The position numbers and the translations under genes were made by a program. Of a stretch of 64,000 nucleotides of DNA, positions 1-64,000 are shown piece after piece. The DNA lies in NCBI GenBank assembly GCA_964593805.1, contig CAZQHP010000001.1, forward strand, positions 256,091 through 320,090, read 5' to 3'. Source of the DNA: an uncultured Candidatus Saccharibacteria bacterium. GTDB lineage: Bacteria > Patescibacteriota > Saccharimonadia > Saccharimonadales > JBBQAJ01. Positions within the stretch are counted from its first letter, which is position 1. Each line of letters begins with the position of its first letter. The notes under the pieces are model-generated. The model was not told where the DNA came from, made no database searches, and was given only the letters and a program-made list of their open reading frames with translations.

Positions 1-772
1 TGCCCGCTTGCAATTGCGAAAACTGTTCCCGTCTAATTATGGGGTTGCCAAAAAAAGAGCCGGTGTTGGCCACAGTTTTAACGTCCGGCAATTTGGCAGT
101 GCGAATCGCCATCACGGCTTGGCGCACGTCGGCAACGGTCGGAGAAGTAATCCGATACTGCTCAAAATATTTCTGAACCGACTCATAGTACGGCGGGTGC
201 GGTTGATGTTTTGATAGCAGCAGCGTGACGGCTGTTATGAAAAAACGCCCTTTATCTGTTGTTTTGAAGCGGCTGGTACGGTAGCCAAAACCGCACTCTG
301 ACGCGGGTATTGTCACGGATTGTCCAGTCAACAGGTCATAGCCCTCCACGGTCACGAGCACGTCGCTAATTTCTTTGCCGTAAGCACCAACGTTTTGGAC
401 CGGCGTGGCGCCAGCGGTACCAGGGATCATAGATAATTCCGCTATGCCGTTATAGCCCATGGCCACGCTGCGTTCTACCACCGTATCCCAATTTTCACCC
501 GCGCCAATTTTGAAATACAAAGAATCTGCCTGCGCGCTATTCGTTTCAAAACCCATAAGACGATTTACTAGCACCAAGCCAGGGAAACCCTCGTCGCGCC
601 AGACAATGTTGCTGCCGTCCCCTATCATCAGCGTGGGCAGTTCGTGTTCTTTGGCCCAAGCAACCAGCTCAAGAATATCACCGCGCTCTTTCACTTCGCT
701 CAAGTGCGCCGCTTTGCCGCCGAGCCTCATAGTGGAATAGGTTTTCAAAGGCACATCGTCCTGAATAAACAT
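1..772 (-). CDS. murB: UDP-N-acetylenolpyruvoylglucosamine reductase MurB, C-terminal end cut by window edge
   Basis: Reverse-strand translation from ATG at 772-770 gives MFIQDDVPLKTYSTMRLGGKAAHL...MIGDGSNIVW...SMIPGTAGATPVQNVGAYG...CGFGYRTSRFK, typical MurB FAD-binding and substrate regions. The ORF runs off the window, so it is absent from the ORF track. Confidence 0.85.
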   Translation of the reverse strand, partial: MFIQDDVPLKTYSTMRLGGKAAHLSEVKERGDILELVAWAKEHELPTLMIGDGSNIVWRDEGFPGLVLVNRLMGFETNSAQADSLYFKIGAGENWDTVVERSVAMGYNGIAELSMIPGTAGATPVQNVGAYGKEISDVLVTVEGYDLLTGQSVTIPASECGFGYRTSRFKTTDKGRFFITAVTLLLSKHQPHPPYYESVQKYFEQYRITSPTVADVRQAVMAIRTAKLPDVKTVANTGSFFGNPIIRREQFSQLQAG

Positions 773-904
773 ACACTAAGAGTACAGAGTCCAGAGTTCG
801 TAGTCCAGGGGGTCAATTTGATGCCCATCTGGAAATTGATACTTGGAATTTCTAGAATTCCTTGTGCTTGCAAGGAATTCTGGCAAGGCGTACCATGGAA
901 AGAC

Positions 905-1462
905 ATGAACGAGGCAAACAAACAACTTCCATTTCAATCATTAGGGACTCACCTCAGGCGCATAAGAGAAAAGCGCCAAGAAACACTAGCCGAGGTATCG
1001 GGCGCGGTGGAGATTGAGCCGGATGCTCTGAGCGCCATCGAAAAAGGCGCCGAACGCCCCGGTGAAGACATTTTGCTTCTTCTTATCAGTCACTTTGCCA
1101 CCAAAGAAGATTTGGCAACCAAACTCTGGGAACTGGCTGGCTATGATGAGGACGAACTGCCGGTAAAAAACATGGCAAACAGCCCTCACGCGTACGCCCA
1201 AAACGGCGTGTTGGCGCAGGGTGATACGCGGATTGTGTACACCGACATGATTCATGTCATGGTCAATAACTACGGCGTTGTCATGGATTTTATGCAAACC
1301 GCCGGACCCGGTAACCAGCCTTTGGCAGTTTCACGGGTCGGCATGAGCAAAAAACACGCCCGGAGCGTTTTGGAAATTCTGCAAAAAACATTAGGATTGC
1401 ATAAACCCAAATCGCTTCCCGCCAAAAATCCCACCCACCCAAACAAAAACCCCGACGCCTAA
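905..1462 (+). CDS. XRE/Cro-type helix-turn-helix transcriptional regulator
   Basis: Part of ORF 644-1462. The upstream part overlaps murB on the other strand, so ATG 905 is preferred. N-terminus LGTHLRRIREKRQETLAEVSGAVEIEPDALSAIEKG is an XRE-type HTH. Confidence 0.6.
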   Translation: MNEANKQLPFQSLGTHLRRIREKRQETLAEVSGAVEIEPDALSAIEKGAERPGEDILLLLISHFATKEDLATKLWELAGYDEDELPVKNMANSPHAYAQNGVLAQGDTRIVYTDMIHVMVNNYGVVMDFMQTAGPGNQPLAVSRVGMSKKHARSVLEILQKTLGLHKPKSLPAKNPTHPNKNPDA

Positions 1463-1480
1463 AAACAAGCTACCGTAGCA

Positions 1481-2551
1481 GTGTTTGTTATAGTGAAAGA
1501 CATGATAACGCGCAGCCTTCACGACGTCCGCGACGACGTAGATACGCTCTTGGCCAAACATCTGCTTTCGCAGCAAGCCAGAGCAGATGAATTGCACACG
1601 GACTACGGCTTTTTATGGCAGTCATTGCTGGATTTGCACGAAGCCGGCGGCAAGCGAATGCGGCCGTATCTGTTCATTGCGGCTTACGAGGCTCTAGGCG
1701 GTTCGGACTATAAAGGCGTCCTGCCAATCGGCGCTGCCCTTGAACTGTTGCACACGGCTTTACTTATCCATGATGACGTTATTGATCGGGATTATGTGCG
1801 CCGCGGCGCCAGCAATGTAGCGGGCACATACCAGCAGCGTTACGCAGGCCTGAAAGCTAGCGACGTTGATAAACAGCATTTTTCCAATAGTGCCGCAATT
1901 TTAGCCGGCGACCTCATGATCTCTGAAGCGTACCAGTTAATTTTTGCGAGTCATTTGCCAGCTGTCCAAAAGATTAAAGCAGCCCAGCTGCTTGGTGAAA
2001 CGACCTATGTGGTAGCTGGCGGCGAACTGCTTGACACCGAGGCGGTGCTATACCCGCCTGATGCCGCGAATAGCTTGCAGATTGCGGAGCTAAAAACTGC
2101 CTTTTACTCATGCGTAACACCGCTAGTTATGGGTGGTGTATTGGCAGAAACGGATGATGCCACATTGGCTCTCCTGAAAGACGTTGGGACTAATTTTGGC
2201 ATCGCTTTTCAGCTGGTTGACGACATAGCGGGCGTTTTTGGCAATCCAAAACAAACCGGCAAAGCCACAGTGGGTGATTTACGCGAGGGCAAGCGCACGT
2301 ATTTATTACAGCGAACGCTTCAATTGGCATCCGTCGCGCAAAAAAAACAGCTAAAAACTATAATTGGCAACCCGGCAGCCGATAAGACCATGATGCGGCA
2401 AGCTCGAGAAATCATGGTAGCTTGCGGTGCGAAAGCAGAAGTTGAGAAGTCCATAAAACAGTATGTTGAACAAGCCGCTCAAGCGGTAAATAAACTGCCA
2501 ATTAGCAACGAGTCTAAAAACACGCTGGTAACATTTATCGGCCAAATTTGA
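1481..2551 (+). CDS. trans-polyprenyl diphosphate synthase (IspA/GGPPS family)
   Basis: Two Asp-rich motifs, LLIHDDVIDRD and FQLVDDIAGVFG. GTG start at 1481, alternative ATG at 1502. Confidence 0.85.
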   Translation: MFVIVKDMITRSLHDVRDDVDTLLAKHLLSQQARADELHTDYGFLWQSLLDLHEAGGKRMRPYLFIAAYEALGGSDYKGVLPIGAALELLHTALLIHDDVIDRDYVRRGASNVAGTYQQRYAGLKASDVDKQHFSNSAAILAGDLMISEAYQLIFASHLPAVQKIKAAQLLGETTYVVAGGELLDTEAVLYPPDAANSLQIAELKTAFYSCVTPLVMGGVLAETDDATLALLKDVGTNFGIAFQLVDDIAGVFGNPKQTGKATVGDLREGKRTYLLQRTLQLASVAQKKQLKTIIGNPAADKTMMRQAREIMVACGAKAEVEKSIKQYVEQAAQAVNKLPISNESKNTLVTFIGQI

Positions 2552-2565
2552 ACACCACAACACGC

Positions 2566-3234
2566 TTATTCTTTAGGAGTAGCCGCACCATGCTTGTGGA
2601 GAGATTCGTACAGAACCGCCAGCGCCCCGCTGTACATAATCAGCAAATAAATAGCCACTGGTATCCCAATAATCGTAAAGATAAGTAAAATCATCAACAA
2701 ATTGACGCCGAAAATACCCCAAACTTTGCTTGCGTGTCCTTGGCTGGCGGTCCAGCTTGCCTTGATTGACTCCCACGGACCCAGTTTTTTGTCTATCAGA
2801 AAATAATTGGCCAGAACGAGTCGCGGCAAGACAATGAAAAACGGCACGATGAGCAGCAGCAAACTACCAAAAGCTATCAGCGTGACCAAAATTGTGTACA
2901 GCACCATATTGAGTAGATAGGGCCAGCCCTTTTTGATTGATGCCTCAAGCGGCAGTTTTTGCTTGCGGCTGCCGGCAAGGTACGCCAGGGTCAGGCTAGC
3001 CGTAAACAAAGCACCTGCAACCAGGCTAATAATCTGTCCCGCAAAACCGAGCTTCCACTCCGTGGCTGAGGAAAAGACAATACTGCCCAGCCCTAGAAGC
3101 AAAATCGTGCCTAGGTTGAATTTCACGGCCTGCTTGGAATACTTATAAATGCCAAAAGCCCCCGGCCATTCCGTTGGCACGCCGGCCAAAACGGCTTCGT
3201 TATTTTTTGCTGTATCTGTATCTTGTTGAGTCAT
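2566..3234 (-). CDS. integral membrane protein, unknown function
   Basis: 222-aa ORF with about 5 long hydrophobic helices. No catalytic motif recognised. Confidence 0.6.
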   Translation of the reverse strand: MTQQDTDTAKNNEAVLAGVPTEWPGAFGIYKYSKQAVKFNLGTILLLGLGSIVFSSATEWKLGFAGQIISLVAGALFTASLTLAYLAGSRKQKLPLEASIKKGWPYLLNMVLYTILVTLIAFGSLLLLIVPFFIVLPRLVLANYFLIDKKLGPWESIKASWTASQGHASKVWGIFGVNLLMILLIFTIIGIPVAIYLLIMYSGALAVLYESLHKHGAATPKE

Positions 3235-3344
3235 AATGTCCGCCTATACTACAGTTGTTTCCCGCATAATATCACGCCGCGAATTATAAAAGCAAAGTTG
3301 GTACCGCTTAGTTTATGAAGTTAGAACCATGCTGGTAGCTGGTC

Positions 3345-4229
3345 TTAGTATAAGCGCTGTTTGATTTTAGCAACCGTTTTTTTAATATTTTCCTCATCTT
3401 CTTTACCGGCATGAAATCCTAGATTTATTATTTGTATCATAGCTTGCCGCACAGCAATTTTTTCCATAAGGTGTGGACTATTGTGGTCATATTCCTTAAG
3501 CACCGCTTCAAAAACAGCTTTATCATCTTTAAGCTCTAGAAAATCTTTAGAGCGGTCATAATAGGCAACATCACCAAAATCAATAATGCCGACCGAACCG
3601 TTCTGTCCATAAAGTATATTTTCAAAATGTAAATCACCGTGGCTAAGCACCGGCTCACTGCCTAGTTCTAGTAACTTAGCAGGCCAAGCCCCATAAACAA
3701 GCTGATGTAGTCGTTGCTGTTCGTTGTCAGAAAAGTATTGGACTATTGTAGCCTTACTGCTTTCATACCAACGCTGTATTTGTTTTGCTTCATCTCTCAC
3801 GGTCATTGTCCTTACGTCTGGAAGCTGAAGTTCATGGAACTTTTTTAAAAAGTTACCCAGGATTTTGCCTATCAATTGTTTTTGAGTTGTGCTCAGCGTC
3901 TCAAAAATCTCACTAACGGGTGAGCCTTGCACGCCTTCATAGCCGAAATAAGCGCCATAAGAATGTTCCCACAGTATCTTTTGAACCACCACATCTGTAT
4001 CTAAATCGGCCACATATTTAATCGCGGCTATTTCATATTTATATAGGTTTTGTATTTTTTCAGACCGAGGAAACTTAAAGAAGTACCGACCATTATTAAA
4101 TGAATAGACCCGGCTATCCCACCCACGGTTATTTAAAACGATTTCGTCTGTTCCAGAAAGCCCAGCTATGTCTTTAATGAGTTGTTTTTCGTTTTCGATA
4201 GTAGCAATATCGGTTTTTTGGGAAGGCAT
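3345..4229 (-). CDS. aminoglycoside/choline-kinase-type phosphotransferase (APH family)
   Basis: Catalytic loop HGDLHFENILY and IIDFGD motif of the APH/ChoK kinase fold. Confidence 0.75.
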   Translation of the reverse strand: MPSQKTDIATIENEKQLIKDIAGLSGTDEIVLNNRGWDSRVYSFNNGRYFFKFPRSEKIQNLYKYEIAAIKYVADLDTDVVVQKILWEHSYGAYFGYEGVQGSPVSEIFETLSTTQKQLIGKILGNFLKKFHELQLPDVRTMTVRDEAKQIQRWYESSKATIVQYFSDNEQQRLHQLVYGAWPAKLLELGSEPVLSHGDLHFENILYGQNGSVGIIDFGDVAYYDRSKDFLELKDDKAVFEAVLKEYDHNSPHLMEKIAVRQAMIQIINLGFHAGKEDEENIKKTVAKIKQRLY

Positions 4230-4341
4230 AATACCTTTATCTTAGCAAATCAGGAAAAACTGGTTCGAATCTCGACAGTACTAAGTTAAAATCAGAACCA
4301 AGATTCAACAGATTACAGACGAGTTTTTCTTAACATAGAAA

Positions 4342-4418
4342 TGGTACACCCGGCGCGATTTGAACGCACGACCTTTGGTACCGGAAACCAACGCTCTATC
4401 CAGCTGAGCTACGGGTGC
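4342..4418 (-). tRNA. tRNA-Arg (anticodon CCG), CCA encoded
   Basis: The reverse complement GCACCCGTAGCTCAGCTGGATAGAGCGTTGGTTTCCGGTACCAAAGGTCGTGCGTTCAAATCGCGCCGGGTGTACCA folds as a cloverleaf. Anticodon loop is TTCCGGT. Confidence 0.85.
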
Positions 4419-4419
4419 T

Positions 4420-4494
4420 TGGTGCCCCTGGAGAGACTCGAACTCCCAATTTCAGTTCCGAAGACTGATGTGATATCCATTTCACTACAAGGGC
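4420..4494 (-). tRNA. tRNA-Arg (anticodon UCG), CCA encoded
   Basis: The reverse complement GCCCTTGTAGTGAAATGGATATCACATCAGTCTTCGGAACTGAAATTGGGAGTTCGAGTCTCTCCAGGGGCACCA has a 7-bp acceptor stem, GTGA/TCAC D stem, anticodon loop CTTCGGA and T loop TTCGAGT. Confidence 0.8.
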
Positions 4495-4540
4495 ACAAAA
4501 CACCTACAAGTTTAGCATTTTATCTGTAGAATACGTAGTT

Positions 4541-5824
4541 ATGACACAGATTCGTAGTATTGAGGAGGCCAATCAGTTGCTGGCGGCATACGTGCCGCAG
4601 GTTAGGGAATTGCTAGGTAAAGATCTTACATTGGCACGCATGGAACCGTTGCTGGCGCGCCTGGGAAATCCTGAGCGCGGGCTCAAAATCATCCACGTGG
4701 CTGGCACGTCTGGCAAAACCTCTACGGCTTACTATATTGCTTCGCTGCTGAAGGTAGCGGGGAAGAGGGTTGGCTTGACGGTATCGCCGCATTTGGATTC
4801 GGTGAGGGAGCGGGTACAGATAGACCTGGAGCCATTGCCCGAAGCCGTATTTTGCCAGGCGCTGGGAGAGTTTTTAGATCTGATTGCCGAGGTTGAGCCG
4901 AAGCCAACCTACTTTGAGCTGTTAATTGCGTTCGTGTACTGGTACTTTGCCAAAATTGGCGTGGACTACGCGGTTATAGAAACGGGTCTGGGGGGGAGCT
5001 TTGATGCCACAAACGTAGCAGGGAACAGCAGTAAAATTTGCGTTATTACAGATATAGGGCTAGACCACACGCATGTGCTTGGAGACACCTTAACAGAGAT
5101 AGCAGGGCAGAAGGCCGGCATAATCCATAACGGCAATCAAGTATTTATGCACCAGCAGTCCCCTGCTGTCATGGGCGTTTTTGAAAAGGTAACAAAAGAA
5201 CGAAACGCAATACTTAACGTGTTAAGTGATTTTGAAAACCTCAGCAGGGGACTATTTGTGCCGGAATTCGCAAAACTACCGCAATATCAGCAGCGCAACT
5301 GGTTGCTGGCCAAAGCGTCCTATGACTATATTGCCGAACAAAATTCCCTGCCCTCGCTAAATACTGTGCAGTTGGCCCAGGGCATGGCCATACAAGTGCC
5401 TGGGCGCATGGAGGTTCGGGCTTTAGCCGGCAAGACCATTGTCATGGATGGCGCCCACAACGAACAGAAGATGGAAGCTTTTGTAAACAGTTTCAAAGCG
5501 CTGTACCCCGGCAAAAAGGCGAACGTTTTGCTGGCGCTGAAAGAAGGCAAAGAATACAAAACGGTTTTGCCGTTGATTCGTCCAATCTGCAACCGGCTGA
5601 TTGTGACGTCTTTCAAAACGGCCCAGGATCTGCCAATAATTTCAATCAATCCAAAAGTCCTAGCAGCTGCAGCAAAAAAGCTTGGCTTTGGAATTGTTCA
5701 GACCGAGCCGGATTACGTGAAAGCGTTCCAGCTACTGCTAGAATCTCCAAAAAATATCACTATCATAACCGGTTCTTTTTATTTGCTAAGCAGCCTGAGA
5801 CCCTACATACTTAAGAACACATGA
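4541..5824 (+). CDS. folC: folylpolyglutamate synthase / dihydrofolate synthase
   Basis: Mur-ligase P-loop HVAGTSGKTST, plus ETGLGG and DGAHN motifs. Confidence 0.85.
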   Translation: MTQIRSIEEANQLLAAYVPQVRELLGKDLTLARMEPLLARLGNPERGLKIIHVAGTSGKTSTAYYIASLLKVAGKRVGLTVSPHLDSVRERVQIDLEPLPEAVFCQALGEFLDLIAEVEPKPTYFELLIAFVYWYFAKIGVDYAVIETGLGGSFDATNVAGNSSKICVITDIGLDHTHVLGDTLTEIAGQKAGIIHNGNQVFMHQQSPAVMGVFEKVTKERNAILNVLSDFENLSRGLFVPEFAKLPQYQQRNWLLAKASYDYIAEQNSLPSLNTVQLAQGMAIQVPGRMEVRALAGKTIVMDGAHNEQKMEAFVNSFKALYPGKKANVLLALKEGKEYKTVLPLIRPICNRLIVTSFKTAQDLPIISINPKVLAAAAKKLGFGIVQTEPDYVKAFQLLLESPKNITIITGSFYLLSSLRPYILKNT

Positions 5825-6297
5825 TACGACTCATAGCGGCGATTGATACCAAGCGGGGCATAGCCAAAGGCAGGCTTCAGCCGTGGTACATACCCAACGA
5901 CGAAAAATACTTTTTAGAACAAACCAGCAAATGGGGCGGCGAAGTACTGATGGGCAGCAAAACCTACGAAGTTATTGGCCACCCGTTGGCAAACCGCAAA
6001 AACTATGTGGTCAGCCGCGATGCGGTTACGGTAAACGGGGCAGAAATTGTAAGTGACCTAGACGGGTTTTTAAAATCGTTTGAGCGCGATCTGTGGGTTA
6101 TAGGCGGGGCGTCAGTTTTTGAACAAGCTTTGCCGTATGCCGACGAACTGTACCTGACAGAAATCCAGGCAGACTTTGGCTGCGACCAGTTTTTCCCCGA
6201 TTTCACGGCGTCATTTATGCCTTTTGGCGAAGACTCTCTGCAAGAACAAAACGGCTTTATTTATAAATTTGCCGTCTACACCAAGCGCCAAAACTAA
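5821..6297 (+). CDS. folA: dihydrofolate reductase
   Basis: 158 aa. MIRLIAAID...PWYIPNDEKYF...LMGSKTYEVIG...NRKNYVVSR...VIGGASVF matches the DHFR layout. Start overlaps the folC stop (ATGA). Confidence 0.8.
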   Translation: MIRLIAAIDTKRGIAKGRLQPWYIPNDEKYFLEQTSKWGGEVLMGSKTYEVIGHPLANRKNYVVSRDAVTVNGAEIVSDLDGFLKSFERDLWVIGGASVFEQALPYADELYLTEIQADFGCDQFFPDFTASFMPFGEDSLQEQNGFIYKFAVYTKRQN

Positions 6298-6329
6298 GTC
6301 TTGCGCAGCGTGTTAAAATATCTAGCAGA

Positions 6330-6485
6330 ATGCTAATTTATTTCGCACACGCTACCGAAACCCCGCATGTTCCACACGAAGGACCAAGTTTTTGGCTGCT
6401 TGTAGCTGGGATAGCCACCGTACTTCTGATAGCGCTCTGGCTGGACGGCAGAAAATCCAAAAGTCCTAGCAAAGACGAATTCTAG
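6330..6485 (+). CDS. possible 51-aa single-pass membrane peptide
   Basis: Small ORF MLIYFAHATETPHVPHEGPSFWLLVAGIATVLLIALWLDGRKSKSPSKDEF with one clear TM helix. Below the ORF-track cut-off, no other support. Confidence 0.3.
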   Translation: MLIYFAHATETPHVPHEGPSFWLLVAGIATVLLIALWLDGRKSKSPSKDEF

Positions 6486-7078
6486 GCAGTCGCTGTTTTC
6501 CTGGCGATTTTTTCTGTCACAATGTGCCGAACCGCTACGTCGTGCGGTTCGTGGGGCAGGCCTTGTTTGATTAGCCCGAATTCATAGCACAAACCTATTG
6601 TCAAAGCCCGCGGTTGCGTGGCAAGGAATCTGTCATACCAGCCTTTGCCGTGGCCAAGCCTGTGGCCTGCCTTATCAAACCCAAGCATCGGCACGATGAC
6701 TACGTCAAACTGCTCGCCATCCGGCAAAACCTCACCATCTATCGGCTCGGGAATACGGAGGCCTTGACGCTGCCACTTTGTACTTGGTGCGACAAGCACG
6801 GAATCATACTTCCCGCTACTGCTCAAAACTGGAACTGCCGTTTTAATTTTTGGATGCATCTGCCACGCGTATTCCAGCAAATGCCAACTATCAACTTCGT
6901 TTTCTTTGAGTACCGGCACATAGGTATGGAGGGTTTTAATCTCTGTCCAAGGGATTAATTTTATGCATCTGCCAATGATTTTCTCGCTCCAGGCTTTGAC
7001 GTCTGCCTCTGCAAGATTTTGCCGTTGTGACTTTAGCTTTGCCCTAAGCTCTGTCTTAGATAACTTCATAGCCAGCAT
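6482..7078 (-). CDS. 5-formyltetrahydrofolate cyclo-ligase
   Basis: LRAKLKSQRQNL N-terminus and VPMLGFDKAGHRLGHGKGWYDRFL C-terminal signature of the MTHFS family. Alternative start at M4. Confidence 0.8.
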   Translation of the reverse strand: MLAMKLSKTELRAKLKSQRQNLAEADVKAWSEKIIGRCIKLIPWTEIKTLHTYVPVLKENEVDSWHLLEYAWQMHPKIKTAVPVLSSSGKYDSVLVAPSTKWQRQGLRIPEPIDGEVLPDGEQFDVVIVPMLGFDKAGHRLGHGKGWYDRFLATQPRALTIGLCYEFGLIKQGLPHEPHDVAVRHIVTEKIARKTATA

Positions 7079-7260
7079 TGTACCGCAAGACTTGCAAAAA
7101 CCACGGCAAAATATCTGCCAGTAATACTATTGGGCTATGAGGCATATTTAGATAAGACCGACGCAACCAGACGGGAAGGTTTTATGAAGACAACAGAGGG
7201 GAAACGACTTTTCAGACAACAGTATCGTGATATAATTGCTCAGCTCTCAAATGAGGTCGA

Positions 7261-7337
7261 GGGCCAGTAGCTCAGCTGGTTAGAGCACCTGCCTCTTAAG
7301 CAGGGTGTCCGGGGTTCAAGTCCCCGCTGGCCCTCCA
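7261..7337 (+). tRNA. tRNA-Lys (anticodon CUU), CCA encoded
   Basis: GGGCCAGTAGCTCAGCTGGTTAGAGCACCTGCCTCTTAAGCAGGGTGTCCGGGGTTCAAGTCCCCGCTGGCCCTCCA forms a canonical cloverleaf. Anticodon loop is CTCTTAA. Confidence 0.9.
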
Positions 7338-7345
7338 ATTCATGC

Positions 7346-7366
7346 AGTCCCTTTTGGGACTTTTTG
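7346..7366 (+). terminator. intrinsic terminator after tRNA-Lys
   Basis: AGTCCC-TTTT-GGGACT hairpin followed by TTTTT. Confidence 0.6.
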
Positions 7367-7505
7367 AATTGGACTGTTTGTGGATTGAAGCCTGGACACG
7401 CCAAAAGGGTGTCTGGGGGGAGAACTGCCAGATGGCAGTTTGGACGGGAATAAACTCTTGAAAACTGGTTTTCAAAGATGTTTTTCTGGGGTCGCCAGAG
7501 GTGAC

Positions 7506-7527
7506 CAAGTCCCTCCTGGCCCTCCAA
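7506..7527 (+). repeat. direct repeat of the tRNA-Lys 3' end (att-like scar)
   Basis: CAAGTCCCTCCTGGCCCTCCAA versus tRNA positions 7317-7338 CAAGTCCCCGCTGGCCCTCCAA, 20 of 22 identical, same orientation. Confidence 0.7.
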
Positions 7528-7588
7528 GATTCGTAAATTGGCTTACGAGTAGCGCTGTCTAGTACTTGTTGCTTGGTATACTGAGCGC

Positions 7589-9637
<2,049 letters not shown>

Positions 9638-9729
9638 ACTATATATTAGTAGGAGCCGCATTCACTTTTGCTTTCCATTTAAAAAGACTTACGAAAAGTA
9701 AATCTTTTTAAATAACTTAATTTTTACTA

Positions 9730-10140
9730 TTAATTTACAGTTAGCGTGCCGGTTGCTTTCAAAACTAGCGAACCGTTATTTCTCTGTTCTTTGACTTCAT
9801 GATAGATCTGGCCGGCACTTCTTGCTTGATGAGTAACAATAAAGTTGCCGTTACCGTCAGTTATGACAGAAACCCAGTATGGCCACTCGCCGTACGTCGC
9901 GCCAACCGTAACCCATTTGTTAGCTCCGAAACCAGTGCCGCTAACAGTATAGTCCGTGCCTACTGTCGCCGGATTTGGGCTAAAAAGAATGCTGGCTTGT
10001 GGTTTTCCGCCCTTGCCAGCTGCAAAAGTAAGATTTAACGTCAGAAAACCAATCGCTGCAAAAGCCGCGACAAACAGCAAAAGTGTAACCCTGCCGAATT
10101 TATATTTTCCCTTTAACAATTGCTTAGTATTTTTTACCAT
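9730..10140 (-). CDS. small secreted/anchored protein, unknown function
   Basis: Signal/anchor sequence VTLLLFVAAFAAIGFLTLNLTFAAG. The ORF-track start (TTG 10200) coincides with a TTGACA -35 box, so ATG 10140 behind GAGGA is preferred. Confidence 0.6.
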   Translation of the reverse strand: MVKNTKQLLKGKYKFGRVTLLLFVAAFAAIGFLTLNLTFAAGKGGKPQASILFSPNPATVGTDYTVSGTGFGANKWVTVGATYGEWPYWVSVITDGNGNFIVTHQARSAGQIYHEVKEQRNNGSLVLKATGTLTVN

Positions 10141-10282
10141 TAGGAGCATCCTCATATAAAATGTTGTTTTTACAATAGGAGTAATTCTTATGCTTGTCAA
10201 ATAAATGTGTCACAGGCTACTTTAGTATCCTTAATGGTGACCGGCATACAGGTAAAGCCCGCACCTCTGTTACAATAGCTAG

Positions 10283-10984
10283 GTGAAATTATTAAATGGC
10301 GCGGAACTGGCCGAATTTATCAAAGAGCGGCAGGCCAAGCAGGTGCGGGCGCTCCGGCAGGCGCATGGAATTGCGCCCAAACTGGCTGTTGTTCTAACTG
10401 GCGAGAGCGTGGCCGCGGACAGAAATTTTAAACTCAAACAAAGTTATGGCGCGGATATATTGATAGACGTAGACGTTCATTCGGTTGACCAAACCCAAGC
10501 CGCAGAAATCATCCGGCAATTAAATTCGGACCCAGCCGTGCACGGCATAATTGTCCAGCCGCCGGCCGCCGAAATTATAAATACAGTGGCCGCAGAAAAA
10601 GACGTGGAAGGGCTCAGCCAACACGCGGTACTAGAGGCCTCGGCTCCACTAGCGATTGACTGGCTGCTGGCTGGCTATAACGTGGATTTGCGGGGCAAAC
10701 ATATAGTTATAGTTGAGCAAAACGAACTGGCTGGCGAGCTGCTCGCCAAAAGATGGCAAACTTCTGGGTTTGACGCGGTGGTGATAGAAAGCCGCGCCGA
10801 AAACTTAGCCGCGGTTATCAAGGAAGCGGACGTATTAATCTGCGCCAGTGTAACAGAGGGGCTGATATCAAAAGAAACGGTCAAACCAAACGCCGTGATT
10901 GTAGATCGCGGCGTAGGCCCGCTGACCGTCTGCGCCCTATTTGAAAACGTAATTAGAGCCGCAAGAGCTACAATTAAAGTATGA
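10283..10984 (+). CDS. folD: FolD-like protein (methylene-THF dehydrogenase/cyclohydrolase homolog), shortened and motif-degenerate
   Basis: The N-terminal half aligns by eye to FolD (MKLLNGAELAEFIKE...LAVVLTG...IIVQ, DVEG, GVGPLTV). The Rossmann G-x-S-x-x-V-G-x-P and PCTP motifs are not recognisable, and about 50 aa are missing. Confidence 0.6.
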   Translation: MKLLNGAELAEFIKERQAKQVRALRQAHGIAPKLAVVLTGESVAADRNFKLKQSYGADILIDVDVHSVDQTQAAEIIRQLNSDPAVHGIIVQPPAAEIINTVAAEKDVEGLSQHAVLEASAPLAIDWLLAGYNVDLRGKHIVIVEQNELAGELLAKRWQTSGFDAVVIESRAENLAAVIKEADVLICASVTEGLISKETVKPNAVIVDRGVGPLTVCALFENVIRAARATIKV

Positions 10985-11628
10985 AAATAGGTGTTTTTGA
11001 TTCGGGAGTGGGGGGGCTGTCGGTAGCTCAGGCAATCCAAGAAGCGTTGCCGCAGGCTGAAGTGCTGTATGCCGACGATCGCGAACACATACCATATGGG
11101 AATCGTGAACCGCAAGAACTTCTATCTTTTGTGCTGCCCATCCTAGAAGGCCTGGTAGGCAAAGGTTGTGCAGTCATCGTGGTTGCCTGCAACACCGTGA
11201 CCACCACCATAATTGAGGATTTGCGGGCGCAACTGGCGGTCCCGCTTATTGGCATGGAACCGATGGTTAAGCCCGCCGCCAAACAGACTAAATCTGGAAT
11301 TATAGCGGTTTGCGCCACGCCCACCACACTGGCAAGTGCTCGCTACCAATGGTTAAAAAAGACTTATGCCTCAGGCTTGAAAGTCATAGAACCAGATTGC
11401 AGCGACTGGACATCGCTGATTGAATCAGGCGCCTTGGAGCGCCAGCATGTTCATGACCAAATTGACTCGGCTTGCGACCAAGGCGCCGACGTAATCGTCC
11501 TAGGCTGCACGCACTACCACTGGATTGAAGACATCATTACGCGGGAAGCCAAAGGCCGCGCGGTCATCATCCAGCCCGAACAGCCAGTTATCGAACAACT
11601 CAAGCGAGTTCTAAAACTGCCTGCTTGA
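10981..11628 (+). CDS. murI: glutamate racemase
   Basis: VFDSGVGGLSV, catalytic Cys motifs VACNT and GCTHY. Compact at 215 aa. Confidence 0.85.
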   Translation: MKIGVFDSGVGGLSVAQAIQEALPQAEVLYADDREHIPYGNREPQELLSFVLPILEGLVGKGCAVIVVACNTVTTTIIEDLRAQLAVPLIGMEPMVKPAAKQTKSGIIAVCATPTTLASARYQWLKKTYASGLKVIEPDCSDWTSLIESGALERQHVHDQIDSACDQGADVIVLGCTHYHWIEDIITREAKGRAVIIQPEQPVIEQLKRVLKLPA

Positions 11629-12943
11629 ACTGCTCGCCACGGTCTTTGTAGTTTTCAAACATATCAAAACTGGCACAGGCCGCGGACAGCAGGACTACGT
11701 CGCCCGGTTGGGCGGCAGCGTGAGCAGTCTGGACGATTTCTTTCATGGTAACTCCGCCAGGCTTCACAAGAGAAATGACATTTTCAACTCCGCCAGCTCG
11801 CAGGGCCGCCTCGATTGCTGGAGTGGCTGTTTTGTAAGTCGGATGCGTTGCGTTGCCAATAAGTATAATGCGCCGAATAGTGCTGGCGGCAACCGTCTTC
11901 GCAAGTGTCTCAAACGTGGCGTGTTTTTCAGAACCGCCCAGTATAACCACTTTTGGCTCAGCGAAGGCTTCGATAGCAACAATGGCCGTTTCCGTGGTCG
12001 TACCAAAAGAGTCGTCGTAATACTTGACGCCGTTAAGCTCACGCACCAATTCCAGTCGGTGTTCCAGACCCGTAAAACTGGTCAGTACGCTTCGGATTGC
12101 TGTGGTATCTTGTGTGATTTGCCACACTGCCGTGACGGCAGCACAAACATTTTGCCAGTTGTGCTTGCCGAGCAGCTTTAGCTCGCTGACGGCACAAATC
12201 ATCCGTCCATCAATAACAATCTCGTTCTGGACAACTTCTGCGCCAGGCTTTTGCATGTAAGGAATCTGCCGTCCGGCTGAAGCGTCGGCAATCGCCTCTG
12301 AATTTTCATTTCCGGCAAAGTATATGGCAATGTCTTGTTCGGTTTGGTTCATGAACAGCTGCTGTTTGGCAGAAATGTATTCGTCGTGGTCTTCGTGCCA
12401 ATCCAGATGTTCGTGCTCAACCATCAGGCAGACAGCAATGTGCGGAGAGTATTTTAGGTCAATAAGCTGAAAGCTGGAGAGCTCCAAAACTACCCAGTCA
12501 TCGGCTACAATGTTGTTTTTCAACAGCGCGAGCGGTGGTATGCCAATGTTTCCTCCCAAATGCACGCGTTTGCCGGCGGCTTCTAGCATTTTGGAAACGA
12601 GCGTGCAGGTAGTGCCTTTGCCCTTGGTACCAGTTACGCTGATCAGATTTTTGGTTGGTACTGTCCGGAAAAACTCATTGGTGACACTGGTAACTTTGTC
12701 CAAAATGTCACTGTTCTGCGGATTGGCTTTTAATATATCGTCCGGATGCAAAGCGGGGGTGCGTACCAAAACGTCAAATCCGTCCAGATTTTTCAAGTAA
12801 TCAGTTCCTAATTGCGTCTGTGTGTCCTTTGGGGTCTCTACGTCGGTACTTTGGTCGCAAATAGTTATTTCGTTGTCATCACGACCCCAATATTCATAGG
12901 CGGCGCGTCCCTCAGCTCCAAACCCCAAAATAGCAATTTTCAT
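11600..12943 (-). CDS. murD: UDP-N-acetylmuramoylalanine--D-glutamate ligase
   Basis: N-terminal Rossmann ILGFGAEGRA and Mur-ligase P-loop GTKGKGTT. Its 3' end overlaps the murI 3' end. Confidence 0.85.
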   Translation of the reverse strand: MKIAILGFGAEGRAAYEYWGRDDNEITICDQSTDVETPKDTQTQLGTDYLKNLDGFDVLVRTPALHPDDILKANPQNSDILDKVTSVTNEFFRTVPTKNLISVTGTKGKGTTCTLVSKMLEAAGKRVHLGGNIGIPPLALLKNNIVADDWVVLELSSFQLIDLKYSPHIAVCLMVEHEHLDWHEDHDEYISAKQQLFMNQTEQDIAIYFAGNENSEAIADASAGRQIPYMQKPGAEVVQNEIVIDGRMICAVSELKLLGKHNWQNVCAAVTAVWQITQDTTAIRSVLTSFTGLEHRLELVRELNGVKYYDDSFGTTTETAIVAIEAFAEPKVVILGGSEKHATFETLAKTVAASTIRRIILIGNATHPTYKTATPAIEAALRAGGVENVISLVKPGGVTMKEIVQTAHAAAQPGDVVLLSAACASFDMFENYKDRGEQFKQAVLELA

Positions 12944-13200
12944 CCCGTTAGAGCCAGAAAACGCTTAAGCCTGTTTTTCAGGTAGCGCTTTCCCATTCCT
13001 GTTTTAAGATATTTCTCTCTAGCGAGAGCATCATTCGCATCCATACATGCTTCATAATATATCAAATCATACGGTCCACGATGTTTTGTGTACATAGACT
13101 TTCCTTCCCGATGCTCAGACAAGCGTTTTCGAAGATCTGACGTATAGCCTGTGTAAAATGCTTCACTTTTCGTGCTGCGCAATACGTATACGTAGTACAT
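12940..13200 (-). CDS. stand-alone GIY-YIG nuclease-domain protein
   Basis: YYVYVLRS...FYTGYTSDLRKRLSEHREGK is the GIY-YIG signature. The ORF track extends to 13236, but the MYYVYVL start at 13200 is more likely. Confidence 0.75.
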   Translation of the reverse strand: MYYVYVLRSTKSEAFYTGYTSDLRKRLSEHREGKSMYTKHRGPYDLIYYEACMDANDALAREKYLKTGMGKRYLKNRLKRFLALTG

Positions 13201-13223
13201 ACTGGCTCTAACGGGATTCATAG

Positions 13224-13297
13224 CAATAAGTATCAAGTATCAAGTAGCAGGTAGCAAGTACTAAAGGATTTTTCTTGCAACTTATTACTTGAACTGG
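13224..13297. repeat. inverted CAAGT-heptamer array element (copy a)
   Basis: ATAAGTA TCAAGTA TCAAGTA GCAGGTA GCAAGTA, then spacer AAAGGATTTTTCT, then the inverted arm TGCAACTTATTACTTGAAC. Confidence 0.7.
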
Positions 13298-13519
13298 TAC
13301 ATATGAGAGATAGCTTGGTTGTCTTATGCTAAGGTATCTTTGGCATATTAGTTTCCCGAGTGGCATGCTGGTCTGTACCCCGCATTACCCAAAAATACTG
13401 TTCAGCTACCAGTTATTGCAGATGGAATGGTAAGTTTCAAGATTCAGCTAAGATTAACTTGACGATATATAATAGTGATGATACCGTATGTCTACTACAG
13501 GTGTAATTAAAGGATTACT

Positions 13520-15535
13520 ATGGCAGCTGACGATACATTTTCTAGCCCTGGTATACGCCATGAAAGTGGTGGTCATGAAGTGCCACGGGATCTTTTTGGG
13601 CCACCAGCGTCCGAACAAGAATTCTCACATAACCTTCTAGCCGAGAGAAACCATATACTTGATGATGCTGTCAAAGCCGCAGTAGCCGATAAAATACTTG
13701 CTGTAGGGGCAGAGCGATTACCGGCCACTTCGGATTACTTTTTGGCTCGCTTAGACCAATCCATACTGGATTCTATCGGTGCTATTGGCTATGACACAGA
13801 GCTGGCTGTCATTGCTCCGCCTACTCAAAACAGCGATATTACAAAAAATGTTGACCTAGCTCTCAATGCAGTAAAAATAGCAAAGCAGGCTCAACAAAAT
13901 CCTCTAGAAGTTGCTTCTAGAATAGCGACAAATCTGACAAAACAGACGGGGATTGAACAAGCTGTCAGTGCTGGTCCGTTTGTGAATGCCTCGATTGATT
14001 ACTCAGTTGCAGGCCCTGAAATTTTGGCAGAAGTCGCCAAATTTAAACACCGCTATGGCTATTTTAGGGATGGAGAACCTCAACTTGTTATCGTTGACTA
14101 CTCGTCTCCAAACGTGGCAAAAAACATGACTTTAGCTCATCTGCGCTCAACCATAATTGGTCATACGCTTACGAAAATTCAGCAAGCTGTTGGCAATGTC
14201 CCATTTGGGGTCAATCACATTGGTGACTGGGGAACTCAATTCGGAAGCATAATTTACCAATATAAGAAAGAATTGGCTGAACGGGGAGAGGAATTTTTAA
14301 CAGAGCTTGTCGCTGATCCTACGGCGACATTAATGCACGCCTACCGAAAATTTAACGAACTGCAAAAAGATAATCCAGAATCAGCCGATGCAGCACGCGA
14401 AATTTTCTTGAAACTAGAACAGGGTGATCCAGAACTGGTGGAACTATGGGATCAATTCCGAACCTGGAGTTTGAGTGCCTTTGGTCCGTCTTATGAGCAA
14501 CTTCGGGTTTCTTTTGATGCTATTCAGGGCGAGAGTTTTTATGAAGATAGAATGACGCCGGTCGTCGAGGATGCACTGGCTAAGCACGTCTTAAAAACAA
14601 ATGAAGACGGTGCGATTGTTTTTCCGTCTCAGCCCCTCACTAATCCTTCTACGGGCTCAATTAACGATCGTGTAATGTTGGATCAAGGCGGAAAGCCCCG
14701 TGACGAAATTATCATCAAGCCGTCTGGAGGTACTGTTTACTTGACTCGCGATTTAGCTGCCATACGTTATCGAGCAGAAGAACTAGGAGCCGATAAAATT
14801 CTTTATGTCATAGGTAAAGAGCAGCAAACACATTGTATGGAGTTATTCGCAATGGCTCATCAACTTGGTTACGTAGCCTTAGGTGGCGCCGAACACATTT
14901 CTTTCGGACACTTAAATGTTGACGGACGCAAAATGAAAAGTCGTGAGGGCAAAGTGGCATTGCTCAGTGAAATAGTTGACGAAGCAGTTGCCGCCGCCTC
15001 GGGTATGTTAAGTGAACGCAAAATATTACGAGGAGAAGCATACGAGCTTGATGACGAAGAATTAGAAATAGCCCGCAAAATTGGAACCAGTGCTCTTATC
15101 TTCAACGACCTTCGACAGGATCGTCAAAAAGATATAGAATTTTCACCCAATATGGCAAAGACTTTAGAGGCTGGTGGTGCGTCATACATCCAATATACCG
15201 ATTCACGTCTCGGTAGTATTCTTAAAAAACTCGGCGAACCCAGTGTATTAACTCCGCTGCCATCTTTATCGACCGCGGAACGAGAGGTCTTGATGAAAAT
15301 TGCTCTCCTGCCAGTTGTCATCAAACAGGCAGCCGAATTCAACGCCCCGCACAGAGTGGCGACTTACTTGACTGCCTTCTGTCGAACCGTGAACGTCTTT
15401 TATCATGATCACTCAATCGCAAACGCTGATACTGAGCAAGAACGAAACTTTCGCTTACATCTTGTCAAAGCTGCAAAACAAGTCATAGAGAATGCAAGCA
15501 ATTTACTTCATATTGAGCTTCCGGGAAGAATGTAG
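13520..15535 (+). CDS. argS: arginyl-tRNA synthetase with N-terminal extension
   Basis: Class-I signature SSPNVAKNMTLAHLRSTIIG, KMSK-like MKSREGK, and a C-terminal end ...LLHIELPGRM typical of ArgRS. About 60 extra N-terminal residues. Confidence 0.85.
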   Translation: MAADDTFSSPGIRHESGGHEVPRDLFGPPASEQEFSHNLLAERNHILDDAVKAAVADKILAVGAERLPATSDYFLARLDQSILDSIGAIGYDTELAVIAPPTQNSDITKNVDLALNAVKIAKQAQQNPLEVASRIATNLTKQTGIEQAVSAGPFVNASIDYSVAGPEILAEVAKFKHRYGYFRDGEPQLVIVDYSSPNVAKNMTLAHLRSTIIGHTLTKIQQAVGNVPFGVNHIGDWGTQFGSIIYQYKKELAERGEEFLTELVADPTATLMHAYRKFNELQKDNPESADAAREIFLKLEQGDPELVELWDQFRTWSLSAFGPSYEQLRVSFDAIQGESFYEDRMTPVVEDALAKHVLKTNEDGAIVFPSQPLTNPSTGSINDRVMLDQGGKPRDEIIIKPSGGTVYLTRDLAAIRYRAEELGADKILYVIGKEQQTHCMELFAMAHQLGYVALGGAEHISFGHLNVDGRKMKSREGKVALLSEIVDEAVAAASGMLSERKILRGEAYELDDEELEIARKIGTSALIFNDLRQDRQKDIEFSPNMAKTLEAGGASYIQYTDSRLGSILKKLGEPSVLTPLPSLSTAEREVLMKIALLPVVIKQAAEFNAPHRVATYLTAFCRTVNVFYHDHSIANADTEQERNFRLHLVKAAKQVIENASNLLHIELPGRM

Positions 15536-15537
15536 TT

Positions 15538-16758
15538 GTGACCGAGATCGTGCAGTCTAATCCAGAATATCTACCAGCTCGTGAGCTGATGGAGCGAATG
15601 GTTGCGAGTAGCCAACGTCCTGGCGAAGGCAACCTGAAATTTGTCGATACTATGGGAATGTTTCTGGCGGAGAATAATTTTCAAGTGTACAGCGTGCCAG
15701 ACCAAGACTATGCAGACAGAGCGCTACTGGTCGTAGACATTGGCGATCCTGACGGTGACCAAGTTCTGGCTGCACTCAGTCACTCAGATGTTGTCGGAAT
15801 TGAGGGCCAAGATTGGATTCGCAACCCGTGGGAGCTGAGCGAAGAGCAAGACCAATGGTTCGGACGGGGTGTTTGCGACACGCACGGTAGTGGGGTTGCC
15901 ATGTTGTTGGCCGGAGCTCGACCAGAAGTTATTAGTGCGCTTGTCGCAGCTCATAAAAAAGTCAGTATTATTTTTACTTCTGATGAAGAAGCTCCCGAAA
16001 CAGCGCTATCGTATCGTGGGGCAAAATTGGCCGCCGGGCTTTTAGGACATGACCCTGTTATAACTGCACAATATTTTATCGCTGGTGAACCTACGGAAGT
16101 TGATGGTGGCATAACAGCGATGCGTAGTCATAAGGGACGCTGGCTCGCTCATTTTGCTTTGTCAGTAGAACACTCAGGCCATGCTGCTGACGACGTTCAG
16201 AACGCTTTTGCTCTTGGCTCGGACATCGTGTACTTAATTAATCAATACGGGCGTAGGCTGCGCTTTGATGCGCATGAAAGTTCCGAAGAAAGTATATTTG
16301 AACCGAATTATTCTACAGCGCAAGTAACGGCTGCAAAAGTTAAAAATGGTGACTACTCGACAACGCCTGATACTGCTAGTTTCACTGTTGACCTCAGAAT
16401 TTTACCTGATGAGCACGATAAGCGTGTTGATGAACTCAGGCGGATTATTAATACTGACCTTATGGAGTCAGGCGTGAGGCTTAACTTAGAAATAGTTGAC
16501 GAGTTCAGAGGTACCACAACAGAACCCAATTCACCAATAGTAAAATTGGCAGAAATGGCAACAGGCAAATCAGCTAAAGGTTTTAATGGAGGTGATGAGG
16601 GTGAGATATTAAGGTCGTGTGGTAAAGAAGGCGTTACCATTGGTCCGGGTCAACTCGGCTTTGCGCATATGCCCAACGAAGAGATCGAAGTTCAATCTGT
16701 ACTCAGGGCTGCAGATATCTACGGCCAGATATTTCGTAATGCTGTCAAACTAATCTAA
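15538..16758 (+). CDS. M20-family metallohydrolase (ArgE/DapE-like deacylase)
   Basis: Metal-ligand pattern LSHSDVV, GRGVCDTHGSG, TSDEEAPE, GEPTE and GFAHMPNE. GTG start 2 nt after the argS stop. Confidence 0.7.
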   Translation: MTEIVQSNPEYLPARELMERMVASSQRPGEGNLKFVDTMGMFLAENNFQVYSVPDQDYADRALLVVDIGDPDGDQVLAALSHSDVVGIEGQDWIRNPWELSEEQDQWFGRGVCDTHGSGVAMLLAGARPEVISALVAAHKKVSIIFTSDEEAPETALSYRGAKLAAGLLGHDPVITAQYFIAGEPTEVDGGITAMRSHKGRWLAHFALSVEHSGHAADDVQNAFALGSDIVYLINQYGRRLRFDAHESSEESIFEPNYSTAQVTAAKVKNGDYSTTPDTASFTVDLRILPDEHDKRVDELRRIINTDLMESGVRLNLEIVDEFRGTTTEPNSPIVKLAEMATGKSAKGFNGGDEGEILRSCGKEGVTIGPGQLGFAHMPNEEIEVQSVLRAADIYGQIFRNAVKLI

Positions 16759-16787
16759 AATGTAGGGCTGTAATAAATACTTCAATT

Positions 16788-17813
16788 ATGAATCTGCCAA
16801 ATCCAGAAACAATTATTCCAAACGACGAGGCAATGCCTGTTGCTGATAATGTCATCGATTACGCTAACCATAATGGTCTGCTTGTTCCAAAAGTTATCAG
16901 GGAGCGTAGTACGAAACTATTCTTTGATCGATTGGATCACATGGTTGTTAATACACATGAATATGGCGGTACCTTGCCTGCAGCATGGGAGGAGGCCGAA
17001 CAAGGTCGTCTCGACCTTACACAGATATCGTCGCCAATCGAAACTCATCTTAATGGTCAAGAAGAACGAACAATCAGAGACGCAGTTAGAAAAATCAAAA
17101 ATGCCGGCATTACTTCTGTTGTAATTGAGGCGGCTCATGCGTATGTTTATGAAGATATTGACGACCCTCAATTACAAGAGAGCATATTGGCGCAAACACG
17201 CAAAGCGAGTGCGTTAACTAAGCGATTAGAAGAGAGCGGTTTGGTAGTGAGAAGCATTCTTTTTGTGGATGACTATAACCCCGATCCCGAGGATGGTCAG
17301 ATGCATGAACGGCTTGACATTGAGAAGTTTGTGGAGCTGACACGTTCCGGTGGGTATAACCCAGAAATGGTTATCAAAGAAGCCGGAATGGTTGCATTGG
17401 CAAAAGCCATGATTGATATCATGAAAGACCGACAACACATTGTGACAATTGAAAATCCAGAAGCGGATACATCAGTAGATGTATCCGAAGGAGCGTCTGG
17501 TAGCAAAGCGTTGCTTATAAGAAAGAAGATTGAGCTTCACAGAATTGATGAGGACATGGTAAGTTGTGCCATGCTTGATGCTGCCTTAACCATAGTCAAA
17601 TTTAGATATCTTGGCCAGGGGGTTATGAATATTTTGCCTCGTTATCCCGGCAGTCAAGATTTTAGTTATAAAGGCCAACAGCAAAAAGTGCGTGAAATAA
17701 TCCGCGAACATTTGAATGTACGTATACCGCCCTTTTTCAACTTATTTGTGGGCGGCGACACAGCCGTCGGTGCGCATAATGCCTTTCGTAAATCCAGCAA
17801 AAAACGGCAGTAG
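16788..17813 (+). CDS. hypothetical protein (341 aa), no recognisable motif
   Basis: Long ORF, co-directional 29 nt after the M20 gene, with protein-like composition. Confidence 0.6.
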   Translation: MNLPNPETIIPNDEAMPVADNVIDYANHNGLLVPKVIRERSTKLFFDRLDHMVVNTHEYGGTLPAAWEEAEQGRLDLTQISSPIETHLNGQEERTIRDAVRKIKNAGITSVVIEAAHAYVYEDIDDPQLQESILAQTRKASALTKRLEESGLVVRSILFVDDYNPDPEDGQMHERLDIEKFVELTRSGGYNPEMVIKEAGMVALAKAMIDIMKDRQHIVTIENPEADTSVDVSEGASGSKALLIRKKIELHRIDEDMVSCAMLDAALTIVKFRYLGQGVMNILPRYPGSQDFSYKGQQQKVREIIREHLNVRIPPFFNLFVGGDTAVGAHNAFRKSSKKRQ

Positions 17814-17836
17814 TAGTACCATATGTATATAAGTAT

Positions 17837-17865
17837 TTGCCAAACAACTGATAATATACTACAAT
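17837..17865 (+). promoter_or_regulatory. sigma70-like promoter TTGCCA-17-TACAAT
   Basis: -35 at 17837-17842, 17-nt spacer, -10 at 17860-17865. The predicted start falls at about 17872-17873. Confidence 0.55.
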
Positions 17866-17872
17866 CTCAACT

Positions 17873-17944
17873 ATGCTACAGTTCGCAACCATCGGTTTTA
17901 ATTTTCGTCGACGAGGAACTCGTATTATCGGGGGTTGCTCCTGA
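17873..17944 (+). CDS. 23-codon Arg-rich mini-ORF (candidate leader peptide or small peptide), apparently leaderless
   Basis: ATG CTA CAG TTC GCA ACC ATC GGT TTT AAT TTT CGT CGA CGA GGA ACT CGT ATT ATC GGG GGT TGC TCC TGA encodes MLQFATIGFNFRRRGTRIIGGCS. It sits between a promoter and a terminator. Confidence 0.35.
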   Translation: MLQFATIGFNFRRRGTRIIGGCS

Positions 17945-17971
17945 AGTTTTCTATAGTAACAAAGCCTTAGC

Positions 17972-17997
17972 AGCCCCTATTACCTAGGGGGCTTTTT
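17972..17997 (+). terminator. intrinsic terminator
   Basis: AGCCCCTA-TTACC-TAGGGG(G)CT, an 8-bp stem with one bulge, followed by TTTTT. Confidence 0.7.
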
Positions 17998-18058
17998 AAA
18001 TAAAAAGGATGACAATGTATATTTTCAGATGTCTAATAACATATAAGGAATGTAATCT

Positions 18059-18811
18059 ATGAATCAGCTGGGCATTAACTCATTCATTGGGATTGTTTCT
18101 GGTACGGGACCCTTGGCAGGCGCGAATGTCTTAGAGAAAGTTTTTAAGTATGCAGCGAATGAATATGGTGCTGTACAGGATGATGCATATCCCGACGTGT
18201 TGCTTGTTAACCATGGCACTGAAGGTGTAGATAACCTGGGCACCTTAAACGGTGCATTTGAAAGAGAAACCTTGAGTGCCATCAAATATTTGGAGAAACA
18301 AGGTGCTACGGTAATCGGTGTTGCTTGCAACACTGCTCACATTCATTTAGGTGAAATAAAGCTTAAACCCCAAACAACACTAGTCAACCTAATTGATGCT
18401 ATTTCTGCTGAGGCAGCACAGAAACCAGCACAATACCTGCTTATGACATCTAAGGCATCAAGAGACGAAAAGTTGTTTCACAAGTACCTTAAGAAATATG
18501 ACGTTTCGTTCACTGAAACTAGCGATGGGGAACAGAATCTTTTAGATGAAGTTATCAGCCAGGTGATGGCCTATAAACTAGTTCAGGCAGGGCAGACAAT
18601 AAAAAAAGTATTTGCGCTAGCAAAGCGGAGAGGCGTTACTGATATTATCGCAGGCTGCACGGAGTTTCCCTTAGCCATAGACCGCTGTGACGATGCACAA
18701 AACTTCAACATAATCGATTGCAACCATGTCTTGGCCAAAAATTTAGCGGACAAATATTACGCTGGAACTATCAAAGTACTTAAACAAAATAAAACCATAG
18801 TCACTAAGTAG
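18059..18811 (+). CDS. Asp/Glu/hydantoin-type amino-acid racemase (aspartate racemase-like)
   Basis: GTGPLAG N-terminal motif and two catalytic Cys motifs, VACNTAH and AGCTEFPL. Confidence 0.8.
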   Translation: MNQLGINSFIGIVSGTGPLAGANVLEKVFKYAANEYGAVQDDAYPDVLLVNHGTEGVDNLGTLNGAFERETLSAIKYLEKQGATVIGVACNTAHIHLGEIKLKPQTTLVNLIDAISAEAAQKPAQYLLMTSKASRDEKLFHKYLKKYDVSFTETSDGEQNLLDEVISQVMAYKLVQAGQTIKKVFALAKRRGVTDIIAGCTEFPLAIDRCDDAQNFNIIDCNHVLAKNLADKYYAGTIKVLKQNKTIVTK

Positions 18812-18822
18812 AAAGCCTGAGT

Positions 18823-19344
18823 ATGCCCTCTAGTAATGCACATGAGAACCAAATGGAATGTCGCCCGTTTGATCTATCTATTACGGCCGACATAAAAAAA
18901 CTTACCAGCTGGTCGGGCTCTGGAGACATGATCCCACTGGGCCTGGAGGGTATTGCCCGCCATCATTTGTCGACTGGAGTGTATGTTGGCGGTGAACTAG
19001 CTGGCTATGGAGCAGTTACCGTTTTATATTCAGGCGACATTATAGAGTTTGGGGGGTTGGTAGTTGACCCAAACATGAGACGTCACCACCTAGGGAGTAC
19101 TATTGCCAAACATGTCGTCAAACAAGCTCGGGAAGAACTAGACCCGGAACTCATACTTGCATTCAGTAGTGAGAGAAGCGCCCTTTTGTTTGAAAAGCTT
19201 GGGGGGAAAGTGATTGAAAATGCTAATACTCTTCCTCCCGAAGTTTGGAAGCTGTGCTACATATGCCCGAGACACGAAGAAGCCCTATGTATAGGCAAAA
19301 CCTGCTGTGAGCGAGCCTTCGATATTACTGGAATAGACACATAA
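18823..19344 (+). CDS. GNAT-family N-acetyltransferase
   Basis: Acetyl-CoA motif A region GGLVVDPNMRRHHLGSTIAKHVV. Starts 11 nt after the racemase stop. Confidence 0.7.
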   Translation: MPSSNAHENQMECRPFDLSITADIKKLTSWSGSGDMIPLGLEGIARHHLSTGVYVGGELAGYGAVTVLYSGDIIEFGGLVVDPNMRRHHLGSTIAKHVVKQAREELDPELILAFSSERSALLFEKLGGKVIENANTLPPEVWKLCYICPRHEEALCIGKTCCERAFDITGIDT

Positions 19345-19420
19345 AAGTTGTGTAAATTCACAAGATTTATTATATAATAACTATTATTGGTTGATTTGTA
19401 AAGTAACACCAGGAGCACAT

Positions 19421-19912
19421 ATGTATGGATCAAATATATCAGAAGTAGAGCCAGGGAGCCGTAAAAAACTTCATTTACTTTTGGATGAAATTTATTCTAC
19501 AGATGGGATTTACGAAAAACTTCAAGAAATTGCATTTAGCCTCGGCACTATCTCTTGCCACGATAAACTGGCTGTGTTAAGCGATGTATTGCCCGATCAT
19601 CCCCGTGAAGCCGTGTCTCTCTGTGCCAAGCAAAAAGGCGGCTTAACGGTAACAAGGTTTTTCACGGATGGGGCAGGTTATAAACTTTTTAATCGTTATT
19701 GCTTAATAATGCCTTCAAAAGACATTCCCAGCTCAAGCCGATTAACTACAGACAGTCATGGTTTTAACCTAGGCTTAATGCCGGCTGAACTAAGACTGAA
19801 GAACTTTGTTAGCGTGGATCCGCAAGGTATAACAAATTACGCCCAAGGAGTTGAAAGAGCTCTAGCAGATGTAGCCGCTATTACTGGTTTGGATGGGCTT
19901 CTGCCGTCTTAG
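19421..19912 (+). CDS. hypothetical protein (163 aa)
   Basis: ORF track gives 19391 (TTG). ATG 19421 preceded by AGGAG is preferred. No motif recognised. Confidence 0.5.
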   Translation: MYGSNISEVEPGSRKKLHLLLDEIYSTDGIYEKLQEIAFSLGTISCHDKLAVLSDVLPDHPREAVSLCAKQKGGLTVTRFFTDGAGYKLFNRYCLIMPSKDIPSSSRLTTDSHGFNLGLMPAELRLKNFVSVDPQGITNYAQGVERALADVAAITGLDGLLPS

Positions 19913-19920
19913 ATTATGCC

Positions 19921-19988
19921 CCAGAGTGCCAAAAATAAAGTGCCGAAGAGTTTTTCTTGCAACTTGTCCCTTGTGACTTGTAACTTGG
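19921..19988. repeat. CAAGT-heptamer array element (copy c)
   Basis: GAGTTTTTCTTGCAACTTGTCCCTTGTGACTTGTAACTTGG. On the minus strand this reads CCAAGTT ACAAGTC ACAAGGG ACAAGTT GCAAG. Shares TTTTTCTTGCAACTT with copy a. Confidence 0.7.
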
Positions 19989-20357
19989 TTAGCTTGCTAA
20001 CTCGGTTTTGACCATTTCGGCTACTTGGCGGGGAGTCATTTCGGCTTTTAGGATAAAGCGCTTCACGCCCAGTTCTTTGAGGATTGGCGGCGCTTCTTGT
20101 TCGCCCATATTTGTCAGTATTATCACGCGGATGTCTTTGCCCCAATCTGTTTTACGCATTTGCTGGAGCATTTCGTCACCGGTCATTTCCGGCATCATGA
20201 GGTCTAGCAAAATTATGTCCGGTTTCATTTTTTCCGCTAATTCCAGGCCCAGTTTGCCGTTTTCGGCGGTTTCAACTTCAAAGCCTTCGGCTTCAAACTT
20301 GATACGGTACATCTGCGAAATTGCTTGGTCGTCTTCTACGATTGCTACTTTGGGCAT
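19989..20357 (-). CDS. stand-alone response-regulator receiver (CheY-like), paralog 1
   Basis: VEDD, phospho-acceptor ILLDLMMP, ILTN and LKA. No output domain. Confidence 0.85.
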   Translation of the reverse strand: MPKVAIVEDDQAISQMYRIKFEAEGFEVETAENGKLGLELAEKMKPDIILLDLMMPEMTGDEMLQQMRKTDWGKDIRVIILTNMGEQEAPPILKELGVKRFILKAEMTPRQVAEMVKTELAS

Positions 20358-20369
20358 AGGGGTATCTTA

Positions 20370-20750
20370 TTACTTTTGCGGCTGGGAAGCCAGCTCTTGC
20401 CCGACTATTTCCACCAGCTGGTCGTTCATCAAATTGGCTTTTACTATATATCTTTCAAACCCCAGTTGTTTCAACCCTTCTGGCGCCTCGGATTCACTGA
20501 TATTGGTCAAGAATATGGCTTTTATGCGCTTGCCCCAGTCTGTTTTGCGCATTTGCCTCAAGATATCGTCTCCAGACATTTGCGGTAGCATCAGGTCTAG
20601 AAGGACAAGTTCTGGCAGCTCTTTTTCTATGAGCGCCAGTCCGCTCACGCCGTCGTTGGCCACCAGGCAATCGTAGCCAGCCAGTTTCAACCTGGTCTGA
20701 TATACCTCAGCCAGCATGGCATCGTCTTCAACCAGAACAATTTTTGTCAT
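20370..20750 (-). CDS. stand-alone response-regulator receiver, paralog 2
   Basis: VEDD, LLDLMLP, FLTN and VKA. Shares the RKTDWGK loop with its neighbours. Confidence 0.85.
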   Translation of the reverse strand: MTKIVLVEDDAMLAEVYQTRLKLAGYDCLVANDGVSGLALIEKELPELVLLDLMLPQMSGDDILRQMRKTDWGKRIKAIFLTNISESEAPEGLKQLGFERYIVKANLMNDQLVEIVGQELASQPQK

Positions 20751-20774
20751 AATTCTATCTTACGGGAAGTGTGG

Positions 20775-21191
20775 CTAGGAAGCCAACTTTTTTGGCTGGG
20801 CAGGGTGTTTTTCATCTAATACCTCGCGCACTACTTCTACCACTTGGCTGGGGGTGTAATGCGCTTTCACGATGTAGCGGTCCACATTTAGCAGACGTAG
20901 TTTAGTTGGCGCTTCATCTTTACTTATGTTGGTGAGGATTACCACCCTAGGTTTGCTGCCCCAATCAGTTGCGCGCATCTTTTCCAGCATCTCATCGCCA
21001 GTCATCACAGGCATCTTCAAATCCAGCAAGATTAAGTCGGGTACATAAGATTTAATGGCTTCGTAACCCTCGCGACCGTTGTGAGCTACCTCTACGTCAA
21101 AGCCTGCAAACTCTAGCTTGATGCGGTACATCTCGCAAATTGGCAAATCGTCTTCAACTACAACTATTCTGTGCTTGCTCACTACTTGCAC
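20775..21191 (-). CDS. stand-alone response-regulator receiver, paralog 3
   Basis: VEDD, LLDLKMP, ILTN and VKA. GTG start. Confidence 0.85.
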   Translation of the reverse strand: MQVVSKHRIVVVEDDLPICEMYRIKLEFAGFDVEVAHNGREGYEAIKSYVPDLILLDLKMPVMTGDEMLEKMRATDWGSKPRVVILTNISKDEAPTKLRLLNVDRYIVKAHYTPSQVVEVVREVLDEKHPAQPKKLAS

Positions 21192-21217
21192 AATGTACCG
21201 CTAATCAATGTCAAAGT

Positions 21218-21595
21218 CTACGAGGCTTTCTTTGCAAGAGTAACTTTTACCAAGTCAATCACTTGGTGCGGTGTATAGTGGGCCTTAATAATGTAACCGT
21301 CAATTTTAAGATGGCTCAAATCGGTCTTTACTTCGTCGCGGCTGACGTTAGTCATGATAAGCACCTTGATATCTTTGCCCCAATCAGTCTCTCGGAGTTC
21401 GCGGAGCATTTCGTCGCCGGTCATTTCCGGCATCATCAAGTCCAGCAAGATAATATCTGGTTTATATGTCCTACATAGCTCAATGCCGAGTTTGCCATCT
21501 TTGGCAACGCGAACCTCAAACCCAGCTGTCTCAAATTTCATCTGATACATCTCAGATAACGATGCATCATCTTCTATGATTGCGATCTTCTTCAT
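21218..21595 (-). CDS. stand-alone response-regulator receiver, paralog 4
   Basis: IEDD, LLDLMMP, IMTN and IKA. AAGGAA Shine-Dalgarno upstream. Confidence 0.85.
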   Translation of the reverse strand: MKKIAIIEDDASLSEMYQMKFETAGFEVRVAKDGKLGIELCRTYKPDIILLDLMMPEMTGDEMLRELRETDWGKDIKVLIMTNVSRDEVKTDLSHLKIDGYIIKAHYTPHQVIDLVKVTLAKKAS

Positions 21596-21606
21596 AATTT
21601 TTCCTT

Positions 21607-21646
21607 AAAAAAACAGCCAAGCCCCTTGGGGGGGGGGCTATGGCTG
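21607..21646 (-). terminator. intrinsic terminator/attenuator hairpin in the 5' UTR of the receiver operon
   Basis: Minus strand: CAGCCA(T)AGCCCC-loop-GGGGCTTGGCTG, about 12 bp, followed by U7 (A7 at 21607-21613 on the + strand). Contains a 10-nt G/C homopolymer at 21628-21637. Confidence 0.6.
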
Positions 21647-21672
21647 CTTTAATCTAAAAATGAACTACTTTT

Positions 21673-21701
21673 ATTATCATCCAACAGCACCAGACTGTCA
21701 A
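21673..21701 (-). promoter_or_regulatory. sigma70-like promoter TTGACA-17-GATAAT (minus strand)
   Basis: -35 is the reverse complement of 21696-21701, 17-nt spacer, -10 is the reverse complement of 21673-21678. Confidence 0.5.
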
Positions 21702-21867
21702 CCACGCCTGAGCAACGTAGCAAATTGAAATTCGTAATGATTATTCAAAAATTGACAGAACAACAACCAAGTGATAGCATGAAACCGTACATTAGTAGCA
21801 TAAACACGATGTCCAAACGTCAAAAAAGGCGGCAAGGCATCGTGTTTTTATTTACCACTGATGTGTA

Positions 21868-21896
21868 TTGACAAAAAGTAAAAAATAGCGTATTAT
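21868..21896 (+). promoter_or_regulatory. sigma70-like promoter TTGACA-17-TATTAT for pdaD
   Basis: -35 at 21868-21873, 17-nt spacer, -10 at 21891-21896, 18 nt upstream of ATG 21915. Confidence 0.6.
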
Positions 21897-21914
21897 AAAA
21901 ACATAAGGATTTTA

Positions 21915-22430
21915 ATGAACATACACCTTACATCAGGTATTGGCTCCGGACCAACTAAGTTGTCGGCATTTGACTCAGCACTCAATCACGCTGGGATTGC
22001 AAACTATAATATCATCCGTTTAAGTTCGGTTATTCCTCCGGATACAACCATTGTTGAGCATGCGGAAGGTCCAATTCGTCAAAAACTAATGCCCGGTACG
22101 TGGGGTGATAGGCTTTATGTCGTCATGGCTGAACAACGCGAAGAACGTCCAAACGCGGAAGCCTGGGCCGGGATTGGCTGGGTTATAGATAAGAAGACGA
22201 AAAAGGGACTTTTTGTAGAACACGAAGGCGGTAGCGAGCAGACGGTACGCAAAGATATAGAGCAGAGTCTGGAGGCACTGATGGCTACAAGAAACGTAGA
22301 TTTCGGTCCCATACACATGAAGGTCGCAGGCAGTGTCTGCAAACATCTGCCAGTTTGTGCCATGGTCGTTGCCGTATATCAGGCTAGCGACTGGCAAAAT
22401 GTCGCTCATATAAATGGAGAAAAATCATGA
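21915..22430 (+). CDS. pdaD: pyruvoyl-dependent arginine decarboxylase
   Basis: GIGSGPTKLSAFDSALNHAGIANYNIIRLSSVIPP matches the PvlArgDC proenzyme signature, including the Ser-Ser self-processing site. Confidence 0.85.
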   Translation: MNIHLTSGIGSGPTKLSAFDSALNHAGIANYNIIRLSSVIPPDTTIVEHAEGPIRQKLMPGTWGDRLYVVMAEQREERPNAEAWAGIGWVIDKKTKKGLFVEHEGGSEQTVRKDIEQSLEALMATRNVDFGPIHMKVAGSVCKHLPVCAMVVAVYQASDWQNVAHINGEKS

Positions 22431-23101
22431 CCGAAGCACATGTTGAAATAGCGAACAGTAACCCTGTGTTGCCGCCCGAAGTTCTGCCGCTAGAAGTATC
22501 ATATACCGAATCATCTCGATTTACGCGAATAATTGAAGGCATTAAGTCAACCACCTCCAGTATCAAGCGTGCTGGGGAAATAGCGATCATCGGTGCCGAG
22601 GTATTGCCGGTAAATGAAGTCATGCGCTACGGCGCTGCGGGTGCGGCTCAGGCTGCGACCGGAAACTCACTTTTTGCGGCGGCAGTATTCGGAGCTAGTA
22701 CGCTAGCTATTGAAGGGCTGGCCGCAGAAGCAACGGCTGATCTAATGGATACTAATCACGGTAAAAAAGTATTCGAATGGTTAAACGACAAGACAAACAA
22801 AGTGGTAAAAGGGCGCAGAATGTCCATGCCGGTAGAAGCGGGTGTAGCATATTTCGGTGGCTCGGCAGTTGTTATGGCCGCTAAGCAAATAGAAGATCCG
22901 ACACGAACCAAGGAGCAAACACGAAGACACGGTAGATTCACTGCAGCTTGGTTATCTGGTGTGCTAGCAGTTCAATGGGGTCTTACCGCAAACGGAATTG
23001 ACAACCCCACTCCAGTGAATATTGCCGCAGCTTCAGCCGTGACTGCAGGTGCAGCCATAGGCGTGAAAGTCGCCCAGAAACGGAAAGCAGGAAAGGCCTA
23101 A
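22427..23101 (+). CDS. Ala/Gly-rich hypothetical protein, possibly membrane-associated
   Basis: Start overlaps the pdaD stop (ATGA). Several weakly hydrophobic Ala-rich segments, no motif recognised. Confidence 0.6.
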   Translation: MTEAHVEIANSNPVLPPEVLPLEVSYTESSRFTRIIEGIKSTTSSIKRAGEIAIIGAEVLPVNEVMRYGAAGAAQAATGNSLFAAAVFGASTLAIEGLAAEATADLMDTNHGKKVFEWLNDKTNKVVKGRRMSMPVEAGVAYFGGSAVVMAAKQIEDPTRTKEQTRRHGRFTAAWLSGVLAVQWGLTANGIDNPTPVNIAAASAVTAGAAIGVKVAQKRKAGKA

Positions 23102-23102
23102 A

Positions 23103-23714
23103 ATGACCAATACTTTACCTACTAACCCATTCGAAACCATCCCACATGAATTGACGTTACCGCGACCCGAGGGTAAGGTGATTATAGATGCTCTTACGTC
23201 GGCTGAGGTTGAGGAATGGTGGCCTATTTACAATGAGCCTTTCGTTGAGTTAAACCGTACGAACCCTTGCCGCCAGAACTTTAACCGAGAAGAGTTCGAA
23301 GAAGCGATGCATAGTCCGACAATGACCAAGCTTGCTTATATTGAAAACGGCGAAATCATGGCCATGTGCCTGCTCAGTAATGACTTTGATCATTTTCCAT
23401 GGATGAGTAAAGACTTTTATCGTGACCAATATCCTGAAAAATTCGACCAGGGCGATGTCTACTACTTCGTGTCTCTTTTGGCACGTAATGATAAGCGAGG
23501 CATGCTTTACGGTAGCAGAGTGGTCAAATTTATTACCGAACTCTTTGCGTTGGATGAAAAAGAAGCAATCATTACCTTTGATTGTTGCGATGATAATTCA
23601 CCTGGTTTAGCAAATATGATCGAATTCGTAGTCGAAAAAACGGAAATGGGGACGCTTAAGCTTGGTGAAATCGGCACCCAACACTACTTTGCCGGGCAGC
23701 TCAAGCTCAATTAG
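23103..23714 (+). CDS. hypothetical acidic protein (203 aa)
   Basis: Starts 1 nt after the previous stop. An acyltransferase-like fold is possible but not supportable from motifs. Confidence 0.6.
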   Translation: MTNTLPTNPFETIPHELTLPRPEGKVIIDALTSAEVEEWWPIYNEPFVELNRTNPCRQNFNREEFEEAMHSPTMTKLAYIENGEIMAMCLLSNDFDHFPWMSKDFYRDQYPEKFDQGDVYYFVSLLARNDKRGMLYGSRVVKFITELFALDEKEAIITFDCCDDNSPGLANMIEFVVEKTEMGTLKLGEIGTQHYFAGQLKLN

Positions 23715-23732
23715 CCATTGTATCTGATACAT

Positions 23733-23777
23733 AAGCGGTTTATTATCTTACGTAGGAGTAACGAATAAACCGCTTTT
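23733..23777 (+). terminator. 12-bp perfect hairpin plus short T-run between the pdaD unit and the kinase gene
   Basis: AAGCGGTTTATT-19 nt loop-AATAAACCGCTT followed by TT, running into GTG 23778. Confidence 0.4.
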
Positions 23778-25985
23778 GTGATAGTTCAGCATTTTTTCTA
23801 TTTACCCGTTCTCATAAGCCTATTAGGCATCACGCTTTTTATTATAAGCCGGGGTTTACGCAACCGAATAAACCGGTTCTTTGGTCTCTTTACGTCTAGT
23901 TTGTTTTTATGGCTGACAGGGCTGTATTTTGCTGATACATCGTCCGTAACTTCACGTGCCTTAACTGCCACGCGAGTAGCGGTAATGTTCGCATGTCTTA
24001 TTCCGCTGTTTTTCTTATGGTTTAGCATGATTTTCCCTGCAGACAATAAAAAAAGACTCAAAAAGTCACTACTTTTGGCAGTTCCTTCAGTTGCGCTTAT
24101 GAGCTTGTCGTTTTCAAACTTAATGGTACAGGAAGTTACTCTCAAGGAATACGTTGCTGAGCCTACAGTCGTCGGTCCTGTCTACACACTGTTCCTTATC
24201 TATTTTGTGCTTTATTTCTTGTCAGCATTTGTAATACTCATAAGAAAATATAGAAAAACACAAAAACTACAGCGCTCCCAGATTGCCTTTGTGTTGGCTG
24301 GAACAGTGTTCGGAGTGAGTGTCAACCTAGTTTTCAATTTTATTTTTGTGATCTTGGGATTAGCTGGGATTGGTTTGCTGCTTGGCGGCCCCTCAATTCT
24401 AGTTTTTGCACTGCTTGTGACATACGCAATTGTTAAGCACAGGCTGTTTGACATTAGACTCGTTCTTGCCCGATCGGTAGGATATATACTTTCCGTTGTT
24501 AGTCTAGGAGCGCTTTATAGCTTACTTTCTTTCCTGCTGATTAACAGATTTTTGGCTGAGGGAAGTGGAATCACACGAAGCCAGGCGATAAGTTTTACAG
24601 TTATAGCGGTTTTGCTTGCTTTTGCTTTTCAGCCACTCAAACGGTTTTTCGATAAAATTACCAGCCAGATTTTTTATCGGGATGCTTACGAGCCGCAGAA
24701 GTTCTTAGATGATTTGAACAACGTGCTGGTTGCAAACATTGAACTAGACAAGCTGCTTACCGAGACCATAAGCGTGGTGGAAAGTAATATAAAAGCTGAT
24801 TTTACGGTGTTTTCTATCCGGGAGACGTCTTACTTTGAACGGCGCGTTATTGGCGACACGGAAAAGCATTTTGATGACAGCGACATACAGGACATCAATG
24901 CCAGCGTGACGTCCATACATGAAAAAGTTATTGTCACCGACTACCTGGAAGAAGGCTATCAGGGTCTAAAAAGGACGCTGGAAAAAAACGATATAGCAAT
25001 TTTGATCCGGCTGGTGGCGACGCTAGACTACGAAGTTGAAGGTGTGGGTTACGTGATGTTCGGTGCCAAAAAGAGCGGCAACCCGTATAATAAGCAAGAC
25101 ATCCAAACGCTAGAAATTATTGCCAACGAACTGGTTATAGCCATCCAGAACGCGCTGCGGTTTGAAGAGATTGAGAAATTTAACGCTACCTTGCAGGACA
25201 AGATTGACGACGCAACCAAACGGCTGCAGAAAACCAACGAAAAACTGAAGGCTCTGGATGAAACCAAAGACGAATTCATCAGCATGGCTTCGCACCAGCT
25301 GCGGACGCCGCTGACGAGCGTGAAGGGTTATTTGAGCATGGTGCTGGAGGGCGACGCGGGCGACGTCAGCCAGATGCAGCGCAAACTGCTGGACCAGGCT
25401 TTTGTGAGCAGTCAGCGTATGGTGTACCTGATAGCCGACTTGCTTAATGTGTCTCGTCTGCGTACCGGCAAATTTGTCATAGAATCAGTTGCCACCAATC
25501 TGGCGGATGTGATTGAAGGCGAATCCAGCCAGCTGCACGACACGGCAGCTTCAAGAGGCCTGACGCTTACCTACAAAAAACCAGAAAAATTCCCCTCGCT
25601 TATGCTAGACGAAACCAAAATCCGCCAAGTTATCATGAATTTCATGGACAACGCCATCTACTACACCCCGTCCGGCGGCCACATCACGGTGGAGCTGAAA
25701 GACACCGATAAAACGGTTGAATACACCGTGCACGACGACGGCATAGGCGTGCCAAAGCACGAACAACACCATTTGTTTACCAAATTCTACCGCGCCGGCA
25801 ATGCCAAAAAAGCCCGTCCGGACGGCACCGGCCTGGGCCTGTTTATGGCCAAAAAAGTCATAGTAGCCCAGGGGGGCAGTTTGATATTTACAAGCGCCGA
25901 AGGCAAAGGCAGTACCTTTGGCTTCACGTTTGAAAAAGCAAAATTATTAGCCAAAACTCCAACAGATACGCCACCCCAAACGTAA
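23778..25985 (+). CDS. sensor histidine kinase with multi-TM N-terminal domain
   Basis: At least 6 N-terminal TM helices, a central sensor-like region and a coiled coil. H-box MASHQLRTPLTSVKGY, N-box NFMDNAIYYTP, G1 DDGIGV, G2 GTGLGL. Confidence 0.85.
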   Translation: MIVQHFFYLPVLISLLGITLFIISRGLRNRINRFFGLFTSSLFLWLTGLYFADTSSVTSRALTATRVAVMFACLIPLFFLWFSMIFPADNKKRLKKSLLLAVPSVALMSLSFSNLMVQEVTLKEYVAEPTVVGPVYTLFLIYFVLYFLSAFVILIRKYRKTQKLQRSQIAFVLAGTVFGVSVNLVFNFIFVILGLAGIGLLLGGPSILVFALLVTYAIVKHRLFDIRLVLARSVGYILSVVSLGALYSLLSFLLINRFLAEGSGITRSQAISFTVIAVLLAFAFQPLKRFFDKITSQIFYRDAYEPQKFLDDLNNVLVANIELDKLLTETISVVESNIKADFTVFSIRETSYFERRVIGDTEKHFDDSDIQDINASVTSIHEKVIVTDYLEEGYQGLKRTLEKNDIAILIRLVATLDYEVEGVGYVMFGAKKSGNPYNKQDIQTLEIIANELVIAIQNALRFEEIEKFNATLQDKIDDATKRLQKTNEKLKALDETKDEFISMASHQLRTPLTSVKGYLSMVLEGDAGDVSQMQRKLLDQAFVSSQRMVYLIADLLNVSRLRTGKFVIESVATNLADVIEGESSQLHDTAASRGLTLTYKKPEKFPSLMLDETKIRQVIMNFMDNAIYYTPSGGHITVELKDTDKTVEYTVHDDGIGVPKHEQHHLFTKFYRAGNAKKARPDGTGLGLFMAKKVIVAQGGSLIFTSAEGKGSTFGFTFEKAKLLAKTPTDTPPQT

Positions 25986-26022
25986 GCGGTTTGCACGATA
26001 TTCATAAACATTGCAAAATGTA

Positions 26023-26051
26023 TTGACAATTGCTTGTGCTTGTTGTACAAT
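26023..26051 (+). promoter_or_regulatory. sigma70-like promoter TTGACA-17-TACAAT
   Basis: -35 at 26023-26028, -10 at 26046-26051. AGGAGG Shine-Dalgarno before ATG 26135. Confidence 0.6.
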
Positions 26052-26134
26052 GTTGAGCATACGTGAAAACTTCTGTTTAGCAGAGGTGGGCACGGCGAGA
26101 CGGAGTAATTAATTCCTAGGAGGAATGAAATACT

Positions 26135-27388
26135 ATGCACGGAGAACTATTACAAGGTGAAGCAGGCATTTCAAAAACAAGAGCTGCCGTTGGCGTGGGA
26201 GCAGCTGCTGCTACCCTTGGAATAGCCGTAGCCGCATTTAATATCTTAGGTGCAGATGGTTCCCCAGAGCCTACCGGAGCAGATAAAGAACAGAAAGAAC
26301 AAACTCAAGAATGGTTTGATATCCGTGGACTAGCGCGACCTGACTGTTTGGAAATTGTAGACCAAGCTGGCACGGCCTTGACTAAAGAAATTGTGGTTGA
26401 TGGCAAAAAAGTTACATTTATCGTACCTCAAATTGGTGCTGATATGGATGTAGTTCCACAAGGTGCCACGCCAGATGCAAATCAAAGATATAACACCAAC
26501 TCATTCTCTAGCCCTTTTATAAATACTGAACCTGAAAAAATGGAAACAGAAGCAAAAGCAACTATATGTGAATCCGCTGATTTTGCTGTTGCATTTGCAA
26601 ATATGGTTGGCAATATGACAAATGGAACCGGTCAACGAATTGCAGAGGTAGAAGGTGGCGAATGGCTTAAAAAATGGGCCGACATGACCCCTGAACAATT
26701 AAATGACAAAGCAAATCGATTACTAGGCTTAGATCTGAAAACCAGTGATGTACTGGAACATGCCTCAAGATACCAAGAACATCAAGATTTAGCCGAGAAC
26801 TTAGCCGCAATTTTAGACAACACTACAAATTTGGGTATTGGCGTAGGTGCAACCGAGATTGACTATTCATATGGCACAAAATCTGCTGAAGCTACGGTAT
26901 TTGGTGTGCCAGAAATCGTGAAGTCTGAAGACCAATTTCCAAATGCACGCGCTTTGACATTTGCAGCCACGGAAAAGGGCCAAAAATGTGTGCAATATAT
27001 ATTCGGATTTAACGCCGGAATTGGAAATAATGTTGCAGGAAGCGACAAACGCCCTGAAACTTTCAAACCAGTAGAAGAATGCGACACAACGCCTACTACT
27101 GGCGGCGAAACTACAACAACTCGTCGTGGTCGGGGATCAACAACTACAACCCGACCCAACGGTTCTACTACTACTTCATGGAGAACATCTAACACCGTAA
27201 CTGGAAATACTGTAATTGAACAGCCTGGAGCTGGTGGCGACCCAGATCCAGACAATGATCCTGACAACAATACCACAACTTCAATTGCTCCAAGTTCAAG
27301 CACGACTAACACAACCATACGTCTCGGCGATCCATCTACTACAACAACAGCACCACAAACCGAGTGCACAACGCCAGCCTGCCAATAA
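26135..27388 (+). CDS. membrane-anchored/secreted protein with Thr-rich low-complexity C-terminus
   Basis: N-terminal anchor AAVGVGAAAATLGIAVAAFNILG. C-terminal TTTTRRGRGSTTTTRPNGSTTT...DPDPDNDPDNNTTTS...STTTTAPQTECTTPACQ. Confidence 0.65.
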   Translation: MHGELLQGEAGISKTRAAVGVGAAAATLGIAVAAFNILGADGSPEPTGADKEQKEQTQEWFDIRGLARPDCLEIVDQAGTALTKEIVVDGKKVTFIVPQIGADMDVVPQGATPDANQRYNTNSFSSPFINTEPEKMETEAKATICESADFAVAFANMVGNMTNGTGQRIAEVEGGEWLKKWADMTPEQLNDKANRLLGLDLKTSDVLEHASRYQEHQDLAENLAAILDNTTNLGIGVGATEIDYSYGTKSAEATVFGVPEIVKSEDQFPNARALTFAATEKGQKCVQYIFGFNAGIGNNVAGSDKRPETFKPVEECDTTPTTGGETTTTRRGRGSTTTTRPNGSTTTSWRTSNTVTGNTVIEQPGAGGDPDPDNDPDNNTTTSIAPSSSTTNTTIRLGDPSTTTTAPQTECTTPACQ

Positions 27389-27408
27389 GGAATTAAGGAG
27401 TATATAAT

Positions 27409-29028
27409 ATGAAATTACGAAAACTTTTCAACCGACTTGATCTAAAAACTAAAGCTTTGATTTTAGGTGTTGCTGGCGGTATTTTGATAGCCGCTCCAAT
27501 AGCTGTAATGGCAGGGTATGGTCCTAATGGCGCTGAACGCCCAACGTATGACTGGCTAAGTAGCGACCCCGCAATTCACAACGGTCCTACCGACGGCCCG
27601 CACTTCAACAGTTACATAAACACCGACGTATACGGCGACGAACGAGCTTTCTTTGATACCAAGGCTTGTTTAGCCGCTGGTGACGCATGTTATACGACCG
27701 GTCCCGTAGACGGCAATCCAAACGCATTGGCATATCACGATAAAATGACCGTAACGCCAACAGCTGATGGCACTGAGTACTTGGTTCGTGCCTATGTGCA
27801 TAACGACGCCAACCCATCTGCCAACGGCACAAACAACAACGGTGTTGGCGTGGCCAAAGACACCCGTGTGCGAGTTGAAATTCCTGGTGGCGTAGCCAAC
27901 GGTTTTACTATGCAAGCCCGGATAAATGCATCTAACGCGATTCCAAAAGAAGTGTACGATACCGTTGACTTAAAGAACGATTCACAAGCTTTCTCAGTAG
28001 CTTTCGTGCCTGGTTCTGCTCGCATGTATAATGCCGCACTTGCCGCTAACGGCGATAACTTCAACAACTTCATTCCTGTTGGCGACGACATAGTAAGCCC
28101 CACCGGGGCACTTATTGGCGCAAAGACATTAGACGGCGTATGGCCCGGCTGTTTTGATTTTGCGGGATATGTGGTTTTCCGCATAAAAGTTCAGACACCA
28201 AAATTAGATGTTCAGAAGGGTGTGTCAAAAGTTGAAGTTCCTACAAAAGCTGACCTAAGCGAAAATATTACCGTAAATCGTGGAGATACCGTTAGTTGGA
28301 GAATTGACTACAAAAACAACAGCGCGGCAGTTTTAGACGAGATTACCATTCGTGACCAAATTCCTGCTGGCTTGACTCTGGTGCCTGGTTCAATCACTTG
28401 GTCAGACAACGCCCACAATCTTGAAGTCCAGCCAGATAACGCACTGAGCGGTGGCGGTGGCAACGTCGGCAGTTATGCCCCTAGTGGCAATGGCGTTATC
28501 CGTTTCCGAACAAAGGTTACCGCTGACCCGAGCGTATGTGAAATTGTAAACAATGCCTTTGGTCGTGCGACTGGCGTCCCCGAGGTTGGAGATACAGCTA
28601 TAATTACAATTGCGAATTGTAATCCAAAGGTAGCACAATTTAGTTGTGATCTATTGGATGTTACAAAGGGTGATAATCGACTAGTAACACTCAGTACGTT
28701 CAAGACATCTCAGTCAAATGGAGCAACCTTTAAGGATGCAACCATAACGTGGGGCGACGCAACCAGTGCTCAAATACTGAACCCTGTCGTTGGCAAAACC
28801 CACAGCTACCAAACTGACGGACCGTTTACTATCACTGCTACAGCCCGCTTTAGTGTAAATGGCAAGGATCAGACCGCAACAAGCACGAACTGTTCAAAAA
28901 CGGTTTCATTTGTTGTTAGCACGCCGCCCACGACACTGCCTTCTACCGGTCCTGGCGATGTGTTTGGAATATTCTCCGGTGTTAGCATTCTAGGTGCATT
29001 TTTGCACCGACGCTTCACAAGAGGGTAA
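27409..29028 (+). CDS. LPXTG-anchored surface protein with DUF11/CARDB-like repeat domain
   Basis: Signal peptide, then VSWRIDYKNNSAAVLDEITIRDQIPAGLTLVPGSITW. C-terminal sorting signal is LPSTG plus a hydrophobic stretch plus RRFTRG. Confidence 0.8.
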   Translation: MKLRKLFNRLDLKTKALILGVAGGILIAAPIAVMAGYGPNGAERPTYDWLSSDPAIHNGPTDGPHFNSYINTDVYGDERAFFDTKACLAAGDACYTTGPVDGNPNALAYHDKMTVTPTADGTEYLVRAYVHNDANPSANGTNNNGVGVAKDTRVRVEIPGGVANGFTMQARINASNAIPKEVYDTVDLKNDSQAFSVAFVPGSARMYNAALAANGDNFNNFIPVGDDIVSPTGALIGAKTLDGVWPGCFDFAGYVVFRIKVQTPKLDVQKGVSKVEVPTKADLSENITVNRGDTVSWRIDYKNNSAAVLDEITIRDQIPAGLTLVPGSITWSDNAHNLEVQPDNALSGGGGNVGSYAPSGNGVIRFRTKVTADPSVCEIVNNAFGRATGVPEVGDTAIITIANCNPKVAQFSCDLLDVTKGDNRLVTLSTFKTSQSNGATFKDATITWGDATSAQILNPVVGKTHSYQTDGPFTITATARFSVNGKDQTATSTNCSKTVSFVVSTPPTTLPSTGPGDVFGIFSGVSILGAFLHRRFTRG

Positions 29029-29307
29029 ACCCCTACCTGTGGATAAACCACTAGCATAATCAAGAGAATTGTGTTAGGGTACTAGTAGCAAAGTCGTGAC
29101 TGACCGCTCCAGCTTAAAAATTGTATTGCGACTTCCGTAAAGCGACGGGAGTCGTTTTACTTTCAGTCTACAACAATTTTCTGCGCCTACCCCACGACGA
29201 ATCCTCTCGTCGTGGGGACCCCGAAAATCCTTCATCAAATTAGCGGGGGATTTCATTTTGGCCTCTGTTATGGTACACTCACGTGGTCTTATAGCAGTTA
29301 CAACCGT

Positions 29308-29382
29308 GGCCCCTTCGTCCAGCGGTTAAGACGCCGGGTTTTCATCCCGGTAACACGAGTTCGACTCTCGTAGGGGTCACCA
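29308..29382 (+). tRNA. tRNA-Glu (anticodon UUC), CCA encoded
   Basis: GGCCCCTTCGTCCAGCGGTTAAGACGCCGGGTTTTCATCCCGGTAACACGAGTTCGACTCTCGTAGGGGTCACCA. Anticodon loop TTTTCAT, T loop TTCGACT. Confidence 0.9.
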
Positions 29383-29497
29383 TCTAGAAGCTTATCTCTA
29401 TACACCCTAGAGCCACCAAACCACTCACGCCCATTTACAGAGGCCATTTGCCACTATTTTATTGCAAATAATGACTGGCAAGCTTATGCTTAACAGT

Positions 29498-30223
29498 ATG
29501 AATAAACTTAAGCATAATGAATCAGGTTTTGGAGCTGTTGAAGCAATATTAATAATTGTAATTATAGCCGTTCTGGGTTTTGTTGGCTGGTACGTATATA
29601 AACAAAAAGATTTAATAAAAACGCCCAAAGAAACGGCGCAGCAAAATTCAAAGAAAGATGAAAGTTCGGCGGCCACTAGCCAAGGAACTGCAAGCTGTAC
29701 GGCACCGGCTGAATATACCGTTTATACCAACGAAGAAATAGGATATTGTTTTGTTTATCCAACTGTTTGGGGCACTGTAACGCTCCATGACGGAGTCATT
29801 AACCCCGCCTATGAGCCCGCGGGTGCTTACTGGGGAAGTTTTAGCGCCAATGCCAACGCAAGCTTTGGGCACGTCAGGACAGATTGGACGTACAGCGGAC
29901 CAGGCCGCGGCGGCCCAATAAATGCTACCGGATTTACGGTCTACGAAATGTTTACGCCCCACGAATCCACTCCAAGCACGATTATAATTAACAATGCCGA
30001 TAAAGTACTGGTAGCTACCAACTCTATGCTTGATATAGAAGGCGCTATTGTAAAATCCCAACGCCGCTTTACGGAAACGCCAAACTATGCCGGCATGTCG
30101 TTCCAATTGAACGTACCGTCCAGCGGCAGTTTTGACCCAAGTACCGACAGCCCCAGCAGTCTTGTGACCGAAGCCCAGTTTGACACCATGGAAATCATTC
30201 TCAATTCGGTGGTCGAACTCTAA
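29498..30223 (+). CDS. pilin-like protein with prepilin-type N-terminus
   Basis: MNKLKHNESG/FGAVEAILIIVIIAVLGFVGWYV resembles a class-III signal: Gly, then Glu at +5, then a hydrophobic helix. ORF track start 29462; ATG 29498 preferred. Confidence 0.55.
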   Translation: MNKLKHNESGFGAVEAILIIVIIAVLGFVGWYVYKQKDLIKTPKETAQQNSKKDESSAATSQGTASCTAPAEYTVYTNEEIGYCFVYPTVWGTVTLHDGVINPAYEPAGAYWGSFSANANASFGHVRTDWTYSGPGRGGPINATGFTVYEMFTPHESTPSTIIINNADKVLVATNSMLDIEGAIVKSQRRFTETPNYAGMSFQLNVPSSGSFDPSTDSPSSLVTEAQFDTMEIILNSVVEL

Positions 30224-30286
30224 AATAGAATATACAACTCAATACTACTTGTAACCAATAACCATAACAGGTTAGAATGTATCTAA

Positions 30287-31729
30287 ATGGTGGAAACTAC
30301 TTACGGGGTACCAAACGTACCGGTTGCTAAATTTAAACGTACCAAGATAATTGCTACACTTGGGCCAGCCACAGATAGCTATGATTCGGTATTAAAACTT
30401 ATCAAAGCCGGTGCCAATGGCATACGGCTAAACTTTGGTCATGGCGCCCCAGAAGACCGCACAAGACAGATAAAATGGATTCGCCAAGCAGCCGCTGAAT
30501 ACGGCAAGCCAATAGCTATCATCCAAGACTTGCAAGGGCCCAAAATCCGCCTCGGAGACTTTGACAGCATTATAAACGTGCAAAAAGGCCAAACACTGCG
30601 CTTCGGCTACAAAGCAAAATTTGCCGACGACGGTGTTCTGCCTACGCAATATGATTTGAGCAAAAAAGTTAAGCGCGGAGAGCGCCTATACCTATACGAC
30701 GGCCAAGTAAAAACAGTTATAACCAACGTCAAAGACGGCATAGTTCACGCCACAGCCGAAAACGAAGGCATAATCATCAAAAGAAAAGGTATAAATTTGC
30801 CTGACACGAACTTTGACGGCGACGTTATAACCAAAAAAGACAAGGAAGACCTAGCATTTGGTTCAGAACATGACATTGACTATGTGGCGCAGAGTTTTGT
30901 GCAATCTGCCAGAGATATACGAGCCATGCGACGAATCATGAACAACCTGGGAATGACCGCCAAACTAATAGTCAAATTCGAAACTCGCTCAGCAGTAGAA
31001 AACATGACGGATATCGTCAAAGAATCAGACGTTGTCATGATTGCTCGTGGTGATTTAGCAGTAGAAGCTCCGGCGGAGTCTGTGCCAATCATCCAGCGTC
31101 AATTAGTAGGTCTTGGTATAAAATATTCCAAACCAACCATTGTCGCGACCCAAATGTTATTTAGCATGACCGAAAGCTCCGAACCTACTCGAGCGGAGGT
31201 TTCTGACATTGCTACCGCTGTTATAATCGGTGCCGACTGCGTGATGTTGAGTGACGAAACAGCCAATGGTAAATACCCCATAAAATCGGTCGAAACCATG
31301 AAAAAAGTTATTTTATACACTCAAGCAAACTCGCCGTTAAGAGCGATCTACAATGATGACGACAAGGTGGCAAAAACCAAACAAGCCGCAATCGCGGAAG
31401 CAGTTATAAATCTAGCAAACAACGTAGAGGCCAAAGCAATCGTGGCCGAAACGAAGTCCGGCGAAACGGCATTGCAGCTTGTGTCGAGAAGGCCCAACCA
31501 GCCAATTGTCGCCGTGACGTCTGTTGCCAGAGTCGCTCAACAACTGGCAATCGTATACGGAGTGAAAAGCTACGTCAGGCCGGACGACAAACTAGCTGCT
31601 ACCAAATTAACTAATTGGCTGCAGCAAAACAAAGTACTCAAAAAAGCAGATATGGTAGTTACGGCTTCGGGGCAGTACCCAGGGGTAGTTGGCACCACAG
31701 ACACCATAAAAGTCAGGATACTTAAATGA
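30287..31729 (+). CDS. pyk: pyruvate kinase
   Basis: KIIATLGPA, NFGHG, IARGDLAVE and MLSDETANGKYP motifs. Confidence 0.9.
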   Translation: MVETTYGVPNVPVAKFKRTKIIATLGPATDSYDSVLKLIKAGANGIRLNFGHGAPEDRTRQIKWIRQAAAEYGKPIAIIQDLQGPKIRLGDFDSIINVQKGQTLRFGYKAKFADDGVLPTQYDLSKKVKRGERLYLYDGQVKTVITNVKDGIVHATAENEGIIIKRKGINLPDTNFDGDVITKKDKEDLAFGSEHDIDYVAQSFVQSARDIRAMRRIMNNLGMTAKLIVKFETRSAVENMTDIVKESDVVMIARGDLAVEAPAESVPIIQRQLVGLGIKYSKPTIVATQMLFSMTESSEPTRAEVSDIATAVIIGADCVMLSDETANGKYPIKSVETMKKVILYTQANSPLRAIYNDDDKVAKTKQAAIAEAVINLANNVEAKAIVAETKSGETALQLVSRRPNQPIVAVTSVARVAQQLAIVYGVKSYVRPDDKLAATKLTNWLQQNKVLKKADMVVTASGQYPGVVGTTDTIKVRILK

Positions 31730-31736
31730 AAAGAAA

Positions 31737-31875
31737 CCCACATTTCCCATTTCCCATTTCCCATTTCCCATTTATTTCCCAATTTTCATTTTTCAAATTA
31801 GAACTCGACAATTTTTTTGTCTGTCAAATGTCAAATGGCAAGTTTCTGGTAAATGGTAAATGGAAACTGGTAAAT
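31737..31875. repeat. inverted CATTTCC-heptamer array element (copy d)
   Basis: Left arm is CATTTCC x4 followed by degenerate 7-mers. Right arm is TGTCAAA TGTCAAA TGGCAAG TTTCTGG TAAATGG TAAATGG AAACTGG, the imperfect complement. Confidence 0.7.
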
Positions 31876-31896
31876 CTTACTCCCATAGGGAGTAAG
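31876..31896 (+). promoter_or_regulatory. perfect hairpin sequestering the pgk Shine-Dalgarno
   Basis: CTTACTCCC-ATA-GGGAGTAAG. GGGAG is the only SD-like element before GTG 31896 / GTG 31899. Confidence 0.5.
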
Positions 31897-33194
31897 TGGT
31901 GAGTTTTGACAAAAAAACAATCAACGACATAGATTTTTCTGGCAAGCGTGTTTTACTGCGCGTGGACTATAACGTGCCTAAAGACAGCGAAGGTAGGATT
32001 ACCGATGACTACAGAATCAAAAAATCCCTGCCAACCATTCAATATTTACTAGTTCGCAGCGCCAAAATAGTGATAATTTCTCACATGGGACGTCCAAACG
32101 GCAAAGTCGACAAAAAATACACGCTCAAGCCATGCGCCGAACGGCTGAGCAAACTTCTAGACAAACCAGTTGAGTTTCTAGAAGACTGCATAGGAGCCAC
32201 AACTGAACAGAGCATAAAAGATGCTCAAAACGGCAGTATAACTCTCCTAGAAAACGTACGATTTCACCCGGAAGAAGAGCAAAACGACGAAAGTTTTGCT
32301 AAGAAACTATCGACCTACGCGGACGTCTTTGTTCAAGATGCATTTGGAGTCGTTCACCATCCGGCCGTGTCAGTGACAGAGCTACCCAAACATCTTCCGG
32401 CAGTTGCCGGGTTGTTACTGGAAAAAGAAGTCAGTACCATAACCGAAGTCATGAACAATCCCAAAAGACCGCTCATGGCTATAATTGGCGGAGCCAAGAT
32501 TAGCGATAAACTGGACATCATCAACAGATTTATCGATGTTGCCGATTTTGTAGCAATAGGCGGCGCCATGGCAAATACGTTTCTACTCGCCGAAGGTATA
32601 AAAGTCGGGAAGAGCGTGGTAGAGCCGGAAGCAGTTCCGCTAGCGAAAAAAATTATTGCCAAAGCGGGAGAAAAGGCCAAAAAACAGCGATTTACATTTT
32701 ATCTCCCGCAAGATGGGGTTGTTGCGTCTGAAATTTCTAAAACAGCCAAAACCCGGATTGTAGACTGGGATGCTCACGTGATAGCCCAAGAACAAAATTA
32801 TCCAAAACAACCTCCCAGGCAGTCGGCATATGTCCTAGCCGATGAAATGATTCTGGACATTGGGCCATTCACCGGCGCGTTCATAGCTGGGGCCATGCAA
32901 CAGTGCAATACCGTAATCTGGAACGGCGCCATGGGCGTTACTGAAGTACCGGCTCTGAGCGGGCCAGTTGGTCCATTTGCTCATGGTACGGATTTAATCG
33001 TGGACTCTATGCTGGGTGAATACGGGCAAAAACCCTTCTCGGTTTTGGGCGGCGGCGACACCGTCGGGTATATTGAGCAACTCAAACTGACAGATATGTT
33101 TAGTCACGTTTCAACTGGCGGCGGAGCAAGTATGGAACTAATGAGCGGCAAAAAATTACCCGGAGTCGAAGTGCTCCAAAATAAAGCAAAGTAA
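31896..33194 (+). CDS. pgk: phosphoglycerate kinase
   Basis: GKRVLLRVDYNVP, ISHMGRP, and GGGDT near the C-terminus. GTG start, 31896 or 31899. Confidence 0.9.
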   Translation: MVSFDKKTINDIDFSGKRVLLRVDYNVPKDSEGRITDDYRIKKSLPTIQYLLVRSAKIVIISHMGRPNGKVDKKYTLKPCAERLSKLLDKPVEFLEDCIGATTEQSIKDAQNGSITLLENVRFHPEEEQNDESFAKKLSTYADVFVQDAFGVVHHPAVSVTELPKHLPAVAGLLLEKEVSTITEVMNNPKRPLMAIIGGAKISDKLDIINRFIDVADFVAIGGAMANTFLLAEGIKVGKSVVEPEAVPLAKKIIAKAGEKAKKQRFTFYLPQDGVVASEISKTAKTRIVDWDAHVIAQEQNYPKQPPRQSAYVLADEMILDIGPFTGAFIAGAMQQCNTVIWNGAMGVTEVPALSGPVGPFAHGTDLIVDSMLGEYGQKPFSVLGGGDTVGYIEQLKLTDMFSHVSTGGGASMELMSGKKLPGVEVLQNKAK

Positions 33195-33217
33195 GTGATA
33201 CAATAAACATAACCGTT

Positions 33218-34015
33218 ATGAAAAGAATACTAATAGTCGGAAACTGGAAAATGCATCTCACTGTACACGAGGCCAGTATATTGGTACACCGATTGACTGA
33301 ACGGATACGAATTCATCGAGACATTGAGATTGTAATCGCACCGAGCTTAGTTAGCTTGCAGCCAATGTACATGCAGCTTGATCATCGTAAGTTTGGTCTG
33401 GCGGCGCAGAACGCTTACCACGTAGACGAAGGTCAATATACGGGAGAGGTTAGTTTTAGCATGCTAAGAGGGCTTGTAGATTACGTGATAGTTGGTCATT
33501 CTGATAGGCGCTACAAGTTTGGAGAATCTCTAGAAACTATCCGAGACAAAGTAGCTGGCTGCGTGCGAAACAAAATCGTACCCATTTTGTGCGTGGGAGA
33601 AACAAAGAATGAGCGGCTAGAGGGCGAAACCATGCAAGTTTTGCACGACCAAGTCACTACCGCGCTCAGCAATCTCACAGATGACGAAGTCGAAAACATT
33701 GTGATTGCCTATGAGCCAGTCTGGGCCCTGAGCAACGGCAAAGATTTTACGCATCACGAGATCCCGACTCCAGACATTATTACCAAAGCAGTCAGCTCTA
33801 TCCGCAACAACGTACGGCATTTGTACGGCAAAAAAGTAGCCGAAAATATGCGAGTTCTTTACGGTGGTAGTTCGAGCTCATCCACAGCACATGGTCTGCT
33901 TTCAGCAAATGGTGTCGATGGACTGTTAGTAGGAGGAGCAAGTTTGAACTATCATGAGTTTAGCGGCATAGTAGAAGCAGCTTATAGGGTAAATCATGAA
34001 ACAGAAGAAACGTAA
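33218..34015 (+). CDS. tpiA: triosephosphate isomerase
   Basis: VGNWKMH, VIVGHSDRR, YEPVWA and GGASL motifs. Confidence 0.9.
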   Translation: MKRILIVGNWKMHLTVHEASILVHRLTERIRIHRDIEIVIAPSLVSLQPMYMQLDHRKFGLAAQNAYHVDEGQYTGEVSFSMLRGLVDYVIVGHSDRRYKFGESLETIRDKVAGCVRNKIVPILCVGETKNERLEGETMQVLHDQVTTALSNLTDDEVENIVIAYEPVWALSNGKDFTHHEIPTPDIITKAVSSIRNNVRHLYGKKVAENMRVLYGGSSSSSTAHGLLSANGVDGLLVGGASLNYHEFSGIVEAAYRVNHETEET

Positions 34016-34607
34016 AATGGCACCCAAAAAAGACATTTCAAAAACCATGGACGTGTCAAAGCCCGGCAGATCGACGCCTGATACATCGGCTAGGCCAGTT
34101 ATAGTCACTAACCGGTCTATAGTTCAAGACCCAACGCTAAAAGATGACTCCAAAGACGATTCAAAACAAGCGGATAAAACATTCGCACGGGGAGAAAAAA
34201 CAATCACCCCGGTGAGCAAAATAACCCCCCAGGATTCGACTACAGACGAAACCAAGCCAGCAGAAACCCCCGCGCCACCGGCTGCGGCATCTGAAAAATT
34301 CGATATCGCAAAAGAACGAGCCAAAGAAGCGGCTGTTGTCGATGCCGTAGCCGACCAAGCCACCGAAGACAAGAAAAAACAAAACAAAGACAGCGACGCC
34401 GAAATTGCCCGTAAAAAGGCCTTAGAAAAACTTGTCGCGGACAAAAAATACTTTGTCCCCATAGGTCAAGTATCCCGCCGCCGCAACCGCCGAGCGGTCT
34501 TAGTGTTTGTAATATTGTTGATCCTCATTATCGGGGGATATTTAGCCCTCGACGCTGAAATTATTAAATCATCTATAAGTCTCCCATTCGACTTAGTAAA
34601 AAGTTAG
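33996..34607 (+). CDS. hypothetical charged low-complexity protein with C-terminal TM anchor
   Basis: Lys/Asp/Ala-rich N-terminal region followed by RRRNRRAVLVFVILLILIIGGYLAL. The exact start is uncertain. Confidence 0.5.
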   Translation: MKQKKRKMAPKKDISKTMDVSKPGRSTPDTSARPVIVTNRSIVQDPTLKDDSKDDSKQADKTFARGEKTITPVSKITPQDSTTDETKPAETPAPPAAASEKFDIAKERAKEAAVVDAVADQATEDKKKQNKDSDAEIARKKALEKLVADKKYFVPIGQVSRRRNRRAVLVFVILLILIIGGYLALDAEIIKSSISLPFDLVKS

Positions 34608-34621
34608 TCTGTTAAAATAGC

Positions 34622-36778
34622 TTGGTGTTAGACGACTTATTAAAGGGACTAAATCCTGAACAACAGCGGGCGGTGGAGCAGACTGAAGGACCGCTATTGA
34701 TTCTTGCCGGCGCTGGCAGTGGCAAAACCAAAACGCTGACTCACAGAATTGCTCACATCATAGCAAGCCATAAAGCAACACCGTATAACATCTTGGCCGT
34801 AACTTTTACCAACAAAGCTGCCAAAGAAATGCGCCAGCGCGTAGCCGAATTAACTGAAGAAAATGCCCAGAACCGCTCATTCATGCCGTATATGGGTACC
34901 TTTCACGGAATCTGCGTTCGTATACTCAGACAAGATGGCGACCACGTGCATGTTCCAAAAAATTTTGTGATTTTTGATGAAGGCGACAGAGTAAGTGCCG
35001 TAAAACAAGCCAGCAAACAACTAATGATTGACGAAAAAGCATTTCCCCCGCGTGCAATTTCGTCATTGATAAGTAGTGCCAAGAACGAGCTTATCAGCCC
35101 AAATGAATATCTCGGGATGGGTAGTGGCCCGTTGCATAAAGCAGCCGCTCAAGTTTATCCAATCTATCAGAAAATCTTAAAAGACAACCAAGCACTGGAT
35201 TTTGATGATTTAATTGGCCGCGTAGTGCAGCTGCTGCAAACCAATCAGGAAATTCGAGACAAATGGCGCCGCCAGTTCGCCTACATAATGATAGACGAAT
35301 ACCAAGACACCAACGCTGCTCAGTACAAGCTAATCAAGCTGCTGACTAACGACAAACACAATATTGCCGTCGTGGGCGATGACTGGCAGAGCATATACAG
35401 CTGGCGAGGCGCTGATTTTCGCAATATTTTGAACTTTGAAAAAGATTACCCCAAAGCAACCATCATTAAACTGGAACAGAACTATCGCAGTACCAAATCC
35501 ATCTTGGACGGCGCACACGCCGTGATAACCAAAAACGATCAAAGATCAGATAAAAAACTTTGGACAAGTTCAGCGGCAGGCAAGCCAATCCAGATAACCC
35601 AGGTCAATAGTGAGAGGGCAGAGGGCGAAGCCATAATCCGCCGAGTCAAAACAGCGACAGATATAAAAACCCGCAAGTTTGCTGATTTTGCAGTGTTATA
35701 CAGAACCAACGCCCAGAGCCGGGCCATAGAAGAATCATTCATACGCTACGGCGTGCCGTACCGGATAGTTGGCGGTCAGCGGTTCTATGACCGCAAAGAG
35801 ATAAAAGACATCATGGCGTATTTGCGTCTAATTTACCAGCCCTCAGACAGAGTCAGCTTTGAGCGAATAGTAAATGTGCCCACACGCGGGATAGGGACCA
35901 AGTCTTTGCAAAATTTCTTTGCATGGCAGTCTTCGAAAGATCTATCTTTACAAGTAGCTTTAACAGATTATCAGGACTGTCCTGATATACCTTCAAAGGC
36001 CAAAAAAGGCTTTGCGGAAGTTGGAGATATTGTGAATAGTTTCAGGGAAATTATGGACAAAACGCCTTTGCCGGTGCTTCTGGACAGTTTGATTCGCCGG
36101 TTGGACTACATGAATTATTTAGACGACAAAACTCCCCAGGGCGATTCACGCCAAGAAAATGTAAAAGAACTTCTGAGCGTAGCCAAAAGTTATCAAGACG
36201 TCGGCCTGGACTGGTTTTTAGAAGAAGTTGCCCTGATAAGCGACATAGACAGTGCCGATTTTGGTAACAATGCTGTAACGCTTATGACACTTCACGCTGC
36301 CAAGGGATTGGAGTTCCCGGTAGTTTTTATGATAGGCATGGAAGAAACCATATTCCCGCACAGTAGAGCCCTCTATGACCAATCCGAAATGGAAGAAGAG
36401 CGACGGCTATGCTACGTTGGCATGACCCGCGCCAAAGAAGAACTGTACCTGCTGTACGCCAGCAGCCGTATGCTCTACGGCGGCGTGCAGCACAATCCGC
36501 CATCACGATTCTTAAGTGAAATTGACGGAGAAGTACAACTAGCCTCCGGATTTGAGGACTCCTATCAGAATAAAGATACTGCTACTGGGTCGCACCCTAT
36601 AGCAGATGCTTCTGGGGCGCACTATGTACCGGATCTGAACGAGGGCGACGGCGTGAAGCACCAAGTGTTTGGCGTGGGCACGGTCTTAGAGGTGGAAGGC
36701 GACAACGCCACCATTTACTTCAAAGGCAAAGGCACCAAGAAACTGAACATTGCCTTCGCGCCGCTGGAGAAATTGTGA
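34622..36778 (+). CDS. pcrA: ATP-dependent DNA helicase PcrA/UvrD (SF1)
   Basis: AGAGSGKTKTLTHR (motif I), DEYQDTN (II), VGDDWQSIYSWRGA (III), QNYRST (IV) and VGMTRAKEEL (VI). Confidence 0.9.
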   Translation: MVLDDLLKGLNPEQQRAVEQTEGPLLILAGAGSGKTKTLTHRIAHIIASHKATPYNILAVTFTNKAAKEMRQRVAELTEENAQNRSFMPYMGTFHGICVRILRQDGDHVHVPKNFVIFDEGDRVSAVKQASKQLMIDEKAFPPRAISSLISSAKNELISPNEYLGMGSGPLHKAAAQVYPIYQKILKDNQALDFDDLIGRVVQLLQTNQEIRDKWRRQFAYIMIDEYQDTNAAQYKLIKLLTNDKHNIAVVGDDWQSIYSWRGADFRNILNFEKDYPKATIIKLEQNYRSTKSILDGAHAVITKNDQRSDKKLWTSSAAGKPIQITQVNSERAEGEAIIRRVKTATDIKTRKFADFAVLYRTNAQSRAIEESFIRYGVPYRIVGGQRFYDRKEIKDIMAYLRLIYQPSDRVSFERIVNVPTRGIGTKSLQNFFAWQSSKDLSLQVALTDYQDCPDIPSKAKKGFAEVGDIVNSFREIMDKTPLPVLLDSLIRRLDYMNYLDDKTPQGDSRQENVKELLSVAKSYQDVGLDWFLEEVALISDIDSADFGNNAVTLMTLHAAKGLEFPVVFMIGMEETIFPHSRALYDQSEMEEERRLCYVGMTRAKEELYLLYASSRMLYGGVQHNPPSRFLSEIDGEVQLASGFEDSYQNKDTATGSHPIADASGAHYVPDLNEGDGVKHQVFGVGTVLEVEGDNATIYFKGKGTKKLNIAFAPLEKL

Positions 36779-37236
36779 ATCGGCTTTGGCTCAAACTTGG
36801 CGTGCTGGTGTTTTGGTTAAGCTGGCCGGCGCTGTGGGTTTATTTGTACCGCACCAAACGCACTCGTTTACTGATTGTGTCTGGCGGCGAGTTTTTGGTT
36901 TTGCGCGGCTGGCTTGGCGCCGGCAACTGGAACCTGCCGGGCGGCGGCCTGCACAAAGGCGAAGAGCTGCTAACAGGCCTGTTGCGTGAAGTGCAAGAAG
37001 AAACCGGGCTGGCGTTTGCCAAAGAGCAAATTAAGCCTCTGTTGAAGGGTTTGTATCACGAATACGGCTTTAGGTTTACATATGATTGCTACGTCTTGGA
37101 ATTGCCCCAAAAGCCCGAAATCAAAAAGCAGCGGTGGGAGATTGCCGACCATGCTTGGCAGCCAGTTATAAATCCCCGGCTCAAGCTCGCGCAAGACGCC
37201 CGCGCCGCGCTTGAGAAGTGGCTAAGTGAAAGGTGA
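36775..37236 (+). CDS. NUDIX hydrolase with N-terminal TM segment
   Basis: Nudix box GGGLHKGEELLTGLLREVQEETGL. GTG start overlaps the pcrA stop. Confidence 0.8.
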   Translation: MNRLWLKLGVLVFWLSWPALWVYLYRTKRTRLLIVSGGEFLVLRGWLGAGNWNLPGGGLHKGEELLTGLLREVQEETGLAFAKEQIKPLLKGLYHEYGFRFTYDCYVLELPQKPEIKKQRWEIADHAWQPVINPRLKLAQDARAALEKWLSER

Positions 37237-37304
37237 TTTGTTAAACTGCTAGGTGGCTGGCGTGAGTTTTTGTTGTTTATCCAGCTCGCCGGCAGCGCCA
37301 AATT

Positions 37305-38573
37305 ATGTTTAAGAAAAAATCGTTTCACCGCGGAGTAAAAGCTCGCCAATTGCACAAGCATCCGTTTGTGGTGCCCGTGGTTACGTTTATCTTGCTGAGT
37401 TTTTTGACTATGTTTGGCTGGGTTGTGCTGGGCAGCCGGACTATTGGCCCCGATGACGCGCACGTGGTTCAGCTTTCAGTAGACGGCAAAAAACAAACTG
37501 TGCCCACCCGCGCGAGTACGGTGCAAGATTTTCTAACCCGTGCCGACGTGTCACTTCAAGACGGCGACGTCGTAGAACCGGCGGCGGACACGCCGATTGA
37601 TGACGACAACTTCCGTATCAACGTGTACCGTGCCCGGCCGGTTACTATCTTTGACGGCGAAAAACGCATCCAGGCGCTCAGCGCCGCTACAACCCCCCGC
37701 AGTATAGCCTCTCAGGTTGGCGTGGAGGTATATCCCGAAGACAACCTCAAGCAGGAAACCTCTAGCGACGTCTTGCGCGACCAAGTAATTGGAGACAAAA
37801 TCACTATTGAGCGGGCTATTCCGGTCAATCTCAACCTGTACGGCACACAAGTGGTTGTTCGAATCCACGCCAAGACCATTGCCGAGTTGCTAAAAGAAAA
37901 AAACATAAGCCTAGCCCCTGGCGACAACCTGCAGCCAGTGGCTGAAACGCCCATCTCGGCCAATATGCAAATATTTATCACTCGTTCTGGTACCCAGATA
38001 ACCACCGTGGAAGAACCAATTCCTATGCAAGTTGAAATTATCGAAGACCCCAGCTTGAGTCTCGGCACCAAAACCCTGCGCCAAAAAGGCAGCGTCGGCA
38101 AAAAACTCGTGACTTACCAACTTGATTTGCAGAACGGCCAAGAAGTTGGTAGGCGAGTGATTCAGGAAGTACGAATCATTGAACCTGTCAAAGAAATAAT
38201 TGCCCGTGGCAAAGCTGTTTCAGTGCCTGCAGATAAGGTTGCCGTTATGAACGCAGCAGGTATACCGGCTAGTGACCACGGCTATGTTGATTACATAATG
38301 AGTCGAGAGTCTGGGTGGTGTCCGACCAAACTCCAGGGTCAATACGGCCATTGCCCGCCTTTCGCTCCAGACGCCATACCTTTGGGAATCGGCTATGGTA
38401 TAGGTCAGGCAACGCCTGGAACTAAAATGGCGCCTTTCGGCGCTGACTGGAAAACAAACGTTGTGACACAGCTCAGGTGGGCCGACGCATACGCAAAGGG
38501 CAGAAATTTTTCCCCGTACGGCAGGGGCTGGTACGCAGCCTACCAGTACTGGGTTGATAACCACCACTGGTAA
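37305..38573 (+). CDS. cell-wall-associated protein with DUF348 repeats, G5 domain and C-terminal lytic-type domain (RpfB/YabE-like architecture)
   Basis: TM anchor, three repeats of the type DGKKQTVPTRASTVQDFL / VSLQDGDVVEP, and a G5-like region KGSVGKKLVTYQ. The C-terminal IMSRESGW...GIGQATPG domain is of uncertain family. Confidence 0.65.
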   Translation: MFKKKSFHRGVKARQLHKHPFVVPVVTFILLSFLTMFGWVVLGSRTIGPDDAHVVQLSVDGKKQTVPTRASTVQDFLTRADVSLQDGDVVEPAADTPIDDDNFRINVYRARPVTIFDGEKRIQALSAATTPRSIASQVGVEVYPEDNLKQETSSDVLRDQVIGDKITIERAIPVNLNLYGTQVVVRIHAKTIAELLKEKNISLAPGDNLQPVAETPISANMQIFITRSGTQITTVEEPIPMQVEIIEDPSLSLGTKTLRQKGSVGKKLVTYQLDLQNGQEVGRRVIQEVRIIEPVKEIIARGKAVSVPADKVAVMNAAGIPASDHGYVDYIMSRESGWCPTKLQGQYGHCPPFAPDAIPLGIGYGIGQATPGTKMAPFGADWKTNVVTQLRWADAYAKGRNFSPYGRGWYAAYQYWVDNHHW

Positions 38574-38593
38574 GCTCTGTTATACTTGGGCAG

Positions 38594-39394
38594 ATGTCAT
38601 CGGAATCTCAAAAACCAAAGAAATCACTCGGCCAGCATTGGTTGAATGACTCAAAAACTCTGGAATATATAGTAGACGAAGCCAAAATAAGTACAATTGA
38701 TACGGTTCTGGAAATTGGCCCCGGTACTGGTAACCTCACCAAGATCCTAGTAAAATCTGCCAAAAAAGTGGTTGCAGTAGAATTCGACGCTGTTCTTGCC
38801 GAGCAACTAGCAGAACGCGTGGGAGCTTCAAACCTGGAAATAGTTAGCCAGGACATATTAAAATTTGACCTGAATTCACTGACGGTAAATTATAAAGTCG
38901 TCGCCAACATACCCTACTATTTGACCAGCAATCTCATACGGATCCTTTCAGAATCCGCCAATCCGCCACTTAGTGTCGTTCTGCTTATTCAAAAAGAAGT
39001 AGCCCAAAGAATAGCAGCTATACCGGGCAAGATGTCTCTAATGTCGGTGAGCGCACAATTTTATTGGCACGTAGGTTTGGGAGACATAGTACCCGCAAAG
39101 TTTTTTACGCCGCCGCCAAAAGTTGATTCGCAGGTGATTACGCTAGACAGACGCACCGAACCACTTTTTCCTGAAACAGATGAAAAGCAGTTTTTTCGGC
39201 TGGTCAAAGCCGGCTTTGCCTCTAGGCGCAAAACCCTCCTCAACTCTTTAGCAGGGGGGCTGAGAACAGAGAAAGAAACCATTGCGAAAGCTCTAGATTC
39301 AGTTCAGATTTCGCCCGGCTTGCGAGCCCAAGCTTTGTCGCTAGAAAATTGGCATACGATTTGTCAATCGTTCACAAAGTTGAAAATTATTTAG
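38594..39394 (+). CDS. rsmA: 16S rRNA (adenine1518/1519-N6)-dimethyltransferase
   Basis: LGQHWL, SAM motif LEIGPGTGNLT and NIPYYLTS. Confidence 0.9.
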   Translation: MSSESQKPKKSLGQHWLNDSKTLEYIVDEAKISTIDTVLEIGPGTGNLTKILVKSAKKVVAVEFDAVLAEQLAERVGASNLEIVSQDILKFDLNSLTVNYKVVANIPYYLTSNLIRILSESANPPLSVVLLIQKEVAQRIAAIPGKMSLMSVSAQFYWHVGLGDIVPAKFFTPPPKVDSQVITLDRRTEPLFPETDEKQFFRLVKAGFASRRKTLLNSLAGGLRTEKETIAKALDSVQISPGLRAQALSLENWHTICQSFTKLKII

Positions 39395-39473
39395 TCCCCT
39401 TCCCCGCCAAACTTTATTACTTGACGTGTTAAGTATTGCTGGGCTACACTTAGGATGTAAAAGGATTTAAACC

Positions 39474-39938
39474 ATGGGTCCCACCAACAACATCGGCTAC
39501 CTGCTCCAACATTTGTCTGGCGTTTTGGCCAAACAATCCGACCAAGCATTGCAAGAACGCTTAGGGATAGGGTTTTCGCAGTTCAAAATACTACGTGTTT
39601 TGCAGCATAGCCCCCGTACTCAACAGCGTCAAATCGCCCAGTGGTTGGGTCAAACAGAAGCCAGCATAAGCCGGCAGATAAAACTCATGATACAAAAAGG
39701 CCTGCTAGTTACTGCGGTGAGCCCCAAAAACCGTCGTGAACACATAACCACACCAACCACCAAAGGCATACGCATGACGGAAGAATCCATAAACGTCCTA
39801 AACTCTACGCATTCCACAATGTTTAGCGATATGGGCGACAAACAGCAAAAACAGTTGCTAGAAATTTTGACACATATGCATCACACCGCCTGCCAGCCCG
39901 GCAAAATCGGCGCCTGCCACCACCCCTATAACGTATAA
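39474..39938 (+). CDS. MarR-family transcriptional regulator
   Basis: Winged-helix region FSQFKILRVLQHSPRTQQRQIAQWLGQTEASISRQIKLMIQKGLL. Confidence 0.75.
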   Translation: MGPTNNIGYLLQHLSGVLAKQSDQALQERLGIGFSQFKILRVLQHSPRTQQRQIAQWLGQTEASISRQIKLMIQKGLLVTAVSPKNRREHITTPTTKGIRMTEESINVLNSTHSTMFSDMGDKQQKQLLEILTHMHHTACQPGKIGACHHPYNV

Positions 39939-40050
39939 AACAAAACACAAAAAAGTTATCCACACGCGGCTTTGTACAATTCTTATGCTTTATTGTATAA
40001 TCCACCTGTAATCTATTTTCAACACTAAAGTGACTAAAAAAGGAAAAAAC

Positions 40051-40551
40051 ATGGCCGTAAATAAAAAAACAACGCAGTCCGCCAAAAAGGGCAAACTAGC
40101 ACGCTTCTTTGGCAATCCCAGAAATGTAATAATTGCAGTATTTGTACTAGGTTTTGCGGTGGTTGGAGGATATAAAGTCTACCAATCGAGCGCCTTATCT
40201 ACTGAAGGCTCCGGTAAAAATACAACAAATGTGACAGATTGTTATGTATTAACTGTTCAGGGAGGATCCAAGACATATATACGAGAAGGTTCAAGATACG
40301 GGTGTGTACGTACATACGAGAAGGCACTGAGTGCCATAAACAAATATAACGGTCACAAAATTCGTGACTATGAGCTAAGCGTGGATGATTACTTTAGTTC
40401 TGTAAATAAATATCAAACAATTACTTACCAACAGCTTAAGGCTATAGAAGCTAGTGGAACAGTTGGCCCAAAAACATGGGGGGCGCTTTATTCCGATTGT
40501 ACAACACTAGGATACTACTATCCTGCGGTTAAATCTGAGTGTGGCCTTTAA
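40051..40551 (+). CDS. anchored protein with C-terminal peptidoglycan-binding-like motif (paralog of 44480-45013)
   Basis: MAVNKKTT...VIIAVFVLGFAVVGG anchor, with GTVGPKTWGALY near the C-terminus. ORF track start 40030 (GTG); ATG 40051 matches the MAVKK start of the paralog. Confidence 0.6.
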   Translation: MAVNKKTTQSAKKGKLARFFGNPRNVIIAVFVLGFAVVGGYKVYQSSALSTEGSGKNTTNVTDCYVLTVQGGSKTYIREGSRYGCVRTYEKALSAINKYNGHKIRDYELSVDDYFSSVNKYQTITYQQLKAIEASGTVGPKTWGALYSDCTTLGYYYPAVKSECGL

Positions 40552-40578
40552 GCGTAACTAAATAAACAAGGTGCTAAG

Positions 40579-41691
40579 ATAAAGCGTTTAGCCACAGTTG
40601 TTTTTACCTTTTTTATACCACTTATCATTAGTGGTACCGTCTATGGTGCAGCCGGGAAACTTCAGCTGAATAGTAGTACCACAAACATAACAACTGGTTC
40701 AGAATTTAATGTAACTGTACGAGTTGATCCGGGAACCTCCATAAGCGGTTTGATCACCGACTTAACTTATAACCCAAACCAACTGCAATTTGTATCTTTC
40801 TCTGATTACGCAACATCCTTCCCTGAAATTTGGATACAAACACCCGAGGCGGGATCTATCTCTGAGGTAAGATCGACGAGCGGAGGATCTGTATCTGGTA
40901 ACAAGGTTGTAGTTACGTATACATTTAAGTCTATAACCAGTGGAACCTCTACCATTGAAGTTACGGGTAAAGCAAATGCTAACAACTCGGAACTTGCGCT
41001 TTCTAAGGGGGTGCTTAGTATGAATTTCACACCAGCTCCGTCTGCTTCTACTTCTCCTACTTCTACTAGCAGTGGTTCAACAACCCCTTCGTCGCAAGCA
41101 CCGTCAAGCCAGCAAAATACTACCAATCAAAATGGCCAGCCAGAAAACAGCACAGGATCAACCACTGAAATTCCTGATTCAATCGGTGTAGTTGAGGACA
41201 GCTCAACCAGCGGTCAAACGAAATCTGCTCTTGGTCAAGCTACAAGCATAGTTGGTAAAGTTACGACCATAGGCACGGACAACAAATTTATTTCACTCGC
41301 AGTAGTTAGTGGCTTGCTTATCTTAGTTATGGGTACCTGGCTGGGATTACGTGCACGTGGACGGGCACAATACGCCAAGCATTTTCCAGACATGCATACC
41401 ACGTTATTTTCAGACACATCAGAAGCCAAAAGTTCTTCAGCTACTCCCCAAATAAACACTAAGCAACCAATAGTGAATATGTCCTCGTCTGCCAATGGCG
41501 TTCAGCATACGATTCCACAGCCAGCTTCTTCTACGCAGCAGCCAATCCAATCTGTTATTGATCCTGTAGTAATACGTCCGACTGTTCCAGTAACGCCTAC
41601 TGTGCCCGAACAGCCGTTACCGGCTAACAAAGCGGTAGTTATGCCAGAAAGTACTGTCGGACAATCAAATGAACCGCCTAGAACGAATTAA
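40579..41691 (+). CDS. cohesin-domain-like surface protein with Ser/Thr-rich linker and TM anchor; apparent ATA start
   Basis: The in-frame extension upstream of the track start (TTG 40750) encodes the signal peptide (I/M)KRLATVVFTFFIPLIISGTVYGAAG and the start of the cohesin-like fold (FNVTVRVDPGTSISGLITDLTYNPNQLQFVSF). No ATG, GTG or TTG lies between the stop at 40555 and 40750. GGTG sits 5 nt before ATA 40579. Confidence 0.55.
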   Translation: MKRLATVVFTFFIPLIISGTVYGAAGKLQLNSSTTNITTGSEFNVTVRVDPGTSISGLITDLTYNPNQLQFVSFSDYATSFPEIWIQTPEAGSISEVRSTSGGSVSGNKVVVTYTFKSITSGTSTIEVTGKANANNSELALSKGVLSMNFTPAPSASTSPTSTSSGSTTPSSQAPSSQQNTTNQNGQPENSTGSTTEIPDSIGVVEDSSTSGQTKSALGQATSIVGKVTTIGTDNKFISLAVVSGLLILVMGTWLGLRARGRAQYAKHFPDMHTTLFSDTSEAKSSSATPQINTKQPIVNMSSSANGVQHTIPQPASSTQQPIQSVIDPVVIRPTVPVTPTVPEQPLPANKAVVMPESTVGQSNEPPRTN

Positions 41692-43063
41692 AAAAGTCAT
41701 CGGAAACGATGGATTGATGATTTCGGTAGTTGTGTTTTTGGTTGGGTTTTCGTGGTCGTGGCTGTTTACGAGCAGGGTTACAGAGCTTGCAGATTCTGCA
41801 TTAGTTGGGTATGCGTTGGCGCTCACGGCGTTTCTAATAATCGTCAGTCTAAGTTCGTATGTATTTGTCAAAACTATCTTTTTTTTCAACAGAAAGTTTC
41901 TGTCAAAAAATAAGGTGTCTTTCTGGGTTATTCCACTGTTGTTTGTGGTCTGGGCAGGGGCGGAATATCTAGTTGCGCTTTTGTCGGCTTTAATATGGAT
42001 TGGCCGTGACGGCAGTTTGGATACTGTGGTGCCGTTCGCATCTTTTGCGCCAATTGTGTCGCACACTCCACTACGGTTTTTATCAAGATTAGTCGGGTTT
42101 CACGGACTTTCTTCAGTAGTTGTAGTTTTTATATATGTGTTTGGTGTCAAAAAATTGCGTAAATACGCATTTGTAACTTTTGCCATTGTAGTAATAGCCA
42201 CTACTTGCTCATGGGCTGTTTTTCGAACTCCTAACGGACCAGCAATAAATAGTTTAATAGTTGCCGAAAAACTTTATGAAAGAACCGGTATGGTTAGCGA
42301 CAGCCATGACCTAGTAGTTTTCCCAGAATATGGCCTGGATGGTTCCGGCAGCGGCAGAGATAGGATTAGCTTAGAGAAAAAGAACAATGTTTTTTATGTG
42401 GGCTCAAAACAAGTTCCAGCCAAAAAAGGCCACAAAAACATCTTGGTGTTTGGCTCTGCACAGTATGGAGACGTTGAACAGCGCGCCAAATCGCGTCTGA
42501 TACCAGGCGGTGAATATTTGCCATATTTCGCGCAAGCCGTTTTGAAAATAACACGTGCTGAGCACACCCTAGGGTATTTTGAAACTCTCAACGCGGTAGA
42601 GAAAGGCACAAGCAATTATTTGCCCCTAAACGCTGGCAACAAATTTTATCTGGGAAGTTCGGTGTGTTCCAGCATAATTGCCACAGAAGATTACCGCCGT
42701 TTCACGGCCAACGGCGCGACTGTTTTGACCAATTCCGCTTCGCTGGGCATATTTAACAGTAGTCTTTTCACGTTTCAGCACCAAGGACTAGCTAAATTTA
42801 TGGCTACCGCCAACGCCAGGCCGTTTTTGCAGTCATCCAACGATGCTGACGCTTTTTCCATAGATCACGACGGGAATATGGTAGCAAAAATATCTCCCAT
42901 CAATACACAGGAGGTAACGGTTGTCTCAAACACCAAGCGTACTCCGTATACCTTACTCGGCGAATGGCCAGCCTACCTCGGCTTGGTTGCCGTTGGGGTT
43001 ATGATTTTTAGAAAATCTAGATTGTTTGAGAGGCTCAAAAAAATTGGCAAACCATTGACATAA
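41669..43063 (+). CDS. apolipoprotein N-acyltransferase-like protein (multi-TM + CN-hydrolase), paralog 1
   Basis: About 6 N-terminal TM helices and one C-terminal TM helix. E-K-C triad context VVFPEYGL, KSRLIPGGEYLPY, SSVCSSII. Confidence 0.7.
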   Translation: MNRLERIKKVIGNDGLMISVVVFLVGFSWSWLFTSRVTELADSALVGYALALTAFLIIVSLSSYVFVKTIFFFNRKFLSKNKVSFWVIPLLFVVWAGAEYLVALLSALIWIGRDGSLDTVVPFASFAPIVSHTPLRFLSRLVGFHGLSSVVVVFIYVFGVKKLRKYAFVTFAIVVIATTCSWAVFRTPNGPAINSLIVAEKLYERTGMVSDSHDLVVFPEYGLDGSGSGRDRISLEKKNNVFYVGSKQVPAKKGHKNILVFGSAQYGDVEQRAKSRLIPGGEYLPYFAQAVLKITRAEHTLGYFETLNAVEKGTSNYLPLNAGNKFYLGSSVCSSIIATEDYRRFTANGATVLTNSASLGIFNSSLFTFQHQGLAKFMATANARPFLQSSNDADAFSIDHDGNMVAKISPINTQEVTVVSNTKRTPYTLLGEWPAYLGLVAVGVMIFRKSRLFERLKKIGKPLT

Positions 43064-43097
43064 GTGGTATAATGTTTCTACCTCAACAGAGGTTTAC

Positions 43098-43473
43098 GGG
43101 GCTGAAATTATGCTCGACGTTGGACTTTAACAGTTAGATCAGCAGGCCGCTTGTCAGCGTTATAGGCAAAACCGAATAATTGCAAAATTACTCGATCGCT
43201 TAGCTGCGGCATTTATGCCACAGCGAGCATTTGCTTTCGCTTAATTGTCGAAAGCCATGCCTGAAACGACGCCAGTTAGTATCAGTGCATGATATATTTT
43301 CTGGATGCTCAAATGTTGTGACCCATAACATTTGCTAAGATTAGGGTAATCAGGGACTACTTTTTGGTCATTTATCGGTAAATCCTTGATAAATCCAAAT
43401 GACCTACGCCTGTAGGATAGACTAACTAGCTAAACTAGCGGACCCGAAGGGCGGTTCTTCGGCAGCTCCACCA
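43098..43473 (+). ncRNA. ssrA: tmRNA (SsrA)
   Basis: The 5' end GGGGCTGAAATTATGCTCGACG pairs with the 3' end CAGCTCCACCA in a 7-bp acceptor stem with the G3:U70 alanine identity pair. The internal tag frame GCA AAA TTA ... GCA TTT GCT TTC GCT TAA (43182-43244) encodes AKLLDRLAAAFMPQRAFAFA. Confidence 0.85.
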
Positions 43474-43953
43474 TTATAATTTCTCTTTTACTGGCTCATA
43501 GAGAGCCAGTATTTGTTTGGCCCATACCAACGCGTCTTTTGCTCTCACACCAGAGGGCTGTGGTTTTACCCAGAGTTCTAGATTGTCTACGGAGTTATCA
43601 TCTCTGACGCCATTTTTATGATGAACATTTTCGCCAGTAATCAAATGTCGCCCTAAAAGTTTTTCCATTACAAGGATATGTTCAAATACATAGTTACCAC
43701 CGTTACCTTGTGCACGTGGATGCCCTTTTTGAAACACCATGATATAACCATTTTTCTTGTAGCGACCCTTGCCATAATTTGGCTTAATTAAATTAGTGCA
43801 GTGTATGCAGTTATTATATTTAGGAGAGTGCCTACGTGCTTTACAGACGTGGCATAAAACAAAATCTGCCATGTGGTATCTGCAGCTGGGACAGTTTCTA
43901 TGTTTACTGCTTGGTTTAAATTCATTTTGGCACGCATCACAAACCTTAAGCAT
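43474..43953 (-). CDS. HNH homing-type endonuclease with N-terminal Cys4 zinc ribbons
   Basis: CDAC...CPSC and CHVC...CIHC, then GYIMVF...YVFEHILVMEKLLGRHLITGENVHHKNGVRDDNSVDNLELW (HNH_3-type). The ORF track extends to 44007 across the repeat; the MLKVCDAC start is preferred. Confidence 0.8.
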   Translation of the reverse strand: MLKVCDACQNEFKPSSKHRNCPSCRYHMADFVLCHVCKARRHSPKYNNCIHCTNLIKPNYGKGRYKKNGYIMVFQKGHPRAQGNGGNYVFEHILVMEKLLGRHLITGENVHHKNGVRDDNSVDNLELWVKPQPSGVRAKDALVWAKQILALYEPVKEKL

Positions 43954-43998
43954 ATTAAAAATTATACCTAAAGTTGGTAACATCCGCCAGCTCCACCA
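43474..43998. mobile_element. 525-bp HNH-endonuclease insertion at the tmRNA 3' end, flanked by an 11-bp direct repeat
   Basis: CAGCTCCACCA occurs at 43463-43473 (the tmRNA 3' end) and again at 43988-43998. The only gene between the copies is an HNH endonuclease. Confidence 0.65.
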
Positions 43999-44048
43999 AA
44001 AATGCATCGATACAAATTAGTGCTTTTATGTTTGAATTGAGTCTGAGT

Positions 44049-44261
44049 TTAGGGTTTTTTGCGGAGCATTAGCTTTAGGTTGGAGAGGTAGTGGTTGGGG
44101 TTTACTGCGGGGTGGCTTTTCAAATACACCAGGTGCGATTGCACAAAAGATATGCGGTTGCCGGGCCATAGCTCGCCGTTGGCGCGGTAGGCTGAATTGG
44201 TTACCAGGCTCTTGTCTGTTTCCATAGCCTGCAAAGCAGTAGTTATATCTGTCTCTTCCAT
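44049..44261 (-). CDS. hypothetical 70-aa protein
   Basis: MEETDITTALQAMETDKSLVTNSAYRANGELWPGNRISFVQSHLVYLKSHP... looks more protein-like than the overlapping 97-aa frame. GGAG lies upstream. Confidence 0.4.
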   Translation of the reverse strand: MEETDITTALQAMETDKSLVTNSAYRANGELWPGNRISFVQSHLVYLKSHPAVNPNHYLSNLKLMLRKKP

Positions 44262-44275
44262 AATAAATCCGCTCC

Positions 44276-44332
44276 TTACGCTTTAGGCTTTTTAGGTTTT
44301 TTGACTTCTTTGCGCCCACGATCTTTAGACAT
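44276..44332 (-). CDS. possible 18-aa highly basic peptide
   Basis: ATG TCT AAA GAT CGT GGG CGC AAA GAA GTC AAA AAA CCT AAA AAG CCT AAA GCG TAA encodes MSKDRGRKEVKKPKKPKA, immediately upstream of the 70-aa ORF. Confidence 0.25.
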   Translation of the reverse strand: MSKDRGRKEVKKPKKPKA

Positions 44333-44479
44333 TACATGTCTCCCTTTGCCTACCAGTATGCGCCTAAAGAGGTAAAAACCCTAATCAATATCACGTACAA
44401 CTCCTTAGTTTATATATTTGACAAAACATTTTCTCAGCGTATAGTCATAAGCAAGTTAACATCTTAAAAGGAAATCAAA

Positions 44480-45013
44480 ATGGCTGTCAAAAAAAGTACA
44501 AAGTCAAAAAGCGCAAAATTTAATTCAAAAAACTCATGGCTCAAAAGGCATTGGATTGCTCTGGCCGTAATCGTGGCATTTGCCGGTATAGGAACGTACA
44601 TTATAGGTGTCAGTAGCGCCGCTACCAAGTATTATGTGAGTAGTCTTGGATACTCATGCCCTACACTTCCCACGCTAAAAAACGGCAGCACGGGGGATTG
44701 TGTAAAAGCTGTCCAAAAAGGCCTGAATAACAGGAACGGCAACCTGAAACTTATGAACGGCACGGCGTGGACACCCCTGGTAATAGATGGCAAATACGGC
44801 ACCAATACTTATAATGCGGTCAAGCGTTTCCAAACAGAATGGAGTAGTGTAGGCAAAAAACTTGCCGTTGACGGAATCGTCGGCCCGGCAACGTGGGACA
44901 GATTCTTGAATGATTGTATGGTATTCTCCGATCCGGCACTTGTTGGCTGGCACTATGATAGTAAAAACGGAACTTCCTACTACACAAAACCCGGCTATTT
45001 GTGCGGGACCTAG
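44480..45013 (+). CDS. anchored peptidoglycan-binding-domain protein (paralog of 40051-40551)
   Basis: Anchor WIALAVIVAFAGIGTYIIGV. PG_binding_1-like region GDCVKAVQKGLN...DGKYGTNTYNAVKRFQ...VDGIVGPATWDRFL. A TTGACA-16-TATAGT promoter lies upstream. Confidence 0.7.
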   Translation: MAVKKSTKSKSAKFNSKNSWLKRHWIALAVIVAFAGIGTYIIGVSSAATKYYVSSLGYSCPTLPTLKNGSTGDCVKAVQKGLNNRNGNLKLMNGTAWTPLVIDGKYGTNTYNAVKRFQTEWSSVGKKLAVDGIVGPATWDRFLNDCMVFSDPALVGWHYDSKNGTSYYTKPGYLCGT

Positions 45014-45041
45014 CATATATAACGCACGCTAAAAAAGTTAA

Positions 45042-46295
45042 GTGGATAAAATCAAAAACATTAAACGGCTTTTTCAAAAAGCGGCGGCTAATCAGGGGCT
45101 GCTGCTTTTTTTAGCGTTTTGGTCTACACCGCTGTTTTTCATAAACGACAACACCGCACATACGCGTATTTTGCGCCTGCTTATCCTATTGCTGCTGGGC
45201 GGCTGGGTTATTGCCACAGACCAACTCAGAGGACGTTTTATGCAAAACTTGGGGAAACTGAGCCAGCGTCTAAAGGTAATTCTGGCTGGCATACTTCTGC
45301 TCATGGTCATAAGCACGGTTTTCTCCGCAGAACAGGTCGGCTTGAGGCTGTTTGGGTTTGCACCCGAATATATAGGCCTGGTTACCTGGATGGTGTTTTT
45401 GTTGATTGGAGCGACGCTTGCTGACAAGCTTGTGAAATATATGCTTTCCAGGGCAACTTTAGTGCTGACTGTAGCCATTCTGGCAACAGGGCTCATCTAT
45501 AACAAATTCTACATCTACTACGGCTTACGCGTTTCTGGCCTGCTATTTCAGTCAACTACTATGGGCATGTACGCAGTGATGTCCTTGGCTCTGGGCTTAT
45601 ATAGTCTGAAGAGCGGGGCCAAACGCGACAAAGCAAGCCGCATCCTGTCCATAGCCTGCATTGTACTGTCGACCTTAACGCTAGTATTTACGCAATCGAG
45701 AATTGGCTATGTGGCGTTTGTCTTGGTTGTATTCATGTGGGGGATGCATCGTCTCAAATATAAGGGGCTTGGGACACTGGCCGTAATTGCCGTTATGCTG
45801 GTTTTGAGCAGCCTTCCGTATTTATTTGGCAGCTATTTTGCTCGCTTTCGCTCTACGAATATAGAAAGAAGTATTTCCTACCGCATGGATTTGTACGAAA
45901 TATCAGCCAAAGATCTCCCAAAGCACAATATACTAATTGGAAACGGGCCAGGAGCCTTGCCGACAGCGATTAATAATAAAGATACCGTTCCTGACGAAAT
46001 AGCTAGAACCCTTGAACAAGATAACTTATTTGCTTCAACCCATGATATGTATTTTGATTTCGCTTATCAGTTTGGCGTGCTCGCAAGTTTGGGACTTGTG
46101 ACGCTTACGCTATTTGCGTACATTAAAAATATTCGCGGCAGAGTGAACGGCTTCCTTTTGGTAATATTCGGCGTCATGATACTCAACGCGCTTTTTAATG
46201 TGCCGAGCATAGAATTTACACCGCTGTATTTCATAACGCTTTTTGCATTGCTACTGCCTGGCCCCCGGTTCATAGCAAAGAAGCATGGGAGGTAA
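45042..46295 (+). CDS. O-antigen ligase/polymerase-family (Wzy_C-like) membrane protein
   Basis: About 10 TM helices, FTQSRIGYVAF loop motif and THDMYFDFAYQFGVLA (the AHN-x-Y-L equivalent). GTG start. Confidence 0.65.
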   Translation: MDKIKNIKRLFQKAAANQGLLLFLAFWSTPLFFINDNTAHTRILRLLILLLLGGWVIATDQLRGRFMQNLGKLSQRLKVILAGILLLMVISTVFSAEQVGLRLFGFAPEYIGLVTWMVFLLIGATLADKLVKYMLSRATLVLTVAILATGLIYNKFYIYYGLRVSGLLFQSTTMGMYAVMSLALGLYSLKSGAKRDKASRILSIACIVLSTLTLVFTQSRIGYVAFVLVVFMWGMHRLKYKGLGTLAVIAVMLVLSSLPYLFGSYFARFRSTNIERSISYRMDLYEISAKDLPKHNILIGNGPGALPTAINNKDTVPDEIARTLEQDNLFASTHDMYFDFAYQFGVLASLGLVTLTLFAYIKNIRGRVNGFLLVIFGVMILNALFNVPSIEFTPLYFITLFALLLPGPRFIAKKHGR

Positions 46296-46298
46296 CAT

Positions 46299-47447
46299 AT
46301 GTGGGCACTGGCTATGACGGTTTCATTAGCGGTTTCATTATTTCTATTGCTGGCAGTTCCTGCTATGCCTTCATATAAATCTAATGCGGCCTACAAAACT
46401 CAACCTAACTCCACCATAAACAAGGGTTTGCAGAAAACCTCAGAACAAGGCCTAACCAAAGGTCTAAAAGAAAATTCTGCAGAGCAAGGGTCAATAATAA
46501 TTATGGATGCCGGCGACGGCTCAATTAGAGCCGCCGCCAGCGCTGCCAACCCTGAAATTTGTAAAACCCGGTCACTTTGCAAAGACGCAGAAAACTTAGT
46601 CTTCAAAGATTGGCAGCCGGGCTCGGTCATGAAGCCGCTGATTCTGGCTGCCGCGATTAACGAAGGCAAGGTTTCGCCAAAATCGACCTTTTACAACACC
46701 GGCACTGTAAAAATTGGAGACCGGATTATCCAGAACGCCACTTATAGGTCGTACGGAAACGTAGACATGCAAGAAGTTATTAATACGTCTATAAATACAG
46801 GAGCGGTCTATTTGCTTACCCAGCTCGGCAATGGCCAGATAGATAAAATAGCACGTGATACGTGGCACAAGTACCTAGTGGACAAGTATAAATTTAGCCA
46901 GGCAAAAGATTTAGCCGGCAATATGGAAGAACCTGGATATGTACGGCCATCATCCGGAGGCACTGACTTAAATTTCAGATACGCTGGTTCGAGCTTTGGC
47001 GTAGGAATCACGGTGACGCCAACCCGGCTAACGGCGGCATATGCGGCGCTGATAAATGGCGGCACATATCATGAGCCACGTATATCAAGTTCGGACAAAG
47101 TTACTTCAGAGCGCATAGTGTCAGAAAGTACCAGTGTGACCATGACAAAAGTTCTAGAAACGGCTGCAGCTAAAGGCTTTGATGGTAAAAAACTGCCGAA
47201 TGCATATGAGTTCGGCGGCAAAACTGGCACTGCGCCATTGCCCGACGGCAGAGGCTTTTACCGAAGGGGAAATGACAGCGGCACATATATAGGATTTATA
47301 CACAAAGGGTCGAAGCTATACGTGGTGTTCGTGCGGCTGGATGCGCCGGTTACGAAAAATTTTGCCAGCTATACGGCGCGCACACTTTGGTTTGATATGG
47401 TAAACAAACTGGCGGCAGATGATATATTTGCCACAGCTGAAATGTAA
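46299..47447 (+). CDS. penicillin-binding protein, transpeptidase domain only
   Basis: TM anchor, SxxK (SVMK), SxN (SIN) and KTG (KTGTA). At 382 aa it lacks the usual N-terminal pedestal of class-B PBPs. Confidence 0.75.
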   Translation: MWALAMTVSLAVSLFLLLAVPAMPSYKSNAAYKTQPNSTINKGLQKTSEQGLTKGLKENSAEQGSIIIMDAGDGSIRAAASAANPEICKTRSLCKDAENLVFKDWQPGSVMKPLILAAAINEGKVSPKSTFYNTGTVKIGDRIIQNATYRSYGNVDMQEVINTSINTGAVYLLTQLGNGQIDKIARDTWHKYLVDKYKFSQAKDLAGNMEEPGYVRPSSGGTDLNFRYAGSSFGVGITVTPTRLTAAYAALINGGTYHEPRISSSDKVTSERIVSESTSVTMTKVLETAAAKGFDGKKLPNAYEFGGKTGTAPLPDGRGFYRRGNDSGTYIGFIHKGSKLYVVFVRLDAPVTKNFASYTARTLWFDMVNKLAADDIFATAEM

Positions 47448-47452
47448 AACCC

Positions 47453-48817
47453 ATGAGACTAAAATTACGCTCGGCAGCAAAACTATTAGCCCCCAGAAAC
47501 GGCGTTATTTTATTGTTCGCAATTGCTTGGTCATGGCTTCTTCTTGTAGACGTTGGCAGAATGGCTGATTCCGTGGTGGTGGGCTACGGCGCTCTGCTGA
47601 TCGTTTACGTGTTTCTTGTAGCTTTGAGTACGTACATTGCGACCAAGGCAAGCAAATCGGGCATTTTTTCGCTGAAAAATAAGTCTTGGTACTCAGCGCT
47701 CAAAATTGTCTTTTGCTGGGCGGCAATCGAACTATTTATAGCCTGGTTTTTGGTAGCGATATTTTGGGGTTCTGGAAGTTCTGTGGATGACGTGTTGCCT
47801 TTTGGCTCGCTTACGCCTTTGGTAATGTTTACGCCTCTAAAATTCCTTACGCGCTTTTTTGGCTATTTTGGCACCTCGGCTATCGTAGGAACTGGCATTT
47901 TGCTGGCGTTCCAAGGTATTCATTGGCGTAAAAGGGCGCTGGCGTACTGGCTGATAGTATTCGGGCTAAGTACAGGGTCGTATTTACTCTTCCAAACTCC
48001 TACCGGTCCTTTGATAAATACTACAATTGTGTCCGAAAAGCTGGCCGAACCACGTCAAATAAACACTGGCAGCAGCGAATTTGTACTGTTACCAGAATAC
48101 GGCCTGGATAATTATGAAAGCACAGCTGTCTATCAAAGATTTGAGCCAACTAACGGCACAGTGTTTTTTAGCGGTACACGGCTAATAACTGACAATAACG
48201 GGTCAAGTAATGTACTGGTGTACGGCTCAAATAAACAGGGCTACACAGAAGAGCAAACTAAACCCAGGCTAATTGTAGGCGGTGAATTTATGCCCTATCT
48301 CATGGAACAGACCTTGAAGCACATAGCCCCTGTTACTTACGATCAGTTTAAGCTCAGGCGAGTGGTTAATAAAGGCAGTGGGCAGCTGCAAACTTTCGCG
48401 CTGCCTAGCGGTATAGTAGTTGGCAATGCTGCCTGTTCAAGCATCATGAACCCAGGAGATTACCGTAAACTTACGCGCGATGGAGCCACCGTGCTGGCGA
48501 ACTCTGCCTCGCTAGAGATATTCCGCGGTTCGCGTTTATTTGGGATCTATCATGACGGGTTTGCTAAGTTTATGGCCACCTCAAATGCCCGACCATTTCT
48601 GCAGTCCGCAAATAACTGGAAGGCTTTCGCGCTTGATCAGAACGGCAATACCCTGGCTAGCGTCCAACCTACGGGCACCAAAGACGTAACCATCCAAACA
48701 AACATCCGTAAAACACCATATACTTACCTTGGGGAGTGGGTGGCGTTAATTGGAGGTTTGTATATTGCGAAAGATTTGATTGTGTTAGTAAAAGTACGCT
48801 GGAAGAAAAAACTTTAG
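47453..48817 (+). CDS. apolipoprotein N-acyltransferase-like protein, paralog 2
   Basis: Same architecture as 41669-43063. VLLPEYGL, KPRLIVGGEFMPY, NAACSSIM. Long alignable blocks, e.g. GATVLANSASLEIF...FAKFMATSNARPFLQSAN. Confidence 0.7.
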   Translation: MRLKLRSAAKLLAPRNGVILLFAIAWSWLLLVDVGRMADSVVVGYGALLIVYVFLVALSTYIATKASKSGIFSLKNKSWYSALKIVFCWAAIELFIAWFLVAIFWGSGSSVDDVLPFGSLTPLVMFTPLKFLTRFFGYFGTSAIVGTGILLAFQGIHWRKRALAYWLIVFGLSTGSYLLFQTPTGPLINTTIVSEKLAEPRQINTGSSEFVLLPEYGLDNYESTAVYQRFEPTNGTVFFSGTRLITDNNGSSNVLVYGSNKQGYTEEQTKPRLIVGGEFMPYLMEQTLKHIAPVTYDQFKLRRVVNKGSGQLQTFALPSGIVVGNAACSSIMNPGDYRKLTRDGATVLANSASLEIFRGSRLFGIYHDGFAKFMATSNARPFLQSANNWKAFALDQNGNTLASVQPTGTKDVTIQTNIRKTPYTYLGEWVALIGGLYIAKDLIVLVKVRWKKKL

Positions 48818-48961
48818 TTTTTTGGTTATGTTTGACGGGGGAAATTTATTATGCTAATATAAACGTAATTGTTTCATATGAATCCGGGTTTGTTAGTAAG
48901 TTACTCGATTTCATTTACAGCAATCGACGTAAACACTAACTAAACAAAAGGATTCTTTTTT

Positions 48962-50143
48962 ATGTCATACGCTTTTAAGGGCAGTCGCCGACCTGGCCCG
49001 GGTCACAACCAAAGGCGCAGCGCGCCTCGTAGCAACGGCCGCCGCGGCCAATACATTGATCCTGCCAAATTTGTGCGGGTTGCAACAGGTGCCGAAGCGG
49101 AAGAGTACATTACCACTCACCAGTTCAAGGATTTTGATATCCAGCCGGTACTTATGGCCAATTTAACCGCCAAAGGCTACGTAACGCCTTCGCCTATCCA
49201 GGACCAGACCATACCGCAAGGGCTGCTGGGCAAAGATATCATAGGTGTTGCCAACACCGGTACCGGCAAAACCGCTGCTTTTGCAGTGCCTATTCTGAAC
49301 AAACTTATACTAGACAAATCAGCCAAAGCACTGATAATTGCTCCAACCCGCGAATTAGCTGAACAAATTCAAGACGAATGCCGGACTATCGGTAAAGGCA
49401 GCGGACTATTTGGCACGCTTTTGATTGGCGGTTCAAGCATGGGCGCGCAACTGCGCGACTTGCGTGACAATCCGCGGATTGTAATTGGCACGCCCGGCCG
49501 CATCAAAGACCACATGGAACGCGGCACTCTGCGTTTGAACGGCTTCAACCTGATAGTGCTCGACGAAGTAGACCGCATGCTAGATATGGGCTTCATTCAG
49601 GATGTTCGCTATATTCTGAGCCAGCTCAAAACCGACCGCCAATCTTTCTTCTTTTCTGCCACGCTGGACGGCAAGGTAAACAGTTTGATACAGACATTTT
49701 CAAATGACCCGGTAGTAGTTTCCGTGAAAACGGGCGACACCGCCGAAAACGTCCACCAAGACGTTATAAAATACATTTCTCCGTATGACAAAATGGATAA
49801 GCTGCATGATGTTTTGCTGAAAGCCGGCAAAGTAATCGTATTTGATGAAACCCAGCGCAAAGTTGAAAAACTCAGCCAGGAGCTTATCACTCGCGGCTTC
49901 TCGGCCGACGCTATTCATGGCGGCAAATCGCAAAGCCAGCGCCAGCGCGCTCTCAAGCGTTTCAAGACCAACGATGTCAACATCTTGGTGGCTACAGACG
50001 TAGCCGCCCGTGGCATTGACGTGGTGGACATCACGCACGTAGTAAACTTTTCCCTGCCACAGTCATACGAAGACTATGTACACCGAATTGGCCGCACCGG
50101 TCGGGCGGGCAGAATTGGCCACGCTCTGACTTTTGTCCAGTAG
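48962..50143 (+). CDS. DEAD-box RNA helicase
   Basis: Q-motif region, ANTGTGKTAAF (I), PTRELA (Ia), DEVD (II variant), SAT (III) and HRIGRTGRAG (VI). Basic Arg/Gly-rich N-terminal tail. Confidence 0.9.
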   Translation: MSYAFKGSRRPGPGHNQRRSAPRSNGRRGQYIDPAKFVRVATGAEAEEYITTHQFKDFDIQPVLMANLTAKGYVTPSPIQDQTIPQGLLGKDIIGVANTGTGKTAAFAVPILNKLILDKSAKALIIAPTRELAEQIQDECRTIGKGSGLFGTLLIGGSSMGAQLRDLRDNPRIVIGTPGRIKDHMERGTLRLNGFNLIVLDEVDRMLDMGFIQDVRYILSQLKTDRQSFFFSATLDGKVNSLIQTFSNDPVVVSVKTGDTAENVHQDVIKYISPYDKMDKLHDVLLKAGKVIVFDETQRKVEKLSQELITRGFSADAIHGGKSQSQRQRALKRFKTNDVNILVATDVAARGIDVVDITHVVNFSLPQSYEDYVHRIGRTGRAGRIGHALTFVQ

Positions 50144-50246
50144 GGCGAGCGTACTTGGCACATCCGCCAGCTGGCAGACTGCACTACTTTTGGAAAGTCC
50201 TACTCATTTAGTTGACGCGTTATCGTGCTTAAACTACCCTGGTAGT

Positions 50247-51503
50247 ATGTTTGAACAAACAAAAGATTTTGCTCGGAAACTTTGGCCCGGCAGCGTGAAT
50301 TTGAAGGCTGCGGACGTGGCCGCCGCGCGAGACTACATTGGCGCGCATTGGCATAAGCTGGAGCGTTTCCATCCAAAAGACGATGAAAGCCTGCTGGGTT
50401 TGCCCAAGCCATACCTTGTACCTGCCTATGAAGAAGGCCACGAGTTTGATTTCAACGAGCTGTATTATTGGGACAGCTATTTCATGGTTCAGGGACTCCT
50501 GGATCATAAACACAAAGAGCTGGTCGTAGGCATTTTGGAAGACCTCACGGTGCTGTTCAAACGATTTAAGACCATTCCTAACGCTTCGCGGACTTATCTA
50601 ACCGGCCGCTCACAGCCGCCTTTTCTAACGAGCTTTATCTGGGACGTTTTCAATACATACGACCTAAGTGAAAAATGGCTGCGGGCCCATATGGCCGTCG
50701 CCGAAGAAGAGTACCAGACGGTATGGATGGGCACGGTCAAGCCGAATGCCCGCCGGGTGTACCGCGGCTTGTCGCGCTACTATGACGTCAATATGCTCAA
50801 TGATTTGGCCGAAGCGGAAAGCGGCTGGGACATGACGCCGCGCTTTAACCGGCGGGCGCTCAGCTATGTGTCGGCAGACTTGAACGCGCTGCTGTATAAA
50901 TACGAAGCCGACCTGGCCAAATTTTACCGGCACGTGGGTGATGTCCGCTCCGCCGCCAAATGGGAAGCGGCTGCCCAGCGCCGCAAAGAAACCATGGACG
51001 AGCTGATGTGGAGCAATCTGCGCGGGCTGTATTACGACTATAACTACGCCCGCGAAAAACGCGGCACCGTGGGCTCGCTAGCCGGATTTTACCCGCTCTG
51101 GGCCGGCATGGTTACCAAAAAACAGGCCGAGCAAATGGTAAAAGCTCTGCGCCGGTTTGAAAACCGCGGCGGGCTGGCAACCACCGACGTGCAGCAGCTC
51201 AGCCAGTTCGTCCCGGGAGCCGTCCCGACCCAATGGGCTTATCCAAACGGCTGGGCGCCGTTGCACTTTATAATTGTCAAAGGCTTGCAGCGCTACGGCT
51301 ACCAAGAAGACGCCAAGCGCATTGCCATGAAATGGCTCAAAACCAACCTGGACTGGTTTAACAAACACGGCGTGTTTTTGGAAAAATACAATGTGGTCAA
51401 TCCGGCCGATCCGCCCGCCAAAGGGCTATACCCCTCGCAGACCGGCTTTGGCTGGACTAATTCTGTTTTCGAATATTTCTGCAAGGAGTTCATAGACAAA
51501 TAA
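50247..51503 (+). CDS. trehalase (glycoside hydrolase family 37)
   Basis: YYWDSYF, RSQPPFL, ESGWDMTPRF and GFGWTNSVF motifs. ORF track start 50133 overlaps the helicase gene; ATG 50247 (MFEQTKDF) is preferred. Confidence 0.8.
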   Translation: MFEQTKDFARKLWPGSVNLKAADVAAARDYIGAHWHKLERFHPKDDESLLGLPKPYLVPAYEEGHEFDFNELYYWDSYFMVQGLLDHKHKELVVGILEDLTVLFKRFKTIPNASRTYLTGRSQPPFLTSFIWDVFNTYDLSEKWLRAHMAVAEEEYQTVWMGTVKPNARRVYRGLSRYYDVNMLNDLAEAESGWDMTPRFNRRALSYVSADLNALLYKYEADLAKFYRHVGDVRSAAKWEAAAQRRKETMDELMWSNLRGLYYDYNYAREKRGTVGSLAGFYPLWAGMVTKKQAEQMVKALRRFENRGGLATTDVQQLSQFVPGAVPTQWAYPNGWAPLHFIIVKGLQRYGYQEDAKRIAMKWLKTNLDWFNKHGVFLEKYNVVNPADPPAKGLYPSQTGFGWTNSVFEYFCKEFIDK

Positions 51504-51566
51504 GCCAGGCACTAATCCACGGGTAATTAGACAGGGGAGACTTCTAGGCTATACAATAGACCGGTC

Positions 51567-53015
51567 ATGAATTATTTTATTACCACGTCTATCCCTTACG
51601 TGAACGGCGAGCCGCACCTTGGCCACGCGCTGGAATTTGTCATGGCAGACGCGCTGGCGAGAGCGGCCCGGGCGAAAAATAACACAGTGCTTTTCAGCAC
51701 GGGGACGGACGAACACGGTGGCAAAATTGCCGAAAAAGCCGAAGAGTTAAAAATTTCGCCCAAAGAATTTTCCGACCAAATGAGCCAAAAATTCAGAGAC
51801 TTAGCCAAAGCGCTAAACATCAGCAACGACCGTTTTATCCGTACCACCGACGCCGGCCACGAACAGCGCGCCCAGCTGATCTGGCAGGCGCTGGAAAAAG
51901 ACATTTACAAAGCCAAATACACCGGCTGGTACTGCACTGGCGACGAAGCGTTTTTTGCCGAAGCCGTGGTAAAAGCCAACAACGGCGTCTGCCCCAACCA
52001 TAACCGCAAATATGAAAAGATTGAAGAGGAGAACTATTTTTTCAAACTGAGCGCTTACGGTCCAAAAGTCCAGGCGGCCATAGATTCGGGTGCCTTTAGG
52101 ATTGTCCCGGCCGCCAAAAAGCATGAAATCTTGCAAGTTTTCAAAGACGGCCTGGAAGACATCAGTATTTCCCGGCCAAAAGACAAATTGGCTTGGGGCG
52201 TGCCGGTTCCCGGCGACGACACGCAGGTCATGTACGTTTGGTTTGAAGCGCTGATGAACTATATTACCGTGCTGGGCTATCCCGAGCACGCCGACTTCAA
52301 AAAATTCTGGCCGGCCAACGTGCAAGTGATCGGCAAAGACATATTGCGCTTTCACGCGGCCATTTGGCCCGGCATGCTTCTGGCGCTCGGCTTGCCGCTG
52401 CCCAAAACTCTCTATGTGCATGGATTTATCAATGCCGAAGGCGGCGTCAAAATGAGCAAAAGCTTGGGCAACTCTGTTTCGCCGGACGCGATCATAAAAG
52501 AATACGGCGCCGATGCTTTCCGCTACTACTTGCTGCGCCACATTCCTTCCTACGAAGACGGCGATTTTAGCCATGACCGGCTGCTAGCGGCCTACAACAA
52601 TGAACTCGGCAATGAACTCGGCAACGCCGTCCAGCGCACCGCCGCTATGATTACGCAGTACCAAGACGGCATAATTGGCAAATCGCCAGAAGCCGAACAC
52701 GATCAAGCCCAGTACTGGGAGGCTATAGAAAACTGCCATTTTGACCGCGCCCTTGACGAAGTATGGGAACAAGTCCGCGGCCTCAACCAGTACATAGACG
52801 AACAAAAACCCTGGGCCATTCAAAAAACCGGCGACAAAGACCACTTGACTGAAGTATTGGCATACCAAGTCGGCTGTTTGCTGGAAGTTGCCGAAATGCT
52901 GAGCCCGTTTATGCCCGAAACCGCCCAAAAAATCCGCTACGTGTTCGAAGAAGGCATAATCCGCCCCACCAAAACTACGCTCTTTCCCAGAAAAGATGCG
53001 CCAAAGAAAGCCTGA
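51567..53015 (+). CDS. metG: methionyl-tRNA synthetase (short form)
   Basis: PYVNGEPHLGH (HIGH) and KMSKSLGN (KMSKS). Confidence 0.9.
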   Translation: MNYFITTSIPYVNGEPHLGHALEFVMADALARAARAKNNTVLFSTGTDEHGGKIAEKAEELKISPKEFSDQMSQKFRDLAKALNISNDRFIRTTDAGHEQRAQLIWQALEKDIYKAKYTGWYCTGDEAFFAEAVVKANNGVCPNHNRKYEKIEEENYFFKLSAYGPKVQAAIDSGAFRIVPAAKKHEILQVFKDGLEDISISRPKDKLAWGVPVPGDDTQVMYVWFEALMNYITVLGYPEHADFKKFWPANVQVIGKDILRFHAAIWPGMLLALGLPLPKTLYVHGFINAEGGVKMSKSLGNSVSPDAIIKEYGADAFRYYLLRHIPSYEDGDFSHDRLLAAYNNELGNELGNAVQRTAAMITQYQDGIIGKSPEAEHDQAQYWEAIENCHFDRALDEVWEQVRGLNQYIDEQKPWAIQKTGDKDHLTEVLAYQVGCLLEVAEMLSPFMPETAQKIRYVFEEGIIRPTKTTLFPRKDAPKKA

Positions 53016-53832
53016 TGTGAACTTTGTTGATACGCATTGCCACATTCATGAGGCTGGTACAAACACTGCTGGCGACCAATTTGTCCGCGACAAATGGGCA
53101 AAAAGCGGCATAACTGATTCGGCGCCGCTGATTCGGGAGGCAGCAGAAGCTGGCGTAACGCGGTTGATATGCGTGGGCTGTACCTTGCGAGACAGCGAAC
53201 TAGCGATAGATTTAGCTTCAAAACAACCTACTTGCTGGGCGAGCATTGGCATCCATCCGCATGAAGCCAAGGATCATCTGGAGCTAGTGGTGCAACGGGC
53301 TTTCGCCGAACTCGTTAAAAAGCCAAAAGTGGTGGCAATCGGCGAGTGCGGGCTTGATTATTACTATAATCACTCGGATAAACCGGACCAGATTAAATTA
53401 CTGGAGTTTCAGCTGGAATTAGCTCAAAAACGCAATTTGCCGTTGATTTTTCATATTCGAGAAGCGTTTAGGGATTTTTGGCCCGTTTTTGACCAATACA
53501 GGGGCTTAATAGGGGTTGTTCATAGCTTTAGCTCTGATAGGCGAGACCTGGAACAAATCTTGTCCAGAGGCCTCTACGTCGGCCTGAACGGCATAATGAC
53601 ATTTACAAAAAGTGCCGAACAGCTGGAGGCCGCCAAAGCCATACCGCTAGACAAATTACTTCTTGAAACAGACGCTCCCTTCTTGACACCAGCACCAGAG
53701 CGTGGTACAATCTGTCAGCCTAAGCACATTGTGCGTACGGCGGAGTTTTTAGCAGGCCTACGGGACGAAACAACGGCAGAAATAGCCAGCGCTACCACCC
53801 AGAACGCCTGCGATTTATTTTCAATCAAATAG
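52996..53832 (+). CDS. TatD-family metal-dependent hydrolase/DNase
   Basis: FVDTHCHIHE, IGECGLDYY, HIREA and ETDAPFLTP. Alternative GTG start at 53017. Confidence 0.85.
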   Translation: MRQRKPDVNFVDTHCHIHEAGTNTAGDQFVRDKWAKSGITDSAPLIREAAEAGVTRLICVGCTLRDSELAIDLASKQPTCWASIGIHPHEAKDHLELVVQRAFAELVKKPKVVAIGECGLDYYYNHSDKPDQIKLLEFQLELAQKRNLPLIFHIREAFRDFWPVFDQYRGLIGVVHSFSSDRRDLEQILSRGLYVGLNGIMTFTKSAEQLEAAKAIPLDKLLLETDAPFLTPAPERGTICQPKHIVRTAEFLAGLRDETTAEIASATTQNACDLFSIK

Positions 53833-53835
53833 TTT

Positions 53836-54165
53836 ATGCCACAATCACAATCACCATTACTATCACCAACACCCGAACAGGAGCGACAGCTTTTTGAAAG
53901 TTTGACTGACCCTTATCACAAACGTGCTTTTGAGTTGAGGGCGGCTGTATACGGCTTTGAAGCTCTGGTAGTAAACGAAGAAGATGCCCCAGCTGCAAGC
54001 ACAGAAGCTGCCTACGTTCGACCAGCCAAGGTACCTGAATTTTATGAAATTGAATCAGTTGGTCAACCGGCTGAACCAATCATTGCACCCGCAGGTTCAA
54101 AAAGGCAAGCTCTCATAAATGAGTCACGTGCCAAACTGGGCGATATATTTGGGAGTCAAAACTAA
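53836..54165 (+). CDS. hypothetical acidic protein (109 aa)
   Basis: The ORF stop overlaps the next start (TAATG). No motif recognised. Confidence 0.45.
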   Translation: MPQSQSPLLSPTPEQERQLFESLTDPYHKRAFELRAAVYGFEALVVNEEDAPAASTEAAYVRPAKVPEFYEIESVGQPAEPIIAPAGSKRQALINESRAKLGDIFGSQN

Positions 54166-54536
54166 TGCTCCAGAAGCTTATACAAACTGTTATTGGCCAG
54201 CGAGCCGAAGATCGGCAAGCTGATTTATACCGCAACTTGATTCGTCACGAAGCCAAGATTGGCGGAGATGTATTTGGGCCCGTTCCGGCCGGACATCGCC
54301 GCGAGTTTTTCTGTCTGGATCGACACACGTGGGTGTGGCATGAGGAATGGCAAGATCAGTCGGGGCAACAGCATGTGCGCACCACACGCTACGACGTTCG
54401 CCCAGACGGTCTTTTGAAGTCACAGAACGGCCACTACCAGCGAGTGAGTAACCAAGAAACGAAACGCTTCAAACAAGCCGCTCGTCTGTATATTGACCGG
54501 GTGAACCGCGAAATGTACAACGGCCTGATTGTTTAG
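54165..54536 (+). CDS. hypothetical basic protein (123 aa)
   Basis: Translationally coupled to the previous ORF. No motif recognised. Confidence 0.5.
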   Translation: MLQKLIQTVIGQRAEDRQADLYRNLIRHEAKIGGDVFGPVPAGHRREFFCLDRHTWVWHEEWQDQSGQQHVRTTRYDVRPDGLLKSQNGHYQRVSNQETKRFKQAARLYIDRVNREMYNGLIV

Positions 54537-54648
54537 CGGCTTCGCCTTATGAGAGGGGAATATCCCCTCTCATCGCGCCATGCTCGGAATGAATCCGAGC
54601 GTGGGCTGCTCTCCCCTAAAACCACAATAGTGCTTATAATAATAAAGG

Positions 54649-55806
54649 ATGAAAACAGCAATCTATCTTGACCATGCGGCGGCAACACCGATGGACGAAC
54701 AAGTCGCGGCGGCTATGAGGCCGTATTTTGCTGAAAAGTTTTATAATCCGTCGGCTACGTATCTGGCGGCCGCTTCAGTAAAAGCCGATATTGAAAAGGC
54801 TAGAGAAACCATTGCCCACTGGCTCGGCACGCGCCCCGCTACGCTTACTTTTACCGCTGGCGGCACGGAAGCTAACAATCTGGCCTTGTTTGGCGTGGCT
54901 GGCAAATACCGCGGCAGCCATATTGTCAGTTCCGCGCTCGAACACGAATCAATTCTAAAACCGCTGGAACGCCTCAAGCAGGACGGACACAAGTACACGC
55001 TAGTAGCACCCAAGTCCGACGGGGTTATCGACCCAGCCGCTGTCTCTCGAGCCATAACCAATCGGACCGTGCTGGTAAGCATTATGTATGCCAACAACGA
55101 AATCGGTACTGTCCAGCCACTCAAAGACATCGCGGCTCTAGTAGCAACCGAGCGAAAAAAGCGGCAAAAAACTGGCAACCTGCTACCGCTGTTTATGCAC
55201 ACCGATGCCTGCCAGGCAGCCGCCTATCTTGACCTCCACGTGGCGAGGCTGGGCGTGGATCTAATGACGATTAACGGCGGCAAAATTTACGGGCCCAAAC
55301 AGTCCGGGGTACTATATGCCAACAGCCGGGTTGGCCTGCGGCCGATTATTTTTGGCGGCGGGCAAGAGCTGGGGCTCAGAAGCGGCACCGAAAACGTGGC
55401 CGGCGCCATTGGGGTAGCCAAAGCCTTGGATCTTGTTCAAAACCGGCGGCAAACAGAGCGGACACGGCTGACGGAACTGCAAGATATATTCATGAAAGAA
55501 CTGACGGCCCAAATACCGTCGGTCATAATTAACGGATCTCTCCACAGGCGCTTGCCCAATAACGTGCATGTAACCATACCCAATACGGACAATGAGCGGC
55601 TAGTGTTCGCGCTGGATGCGGCCGGCATACAATGCGCGGCCGGATCAGCCTGCAGTGCCAGCAAAGCAGATGCTTCGCACGTCTTGAAAGCGCTCGGCCT
55701 GAGCGAAGACAAAGCCCGCGCCTCGTTGCGCTTTACGCTTGGGTTTGGTACAACCGAAAAAGACATTCGCGCGGCAGTTTCCGAACTGGTTAAAATAGTT
55801 GCTTGA
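54649..55806 (+). CDS. cysteine desulfurase (class-V aminotransferase, NifS/IscS-like)
   Basis: YLDHAAATP, TAGGTEANN, HTDACQA, the PLP-Lys region INGGKIYGPK and GSACSA near the C-terminus. Confidence 0.85.
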   Translation: MKTAIYLDHAAATPMDEQVAAAMRPYFAEKFYNPSATYLAAASVKADIEKARETIAHWLGTRPATLTFTAGGTEANNLALFGVAGKYRGSHIVSSALEHESILKPLERLKQDGHKYTLVAPKSDGVIDPAAVSRAITNRTVLVSIMYANNEIGTVQPLKDIAALVATERKKRQKTGNLLPLFMHTDACQAAAYLDLHVARLGVDLMTINGGKIYGPKQSGVLYANSRVGLRPIIFGGGQELGLRSGTENVAGAIGVAKALDLVQNRRQTERTRLTELQDIFMKELTAQIPSVIINGSLHRRLPNNVHVTIPNTDNERLVFALDAAGIQCAAGSACSASKADASHVLKALGLSEDKARASLRFTLGFGTTEKDIRAAVSELVKIVA

Positions 55807-56055
55807 CGGCGCGAGTGGGTTTATACTGCTTATGTTCATAATAAAACAGATATGTTTAAGACAAATATCCTAAAACACCTCACTTGGCAGCGCGTGCTCG
55901 CGTCGGCTGGCCTCTGCTTGCTGATTGCCATAAGTTTGTAGCCGCTATTTGGTTCGCCGCCGCAGGCTGACAGGCTTATTGCTAATCATGGTTTCCATTA
56001 CCGATGTTTTTGGAGTATATTTGATACTAAGATTATGAGAGGGGTGGGATAAGAA

Positions 56056-56676
56056 GTGGAATTATGGGAATTAGTCTTGATTCTGGGCAGCTTGACAGCG
56101 GCGGCACTGGCTTTCGTGTACCTGGCATTGCAGCTTCGCCCGGGGGGCGCCAAAAAAGCCAAAGCAACCGACGCCTACTCTGAACTAGCCGAAAAAGACG
56201 TAGAACACATATTCAACGATGAATTCCGCGAAGAGCTTCGCAACCGCGGCCGGCTGCATTTTGAAAAAATAATTGGCGAAAACGCCATGTTCTTGCAGCA
56301 CGACCTGCGCCTGACTACTTCACAGCTCAATGAGTACATGAAGGGCGAAATTACCAAAAAGCTCCAAGAAGAATTTTCCAAGTACGAAGAATCCATTTCT
56401 GACATCAAAGACATGGCCACAGAGTCGATAACCAAGACGCAGGAGGCGATCGATCAGCAGCGGCAAGCTATGGGCCAGCAGCTTACGCAGGAAGTTGCCA
56501 GCGAAAAGGCTCGTTTGGTCAAGCGTTTCGAAGACAACATGGCCGACATTGTCAATCACTACGTCATGGCGGCCATAGGCAACCAGATTGACCTGAACGA
56601 CCAGCTGGAATACATACTGGCCGAACTGAACGAAAACAAAAAAAACATCACGGAGGATATTACCAATGGCGGATGA
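56056..56676 (+). CDS. atpF: F-type ATP synthase subunit b-like (one TM + long coiled coil)
   Basis: LWELVLILGSLTAAALAFVYLAL followed by about 170 aa of charged heptad-like sequence. First gene of the atp cluster. GTG start. Confidence 0.6.
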   Translation: MELWELVLILGSLTAAALAFVYLALQLRPGGAKKAKATDAYSELAEKDVEHIFNDEFREELRNRGRLHFEKIIGENAMFLQHDLRLTTSQLNEYMKGEITKKLQEEFSKYEESISDIKDMATESITKTQEAIDQQRQAMGQQLTQEVASEKARLVKRFEDNMADIVNHYVMAAIGNQIDLNDQLEYILAELNENKKNITEDITNGG

Positions 56677-57205
56677 GCCAGCCCTGCTGCGGCTGCCAAT
56701 TGGCGTGGCCACGCGGGCGGACGCGGGGCGGCTTTTGCGGGAAGCTGAAGCGATTGGTGATTTTTTGCGCCAAGCCGCTATACGTAAACCAGGCACCTCG
56801 CTCAAGCTGCCTAAATCAAGCCAATTGCTTGACGAGTTATTAGACGCCAACAAACTCAATCTGCTGCAATCCGCCGATCGGGAACGGGCTACAAAAGACT
56901 TACGAAAAATTTACTCCTCAGCTCCTTTGCTCCACATGAGTTTCGCTACCGAACCTTCTCCGCTTTTTCTACAAAAACTTATGGAATGGCTTCGCCAAAA
57001 CATACACCCTAATGTGCTGCTGCAGATAGGCTTGCAGCCGAGCCTTGGAGCCGGCTGCGTGATACGCTCTACTAACAAATATTTTGACTTCAGTTTGCGG
57101 CAGCGGTTTAGCGACCAGCGAAATTTATTAATCAATATGCTGCGTGAAACAAACCTATCGCCTCAGCCCCCCGCACCGCCCGCCGGGCAGGATTTAGCCG
57201 TATGA
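56666..57205 (+). CDS. atpH: F-type ATP synthase subunit delta (OSCP)-like
   Basis: Position between b and alpha. The C-terminal [30 protein letters not shown] resembles the OSCP C-terminal motif. Confidence 0.6.
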
Positions 57206-58716
57206 ATTCAGGCAACCAGCATTTTGATAAGCTTGTTGCTGGCGGCAAACCAGTCGGTGAAGTTATTGCCGTAGATAAATTTTTGGTAAAAGCCACAGGA
57301 CTGCAGCCGTGCAGCGTGCACGCGCTGGTGATGTTTGAAGACGGCAGCAAAGGCTTTGTGCACCAGGTGCTGGCCGACTACGTGGTAATACTGCATCTGG
57401 GCAGTACCACCCTGCGGGTCGGCATGGTAGCTGTTATTCAACACCAAGAACTAGTCTGCAAAGTAGGCAAAGATTTTGTGGGCCGGGTAGTAACCGTTAT
57501 GGGCGAGCCGCTCGATGGCAAAGGCCCGATAGCGGCCGATGCCGTCTGGCCGGTTTTTAATACCGCGCCTCCGCTACATGCCCGCAAGTTGCTGGACACG
57601 CAGCTAGAAAGCGGCGTTACGGTTATTGATTCTTTGTTTCCGCTGCTGCGCGGGCAGCGCATGGCGCTGCTTGGAGACGGCAAATCAGGCAAAAGCACGC
57701 TGGCAACGCAGCTAACTATAAACCAGAAAAACACCGATCAAATTGTAGTTTACGTATTGATTGCCAAACGCCGCAGCGACGTAGACGCGCTACTGACCCA
57801 GCTGCAAGAAAACGGCGGTTTAGAAAAAGCCGTAGTGATTGTCAGCACCATGTTTGAGTCGTTGATTATGAGCTACCTAGCGCCCTACGTCGGGGTGGCC
57901 ATGGCAGAATACTTATGGCAGCAACAAGCGCAAGACACGATAATTATTTACGATGACCTGACTGCCCACGCCCACGCCTACCGGGAAGTCGCGCTTTTGA
58001 GCGGCGTCAGCCCGGGCCGCGATTCCTACCCAGGCGACATGTTTTACGCGCATGCTTCGCTTCTGGAGCGGGCCGGCCGGCTAGAAAGCAACGGCGCGCA
58101 TTTGACCAGTTTGCCGGTTATAAATGTTGCTGGCGGTGATGTTACCGCCTATTTGCCAACCAACGTAATGTCTATAACCGACGGGCAGTGGATTTTGGAT
58201 ATGGACATTTTTAGGAACGGCATTCGTCCGGCTGTCAATATTGGACTGAGTGTGACTCGCGTTGGCGGTTTGGGCCACAACAAGCGCCAAAAGCAACTGG
58301 CCGCCCAGACTTTTAAGCTTTTGGCGGATTATAGGCAAGCCGAAGAGTTCTCCCACTTCGGTTCCGAGCTCGCGCTGGAAGCCAAAAACGCGTTGCGAAT
58401 CGGCGGATACGTCTTTGAAATGTTGACCCAAAACCCAGCCGACACGTATTCACTAATGTCTCAACAGCTCATGCTGGATATTATTTTGCATGCTGGCGCG
58501 TCAGAGACGCTGGACTTGTCAGCTCTAAAATTACACGTTGCTGATTTCGCCGCCAAAATTACCAGCGACGAACTGTATGAAAAAACCCGCGATGAGTTAA
58601 AGACAAAATGCAACGTTGAGCTGAAAGGAGTACCAAGTCCCGCGCCAAAAGCGCCAGCGGCAGTGACGAGCGAAGACGCGCAACCAGCTCCAGAAAAAAC
58701 TGAGGCCAAAACATGA
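57202..58716 (+). CDS. atpA: F1 ATP synthase alpha subunit (divergent)
   Basis: [20 protein letters not shown]-loop, [35 protein letters not shown] and [13 protein letters not shown]. Confidence 0.8.
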
Positions 58717-59579
58717 GCAAGCGCCCGGTTGAAATAGAACGCGAAGAAATGGCCATGGGCACTCTGGTGGAGCTGACCAATGTGTTCCAAGGCATAGCCA
58801 GCATGCGTATTGCTGAGATCAAGAACCAGGTTCTGCAAGCTACCCAATTTTTCGACGAACTTTGGGGCATTTATTCGCAATTGCGCGTGAGTACGGTTTT
58901 TGGTTTCGGCCGTACAAATACAGAGCTGCAAGTAATACCAAAAGAATTATTCATCATTATCACGGCCGAAGGCGGCTTTAGCGGCGACATTGACCAAAAG
59001 CTCATCCAGCTAATGATTAAATCATACGACCCATCTAGAAATGATATTATTGTGATTGGCCACCACGGCGCTATCCAGTTGGCGCAGCGCGGCATTTCGT
59101 ACAAAAAATACTTTAAACTGCCAGTCAAAGACCAAAATATAAACGTGGCGCCAATTATCAAAGAAGTGCAGCTTTATAGCAATACCAGCGTGTTTTATCA
59201 AGAGTACGTGTCACTCATGGTGCAAGACGTGAAAAGAATCGAACTCAGCAGCGCCGTCCAGCAGAAGGGCCGGCGGTCTGAAAATCCTGAAGAGATAATT
59301 AGCGAGGCCAACTACATATTCGAACCAAGTAGTTTTGACGTGGTTGACCACCTAGAGCGATCTATGATGAACATTGCCGTAAGCCAGGTCATACTTGAGT
59401 CTAAACTGGCGCAATACGCTTCGCGGTTTAGGGCTATGAGCGTTTCCAATACGCGTGCCAACGAAGTCAAAAGGGAACTGCATGCCAACTACAACAGCGC
59501 TAAGCGCGCTATCAAAGACGAACGTCTAAAAGAAACCATTAACAGCATGAAAAAAATAAAAGCGGGAGCGCTGTCATGA
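58713..59579 (+). CDS. atpG: F1 ATP synthase gamma subunit
   Basis: Position and length. The C-terminal [39 protein letters not shown] resembles the gamma C-terminal helix. Confidence 0.7.
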
Positions 59580-59587
59580 CTTCGCCA

Positions 59588-61313
<1,726 letters not shown>

Positions 61314-61362
61314 TCCGCCAGTGCTCTTTTCATCTGTGACAATCTGTTAGAATGGTTGAGTC

Positions 61363-62445
61363 ATGAAAACTGTGTATGTTGGGATGAGTGGTGGTGTTGA
61401 TTCGTCGGTCACGGCGGCTTTGCTGAAACAGCAGGGTTATAACGTGGTGGGCGTGTATATGAAAAACTGGACCAAAGACCTGCCCGGCATGCCCTGCCCT
61501 TGGAAGGACGACTACCAGGATGCCAAGCGCGTAGCCGTACAGCTAGGCATTGATTTTAAGGTGTACGACTTCCAAAAACAGTATCATCAAAAAGTAGTGG
61601 ATTACATGATTGATGAGTACAAAGCTGGCCGTACACCAAACCCGGACATTATGTGCAACCAAGAAATCAAGTTTAAATTATTTCTAAACACCGCGCTTGA
61701 AGACGGCGCGGACATGATAGCGACCGGGCATTACGCGCGGATAGGCCGGGCAAAGCGCATAGGGCAGAGAGCAGAGTTATTAACTGCAAAAAACAAAGAA
61801 AAAGATCAGACGTATTTTTTGTACCGGGTTACGGAACAAGCATTAGCTAGGTCGCTGTTCCCGATTGGCGACTTCAAAACCAAAGCCGAAGTACGAGGCG
61901 TGGCCAAAAAACTCGGCCTGGCCACGGCAGGCAAAAAAGACAGCCAGGGCATTTGTTTTGTGGGCAAAGTCGGCATACGCGATTTTTTAGAGCAATACGT
62001 GGCGGCCAAACCAGGCGCGCTTATAAATCAAGCCGGGAAAACCATCGGCCAGCACGACGGCGCTATTTTCTACACCATTGGCCAGCGCCACGGTTTGGAC
62101 GTTGGCGGCGGGCTGCCGTATTACGTAACTGGCAAAAATATGAAAAAAAACGAAGTCTATGTGACAACCGACCTTGACGATGAAAAATTGTGGAGCAGTG
62201 AACTGACGCTGGCCGATGTACACTGGATAAACGGCCAGCCAGATATGAACAAAAGCTACCAAGTCCGCAGCCGCTACCGCGCGCCGCTCGTGGAGGCTAC
62301 GCTACAGCTAGCGCCGCTGGGTGTAAAACAGCCCAAAAACACGCTACATGTAGCGTTATCGGGAAAAGTCCGCGCTATAACCCCCGGCCAGTCAACCGTT
62401 ATTTACGATGGCGAGCGGGTTGTTGGCGGCGGCATCGTTGTCTAG
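61363..62445 (+). CDS. mnmA: tRNA-specific 2-thiouridylase
   Basis: PP-loop VGMSGGVDSSV, NPDIMCN, DQTYFL and GICFVG motifs. Confidence 0.9.
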   Translation: MKTVYVGMSGGVDSSVTAALLKQQGYNVVGVYMKNWTKDLPGMPCPWKDDYQDAKRVAVQLGIDFKVYDFQKQYHQKVVDYMIDEYKAGRTPNPDIMCNQEIKFKLFLNTALEDGADMIATGHYARIGRAKRIGQRAELLTAKNKEKDQTYFLYRVTEQALARSLFPIGDFKTKAEVRGVAKKLGLATAGKKDSQGICFVGKVGIRDFLEQYVAAKPGALINQAGKTIGQHDGAIFYTIGQRHGLDVGGGLPYYVTGKNMKKNEVYVTTDLDDEKLWSSELTLADVHWINGQPDMNKSYQVRSRYRAPLVEATLQLAPLGVKQPKNTLHVALSGKVRAITPGQSTVIYDGERVVGGGIVV

Positions 62446-62594
62446 CTCGCGTCAACAGCGCCTAAAGTCAGCCGGTTTACTCTTGTTTGTAGTTAGGACA
62501 GCCAGCCAAAGCTTTACCAGAGCAAACCGCTCATGGTATAACTTAAGGTAATTATAAGTTTAAGCGTGCTAATCAAGCAGTGGGGACAAGCGGC

Positions 62595-64000
62595 ATGGAA
62601 GAAAACAACTCGTCGGACGAAAACAACCAAAACGGACCAGGTTCCGAAATCGTTCCAGACAATACACCGCCAGTAGCCGGCGAGACCTTTCACCCGGAAA
62701 CAGCCAGCCAGCCCGAAACTGTGCCAATGGCGGAGCCGCCGGCCTCTGAACCGAGCGGATTCAACGCTCCAGACGCAAAACCAGAACTTCTGTCTGTCCC
62801 GCCCCGCCCCCTAAAAAAGAAGTCAAAAAAAGGCTTGTTGCTTATACTTTTGTTTTTGTTGCTTCTAGTCGCTGGCGGAGTTGCATACCAGTACGTATAC
62901 CGGAATAGTACAGAGGAAACCTCCAAGGTAGTTGAGACTAAAGAAGTTGAGCAGATTCGTATTGGTAGTATAGATGGTCCAGCAAATAATATTTTCCCCA
63001 AAGAGGGTATAGGCATAAGTTACACAATGAATAGACAGATTTACGAAGGCCTAGTAGCCAGCAAAAATGGTAAATACTTGCCATTGCTTGCTGCCAGTTG
63101 GACCAATCCAAACGAAAAAACTTGGGTCTTCAAACTTAAGCCAGGTGTAAAATTCCAAAGCGGAAAAGCCTTTACGGCAGCCGATGTTAAAGCGAGTATT
63201 GAAGGCTTGAAGCAATTGGATTTTTTGGGTTATGTGACATCTACAATTGATAAAATTGAAGTGGTAAGCGATTTAGAAGTAAAAATTACCACCTCAGAGC
63301 CAGACGCGTTGCTTCTTAACCGTTTGGCGATCGCGTATATATCCGATAGCGAAGCAAAAGATTCAGTCGGTAATAACGGCACCGGCCCCTACATGCTCGA
63401 CAAGACAGCTACTTACAACGAAACTACTGCAACACTTGTTCCGTTCGACTCCTATCATCAAGGTCGCCCCAAAACACGCAAATTAATATATACAATTTAT
63501 GAAACCGACCTAAAGATGAATGCCGCAATAAAAGAAAACAAGATTGATATGATGGATACTATTTCTAATGCAGATGCTATAGCTGGGCTAAGTGATGCAG
63601 GCTTTGCAAAACTAGAATTTGAATCACCAGGTACCTTCGGTATTTATATGAACATGTTGCGTGCTAATAGCCCGCTCAAGAATAAGGAAGTTCGCAAAGC
63701 GTTAGCCCAGGCTGTTAACCGCCAAGCACTAATTAACGAGCTAAAGAGCAACAATGAGCCGCGTACCCAAGTAGTACCAAAGTCACTGCCAGGTTATGAT
63801 GCGAGCATTACGTTTCCTGAATTTAATGCCGCGATAGCCAAAGAAACTCTTACCAAAGCTGGTTATCCAAATGGCGTAACTCTCAAATACGTTTATGCGA
63901 AGGATGTTCAACCCGATCCACCTATTTTAATAAAACAACTTGAAGCTGCTGGTTTTAAAATTAACGCTGTGGATGACCCAACTATTGATTCAGTTTACTC
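62595..64000 (+). CDS. ABC transporter substrate-binding protein, family 5 (peptide/nickel type), runs off window end
   Basis: Read by hand from ATG 62595: an acidic N-terminal tail, a TM anchor KKGLLLILLFLLLLVAGGVAY, then YEGLVA...LAASWTNPNEKTWVFKLKPGVKFQSGKAFTAADVKASIE. It is absent from the ORF track because there is no stop within the window. Confidence 0.75.
   Translation, partial: MEENNSSDENNQNGPGSEIVPDNTPPVAGETFHPETASQPETVPMAEPPASEPSGFNAPDAKPELLSVPPRPLKKKSKKGLLLILLFLLLLVAGGVAYQYVYRNSTEETSKVVETKEVEQIRIGSIDGPANNIFPKEGIGISYTMNRQIYEGLVASKNGKYLPLLAASWTNPNEKTWVFKLKPGVKFQSGKAFTAADVKASIEGLKQLDFLGYVTSTIDKIEVVSDLEVKITTSEPDALLLNRLAIAYISDSEAKDSVGNNGTGPYMLDKTATYNETTATLVPFDSYHQGRPKTRKLIYTIYETDLKMNAAIKENKIDMMDTISNADAIAGLSDAGFAKLEFESPGTFGIYMNMLRANSPLKNKEVRKALAQAVNRQALINELKSNNEPRTQVVPKSLPGYDASITFPEFNAAIAKETLTKAGYPNGVTLKYVYAKDVQPDPPILIKQLEAAGFKINAVDDPTIDSVY

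Follow-up and report, generated by a model that had tools for sequence, protein, structure and literature searches.

Results

The element studied here lies on the forward strand of a 64,000-nucleotide stretch of DNA from an uncultured Candidatus Saccharibacteria bacterium (the window), between the gene of a 341-aa protein with no assigned family (16788-17813), directly upstream, and an Asp/Glu-racemase-family gene (18059-18811; Pfam PF01177), its constant companion. The racemase does not reach the NCBIfam cut-offs, and the solved structures nearest to it are those of aspartate racemases. Behind it come a GNAT acetyltransferase gene (18823-19344) and a 173-aa ORF (19391-19912) on the same strand, an order also seen in the related locus L001; judging from the spacing, both are probably co-transcribed with the racemase gene. 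A second small ORF on this strand (AAGGA at 18005-18009, ATG at 18009 or 18015, TGA at 18060-18062) has a stop codon that overlaps the racemase ATG (ATGA), an analogous 16-codon ORF of L001 ends with TAATG at the racemase start, and translational coupling to the racemase is possible. An ArgRS, an ArgE-like M20 enzyme, an ArgA-like GNAT and PvlArgDC are encoded near the element in the window, which is not the case in all loci. The ArgRS scores above the NCBIfam argS equivalog cut-off (355.6 vs 261.65) and thus looks like a housekeeping enzyme; no second leader was seen upstream of it (12944-13519).

The element itself could be read directly from the sequence of the plus strand. A −35 hexamer TTGCCA (17837-17842) is followed after a 17-nt spacer by a −10 hexamer TACAAT (17860-17865), 7 nt before the ATG at 17873. 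This ATG opens the leader ORF MLQFATIGFNFRRRGTRIIGGCS, listed as 23 aa, which comprises 23 codons plus TGA (17873-17944) and carries tandem Arg codons CGT CGA CGA as codons 12-14 (17906-17914), the proposed stalling site, and a further conserved Arg codon, CGT, as codon 17 (17921-17923). An intrinsic terminator follows, with a hairpin at 17972-17993 and a T-tract (T5) at 17993-17997, and no other terminator is found from the stop codon of the 341-aa gene (17813) to 17972. Between the terminator and the racemase gene the best promoter candidate is a 9/12 match at 17995-18023. The earlier note had placed promoter, mini-ORF with its Arg codons, and terminator at these very positions and had seen no convincing promoter behind the terminator, and all of this was borne out. 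A 54-aa ORF that overlaps the element (17823-17987) was dropped, its frame not being conserved in relatives.

Within the window alone, none of these features stands out. Seven promoter matches were found in 3 kb of the window against 7.0 expected from shuffles, three terminator-like sites against 2.1 expected, and the fold of the full element had a z of −1.5. Promoter, terminator and fold are thus each at chance level, and it is conservation across further loci that lifts the element above chance. Nine distinct instances were found, in the window and in loci L001, L011, L012, L013, L014, L015 (identical to L016), L017 and L139. The eight others lie on Saccharibacteria/Patescibacteria contigs, the source organisms being uncultured metagenome bins, and each is located upstream of a homologous racemase gene or its operon; the racemase homologs P0021-P0051 are the proteins beside which the leader was found. 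Apart from this gene, the surroundings are unrelated from one locus to the next, with cytochrome oxidase genes, tRNA genes, RadC and the ArgRS-M20 cassette among them. Searches with nhmmer gave E-values of 1e-17 to 1e-21 with exactly one copy of the element per locus, and no comparable match was seen elsewhere in the window or across about 130 further loci. Conservation of the ORF and hairpins in relatives, which the earlier note had named as a check on its reading, was indeed found, since open frame, Arg codons, terminator and a covarying antiterminator all recur.

The distribution of the element follows the racemase gene, with exceptions. A scan of the genome collection with the racemase as query returned one locus only, and a metagenome scan with the 341-aa family returned six. 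In three of these a racemase comes behind the 341-aa gene or straight behind the point where a contig end truncates it; among these three, L004 has a decayed copy of the element and L006 has none. In most other loci the first regulated gene encodes a protein of about 190 aa, of which the 341-aa protein is a distant homolog (hhalign of A1 vs A4: probability 95%, E 3.6e-8). The leader of L139 stands at the head of a closely spaced operon whose last genes are those of the racemase and a canonical 577-aa ArgRS. A scan of viral contigs with AAGCCTTAGCAGCC gave over 100 chance 14-mer matches, none with the element. Rfam models, including the T-box, the riboswitches and the Trp, His, Leu, Thr, Phe and other leader families, gave no match at gathering score in the window and the eight related loci, and in E-value mode only chance-level matches appeared there (best E 2.1).

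The geometry of the 5′ end is well conserved. The distance between the −10 hexamer and the ATG is 6-7 nt in seven of eight loci and 10 nt in L015, and no Shine-Dalgarno sequence precedes the leader ATG in the compared loci. The related promoters read TTGACA-17-TATAAT in L012 and TTGACA-17-TAGAAT in L017, while L001 shares TTGCCA and the 17-nt spacer with the window. The window leader mRNA is predicted to be leaderless, with a transcription start at or next to A17873. Moreover, the leader frame is the sole stop-free frame in all eight complete loci, every other frame containing stops in most of them, and its indels, being of 3 nt, keep the length within 22-25 codons. Of the leader codons, 13-23% are Arg, vs 4.5% in the window's genes. 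The run is a modest one, with three to five Arg codons per leader; RR is present in 9/9 loci as part of an RR-x(2-3)-R core, and all 28 conserved Arg sites of the leaders use CGT, CGC or CGA, while CGG, AGA and AGG account for 41% of the Arg codons in the window's genes. The RR codons vary at their third position; the third conserved Arg codon is CGT in all loci (invariant columns 16-18 of alignment A3). The peptide has a variable N-terminal half and a conserved core, RR-x2-3-R-x-x-G-x-C. Its C-terminal GGCS became GDCS in L015 and GSCP in L012 and L017, and each change is compensated in segment 3 of the RNA (see below), which indicates that this motif is driven by the RNA and is not a peptide product.

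In all nine loci the leader ORF is separated from the first structural gene by a GC-rich hairpin with at least five T residues. The 6-bp core of the terminator is paired in 9/9 loci and includes one compensatory pair, C-G to U-A in L012 and L017. The alternative structure is formed by segment 2 (C GGGGG TTGCT, 17929-17939), which consists of the last ORF codons and constitutes the 5′ strand of the antiterminator, and by segment 3 (AGCAGCCCCTA, 17969-17979), which is common to the antiterminator and to the terminator, where it pairs with segment 4. The leader stop codon of the window lies 3 nt past the 5′ strand of the antiterminator. Over the 11 column pairs of the antiterminator (A3 columns 24-34 with 71-81), 97% of cells are paired, against 37-54% in slid controls. 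Four pairs have changed on both sides, a level reached in 0/500 shuffles; among the nine sequences, these compensatory changes come from two lineages, L015 on the one hand and L012 with L017 on the other. All pair counts use alignment A3, which was manually anchored and N-padded, the MAFFT alignment A2 having mis-registered the 3′ arm of the terminator. The competition of a G-run for the CCCC arm of the terminator, suggested earlier for the window, is thus conserved and marked by compensatory changes, with the correction that the G-run occupies 17930-17934 and not 17929-17933.

We then considered the effect of ribosome position on the folds. When a footprint occupies the second Arg codon, segment 2 pairs with segment 3 over 9-10 bp in the seven loci scored, and the antiterminated fold is favoured over the alternative with the terminator by 2.4-9.7 kcal/mol. 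The automatic counts of L015 were mis-anchored in this energy scoring, and its antiterminator and terminator were seen in footprint-masked folds. With a footprint on the stop codon, the terminator forms in the masked folds of all eight loci. A different picture emerges from full-length equilibrium folds with the ribosome on the Arg codons, in which the antiterminator is absent in four of eight loci. In the window and in L001, segment 2 pairs instead with sequence behind the ribosome; when the upstream sequence is masked too, L001 forms the antiterminator and the window still gives a local hairpin plus the terminator. The model thus relies on co-transcriptional kinetics.

The 5′ part of the leader may provide a further helix. 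In the absence of a ribosome, segment 1 (17884-17894) would pair with segment 2 and act as an anti-antiterminator, and the pairing of GCAACC (17884-17889) with GGTTGC (17933-17938), noticed earlier, is indeed part of the minimum-free-energy fold. In six other loci segment 1 falls on the codons that directly follow RR. All eight ORF-only folds pair segment 2 with upstream sequence, at a position that varies; as no fixed register could be defined for covariation, this helix was assessed by energies alone, and these do not differ from shuffles in six of eight loci, z being significant in L012 and L017 only. On the 3′ side, a conserved anti-Shine-Dalgarno-like block, GCCTTAGC (17964-17971), immediately precedes the terminator and has 3 nt in common with segment 3. 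It pairs with a UUAAGGA Shine-Dalgarno sequence 3′ of the terminator in L011, L013, L014 and L015, and L012 and L017 have GGCUCCA vs UGGAG in place of these partners. The pairing of the window's own block is no better than shuffles (0.29).

The first regulated gene in most relatives contains a conserved candidate +1 frameshift site, CUU_CGU_C, which is not in the window. Frameshifting at this site is a candidate event suggested by conservation of the protein in the +1 frame.

Discussion

We asked what kind of regulation could account for such an arrangement. The reading that we favour, and hold to be probable although well short of certain, is a ribosome-mediated transcription attenuator of the trp/his/pheST type, in which the Arg codons of a leaderless leader ORF would sense Arg-tRNA. 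The earlier note had offered an arginine- or Arg-tRNA-sensing attenuator among its readings, and it is supported by the conserved leaderless geometry, the open frame, the CGN codons, the terminator and the compensatory antiterminator. From the comparison of sequences we infer that the ORF is translated, that ribosomes stall at its Arg codons, that the output depends on arginine in the direction described below, and that the racemase may be linked to arginine.

The proposed scenario is as follows. Transcription would begin at or next to the A of the ATG at 17873, so that a ribosome could load at once on the emerging 5′ AUG. When charged tRNA-Arg is plentiful, the ribosome would reach the TGA (17942-17944) and cover segment 2; segments 3 and 4 would then form the terminator, and a transcript of about 125 nt would be released. 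This terminated leader is trivially the small RNA of that size envisaged earlier, and it is one in no further sense. When charged tRNA-Arg is scarce, the ribosome would stall at codons 12-14, leaving segment 2 free to pair with segment 3 (10 bp in the window). As this pairing prevents the terminator from forming, RNA polymerase would enter the racemase gene and probably also the GNAT and 173-aa genes. If the ribosome stalled on the third conserved Arg codon (17921), it would itself mask part of segment 2. In L013 the terminator lies about 25 nt from the racemase ATG, which leaves read-through as the sole plausible route to the gene there. In most relatives, the Shine-Dalgarno sequence of the first regulated gene, otherwise paired with the conserved GCCUUAGC block, would probably be released by the switch as well.

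The covariation supports an RNA switch and not its ligand, and the switch could thus be real with an input other than arginine supply, namely general translation status, a translation-targeting drug, or an RNA-binding protein or small molecule, in which last case the Arg codons would owe their conservation to something else. The erm and cat leaders, for instance, report translation-targeting drugs, and RRR fits the macrolide '+x+' arrest motif. Moreover, several loci have a small nested hairpin, CCG(U)/(A)CGG, whose 5′ strand is formed by the invariant CGT of the third Arg codon, so that part of the Arg conservation could be structural. Against such inputs, the first two Arg codons show the third-position variation of coding sites, and neither belongs to a conserved helix. 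None of the downstream genes is a resistance gene, the Rfam riboswitch and T-box models give no match, and an RNA that binds a protein or a ligand would not need a conserved leaderless ATG and an open frame. The '+x+' pattern is absent in L001, L012, L014 and L017 (RRSN, RRNS, RRNG), and it was dropped as not conserved across loci. We therefore regard a non-arginine input as unlikely. The mini-ORF might alternatively encode a functional small cationic peptide, either a modified precursor or scaffold or a trans-acting peptide like peTrpL, the hairpin merely ending the transcript. The frame and the C-terminal motif R-x-x-G-G-C-S are conserved, the enzyme cassette of the window and L001 (ArgRS-like, M20, 341-aa protein, racemase, GNAT) could be read in this sense, and leader peptides with trans functions have been reported (PMC7298713). 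However, the element accompanies only the racemase, the ArgRS-like, M20 and GNAT genes being absent from most loci, and where a PALP enzyme takes the place of the racemase, the 341-aa cassette always lacks the mini-ORF. The N-terminal half of the leader is not conserved, and the core changes (G to D; GCS to SCPCNC) coincide with compensation in the non-coding partner strand, as selection on the RNA predicts and selection on the peptide does not. The window's ArgRS is also housekeeping-like. The precursor acted on by the adjacent enzymes, as suggested in the earlier note, is thus not supported, and a microcin-C-like or RiPP reading drawn from the ArgRS-like, M20, racemase and GNAT neighbours was discarded, since the racemase alone co-occurs and the ArgRS passes argS. 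We give a functional peptide little credence.

One might also see nothing unusual in the element, that is, the ordinary terminator of the upstream ArgRS-M20-341aa operon, a racemase promoter before or behind it, and a small ORF that arose by chance. The chance-level scores within the window and the lack of any other terminator between 17813 and 17972 would suit this idea. The promoter, however, precedes the terminator, loci that lack the upstream operon have the unit too, and ORF, Arg codons and antiterminator are conserved and covary. The comparative data already contradict this reading, which appears very improbable.

The Arg-codon attenuator that we favour may be part of a larger control. 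We put forward, tentatively and as a rather doubtful extension, that Saccharibacteria possess a two-tier sensor of charged tRNA-Arg (of the species reading CGU, CGC and CGA) that governs a module of the racemase and an enzyme of unknown function. The first tier may be the leaderless attenuator, which may also unmask the Shine-Dalgarno sequence of the next gene. The second, which most relatives have, may be a programmed +1 frameshift at CUU_CGU_C within the first regulated gene, with the full-length protein made only when the Arg codon is slow to decode. Possibly, the module serves the salvage of arginine or D-amino acids taken from the host. At the prfB +1 frameshift site, CUU_UGA_C, the A-site codon is a stop. 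At the +1 site of Ty1, CUU_AGG_C, the slowly decoded A-site codon is an Arg codon (PMC5009743). The candidate site resembles both in having CUU in the P site, then what would be a slow A-site codon, and a zero-frame stop close behind, and differs in being CUU_CGU_C in a bacterial gene without assigned function. If the frameshift is real, CUU_CGU_C would exemplify regulatory 'hungry-codon' frameshifting that occurs naturally in bacteria.

Leader-peptide attenuation is a textbook mechanism, and the known attenuators of this type sense Trp, His, Phe, Leu, Thr, Ile/Val or Cys. They come from Proteobacteria, Actinobacteria and a few Firmicutes (PMC2965389). If our reading is true, the element would be an arginine-sensing attenuator that combines a covarying terminator/antiterminator pair with a leaderless leader ORF. 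We know of no arginine leader-peptide attenuator of this kind, and our literature search found none described. Members of the Candidate Phyla Radiation have tiny genomes; to our knowledge, almost no gene regulation has been described in them, and these bacteria are unable to make their own amino acids. A switch set by Arg-tRNA charging on a racemase module, and on ArgRS in one lineage, would therefore inform us about how an epibiont senses host supply and responds to it, and it makes the racemase and the EAxHxY/FVDDY protein family candidates for a link to arginine.

Several features are shared with the trpL, hisL, pheL, leuL, thrL and pheST leaders, namely a short ORF with a cluster of codons for one amino acid, a stop codon on or next to the 5′ strand of the antiterminator, and an antiterminator strand common to an intrinsic terminator just before the structural genes. 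The aminoacyl-tRNA synthetase genes of pheST are under a cognate leader peptide. The same holds for hisS (PMC2965389). The operon of L139, which like that of pheST contains the cognate synthetase, fits this theme. Unlike the classical leaders, which have a 5′ UTR and a Shine-Dalgarno sequence, the leader ORF described here has neither; the amino acid sensed would be arginine, control falls mainly on a racemase gene in place of a biosynthetic operon, the host bacteria belong to the Saccharibacteria/Patescibacteria, the 1:2 hairpin is weak and differs between loci, and no Rfam leader family matches the sequence. The closest arginine precedent is the Salmonella speF leader orf34, whose consecutive Arg codons 12-13 sense arginine by ribosome pausing (PMC6386406). 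Tandem Arg codons likewise begin at position 12 of a short upstream ORF in the window. In contrast, orf34 has a Shine-Dalgarno sequence and a 31-nt 5′ UTR (PMC6386406), acts via Rho-dependent termination, sequestration of the ribosome-binding site and RNase G decay in place of an intrinsic terminator with a T-tract, and encodes a conserved DUF2618 peptide (HIRRT*HIMM) to which the leader peptide described here is unrelated. With respect to the leaderless start, a report on mycobacteria describes leaderless poly-cysteine short ORFs that form the first cistron and whose codons tune the operon behind (bioRxiv 10.1101/834739). Our element shares with them a leaderless short ORF as first cistron with amino-acid-specific codons; the mycobacterial ORFs concern cysteine and Actinobacteria, whereas the element of Saccharibacteria would respond to arginine and couples its ORF to a covarying pair of intrinsic terminator and antiterminator.

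Results

The element lies in a 776,748-bp metagenome contig, and, read off the sequence, its promoter, ATG, ORF and terminator are all found where the earlier note had placed them. The −35 hexamer TTGCCA (17837-17842, + strand) is followed by a 17-nt spacer and the −10 hexamer TACAAT (17860-17865, +), seven nt 5' of an ATG at 17873 that has no Shine-Dalgarno (SD) sequence. The 23-codon mini-ORF (17873-17944, +; product MLQFATIGFNFRRRGTRIIGGCS) carries the Arg codons CGT CGA CGA at 17906-17914 and CGT at 17921-17923 (both +), and the terminator consists of a GC-rich hairpin (17972-17993, +) with a T-tract running to 17997. The G-run that had been placed at 17929-17933 is present as well, but shifted one base to the right (17930-17934). 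Taken singly and in the window alone, these features are not above chance: the promoter scan of 3 kb gave 7 sites against 7.0 expected, the terminator scan 3 against 2.1, and the fold of 17872-17998 had a z-score of −1.5.

Three genes precede the element, encoding a 671-aa arginyl-tRNA synthetase (ArgRS; above the NCBIfam argS equivalog cut-off), an ArgE/DapE-like M20 hydrolase and, nearest, a 341-aa protein (16788-17813) that matches no Pfam or NCBIfam family. Downstream are an Asp/Glu-racemase-family gene (18059-18811), a GNAT gene and a 173-aa ORF, with a pyruvoyl arginine decarboxylase gene about 4 kb farther on. The racemase scores under every NCBIfam cut-off and is only a member of the Asp-racemase-like superfamily; its closest structures are aspartate racemases. 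Adjoining genes for tRNA-Arg(CCG) and tRNA-Arg(UCG) occupy 4342-4494 (− strand), and no tRNA-Arg(ACG) gene was found within the window. A second small ORF lies between terminator and racemase in the window (18005-18062) and in the related locus L001 (5414-5464). In the window it runs from 18009 to 18062 behind an AAGGA, the place taken in other loci by the SD of a gene for a ~190-aa protein. In both loci the stop codon of this ORF and the racemase start overlap, as ATGA in the window and as TAATG in L001; the ORF may be vestigial or may serve translational coupling.

The comparison covered the contigs of eight racemase homologs (54-56% identity) as well as L001 (61% identity, from a genome scan). 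Eight further distinct copies of the element were found, in L001, L011, L012, L013, L014, L015 (identical to L016), L017 and L139, in contigs annotated as Candidatus Saccharibacteria or Patescibacteria; the L139 copy runs off its contig on the 5' side, leaving eight complete loci, window included. The copies lie among unrelated neighbours, such as cytochrome oxidase genes, tRNA genes or RadC. The ORF (in L139 its 3' part) and the terminator hairpin are retained in these relatives, the conservation for which the earlier note had proposed a check. A profile built from the nine copies matched exactly once per locus (E 1e-17 to 1e-21), with no second match within the window and none in some 130 further loci retrieved. 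In L012 (5175-5251) and L017 (3180-3255) the consensus leader promoter begins directly after a tRNA-Gly(GCC) gene.

The 341-aa protein family is small (20 clusters). Its gene belongs to a conserved cassette made of a long ArgRS, an ArgE-like M20 hydrolase and the 341-aa gene, followed by the racemase or a PLP (PALP) enzyme (window 13520-17813; L001 983-5225; L009 3828-8026; L010 950-5197). The cassette ArgRS, 642-671 aa, has an N-terminal extension in comparison with the 577-aa ArgRS of L139; GNAT and ~173-aa genes lie nearby, and several cassette parts resemble arginine or ornithine enzymes. Wherever the PLP enzyme stands in for the racemase, the mini-ORF is absent. The mini-ORF is a companion of the racemase and not a cassette feature. 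In L004 (~870-1090) and L006 (~7690-7760) the racemase gene comes straight after the 341-aa gene; what is left in L004 is a decayed copy, the hairpin GGCCCTGTAACTACGTGGGCT with no Arg ORF, and L006 has no element, so the leader is not universal for this racemase.

The distance from the −10 hexamer to the ATG is 6-7 nt in seven of the eight complete loci and 10 nt in L015, and the L012 promoter is a perfect TTGACA-17-TATAAT. The leader frame is the only one without stops in all eight; it has 22-25 codons throughout, and its indels are multiples of three. The peptides read MLQFATIGFNF-RRRGT-R-II-GGCS (window), MLFVYSPKVDL-RRSN-R-IY-GGCS (L001), MKNYSFTSVEN-RRRSY-R-TT-GGCS (L011), MVRHSMQSLAN-RRGR-R-IH-GGCS (L013), MLSIALTHQVM-RRNGY-R-LF-GGCS (L014), MKQYSVSLPVVIVV-RRRS-R-MS-GDCS (L015), MLHLAITIQV-RRNS-R-MY-GSCPCNC (L012), MLHLATTIQV-RRNS-R-IY-GSCPCNC (L017) and ...RRSI-R-TS-GGCS (L139, 5' end missing). 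RR-x(2-3)-R is invariant among the nine copies and the N-terminal half is variable; outside the helices, the invariant feature is the RR(R) cluster. Arg accounts for 13-23% of leader codons versus 4.5% in the window's genes. At the conserved sites all 28 Arg codons are CGT, CGC or CGA; in the window's genes, by comparison, 41% of Arg codons are CGG, AGA or AGG.

The final ORF codons (17929-17939, C GGGGG TTGCT; segment 2) are complementary to AGCAGCCCCTA (17969-17979; segment 3), a strand made up of the terminator's 5' arm and the three bases before it. Pairs were counted on an alignment of the nine copies anchored by hand, with variable spacers N-padded, which MAFFT gave back unchanged. This antiterminator shows standard pairs in 97% of 99 cells and changes on both sides in 4 of 11 pairs, from nine sequences only and with the double changes stemming from two lineages; for pairing and double changes alike, none of 500 shuffles matched any value, and sliding the partner by 1-3 columns lowered pairing to 37-54%. 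In L015, GGG GGC has become GGA GAC (Gly to Asp), matched by CCCC to TCTCC; in L012 and L017, GGG GGY TGY TCY has become GGG AGT TGT CCT and AGCAGCCCC has become GATAGCTCCC or GACAGCTCCC. The synonymous Y positions of GGY TGY all stand opposite G, with which C and U both pair. Because the changes are compensated and the Y positions face G, the apparent "GGCS" peptide motif is dictated by RNA pairing. The 6-bp terminator core is paired in nine of nine loci, with one compensatory pair (C-G to U-A).

A ribosome footprint on the stop codon led ViennaRNA to predict the terminator in each of the eight complete loci. When the footprint was moved to the second Arg codon and the RNA 5' of it was barred from pairing, segment 2 paired with segment 3 over 9-10 bp in 7/7 loci scored, a fold that beat the terminator alternative by 2.4-9.7 kcal/mol; L015, outside these seven, gave a 12-bp antiterminator in a separate footprint fold. 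Until segment 3 has been transcribed, segment 2 takes an upstream partner, segment 1, in 8/8 loci. Segment 1 lies on the codons right after RR in six loci, with a small nested CCG(U)/(A)CGG hairpin, and at codons 5-8 in the window and L001; the register of this hairpin is not fixed, and only in L012 and L017 does its energy stand out. In the full-length equilibrium fold with a stalled ribosome, a local hairpin together with the terminator was still preferred in the window. As in classical attenuator systems, the model therefore requires the RNA to fold while it is being transcribed.

A conserved block, AAAGCCTTAGC, stands directly 5' of the terminator; this GCCUUAGC block (window 17964-17971, with an equivalent in all loci) is nearly invariant. 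In the six loci where the next gene comes right after the terminator, the SD of that gene (UUAAGGA) is complementary to the GCCUUAGC block, and L012 and L017 covary (SD UGGAG, block GGCUCCA). The duplex has −5.5 to −11.4 kcal/mol, equalled by 1-6% of shuffles; in the window and L001, which have no adjacent SD partner, the pairing is no better than chance. Three nucleotides of the block also belong to the antiterminator strand, so that antitermination would release the SD of the next gene as well.

In most relatives the first regulated gene encodes the ~190-aa protein (MKTIVEAGHYY...LFVDDYH...PTCVFLDY...), which hhalign identifies as remotely homologous to the 341-aa protein (probability 95%, E 3.6e-8). 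The two have a domain in common (EAxHxY, FVDDY[NH], C..LD, ILP, Y..QQ; compared in window 16788-17813, L011 5414-6004, L012 5426-6004 and L139 1505-2248), and the racemase and this family form a conserved gene pair. In L014 (~5745-5775), L015 (3745-3775) and L138 (~325-350) the ~190-aa gene is broken at one common point, CTT CGT CGA CNN TGA; after CTT the homologous protein resumes exactly in the +1 frame (...LG[SR]L|VD...), and the uninterrupted L011 reads CTT GTC GAC there. A length of 119-127 aa is found in 31 of the 52 homolog clusters, and all but one of the 31 (30) end in ...GGVRLG-x-[L/F]-R, mostly then one Arg and one further residue, so the interruption is the majority form across many independent assemblies; the remaining one, P0103, diverges ahead of that ending. 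If the ~190-aa protein is to be whole, the conserved motifs past the interruption must be translated. From its conservation, CUU_CGU_C, which lies outside the window, is a candidate programmed +1 frameshift site, promoted by a slowly decoded Arg codon; a similar site, CUU_AGG_C, is used by Ty1, whose +1 frameshift is driven by an Arg codon that is decoded slowly (PMC5009743). If the frameshift is real, one operon would read Arg-tRNA twice. In contrast to this conserved site, a separate 1-nt frame break around codon 18 of the ~190-aa gene in L017 (3427-3560), seen by comparison with L012, is probably due to misassembly or marks a pseudogene.

Discussion

We consider that the element is probably a ribosome-mediated transcription attenuator, which would sense Arg-tRNA through a leaderless leader ORF. 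That arginine would be the input is suggested by the invariant RR(R) cluster and by L139 (131-4716), where the leader heads a tightly packed run of five genes, for two paralogous proteins (205 and 238 aa, 34% mutually identical), a 247-aa family member, the racemase and the canonical ArgRS. A switch of the same kind responding to general translation stress, a drug or a protein is rather unlikely: the macrolide "+x+" motif shows no conservation, and none of the downstream genes is a resistance gene. It is more doubtful still that the product is a functional peptide or RiPP precursor, as conserved enzyme partners are lacking, the N-terminus is variable and changes in the "core" are compensated in RNA. 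A plain operon terminator beside a chance ORF is contradicted by the comparative data and seems highly improbable. We retain the Arg-tRNA attenuator as the preferred reading.

No Rfam family matches any of the nine loci, and the literature searched describes neither a leader-peptide attenuator for arginine that uses an intrinsic terminator nor anything comparable in Saccharibacteria. Control of an aminoacyl-tRNA synthetase by its cognate leader peptide is known from pheST. It has also been described for hisS (PMC2965389). In the Salmonella speF leader ORF, consecutive Arg codons 12-13 sense arginine, but this leader works through Rho and RNase G (PMC6386406), whereas the element described here has an intrinsic terminator. 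Leaderless small-ORF attenuators for cysteine are described in mycobacteria (bioRxiv 10.1101/834739). The class of mechanism is well known; what is new is the amino acid, along with the leaderless start, the genes under control and the phylum.
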